A DNA stretch of 15,567 bases from Promethearchaeota archaeon (GCA_018238625.1 JABCSY010000098.1:1-15567), one strand, 5' to 3'; counted from the stretch's first letter, positions 1-15,567 are shown. Notes: generated from the letters alone by a model not told the origin. Numbers and translations are program-made.

Positions 1-369
1 GTCGATTTAAATGCGATCGTTAATATTGAAGAAAATGTTTTAAAAAATCAAGTTAAAAATACCAGAAATAATTTAATCCAAGCAATCGCTGGAGAGACAT
101 TTGAATTCAAGAAAATGTATAAAGGATTTATGAAAAATGCTAAAAAAAACGATGTTTATTTGGCAGAATTTTCGTTTGATTTAGCAAGAATGGCTGAAAT
201 TGTTCATAGCAAATTGTATATTAAATTTTTAAAAAAACTTGATAAAAAAGAACCTTTTGAAGATATAGATATATTTGTTTGCCGGATTTGTGGAAATGTC
301 GAGCTAAGGAAAATCCCTAAAATTTGCCCTAATTGTGAACACGATCAAAAGTTTTTCATGAAAGTATAA
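1..369 (+). CDS. rbr: Rubrerythrin family protein, 5'-truncated by the window edge
   Basis: Frame 1 is open from base 1 (VDLNAIVNIEENVLKNQVKNTRNNLIQAIAGETFEFKKMY...), so ATG 115 is internal. It shows the second diiron helix pair (T..NL..AI.GE..E...MY and AExxH) and a C-terminal rubredoxin-like domain (CRICG...CPNC). Confidence 0.9.
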   Translation, partial: VDLNAIVNIEENVLKNQVKNTRNNLIQAIAGETFEFKKMYKGFMKNAKKNDVYLAEFSFDLARMAEIVHSKLYIKFLKKLDKKEPFEDIDIFVCRICGNVELRKIPKICPNCEHDQKFFMKV

Positions 370-408
370 TTATTAAAAAGAAGTTTATAGAAAGAACTCT
401 AAAAAATG

Positions 409-1116
409 TTATATCGGAACTAGCTGCTCTAACCATAATCCGATAACAAAGGATGCTAAAAAAGCTACAACTCCAATGACGACCATTTCTAAGCCTCCTT
501 TTATGGCTGATTCACCAGTAACTTTTGTTTTTAAACCTCCAACGATGAAAAGAGAACTAAGAGATAAAATTGAAGAAAAGAGAAGCGAAATCACTCCTAA
601 ATTTAGAAAATAAGGTAATTGAGGGATCAGGGCTCCAAAAACAAAAGAAAAAAAAGTTAATAACGCTCCTATAATTGGATTTTCAGTTTCTTCTAAACCT
701 AATTCGTTTTTTATTAAAAATTCTAACCATTTATCCTCGTTTGCCGTAATAGATTCTACACATGGATTTAAAATCTCTTCTTTTATCCCCATTTTTTTGA
801 AGATATCTCTTACTTCTTCCTTCTCTTCTTCAGGAAAAAGCAAAATTTCAGCTTTCTCTCTTTTAATTTCATTTTTAACATAATTATATTCAGATTTGGA
901 TGAAATATATTCACCAAGTCCCATACTTACAGCTCCGGATACCATTGCTGCAATTCCAGTTAATATTACGATAGTATTATCCCCACTTTTTATTAAAGTT
1001 GCTGCAGCAACGCCTACTAATAATGTAAATGTTGAAATGAGTCCATCGTTCAAACCAAGAATTACACTGCGAATCTTACCGCCGCCTTTTATATGTTCTT
1101 CCTTTCTTTCTGACAT
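409..1116 (-). CDS. VIT1/CCC1 family Fe2+/Mn2+ transporter
   Basis: Signature motifs IRSVILGLNDGL and AGAVSM-like SGAVSMGLGEYIS, a Glu-rich cytosolic metal-binding segment (EIKREKAEI..FPEEEKEEV) and about five hydrophobic segments. Confidence 0.93.
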   Translation of the reverse strand: MSERKEEHIKGGGKIRSVILGLNDGLISTFTLLVGVAAATLIKSGDNTIVILTGIAAMVSGAVSMGLGEYISSKSEYNYVKNEIKREKAEILLFPEEEKEEVRDIFKKMGIKEEILNPCVESITANEDKWLEFLIKNELGLEETENPIIGALLTFFSFVFGALIPQLPYFLNLGVISLLFSSILSLSSLFIVGGLKTKVTGESAIKGGLEMVVIGVVAFLASFVIGLWLEQLVPI

Positions 1117-1142
1117 AATAAATAATTTATTGGAAGTATTTA

Positions 1143-1180
1143 CACAAAAAATTTTGTGATGATTTAAAAAATTAAATCAT
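1143..1180. promoter_or_regulatory. Two abutting inverted repeats in the divergent VIT1/dehydrogenase promoter region (candidate operator)
   Basis: CACAAAA-aa-TTTTGTG (1143-1158) is directly followed by ATGATTTAA-aaaa-TTAAATCAT (1159-1180). The regulatory role is inferred from position. Confidence 0.35.
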
Positions 1181-1274
1181 TTGTAAAATAAAAAATGCAA
1201 TATTAATATTTGAAAAACTAATTTATATTTAAGAATTCACAACAATTAATCATTACTTGAGAAGAGATTGAAAA

Positions 1275-2255
1275 ATGAAAGCTGCCGTTTTTGTAGATGT
1301 TAAAAAAATTACTTACAAAGAAGATTATCCTACACCAACTCCTGGACCAGATGATGTTATAGTGAAAGTACATTACTGTGGAATATGTGGAAGCGATGTT
1401 ACTAATTTTAAAATCAAAATGTATCAAGTGCCATTAATTATGGGACATGAGTTCGCAGGAGAGGTTGTCGAACTCGGAAAGAACATTACAAATGTTGAAA
1501 TAGGCGATAAAGTTTGTGGAATTAATGTTTTATTAGATATTAGCCAAGGGCAGTTAGATGGAATGGGTATCTTTAAGGACGGTGGATTTGCAGAATTCGT
1601 TCGGGTACCTAAAAAATATCTATTCAATATTCCTAAATCTGTTTCAATTAAAGAAGCAATAATGATAGAATCGTTTTCTAATGCAGTAAGAGGGACAAAA
1701 TTATCTAAAATCACTTCAAATCAAAATATAATTATCATTGGCGGAGGAAATATAGGTCTTTGCTTTTTAAATTATTTAGTTAGTGAAAGAGATCCCAATT
1801 ATATAGTTGTAATTGAACCTCAAAAATTTTTAAGAGAAAAAGCTAAAGAAATGGGCGCAACAGAATCGTTTCCCCCTACCATGGTCAAAATTAATAAATT
1901 TATTAAAAAATTTGGCAAACCTTCTTTTATATTTGACTGCGCAGGGAACGAGCGATCCTTACTTATGGCAATTGATTTGATAAAGCGCGGAGGGACCGTA
2001 TTATTGGAAGGTGTACATAAAGGACGTATTTCCTTCCCAATGTTCTTAATAAACTCTAAAGAAGTATGCTTGAAAGGAGTTCTTGGTCATGATCGAGACG
2101 ATATAATTGCGTCTTTAAAATTTTTTGCTCAAAATAAGATAAAAGCAGAAAAACTTATTTCACACGTAATACCGATACAAGATATACAACAAGCATTTGA
2201 AAAGTTCCTTGAACCGGGCGAAAGAAATTTTATTAAAATAGCAATTAAATTATAA
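1275..2255 (+). CDS. Zn-dependent alcohol dehydrogenase (MDR superfamily, threonine/sorbitol dehydrogenase-like)
   Basis: Catalytic Zn motifs CGICGSD and GHEFAGEVVELG, Rossmann motif IIGGGNIG, acidic residue after beta-2 (VVIEP, suggesting NAD preference) and IFDCAG. The substrate cannot be assigned. Confidence 0.9.
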   Translation: MKAAVFVDVKKITYKEDYPTPTPGPDDVIVKVHYCGICGSDVTNFKIKMYQVPLIMGHEFAGEVVELGKNITNVEIGDKVCGINVLLDISQGQLDGMGIFKDGGFAEFVRVPKKYLFNIPKSVSIKEAIMIESFSNAVRGTKLSKITSNQNIIIIGGGNIGLCFLNYLVSERDPNYIVVIEPQKFLREKAKEMGATESFPPTMVKINKFIKKFGKPSFIFDCAGNERSLLMAIDLIKRGGTVLLEGVHKGRISFPMFLINSKEVCLKGVLGHDRDDIIASLKFFAQNKIKAEKLISHVIPIQDIQQAFEKFLEPGERNFIKIAIKL

Positions 2256-2265
2256 GACCAAAATC

Positions 2266-2778
2266 TTATTCTACTATTTTTAGAGCATATTTAGCTATCA
2301 TTTCAAAAGATTTCTCGACATTTTCACCATTCTTAGCCGATGTATGAAAAATTAATCTAGCATTTATTCTTTTTCCTACGATTTCTACATCGTTTTCAGA
2401 AATGTCTGAATTAAGATCTGATTTATTAGCTAGTAAGATTATTGGAACCTCAGCACAATATTTTTTCATATCTGGGCTCCAAAATTGTACTATTTGTTCA
2501 AAAGTATTTCTTCTCGCGAGATCTCCAACAATTAAAGCACCATGAGTCCCTCTATAATATAAATGTCTCATTTTTATCCATTTTTCTTGGCCAGCTATAT
2601 CCCAAATTTGAATTGAGACTTTTTTATCTGAGTTTAGCTCTAACTTTTTAATAAACATGTTTGTTCCTATTGATGCTCGATAATCTTCAGTAAAGTGACC
2701 AGAAACGAATTTTTTTACTAAACTCGTCTTACCGACTCCAGCTTCTCCAATTATTATTACTTTAATACGATAAACCAT
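2266..2778 (-). CDS. Rab-like small GTPase (Ras superfamily, eukaryotic signature protein)
   Basis: G1 GEAGVGKTS, switch I YRASIG, G3 WDIAGQE, YYRGT, G4 NKSD, G5 TSAK. The start is probably ATG 2778 (MVYRIKVIIIG); the ORF track start at 2823 is an alternative. Confidence 0.93.
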   Translation of the reverse strand: MVYRIKVIIIGEAGVGKTSLVKKFVSGHFTEDYRASIGTNMFIKKLELNSDKKVSIQIWDIAGQEKWIKMRHLYYRGTHGALIVGDLARRNTFEQIVQFWSPDMKKYCAEVPIILLANKSDLNSDISENDVEIVGKRINARLIFHTSAKNGENVEKSFEMIAKYALKIVE

Positions 2779-3118
2779 CTTTATTAAAGAATTTGTTTTC
2801 GAACCTATATATATTTCTATCATTAATTTATAACATCAAAATTTTAAGGTTTTTTCAACTCTTATTTTTTCAAATTTAAAGATTCAAAAACTTAACTTAA
2901 AATAAAGATAGAAGCTTTAACTTGAGAAATGAAGATGGAATAAGGACTTTTTGTAAGTTAAGAGATGAATATGGGGCAAAATGAGTTAATATTTCTTATG
3001 TTGGCCTCGTTTAAACTAATAGAAACGATATTAAAAAAATGAGGGTTTTTTTGTTCTTTAAATAGATATGCAATAATTAGATAGTAAGAAATTATTTAGG
3101 TTTTAAAAGGTAAATACT

Positions 3119-3733
3119 ATGTTAAATAATCCAGAGGATCCATATTTAGAATTAGAATCAGAGGAGCTTTTCCTTGAATGGTATAAAATTGAGGGTGTAA
3201 GAAATATAACTGAACTTTCACGTCAAGTTCGAACCCTCTTAAACTATAAGACTGAAACTATAAAATATAGATTTCGATCCAATGAAAATACTTCAATAAA
3301 ACAAACAAATACAAAATTTTTCAATCTTAAACAGAAGTTTGAGTCTTTAGCGCTAAGATTTATTATCCTTCTTAGGAGTATTAAAGAAACAGCAAGAACA
3401 CTTGAAGAAGGAATCCAATCTCTATTATTTCACTCTGAAAAATCACGCTTAAAAATGTTAGAAGAAATTACTGACCAAATTTTTGTACAAATCCATTATT
3501 TTTCTGAAGAAAACCTTCACGATCATCCGGTCTTTCTTAGATTATTGGTTAAACTAACGCAAGAAGCCTGTTTGGTAAAAAAATGTATAATTACGCAATC
3601 TTCTAAATTCTTTGAGGAGCTTGGTAAAAATTATTTCAATTTAGAAAAGGAACTAAATATTTTAATTCCTTATAAAAAACCTGAAGAGAAGATTATGAAA
3701 GAAAAACAGCATTATGAGGTATTAACCTCGTGA
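3119..3733 (+). CDS. Hypothetical protein, 204 aa, predicted all-helical and soluble
   Basis: Long ORF in AT-rich DNA whose stop overlaps the GTG start of the next gene (GTGA at 3730-3733). No motif recognised. Confidence 0.75.
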   Translation: MLNNPEDPYLELESEELFLEWYKIEGVRNITELSRQVRTLLNYKTETIKYRFRSNENTSIKQTNTKFFNLKQKFESLALRFIILLRSIKETARTLEEGIQSLLFHSEKSRLKMLEEITDQIFVQIHYFSEENLHDHPVFLRLLVKLTQEACLVKKCIITQSSKFFEELGKNYFNLEKELNILIPYKKPEEKIMKEKQHYEVLTS

Positions 3734-6507
3734 AAGCATATAATAAGGTGACCAGAAAGACAGTAGGGGAGGATCGTATCGCAATCTGTCCAAAGTTTGG
3801 ATGCGAGTCAATTACACGAGTTAAACCTCTTAAATTTGGTTTTCTTGGTTTTGGTAAATATCCAAAATGTAAGAAACACCACATTCCTCTAGTCTATGTT
3901 GATGAAAGGATCGGAGATTTCGTTGATGCTGCACTTGCTTGCCTGTTTGACAGAGCGGGACTTCCTCCAAACGATTTACTCAAGATTATAAACACGAAAT
4001 TCCCTAAGGACTTGAAAACATTTATACAGGGCTGGATTTATTGTATCACAGTCGGAAGGGGGGCTCGTATTGTTTCACTTTATATGGATTCCATTTCCAA
4101 TGCTTACCTTAAACAGCTAACCAAGAAACAAATTAAAAATCTTAAAAAAGAATCTCAATCAAATATTAATAGGATATCTCAAGCAATAAGGAATGGAATG
4201 AATGAAATCACGAATCAATATACACGACTTCTCAAGCACCTTCGAACTCATTCCGAGGTCCTTATAGAGCTTGATCAACTCAAACCACTTTCTAATGATC
4301 TTAGAAAAGTTCTACTTGCTTGGCAAAAAATCACTCTAAAAGAGAGTTTGATATTGCATACAGTAGAAAGCAAACGTGAAATTTCACTTGCAGAAACAAA
4401 AACTTACTATGACCAAATCCTCAATGTTGGTGTATGTAGGTGCCTTCTTGGATATTCCCCAGAAAGTAGAGAAGTCCAGAAAAGTGGATTGACCGCTTTT
4501 GATAGATTTTCTGCTTATTATGATTTTTACTTGGAAGAATTAACTGAGAAATTTACAAAATCTGATATTGAAGGGCTTATCCAAACTAACAATAATATTC
4601 AAGAGTCCATCAATAAAGACATCGAAATACCTGAACTCCTAAAAAGGAAATATCATTTTCTATTAAACCCTAAATTGGTAACTGCTTTTATTCTATACAC
4701 TAAGCATTCTAACAATTTAGGAGAGAATAAATCTCCCAATTTTGGAACTCGATATATTACTAAAGATTTTAAGAATTGGCTTGATAACAAAGAAAATTCC
4801 CAAGAATTACAAAAAATTTGTATTTCTATCATAAAAAGAAATGAAATCAAAAATTTCATTATTGACTTAATTCAAACGACTAATCTAAATCAAACACAGA
4901 TAGTAGAGGTTTTGAACAACCTTGGGTTATCGTTTAATCTTGAGACAATTAAGAATGTTGCACTAAAGTATATTTATCAAGGGAATATGAAATTGTATTC
5001 TAAGAGATTTCCAAGAGGTCTACATAGAAGGGAAAGAATAGTAATAACTAAGTCTGTTTCTAAAGATTATGACATTCCTGGAGTTAAAGCCCCTCAAATT
5101 TTTATATACGATAATAAATTTAGATTATCAATTAATTTTATTAAAACATTAAGCGAAATTACCTATAACTTACTATTAAGGTCTGGTTTAAAAGATAAAC
5201 AGGATATTTTCAAAGAAAATATTAGTATTGAAAAAAAAGTGAAAAATTATATCAAGATTAATAATATATTAGACCATTCCCCTATAAATAATCCCCGATT
5301 CAAGCAATTTCTTGATAAAACAATAAAAGACTTTACTGTTATTATAAGTAGCCTAGTGATATATAACGAAAAATCTAAGGGAGAACTATTCAAACTAAAA
5401 AGTTTTGCTCAAGAGTTGATTAAGAGAAATTATAATTTAGAATCAGCTTTGGTTACGTTAAGATCAAAAATCTTACCAGAGATTATAGACCACTTGAACC
5501 ATATCTTTACAGATTTTAATTTAAAAAAGTTAAGCAAAAGAATATTGGAGCAAGATGAAATAGGAAAAGTATGTGGGTATTGTGGTATAAAAAAACCATG
5601 GAGCGAATTTCAAAAAATATCTAAGGGAGGATATGTGTCTAAATGTAAAAAATGCACAAGTATATATGGTGAAATTATAAAATATAAAAAAAAATTACGG
5701 TTATTATTTGAACTGCAAAATGGTAGATTTAAGGGTAAATGTTCCACCTCTAATTGTTCAACGGATTTTTTACACCTCCCAGCTTTTGATTTTCATCATC
5801 CTTCTAGGAAAAATAATTCTTGGATTAAATTGTTAAAAAAAAAATATCAAACCCTTAAGGATTTATTGGAAGAAGATGGAGTTTTTCCTCTCTGTAAAAA
5901 TTGTCATGCTCCAAAACAGCAGAGTATCCTTTTAGATTATAAAAATTTAATTCTAAGCCATTATTTGTTTAGAAATAAATCAGGTGAACAAAAAAATAAA
6001 AAAGAAATAAACAATATGATTGATGAAGCCATTTTAAACTATCCTAACCTTAAAAATAAATTAGAAAAAGATTCTCAATATATAGGACATGTAAAATATA
6101 TGATTAAGTCGTGGATTCGAAAACGTGCAATCGTAGAACAGCTTTATGGAGGTAAATGTATAAATTGTGGTGAAACCAATCTTAGTTCCTTAACTTTTCA
6201 CCATATAAATCCTGAAAAGAAAAAGGATATTTCTAGTGGAGCTTTTAGAAAGCTTTCAATTAAGCAATTAGCAAATAAAATGATTCAAGAAGAATGTATA
6301 TGTTTATGTGCGAATTGTCACACGATGATTGAAGCGACTATATTTAGAGAACATTCTGAAGAGATATTCGTAGATATGGAAAAAAAAGAGATATATGTTA
6401 AAAAGATTAACTACTTTTACGAAAAATTGATAAAAAATATTCAAAAGGAACACAAAAGAATTACAAAAGCTTCTCAAAAATTTCCTGTAATTGATTATTT
6501 GGAATAA
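3730..6507 (+). CDS. Large multidomain protein: N-terminal Cys/His Zn-binding module, HTH-like middle, C4 Zn finger and two tandem HNH endonuclease domains
   Basis: CPKFGC...CKKH (aa 20-50); CGYC...CKKC (5572-5655); HNH-1 GKCSTSNC...FDFHHP...LCKNCH (5734-5907); HNH-2 GGKCINCG...LTFHHINP...LCANCH (6148-6321). Confidence 0.8.
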   Translation: MKAYNKVTRKTVGEDRIAICPKFGCESITRVKPLKFGFLGFGKYPKCKKHHIPLVYVDERIGDFVDAALACLFDRAGLPPNDLLKIINTKFPKDLKTFIQGWIYCITVGRGARIVSLYMDSISNAYLKQLTKKQIKNLKKESQSNINRISQAIRNGMNEITNQYTRLLKHLRTHSEVLIELDQLKPLSNDLRKVLLAWQKITLKESLILHTVESKREISLAETKTYYDQILNVGVCRCLLGYSPESREVQKSGLTAFDRFSAYYDFYLEELTEKFTKSDIEGLIQTNNNIQESINKDIEIPELLKRKYHFLLNPKLVTAFILYTKHSNNLGENKSPNFGTRYITKDFKNWLDNKENSQELQKICISIIKRNEIKNFIIDLIQTTNLNQTQIVEVLNNLGLSFNLETIKNVALKYIYQGNMKLYSKRFPRGLHRRERIVITKSVSKDYDIPGVKAPQIFIYDNKFRLSINFIKTLSEITYNLLLRSGLKDKQDIFKENISIEKKVKNYIKINNILDHSPINNPRFKQFLDKTIKDFTVIISSLVIYNEKSKGELFKLKSFAQELIKRNYNLESALVTLRSKILPEIIDHLNHIFTDFNLKKLSKRILEQDEIGKVCGYCGIKKPWSEFQKISKGGYVSKCKKCTSIYGEIIKYKKKLRLLFELQNGRFKGKCSTSNCSTDFLHLPAFDFHHPSRKNNSWIKLLKKKYQTLKDLLEEDGVFPLCKNCHAPKQQSILLDYKNLILSHYLFRNKSGEQKNKKEINNMIDEAILNYPNLKNKLEKDSQYIGHVKYMIKSWIRKRAIVEQLYGGKCINCGETNLSSLTFHHINPEKKKDISSGAFRKLSIKQLANKMIQEECICLCANCHTMIEATIFREHSEEIFVDMEKKEIYVKKINYFYEKLIKNIQKEHKRITKASQKFPVIDYLE

Positions 6508-6637
6508 AAGTTTGGATAAATCTTTAAAAAGTAATCAGATATTTAATTATTTAGTTAGATAGATTTTGAAGATATTGGTATATCCAAAAGGTTAATGGAA
6601 AATATTCTATACGGCTCTTATCTGCTAAAAAAAAAAT

Positions 6638-6652
6638 AGAAAGTTTTTTATA
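6638..6652 (+). promoter_or_regulatory. Putative archaeal BRE/TATA promoter of the deacetylase gene
   Basis: Purine-rich AGAAAG followed by TTTTTTATA about 40 nt upstream of ATG 6691. Similar elements precede 1275 (GAAAAACTAATTTATAT), 7902 (TTTTTATAT) and 8951 (GGAAAATTATTTATAT). The AT-rich background lowers specificity. Confidence 0.4.
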
Positions 6653-6690
6653 GTAGTATAATAAAAAATCATTATTCAATAGTTTAAAAA

Positions 6691-7788
6691 ATGGTTAAAA
6701 TGAAAACAGGAATAGTATACGATCCAGTATACCTTAGCCACCGGATAGGTTCACATGTTGAAAGTCACGAAAGACTGGTTGGTATTATGGATTTCTTAAA
6801 AGATAAAAAGGTATTGAAAAATCCTAATTTCGAATTAATTCAACCTAGAAAAGCTACTTCCGAACAAATTAAATATGTCCATCAAGAGAGCTTAATTAAC
6901 GAAGTTAAAGAAGTCAGTGAAATAGCTCAAGTTACTGGACATATTCAACAACTTGATATGGATACAGCAGTATCTGCTAAGACTTATGAAGCTTCTTTAT
7001 ACAGCGTTGGAGGTATGTTAAATGGAATCGATGAAATTTTAGATGGTAAAGTTGATAATGTCTTTGCAGCAGTACGTCCTCCAGGACATCACTCAAACGC
7101 CTATAAATGTTCAGGGTTTTGTATATTTAATAACATCGCTATCGCTACAGAGTATCTATTTAGAGAAAAAAATATCAAAAAAGTAGCAATAATCGATTGG
7201 GACTGCCATCATGGTAACGGGACCGCGTCTATTTTCTATGAAGGATCTGACAATGGCGAAATTGTAATGTTTAATTCTCATCAAGACGGCAGAACGCTTT
7301 ATCCTGGTAGCGGTTTTATCGATGAGATAGGTTCAGGGAAAGGGGAGGGAAAAATAATTAATTTTCCTATGCCTCCTAGGGCTGCAGAAGACATAGTACT
7401 AACATATTTTGAAGAAATCATAAACCCAATATGTCAAGAATTTAAACCAGAATTTATCTTGATTTCTGCTGGTTTTGATACTCATTGGACAGATAGATTA
7501 ACCAATATGGGATGGACAATTCAAGGACCCGCAACTTATCTAAAAAACATAAAAACTATGGCAGAAGAATATGCAAATGGAAGAATTTTAATAACATTAG
7601 AAGGGGGATACGAAATCGATAAACAAGCAAAAGCGGTATACAATTGTTTGCAAGTTCTCAATAATAACAATGACAACTTAATTGAAGAAAAACCTAGAAA
7701 ATCTAGTGAAGAAGTTTTAAATTATGTAAATAACAAAATAATCCCCGAATTAAAAGAACATTTAAAACCCTATTGGAATTGCTTTTAA
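6691..7788 (+). CDS. Histone deacetylase family protein (class II-like HDAC/AcuC/AphA, Zn-dependent amidohydrolase)
   Basis: Motifs HVESHERL, RPPGHH, GFCIFNN, DWDCHHGNGT, YPGSG, SAGFDTH and LEGGY; catalytic and metal residues are intact. ATG 6700 is an alternative start. Confidence 0.95.
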   Translation: MVKMKTGIVYDPVYLSHRIGSHVESHERLVGIMDFLKDKKVLKNPNFELIQPRKATSEQIKYVHQESLINEVKEVSEIAQVTGHIQQLDMDTAVSAKTYEASLYSVGGMLNGIDEILDGKVDNVFAAVRPPGHHSNAYKCSGFCIFNNIAIATEYLFREKNIKKVAIIDWDCHHGNGTASIFYEGSDNGEIVMFNSHQDGRTLYPGSGFIDEIGSGKGEGKIINFPMPPRAAEDIVLTYFEEIINPICQEFKPEFILISAGFDTHWTDRLTNMGWTIQGPATYLKNIKTMAEEYANGRILITLEGGYEIDKQAKAVYNCLQVLNNNNDNLIEEKPRKSSEEVLNYVNNKIIPELKEHLKPYWNCF

Positions 7789-7901
7789 TTTTTAAAGTTC
7801 CCCTTCAAAAAATAATTTAAACTAAAATTTTTAAACAAAATCCACTATTAAAGTTACAAACTATAGTAATTTTTATATTTAAACAATAAGAGAAGATAAT
7901 T

Positions 7902-8765
7902 ATGTCGGAAGAATATGAAAGAGATGACGAAGATGAATATAGACCACGTGGTCCTCCTCCATCAATCCCTCCACCAACTATAACTCCACCACCGATAGCT
8001 CCCCTAACGCCACAACCTCCGCCCGCCCCCTCGTTTGAAGCACCCATTTATCAGCCGGAACCTACTATTCCTAGTGGTCCTTCACAGGCAGATTATAACA
8101 TGATAATGACTCAAGTTCAAGAGAAAGACAGAACGCTCAATGAATTACAAAATCAAGTAAATGAAGCTAATGCTCAATACGCTAATTTAAATGCGCAATT
8201 CTTAGATAAAGATAATCAAGTAAGACAATTAACTGGCCAAGTTCAATCTCTTCAAACATCAATGGAAAGCTTTCAGAATCAAATTACACAGTTAAATAAT
8301 GAGAAGGCTCAACTACAAGCTCACATTCCTCAATTACAAAATCAACTTCAACAAGTTCAACAAGAAAATATGACCCTACAACAACAAATTGGCCCATTAC
8401 AAGCCCAAATCAACAAATTACATGAAGAAGTCAATTATAAAGAAAAAAGAATTCAGGAATTGAAGGAGCCCAAAGCTGTTATGCCATCAAGTTTATCTCA
8501 AGGGATTACTTCACAAACTCCATCATACAGTAGCAGCCCTTCTTTTGGACTTCCAGCCGATTCTACGCCAATTTCAACCCCCGCCCCAGCACCAACGCCT
8601 AGTATAAGTCCGGGACTTGGATCTGGAAGGCGAATTTGCCCTAATTGTGGAGCTACTGGATTTGCAATTAAGGAGGTTGAGGATAAATCAAAAATAATAA
8701 GTTACATCCCTAAACCGATTTTTGCAAAGAAATCTATCTGCACCAAATGTGGTTTTGAATTTTAA
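7902..8765 (+). CDS. Proline-rich, coiled-coil, C-terminal Zn-ribbon protein
   Basis: Acidic N-terminus, Pro-rich segment (aa ~14-60), Gln/Asn-rich heptad region (aa ~65-190), Ser/Pro linker and CPNCG...CTKCGFEF at the C-terminus. Confidence 0.85.
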   Translation: MSEEYERDDEDEYRPRGPPPSIPPPTITPPPIAPLTPQPPPAPSFEAPIYQPEPTIPSGPSQADYNMIMTQVQEKDRTLNELQNQVNEANAQYANLNAQFLDKDNQVRQLTGQVQSLQTSMESFQNQITQLNNEKAQLQAHIPQLQNQLQQVQQENMTLQQQIGPLQAQINKLHEEVNYKEKRIQELKEPKAVMPSSLSQGITSQTPSYSSSPSFGLPADSTPISTPAPAPTPSISPGLGSGRRICPNCGATGFAIKEVEDKSKIISYIPKPIFAKKSICTKCGFEF

Positions 8766-8795
8766 ATTATTTTATTTTTCAACTTTTTTATTTGA
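8766..8795 (+). terminator. Putative archaeal oligo-T terminator
   Basis: Several T4-T6 tracts directly after the stop at 8765 (ATTATTTTATTTTTCAACTTTTTTATTTG). Confidence 0.4.
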
Positions 8796-8950
8796 ATTTA
8801 AACAAAATCTACATTCAATATTTTCGATTATTTGGTTTTATTAATCAATATTTCATATAATTTTGAATTATTAGGAAAATTATTTATATCATTATTTTAA
8901 TTAATATTGCAAACTTAATATAGAAAAGTTAAGGGTAAAATAGAGTAAGT

Positions 8951-11900
8951 ATGTCAGAATTTCGTGAGGATTTATTAGCTTCTACCATAAATAAAAAACG
9001 ACTAGTTAAAATCATTTTTACAGCTGTTTTATTGGTAACCTCATTTGCATTTTCAGTCTTCTTGTTTAGCCTTCTCTGGGGGACCCAAAGACCCCTTCCA
9101 AGCGACCGCTTGTCCGAAGCAGAAGATGAAGATGTAATATTAATGCTTCCTCCTTTCCCTTATAATATGTCAGATTTTCAAGATCAATTTTCAGACCTTA
9201 ATTTAACCCAAGACCAATTACAAGACCTATTAGACGCATTACAAGATATGTTTGATGGAGATATTGACGATTTAGATTTAGGTAATTACTCCCAAACTCT
9301 TGCCTCTCTTATGTTTTCTGAAGTTGAGGTATTTAGATTATATGACTATAACGATTTTAACGAAATGACAACAAAATTATGGAAATATGAATGTTTTGAC
9401 GAATATACCGGTGATGGGTGGCATTCAACTGCAGCTAAACAGCCGCATGATTTTTATTCTGATAGTGATTATTTATCATACCATTCTGATAAAGATATTA
9501 TTAAACTTAAGATGCCATTATCTCCTACTGTTGGCATAAACTCAATGGTAATTCCAAACTTATTCCCGACACCATTTATAATGAATGGAAGTCTCATGGC
9601 AAAAAATATGGATAATTTATCTACAATGCTATATCAGGATAACTTTAACTGCACAACAGTTGACTTGCCCTTCTATGATAGTGGTGATGTGAATATGAGT
9701 TATGAATTGTTTGGATTAAATTTACCTACGAATGATCAAATCAATTCTTCTGCGATACATGCTAGTTATACTCCTTTATCGATTCAAAATATATTCCTAC
9801 AATTACCACCAAGCATTCAAGTTTATCTCGCAAATAATCCTTTTGTGTATAACGACTATCTAGCTCTAAATAATTCAATTTTACCAAATGATAGTGCTTT
9901 TATTGTTGCTAATAAAATAAGAAATTATTTGCAATATCAGTTCACATTACCTTCAGATCTTTCGAGTTATACCACCGCGCCTCAAGGAAGAGATGTTGTC
10001 GACTATTTTTCTGAAACTCGAGAAGGCTTATGGTCGGAATTTGCTTCAGCATTTTGTGTTTTTAACAGAATTTTTGGAGTAGCAAGCCGCTTCGTTGATG
10101 GTTTTAATAGTCTTGGTATAGAGGAAATGTTAGAAAATGGACAAAACACAACTGCGATTAAATATAAGAATATGTATAACTGGGCTGAGATATTCATTCC
10201 AACTGATATTAGTGGTAATGGCCAATGGGTTCAAATGGATGTTCTTTTTGACGGCTACGGAGTAGGAGGAAACCCTTGGAGTCCTGAAAATTATTCAATT
10301 ACTGTAATTACTAATTTTACTGAGGGATTTCGAAGTAATCAGGATGCTTTAATAACAGCCACTTTATCTCAATATGGTGCCCCGTTAGAAGGAGAAACGA
10401 TAACTTTTATTGATCTTACAACAGAAGATATTTTGGGTTATGCAACTACAGATTTCAATGGAAATACCTCGATAACGATTCCAATTGATAACAATCAAGT
10501 TGTTGGTCCTCACTATATTGGTGCTTCTTATAATCCTCAAACATTTAATTATACTAGTTATGATATTTATGGAAATGTTCAAGTTCAATTAACTAATATC
10601 AGTCCTCAAAGTGTTAATCTTTCTATTAGCACATTCACAAATATTCAAGGATATGTCGTAGATCCCTTAAATAACATACGAGTGAGGAATGCTCAAATTG
10701 AACTTGTATTATTAAATAAAGGAACTAATACCAGAGTTCTTCCCACCTTCATTCCTAATTTTTGGGTTACTGGTCCGAATGGCGATTTTGATATGGGAGT
10801 GGATGTAGATCTTTTATTATCGCCCGGAGAATGTGAAGTGAGAGTCGATTTTAACAGCACTTTTTTCGACCTTATTAATTTTTCGCCTTTCAGTTTACCC
10901 CTCGTAAGTAGCTCTTCAAGTAATAGAATAGATTTTAATGTGACTAAAGGTATTGTTAAAAAAGTATGGTTTTATATCAACAACATTCCATCGGATATCC
11001 CAGATTCTCCCGTTGTAAATAGATTATCGACAGTTGTTCTAAAGGCTAAAGTCGTAAACGAAACTAATTATCCATTAGCTAATCAAGATGTTATCTTTTA
11101 CGATTACACGAGAGGCATTCAAATAGGCTCGAATACGACGAATGTTAATGGAATAACAACTCTTAACTATCCTATTGGGACTTCTAGTACCACAGGCCCG
11201 AATCTATTATATGCTAAAATAGGAATTGAAGAAAATTATACTTATTTTATATTAAATGAAGAACCAACAATTAACATTTTATCTGGGCCAACACCTCGAG
11301 AAATTAATCGTACAGGTGCAGGAGCCAGTAATACTATTTTTAATATGGAAGGAGAAATTTTAGATAAAACAAACAATAATCCTATTAAATATTCTGAATT
11401 AAATTTAAAACTATTAAAAGGGGGAACGGATTACTCTACATATTTAATGCCAAGTAGTACGATATGGACAGATTTTAACGGATATTTTAATTTTAATTTT
11501 GAAGTTGCATCAAATACACCAACAGGAAATTATACCTTAAGACTTGATTTTAATGGAACTATTGATTATAATTTGCATCCCGTATATCCCACCTTATTTA
11601 ATTTACCTTACATTAATACATCCTCAACTTTAGCAAATGAATTAAAAGTAACTACTCTTACTACCTTGTTATTTAATTTTTGGATAAATGATACAACTTT
11701 TGACGATTATTATCAACCTGTAATTAATAGAAATGGAAACATAAATTTGTCTGTTTATTTAGAGTGGGGTGATCCTCTTGACAATGAAGATATCGATTTT
11801 TATGATCTCACTCAAGATATCTTTCTTGGAACCGTTCAAACAAATAATGGGAGAGCTTCACTAATTTATAATACAAACGCTTCAACGGTCGCGGGACCTC

Positions 11901-13384
11901 ATTTAATATATGCGAAATGGGGATCGAATTATAATTATTCATACTTCACTCTGAATGATAACATAACTCTTGATGTTCAAGTTGGACCCAGTCCTAATCA
12001 AATTAACAGGGGTGGAGAAACATTTACGCTTCAAGGTACTATAAGTGATGCTTCAAATGGCAAACCAATAAAATTTACTGAAATTTATATTGCATTATTT
12101 GATGATACAATGACAGATGTTTCCTATTATTTATCTTCTAATTGGTTCCAATTGGATGATACTGGCACATTCGATCTTACTTTGTCTGTCGATAGTGGGA
12201 CTCCTGCTATAAATTTTACAATTAATGTAGGATTTTATGGAGTGTTCATTTATTCATTTCCTAATAATCAGTTTAATGAATTTAATTTTTATTTTGACAT
12301 ATTAACTTACAGTAATTTTACTAGTAATGATAATGGAAACTTCGAATTGAAGGTAATCGATCCAGATGATATTACCATTCAATTCTGGGTTGATGATAAT
12401 CCAGCTTTATCGTTTTACAACATTGATAATCTGCCAGAAAGGTATAATCCAGGAGAATTCATTAATTTTTCGGTATATGTTACACAGAGTGGAAGTCCTG
12501 TAAGTGATGGAACCGTAACACTTACCGATGTTTATATTAATTCCCAGATTGGATCACATCCATTTGAACTTGTTGATAATGGGAGATGGGATTTTGTAAT
12601 CAATTCAAGTTCTTGGCATGCCGGTTTACATAAAATAAAAATTCAATGGTCAACATTCCCGGCATATAACACGACTTTCGTGATAATTAACGAAACAATA
12701 AATATCTCAGCATTTTCCAATATTCCTAAAATCCAAAGAAGTGTCGATACTTTTAACATATATGGTTCTGTTCAAGATGGAACTACCAATTTGAATGGAT
12801 TGGATATCAAAATTTTACTATTTGACTCTAGTATGAATGATGTCTCTTATCATTTGAATTTAGCAGGAAGTCAAACAATTAATGTATTTGACGGGAGTTA
12901 TCAATTTGATGTGAATTCAATTTCAATTAATTGTCCTCAAGGACAATATTACTTTAGGATTGATTTTAATGGAACAATTAGTCAACCAGGAATATATGTT
13001 ACCAATTATCTGATTAATAGAAGTAGCATACTCGTTCCAGTGAATATAACTGCAGGAACTTACATAGTTGGTAATTATGATACAACCTTTAAAGATGGAT
13101 TCTATCAAGGTGATGAGTTATATGCTTATGGTTATTTATATTGGGATAATGGATCTCTTATTACAGGAAGCAGGACTATTACCATTACTATCGAAGATGG
13201 GGGAATTATAAAAACTGAGACTGGTTCCACTGATGGTAGTGGATGGTTCAATATAACTGTTTCAATTGATACTATCTGGGAAGATTGGACTGAAATATGG
13301 GCAAATTTTTATCCCGAAGATAGTTTTACTGCACCAGCTAATTATTATATCGAATTTACAGAGATAGAATTATTTAGACCGTGA
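8951..13384 (+). CDS. Large membrane-anchored surface protein with a transglutaminase-like domain (catalytic residues substituted) and repeated beta-rich (Ig-like) units
   Basis: N-terminal basic stretch plus hydrophobic helix (aa ~15-44); LWKYECFDEYTGDGW resembles the YWR...FD.Y.G..W motif that precedes TgpA-type TGase domains; core P.GRDVVDYF..TREG-x-SEFASAF...RIFGVASRFVDGF...WAEIFIP...WVQMD; long beta-rich C-terminal region with many N-x-S/T sequons. Confidence 0.85.
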   Translation: MSEFREDLLASTINKKRLVKIIFTAVLLVTSFAFSVFLFSLLWGTQRPLPSDRLSEAEDEDVILMLPPFPYNMSDFQDQFSDLNLTQDQLQDLLDALQDMFDGDIDDLDLGNYSQTLASLMFSEVEVFRLYDYNDFNEMTTKLWKYECFDEYTGDGWHSTAAKQPHDFYSDSDYLSYHSDKDIIKLKMPLSPTVGINSMVIPNLFPTPFIMNGSLMAKNMDNLSTMLYQDNFNCTTVDLPFYDSGDVNMSYELFGLNLPTNDQINSSAIHASYTPLSIQNIFLQLPPSIQVYLANNPFVYNDYLALNNSILPNDSAFIVANKIRNYLQYQFTLPSDLSSYTTAPQGRDVVDYFSETREGLWSEFASAFCVFNRIFGVASRFVDGFNSLGIEEMLENGQNTTAIKYKNMYNWAEIFIPTDISGNGQWVQMDVLFDGYGVGGNPWSPENYSITVITNFTEGFRSNQDALITATLSQYGAPLEGETITFIDLTTEDILGYATTDFNGNTSITIPIDNNQVVGPHYIGASYNPQTFNYTSYDIYGNVQVQLTNISPQSVNLSISTFTNIQGYVVDPLNNIRVRNAQIELVLLNKGTNTRVLPTFIPNFWVTGPNGDFDMGVDVDLLLSPGECEVRVDFNSTFFDLINFSPFSLPLVSSSSSNRIDFNVTKGIVKKVWFYINNIPSDIPDSPVVNRLSTVVLKAKVVNETNYPLANQDVIFYDYTRGIQIGSNTTNVNGITTLNYPIGTSSTTGPNLLYAKIGIEENYTYFILNEEPTINILSGPTPREINRTGAGASNTIFNMEGEILDKTNNNPIKYSELNLKLLKGGTDYSTYLMPSSTIWTDFNGYFNFNFEVASNTPTGNYTLRLDFNGTIDYNLHPVYPTLFNLPYINTSSTLANELKVTTLTTLLFNFWINDTTFDDYYQPVINRNGNINLSVYLEWGDPLDNEDIDFYDLTQDIFLGTVQTNNGRASLIYNTNASTVAGPHLIYAKWGSNYNYSYFTLNDNITLDVQVGPSPNQINRGGETFTLQGTISDASNGKPIKFTEIYIALFDDTMTDVSYYLSSNWFQLDDTGTFDLTLSVDSGTPAINFTINVGFYGVFIYSFPNNQFNEFNFYFDILTYSNFTSNDNGNFELKVIDPDDITIQFWVDDNPALSFYNIDNLPERYNPGEFINFSVYVTQSGSPVSDGTVTLTDVYINSQIGSHPFELVDNGRWDFVINSSSWHAGLHKIKIQWSTFPAYNTTFVIINETINISAFSNIPKIQRSVDTFNIYGSVQDGTTNLNGLDIKILLFDSSMNDVSYHLNLAGSQTINVFDGSYQFDVNSISINCPQGQYYFRIDFNGTISQPGIYVTNYLINRSSILVPVNITAGTYIVGNYDTTFKDGFYQGDELYAYGYLYWDNGSLITGSRTITITIEDGGIIKTETGSTDGSGWFNITVSIDTIWEDWTEIWANFYPEDSFTAPANYYIEFTEIELFRP
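10280..13060 (+). repeat. Four diverged protein-level tandem repeats of about 230-243 aa
   Basis: Anchor motif VGPHYIGA / TGPNLLYA / AGPHLIYA / AGLHKIKI with Gly codons at 10505, 11195, 11894 and 12623. Second anchor VRVDFNST / LRLDFNGT / INVGFYGV / FRIDFNGT. Boundaries are approximate. Confidence 0.75.
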
Positions 13385-13400
13385 GAGGGATGATGAAATT

Positions 13401-14936
13401 TTGAAGTTCAATAAAAAAATACTGATTAGCTCATGTTTCTTGATTTCTATCTCAATTTTATTTTATATGAAATATCCCTCAGAATGTTCGAAATATAACC
13501 AAGAAGAACCTAAATCTTCTGGAATTTGGGCTACTTTAGATTTAACGAATCCAATAGGAATAAACAATACAAGACATCAAACTAATAGTGTCATTAATAT
13601 ACAAGGAAGGCTTTATAATCTCTTCAATGGAACTGGAAAACAAGGATATACTGTAATAATTTATATAGATGGAACTCCATACCATAGTTTCAATGATATT
13701 ACAAATGGAACTGGTGATTTTGATATTGGTTTCACTGTTGATCCTTTTCTTGACGTATTTACACCTCACAGGTTAGAAGTCATTGTTGATAATCCCATAC
13801 CTCCTGGAGATGTTGATTATATATCTTATTATAATATTTCCATAAGCACAACTTCTTATTTCGAATTATACGATCCTTCTGTACCAAAAATATTGGGTGA
13901 GAATTTAGAATTTGAAGGATACCTAAGATATGAAAATGGAAATGAAATTCCTTTCGAAACCTTAAATTATTATTGGTATGATGGACCTGATTTAGTTTAT
14001 TCTGATAATGCATTCACCAATTATGAGGGAGAAATTAATGATTTATATATTCCCGATTGGGTAGGTGATGATTTATCGTTAAAATTTAATTTTAGTAATA
14101 CTCCTTATATCAATTATTCTCAAGCTTTTATGTTAAATACAAAATTATTTACTAATATTTCATGCGATTGGAATCTTCCCGATCCGATAGCAGAAAATAG
14201 ACAATTTAGGATCCGGGGACAGGTACTTTCTTTAACCAATCCCAGTCTTTCTATTAGTTATCGCACAATTCGGATTTTATATAATTTAAGTACTATAGCT
14301 ACTGTAGATACAGATGTTAATGGAAATTTTGATTTTACTTATCAGCTATTAAATGGTATAGGATTAACTCATGTAAAAATTGAAATAGATGGTCCTTCAG
14401 GAATCCTTTCTACGAGTCAGTTTATAAATGTAGAAGCTGCACCACCTCCACCACCTCCACCTAATCCCGACGAGGTTCCATTTTTAGCTTTCTTTGCGGT
14501 ATTTTTCACTATCTTGGCAGTTGTCATTGGTGGATTAGCCGTTTATGGATATCGTTACTATAAAAAACAAGATAAGCTATCTAAAGTTGTAAATTTACCT
14601 CTTGAAAGCAAAATAATAAATCTGAAAATTCTTAAGGATACAGGAAGATTAGAAGAATCTCTGTCCTACCTGTTTAACGCAATTTATATGGATTTAATAA
14701 ATGCTAAGTTTGGAAGAACCCGAAGTGATAATGAAACTATAAGAGATTTTGCTATAATTTCTGTTAAAAATTTAAAGCTATCCCCAACCACAATTTATCC
14801 CTTTATACAAAAAGTTGAGGAAATTATTTACGCTAAACCGTTTCAAATTACAGACAATGAATTTTATAACGCAATTGATTTATTTTCACCTATATATTTC
14901 GAATTAACAGGTTACAATTTTGTATTAAATTTTTAA
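13401..14936 (+). CDS. Membrane protein: N-terminal signal/anchor, beta-rich ectodomain, poly-Pro stalk, TM helix and cytoplasmic DUF4129-like helical domain
   Basis: MKFNKKILISSCFLISISILF signal-like start; P7 linker (14442-14462); TM FLAFFAVFFTILAVVIGGLAVYGY followed by RYYKK; tail with R...ETIRDFA and VEEIIYA motifs resembling DUF4129 (T..E / E..RYG). The TTG start is uncertain. Confidence 0.8.
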   Translation: MKFNKKILISSCFLISISILFYMKYPSECSKYNQEEPKSSGIWATLDLTNPIGINNTRHQTNSVINIQGRLYNLFNGTGKQGYTVIIYIDGTPYHSFNDITNGTGDFDIGFTVDPFLDVFTPHRLEVIVDNPIPPGDVDYISYYNISISTTSYFELYDPSVPKILGENLEFEGYLRYENGNEIPFETLNYYWYDGPDLVYSDNAFTNYEGEINDLYIPDWVGDDLSLKFNFSNTPYINYSQAFMLNTKLFTNISCDWNLPDPIAENRQFRIRGQVLSLTNPSLSISYRTIRILYNLSTIATVDTDVNGNFDFTYQLLNGIGLTHVKIEIDGPSGILSTSQFINVEAAPPPPPPPNPDEVPFLAFFAVFFTILAVVIGGLAVYGYRYYKKQDKLSKVVNLPLESKIINLKILKDTGRLEESLSYLFNAIYMDLINAKFGRTRSDNETIRDFAIISVKNLKLSPTTIYPFIQKVEEIIYAKPFQITDNEFYNAIDLFSPIYFELTGYNFVLNF

Positions 14937-15040
14937 TAAATAGAAGTAAAAAATATATAAAAAAAAAAGTAGAAAAAAATTTAAAACCAAAAAAAATTAT
15001 GAATTAAATAATTTAAAAATTAACCAAATTGGTAAAGAAT

Positions 15041-15421
15041 ATGGCAAAAAAGAAAAAATCAAAAAAAGAGCAAGAACCTGAAGTAGATATCAAGCAAAAA
15101 TTTGAGAATGCAAAAGTACTAGTTGATACTAATAGGGCAAAAGAAGCAATAGCATATATCTACCTTATTTACAACGATATAATAACAATAAAATTCAAAA
15201 AACCGCGATTAGCTCACCAAACGATACGAGAGTATGCGATTAGATGTGTTACCGAGTTAGATCAAAAGCCAGAATCCATATACCCTTTTATTAAAAAAAT
15301 CGAGGATATTATATATGGTGGCGTAGAACCAACAAATAAAGAGCTAAATTTTACAGTTCAACTATTTTCAAATTTATACAACGATATAACAGGAAAGGCA
15401 TTGCCAACAGTAAGTTTTTAG
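15041..15421 (+). CDS. Stand-alone soluble DUF4129-like protein, paralog of the preceding gene's cytoplasmic tail
   Basis: Aligns by eye with the C-terminus of 13401-14936 (QTIREYAI vs ETIRDFAI; IYPFIKKIEDIIY vs IYPFIQKVEEIIY). ATG 15041 is preferred over TTG 15029. Confidence 0.85.
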   Translation: MAKKKKSKKEQEPEVDIKQKFENAKVLVDTNRAKEAIAYIYLIYNDIITIKFKKPRLAHQTIREYAIRCVTELDQKPESIYPFIKKIEDIIYGGVEPTNKELNFTVQLFSNLYNDITGKALPTVSF

Positions 15422-15478
15422 TAAAACACAACAGTATATTTCAAAATAAGTAAAAAAATACGCATTATAAATATTAAA

Positions 15479-15567
15479 ATGTCGAGTGTTGGAAAACCAT
15501 CAGGAAGTAATGTTACTTTTTCAAAGGGCATAATCATAGCGTTTTTCACGGTTTTTCTCGTAGTCTA
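15479..15567 (+). CDS. 5' end of a probable membrane or secreted protein (truncated by the window edge)
   Basis: ATG 15479 opens MSSVGKPSGSNVTFSKGIIIAFFTVFLVV..., which is open to the window end and enters a hydrophobic helix. Confidence 0.6.
   Translation, partial: MSSVGKPSGSNVTFSKGIIIAFFTVFLVV

Follow-up and report, generated by a model that had tools for sequence, protein, structure and literature searches.

A two-gene cassette with a constant head and site-tied, nuclease-like tails in Lokiarchaeal genomes, probably a free-standing homing element

The window, i.e., the whole stretch of 15,567 nt analysed here from a Promethearchaeota archaeon (GCA_018238625.1 JABCSY010000098.1:1-15567; genome G000), contains two coupled genes, A and B, lying between a Rab-like GTPase gene and an HDAC gene. 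The features to which we refer are the following, numbered from the first letter of the window:

2779..3045, no strand: left spacer, foreign to the closest relatives, replacing the native Rab promoter region
3046..3085, plus strand: putative cassette promoter, with a T-tract, a TTTAAATA box at 3057-3064 and TAATTAGATAGT at 3074-3085
3119..3733, plus strand: gene A (ORF A), 204 aa, modelled as an all-helical partner of B
3730..6507, plus strand: gene B (ORF B), 925 aa, with a GTG start
3730..4569, plus strand: constant head of B (aa 1-280), a CCCH zinc site and a helical domain, no known fold match
4531..4569, plus strand: head/tail exchange zone (aa 268-280), where the acidic head of genome G028 joins the tail (at aa 268) and contigs branch
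4570..6507, plus strand: site-specific tail (aa 281-925), a basic helical region, a C4 zinc finger and two Cys-rich HNH-like units
5572-5655, plus strand: C4 zinc finger of the tail (C615/618 and C639/642)
5740-5907, plus strand: HNH-like unit 1 (aa 671-726, HH...CxNCH)
6157-6321, plus strand: HNH-like unit 2 (aa 810-864, HH...CxNCH)
6620..6699, plus strand: HDAC promoter/5' region of foreign origin, brought by the element and matching distant empty alleles
6700..6753, plus strand: recoded first 18 HDAC codons, predicted resistant target copy (core 6727-6746)

The two-ORF cassette proposed in the initial annotation is real: A and B share a GTGA overlap (3730-3733), and their coupling is above chance, 57 of the 59 B loci having an A homologue immediately upstream, 46 of these 57 with a 4-nt overlap. 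One of the two loci lacking A is broken by a contig end, and the other has a divergent 202-aa ORF instead. The left gap, initially placed at 2824-3118, was corrected to 2779-3118, because alignments to the closest Rab homologues begin at aa 16, so that Rab probably starts at 2778. The conserved element at 3046..3085 is probably a promoter, judging from its sequence. The ten positions before the box include at least seven pyrimidines in 47 of 52 cassettes, versus 40 of 234 boxes genome-wide; the strict motif is present in 16 of 55 regions upstream of A and occurs only twice in the window's own genome, each time ahead of an A gene. A sigma-70 promoter scan gave a chance-level result (18 vs 20.6) and Rfam had no match anywhere in the window. 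Gene A is modelled as all-helical (pLDDT 82.7), its best structural match (Z 9.0) falling in the range of generic helical bundles, and its dN/dS is 0.30 relative to G010. It has 150 homologues, and those named among the 120 listed belong to Promethearchaeota/Lokiarchaeota; among the source-named homologues of the cassette proteins, one is labelled Helarchaeota and all the others Promethearchaeota/Lokiarchaeota.

The head of B contains the motif previously described, C20-PKFG-C25, x21, C47-KK-H50, of which C25, C47 and H50 are invariant across 44 aligned heads and C20 is at least 90% conserved, together with invariant K, R, Y, D and W residues. The cysteines of the 'CRC' pointed out in the helical domain are not invariant in the same alignment. 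The head model is confident (pLDDT 87.3); Foldseek returned nothing at E <= 0.001, the VIA structure search gave no convincing fold match (best Z 6.0) and the Atlas comparison no score above 0.78. Neither A nor the head matched a family in profile searches or a fold, their structural matches being generic helical ones only. The head has 104 representatives in a 1.84-billion library, and conservation falls from 0.81 to 0.34 at aa 280 of B. Contigs of runs X6, X7 and X10 depart from the window at 4534 or 4568-4569, toward other heads or tails. A site-specific recombination core at this junction was considered but is not supported, as its codon conservation (0.75-0.81) is equalled by other blocks of the head.

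For the tail, the predicted architecture holds in part: the CCCH module of the head, the C4 finger and the two HH...CxNCH units are present, but the proposed HTH region (aa 281-610) matches no HTH family and resembles only the helical repeats of another tail in the same genome. The tail matches PHROG 2255 (HNH) in two stretches (E 3.9e-21), matches Pfam HNH below the cut-off (E 0.066), and has an Atlas score of 0.93 to a cluster with 25% HNH; its best PDB match is McrA (E 0.01), a PDB sequence search with the tail giving no match. We therefore speak of an HNH-like tail, the assignment being a profile-based one. In these units the canonical Asn and the last His are replaced, which counts against a homing role. 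The tail has a dN/dS of 0.17 relative to G006 and 0.29 relative to G028, and most cassette segments are under purifying selection (0.17-0.33). The last quarter of the tail, with few changes, reaches 0.98, which counts against a homing role.

Heads are patchily distributed: of 61 relatives, 22 have them, including 18 of the 36 from the same genus, and the number per genome ranges from 0 to 9. In a draw across the phylum, 17 of 301 genomes contain them, 15 of which (besides G000) come from the same family, so that the head appears almost confined to one Lokiarchaeal family. Across relatives, the constant head and A recur together with changing C-termini, and the full-length protein is not a conserved, single-copy, syntenic gene of a known family. 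The window's own genome encodes three copies of B aa 1-285, each with an unrelated tail, namely HNH-like (window), GIY-YIG-like (contig C148) and, by eye, zinc-finger/PD-(D/E)XK-like (contig C101). The 199 full proteins form 55 tail clusters, and HNH, GIY-YIG, LAGLIDADG, PD-(D/E)XK and TnpB-like types are found across the family. Among 47 tail representatives compared with Pfam, 15 match nuclease families (8 LAGLIDADG, two of which sit within an intein-like frame, 3 GIY-YIG, 2 HNH_3, 1 PDDEXK_5 and 1 DEDDh), 6 match DUF4379 zinc fingers and 18 match nothing; sister tails score above the cut-off for LAGLIDADG_3, GIY-YIG, HNH_3 and PDDEXK_5. That 18 of the 47 match nothing, and only 15 a nuclease family, counts against a homing role. 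The view of an accessory cassette, in which the small gene and the N-terminal module form a constant core beside a variable nuclease, is strongly supported by the recurrent A upstream of B and by the number of tail clusters.

Tails follow sites. The same neighbours are associated with the same tail cluster at three loci each for clusters C2, C5 and C6 and at four for C3, although some clusters are found at more than one site, which counts against a homing role. Heads and tails are freely exchanged at aa ~268-280. The tails belong to different clusters in 1671 of the 1975 pairs whose heads are at least 75% identical, and head identity reaches 97.5% despite unrelated tails; the reverse case, tails alike and heads not, is found in 20 pairs, the genomes compared being kin and these counts not representing independent events. 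In the head tree, which omits 9 of 60 B ORFs (short, split, tail-less, or L087) and has 14 open branches, the window copy is apart from the G006 copy, though both have the same site and tail, and one C6 copy joins a C2 copy with a support of 100/99.

The Rab-HDAC site is mostly empty, as was found when the 30 HDAC loci were compared: 27 are empty, with Rab (23) or ADH (4) directly adjacent, and three (G000, G006 and G028) have this tail upstream. The empty loci include four relatives whose HDAC is 88-93% identical. In G010, A and the head adjoin Rab at a contig end. With G010 as reference, Rab has a dS of 0.99 and ADH one of 2.5, as against 0.38-0.45 in A and the head: the flanks are older than the cassette. 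The tail dS relative to G028 declines toward HDAC (0.24, 0.27, 0.12 and 0.02), HDAC itself being at 0.38. The cassette neighbours are housekeeping genes, and neither terminal repeats nor a target duplication nor fixed ends were detected around the cassette.

The occupied allele has 3975 nt (2779-6753) in place of a spacer of ~130 nt and 54 coding nt, and both of its flanks are rewritten. On the left, identity to the close empty alleles stops at the Rab start codon; the spacer is near shuffle level against the four closest empty alleles (scores 33-43, shuffles 32-35), and its best match, to G007, is weak (49 vs 30). On the right, five of the 23 empty alleles, all from more distant species, match 6620..6699 with scores of 64-79 (shuffles 30-35), versus 37-43 for the four closest ones, and this foreign HDAC promoter is common to the window and the occupied G028 allele. 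Over HDAC nt 31-60, the window is only 57% identical to four out of four close empty alleles, while empty kin are 97-100% alike there (three pairs with G020 compared) and the next ten 30-nt bins are at 73-100%, most above 85%. Gene starts generally vary more than gene bodies, which is a caveat here, but the empty alleles have no such variation among themselves. The HDAC start of the occupied G006 allele differs as well (60% in nt 31-60), and this counts against a homing role.

Misassembly of the occupied allele is argued against by one 4060-nt contig of run X1, possibly the source sample, which is identical to the window over 2749-6808. Runs X1 and X7 contain, alongside the occupied type, empty-type HDAC 5' ends that diverge from the window at 6744/6754; contig joints with short sides and low depth were not used. 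A one-sided drop in flank identity is found at 4 of the 5 other G000 loci for which close empty alleles exist, and at L039/L051 the old 3' gene end is left stranded upstream of the cassette. The flank of L081 has no drop or recoding, which counts against a homing role, and the leuS locus is hard to judge, G000 having a second leuS copy.

The head itself can be replaced altogether. In G028, the same tail (aa 268-925, 89.8% identical) forms the C-terminus of a 1733-aa acidic protein, whose gene follows that of a HerA-like ATPase; this acidic head is unrelated to the A-B head, and yet the HDAC site is the same. The Rab side of G028 is on a separate contig, where the native spacer is kept to ~28 nt before the old HDAC start, and the two contigs presumably join at one locus. 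Tails related to those of A-B cassettes are found in 12 of the 23 acidic-head proteins examined, and three share 80-90%, with the same insertion site for two of those three (HDAC and a DEAD-type helicase gene). At the helicase site, a small A-B cassette in G027 corresponds to ~27 kb between the same flanks in G034. This island ends in an acidic-head protein and encodes Cdc6, RNase III, NYN, LRR, a TFB-like zinc-ribbon (by eye), a HExxH membrane protein and a HerA/CedD/VirB4-like ATPase, the profile matches of the latter being below the cut-offs except for DUF87. Of its ORFs, 21 were scanned and none was recognised as an integrase, the single PF00589 match of G034 being on a different contig; similarly, no recombinase or transposase was recognised in the A-B cassette by profile search. 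A distant head from another family is part of a 1919-aa fusion with TnpB/Cas12-like RuvC motifs seen by eye (Pfam TNB below the cut-off, E 0.009; RuvC not recognised with PDB and NCBIfam), preceded by genes for a membrane HerA-like, an acidic and an A-like protein. A search for homologues among proteins of 1055-3359 aa returned the fusion alone, and P0309 is a second head-TnpB-like fusion.

On balance, A-B is probably a free-standing, intronless and selfish homing cassette made of two exchangeable parts, the predicted activity of which is cleavage. It occurs patchily and in multiple copies, empty alleles exist, its tails are tied to sites, and a recoded piece of the neighbouring gene travels with the tail. 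A homing element would be expected to leave an occupied allele with a foreign HDAC promoter and recoded first codons, as observed here, and it is further favoured because the tails include classic homing families and match by site. Of the three roles initially offered, the selfish one fits; defence and toxin-immunity fit badly, as unrelated nucleases have the same upstream partner, and the cassette is most likely not a toxin-immunity pair. The initial annotation noticed neither the recoded HDAC start accompanying the tail nor the replaceable nature of the head.

Under such a mechanism, the tail would bind the native allele and cut, or nick, it close to where HDAC begins, the most likely interval being 6620-6753. 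Recombinational repair from the occupied allele would then copy the cassette along with the promoter and first codons that it brings and that the nuclease cannot cut, so that an integrase would not be needed for spread. The tail and the recoded flank would constitute an 'address', and the head (A and B1-280) a shared chassis. The two alleles are assumed to meet in one cell by DNA transfer or fusion; intein homing occurs in haloarchaea. As for the head, our best guess, a tentative one, is control, A binding the head and keeping or timing the nuclease. It might possibly, if less probably, couple the nuclease to DNA-transfer machinery, as the acidic, HerA-associated head suggests, and we are somewhat more doubtful that it serves mainly as a homology arm for tail swapping.

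Three other explanations were weighed and are ranked lower; they explain the recoded flanks less well. The cassette could be an allele-specific weapon, its nuclease being delivered to neighbours or acting on incoming DNA and harming kin with the native allele, with the recoded flank as immunity and the head as delivery tag. The layout of constant N-terminus and variable nuclease is that of polymorphic toxins, and the same tails are borne by an acidic head beside a HerA/CedD/VirB4-like ATPase and a HExxH membrane protein. We nevertheless consider this improbable: there is no immunity gene, the downstream neighbours at 46 loci being of 31 different kinds, with a small linked ORF at only 3 of the 46, one of which is a broken tail piece. 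Among the neighbours displayed for A-B loci, an ATPase appears only at L087, the portion of the toxin survey considered (PMC3482391) mentions neither LAGLIDADG nor GIY-YIG, and the transfer of flanks between lineages requires DNA movement in any case.

Still less likely is a defence system, the head of which would sense infection and release a variable nuclease against viruses or plasmids. In its favour, the cassette has two genes, is patchy and multi-copy, and encodes putative nuclease effectors on which purifying selection acts, but PADLOC, suggested as a check, returned nothing for A and only LeoA for B (E 0.005 over 76 aa), so that no PADLOC or NCBIfam system was matched; the neighbours are housekeeping genes rather than defence islands, and site-specific tails and recoded host gene ends would be left unexplained. 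We give an equally slight chance to the head catalysing insertion of the cassette, as a new recombinase or transposase, with the tail only guarding the site, as TnpB does for IS200/IS605. This would account for entry into new sites, which homing otherwise leaves unexplained, and could agree with the unmatched fold, its invariant K, R, Y, D and W residues and the fusion of the head to a TnpB/Cas12-like RuvC region (motifs by eye) in two distant proteins. Terminal repeats, target duplication and fixed ends are nonetheless missing, the head matched no recombinase fold in structure searches, and it is wholly replaceable at one and the same site.

Extending the homing reading, we also envisage, as a speculation more likely wrong than right, a two-tier, integrase-free mobile-DNA system in Loki-type Asgard archaea, in which address modules would be traded between islands and 3.4-kb satellites and would, at each pass, rewrite promoters and ends of core genes across species. 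Each module would pair a recoded piece of its target gene with a homing nuclease, whatever its family, RNA-guided TnpB-like nucleases among them. Cell-to-cell transfer would be provided by the large, plasmid-like islands (HerA/VirB4-like ATPase, membrane protein, TFB-like gene, Cdc6) and exploited by the satellites, in which the new-fold head and its partner control the nuclease. If homing is confirmed, the closest archaeal relatives of eukaryotes would harbour a chromosome-wide family of free-standing homing elements, Lokiarchaeal species would often exchange DNA, and housekeeping genes (HDAC, leuS, a helicase, a sugar isomerase-like gene) would be mosaic at their ends. The family would then also offer a natural collection of site-specific nucleases, the recoded flanks indicating what they probably cut, and it includes a domain predicted with confidence and matching no known fold. 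As the target and the resistant allele sequences are both known, an in vitro test is possible without culture of the host.

The closest parallels, as far as the parts of the publications covered here describe them, are the free-standing homing endonucleases seg/mob of T4-like phages, which practise intronless homing (PMC2988022). In both cases an intergenic gene for a known or putative nuclease, of GIY-YIG or HNH (in the window, HNH-like) type, lies between conserved genes, flanks are co-converted, and the cut site is (here, is proposed to be) apart from the insertion site. The gene in the window likewise lies outside introns and inteins between conserved genes, with empty alleles and a divergent flank. 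Unlike seg/mob, the cassette is chromosomal and archaeal, has an obligate partner gene, and bears a replaceable 280-aa head of unmatched fold that is common to at least four unrelated nuclease superfamilies.

The WHO elements of Torulaspora/Lachancea, at FBA1, similarly carry a divergent end of their target gene, replace that of the host and leave a stranded old gene end, as at the related locus L039/L051 (PMC7282813). According to the part of that work considered, WHO is one intein-like LAGLIDADG/zinc-finger family that replaces the 3' end at one gene, whereas the window cassette replaces a promoter and 5' end, has an HNH-like tail and an HDAC neighbour, and belongs to a family found at dozens of sites. 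Identity with a WHO element was thus rejected, the tail being HNH-like beside HDAC and not LAGLIDADG at FBA1. Some sister tails are of the intein-like LAGLIDADG kind.

Polymorphic toxins also combine a constant N-terminus with a variable C-terminal nuclease, but, set against the portion of the survey considered (PMC3482391), the cassette has no adjacent immunity gene and no recognised trafficking domain, and its tails are tied to chromosomal sites. For the A-B head, profile searches and the neighbours listed yielded no trafficking domain and no secretion gene; a HerA/VirB4-like ATPase is found beside the alternative head. Aloposons and other Asgard mobile elements are, like the cassette, Asgard-specific mobile DNA, and Opia viruses encode Cys-rich HNH proteins; aloposons, unlike the cassette, have tRNA insertion sites and giant proteins, and the sections of these texts considered do not describe the A-B cassette (PMC8813620, PMC11529989). 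Nor did we find a published description of it in the literature on Asgard homing or selfish endonucleases, supplements and subscription papers apart.

Finally, domain-swapping phage homing endonuclease genes (HEGs) and HEG islands exchange nuclease and binding modules and move cargo with the nuclease (PMC10448857). In the part of that account considered, it is nuclease domains and DNA-binding repeats that are shuffled; here, a whole specificity tail swaps behind a constant head which, unlike the phage modules, contains no recognised nuclease or binding domain. An interchangeable front end, even an unrelated and motor-bearing one, on a site-tied tail was not found in the literature searched.

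The Rab-like ORF that lies beside the cassette (window 2266-2823) probably has its true start at 2778, and not at 2823; four relatives are without a Rab gene between ADH and HDAC. On the other side, the gene for a proline-rich coiled-coil protein with a zinc ribbon at its C-terminal end (window 7902-8765) is kept behind HDAC in most relatives. Further on, window 8951-15421 encodes a 1477-aa transglutaminase/Ig-like surface protein and, after it, a membrane protein of 511 aa and one of 130 aa, the latter with a similar C-terminal region.

Cassettes can be clustered on single contigs, at separate sites: four (L053, L055, L058 and L082) are found within 65 kb on contig C78 of the relative G016, and three (L046, L052 and L065) within 39 kb on contig C46 of G028. 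At L087:25-10675, a membrane HerA-like gene, an acidic gene and an A-like gene are found together with a fusion gene, in which a head is joined to a 1919-aa TnpB/Cas12-like protein; sequence 3' of the fusion is absent.

In G000, the window's own genome, the cassette on C148 has upstream of it a histone-like gene (L001:11335-12350; G000:C148:53334-54349) that appears frameshifted when read by eye. The contig ends at L002:1-860, L003:1-275 and L004:235-699 are possibly chimeric, and contigs C47 and C101 of this set look like a single locus broken by assembly. At the start of C101, an ORF of bacterial appearance is joined to one half of A; a fragment of A is present on C182. Two copies of leuS are present, at the C30 and C152 contig ends. 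Compared with the leuS that follows the cassette in G026, the syntenic copy is 74% identical and the second copy 99%; they possibly represent two strains.

G000 also contains two nuclease genes with an acidic head, unrelated to that of the cassette:

L006:2102-9000 (G000:C67:2102-13172), acidic-head nuclease gene locus
L005:3808-8880 (G000:C150), acidic-head nuclease gene locus

The former has two HerA/VirB4-like genes upstream; in the latter, the ATPase is reduced to a 46-aa remnant and the tail is of the tandem-HNH type. At L053:8617-12187, an acidic head of yet another, third kind carries a tandem HNH_3-like tail and is flanked by a GTPase gene and by a 93-aa copy of the 3' end of this same gene. 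This layout, a nuclease gene between a GTPase gene and its duplicated 3' end, is reminiscent of the WHO elements, the homing elements of Torulaspora/Lachancea at FBA1 that carry a replacement end of their target gene.
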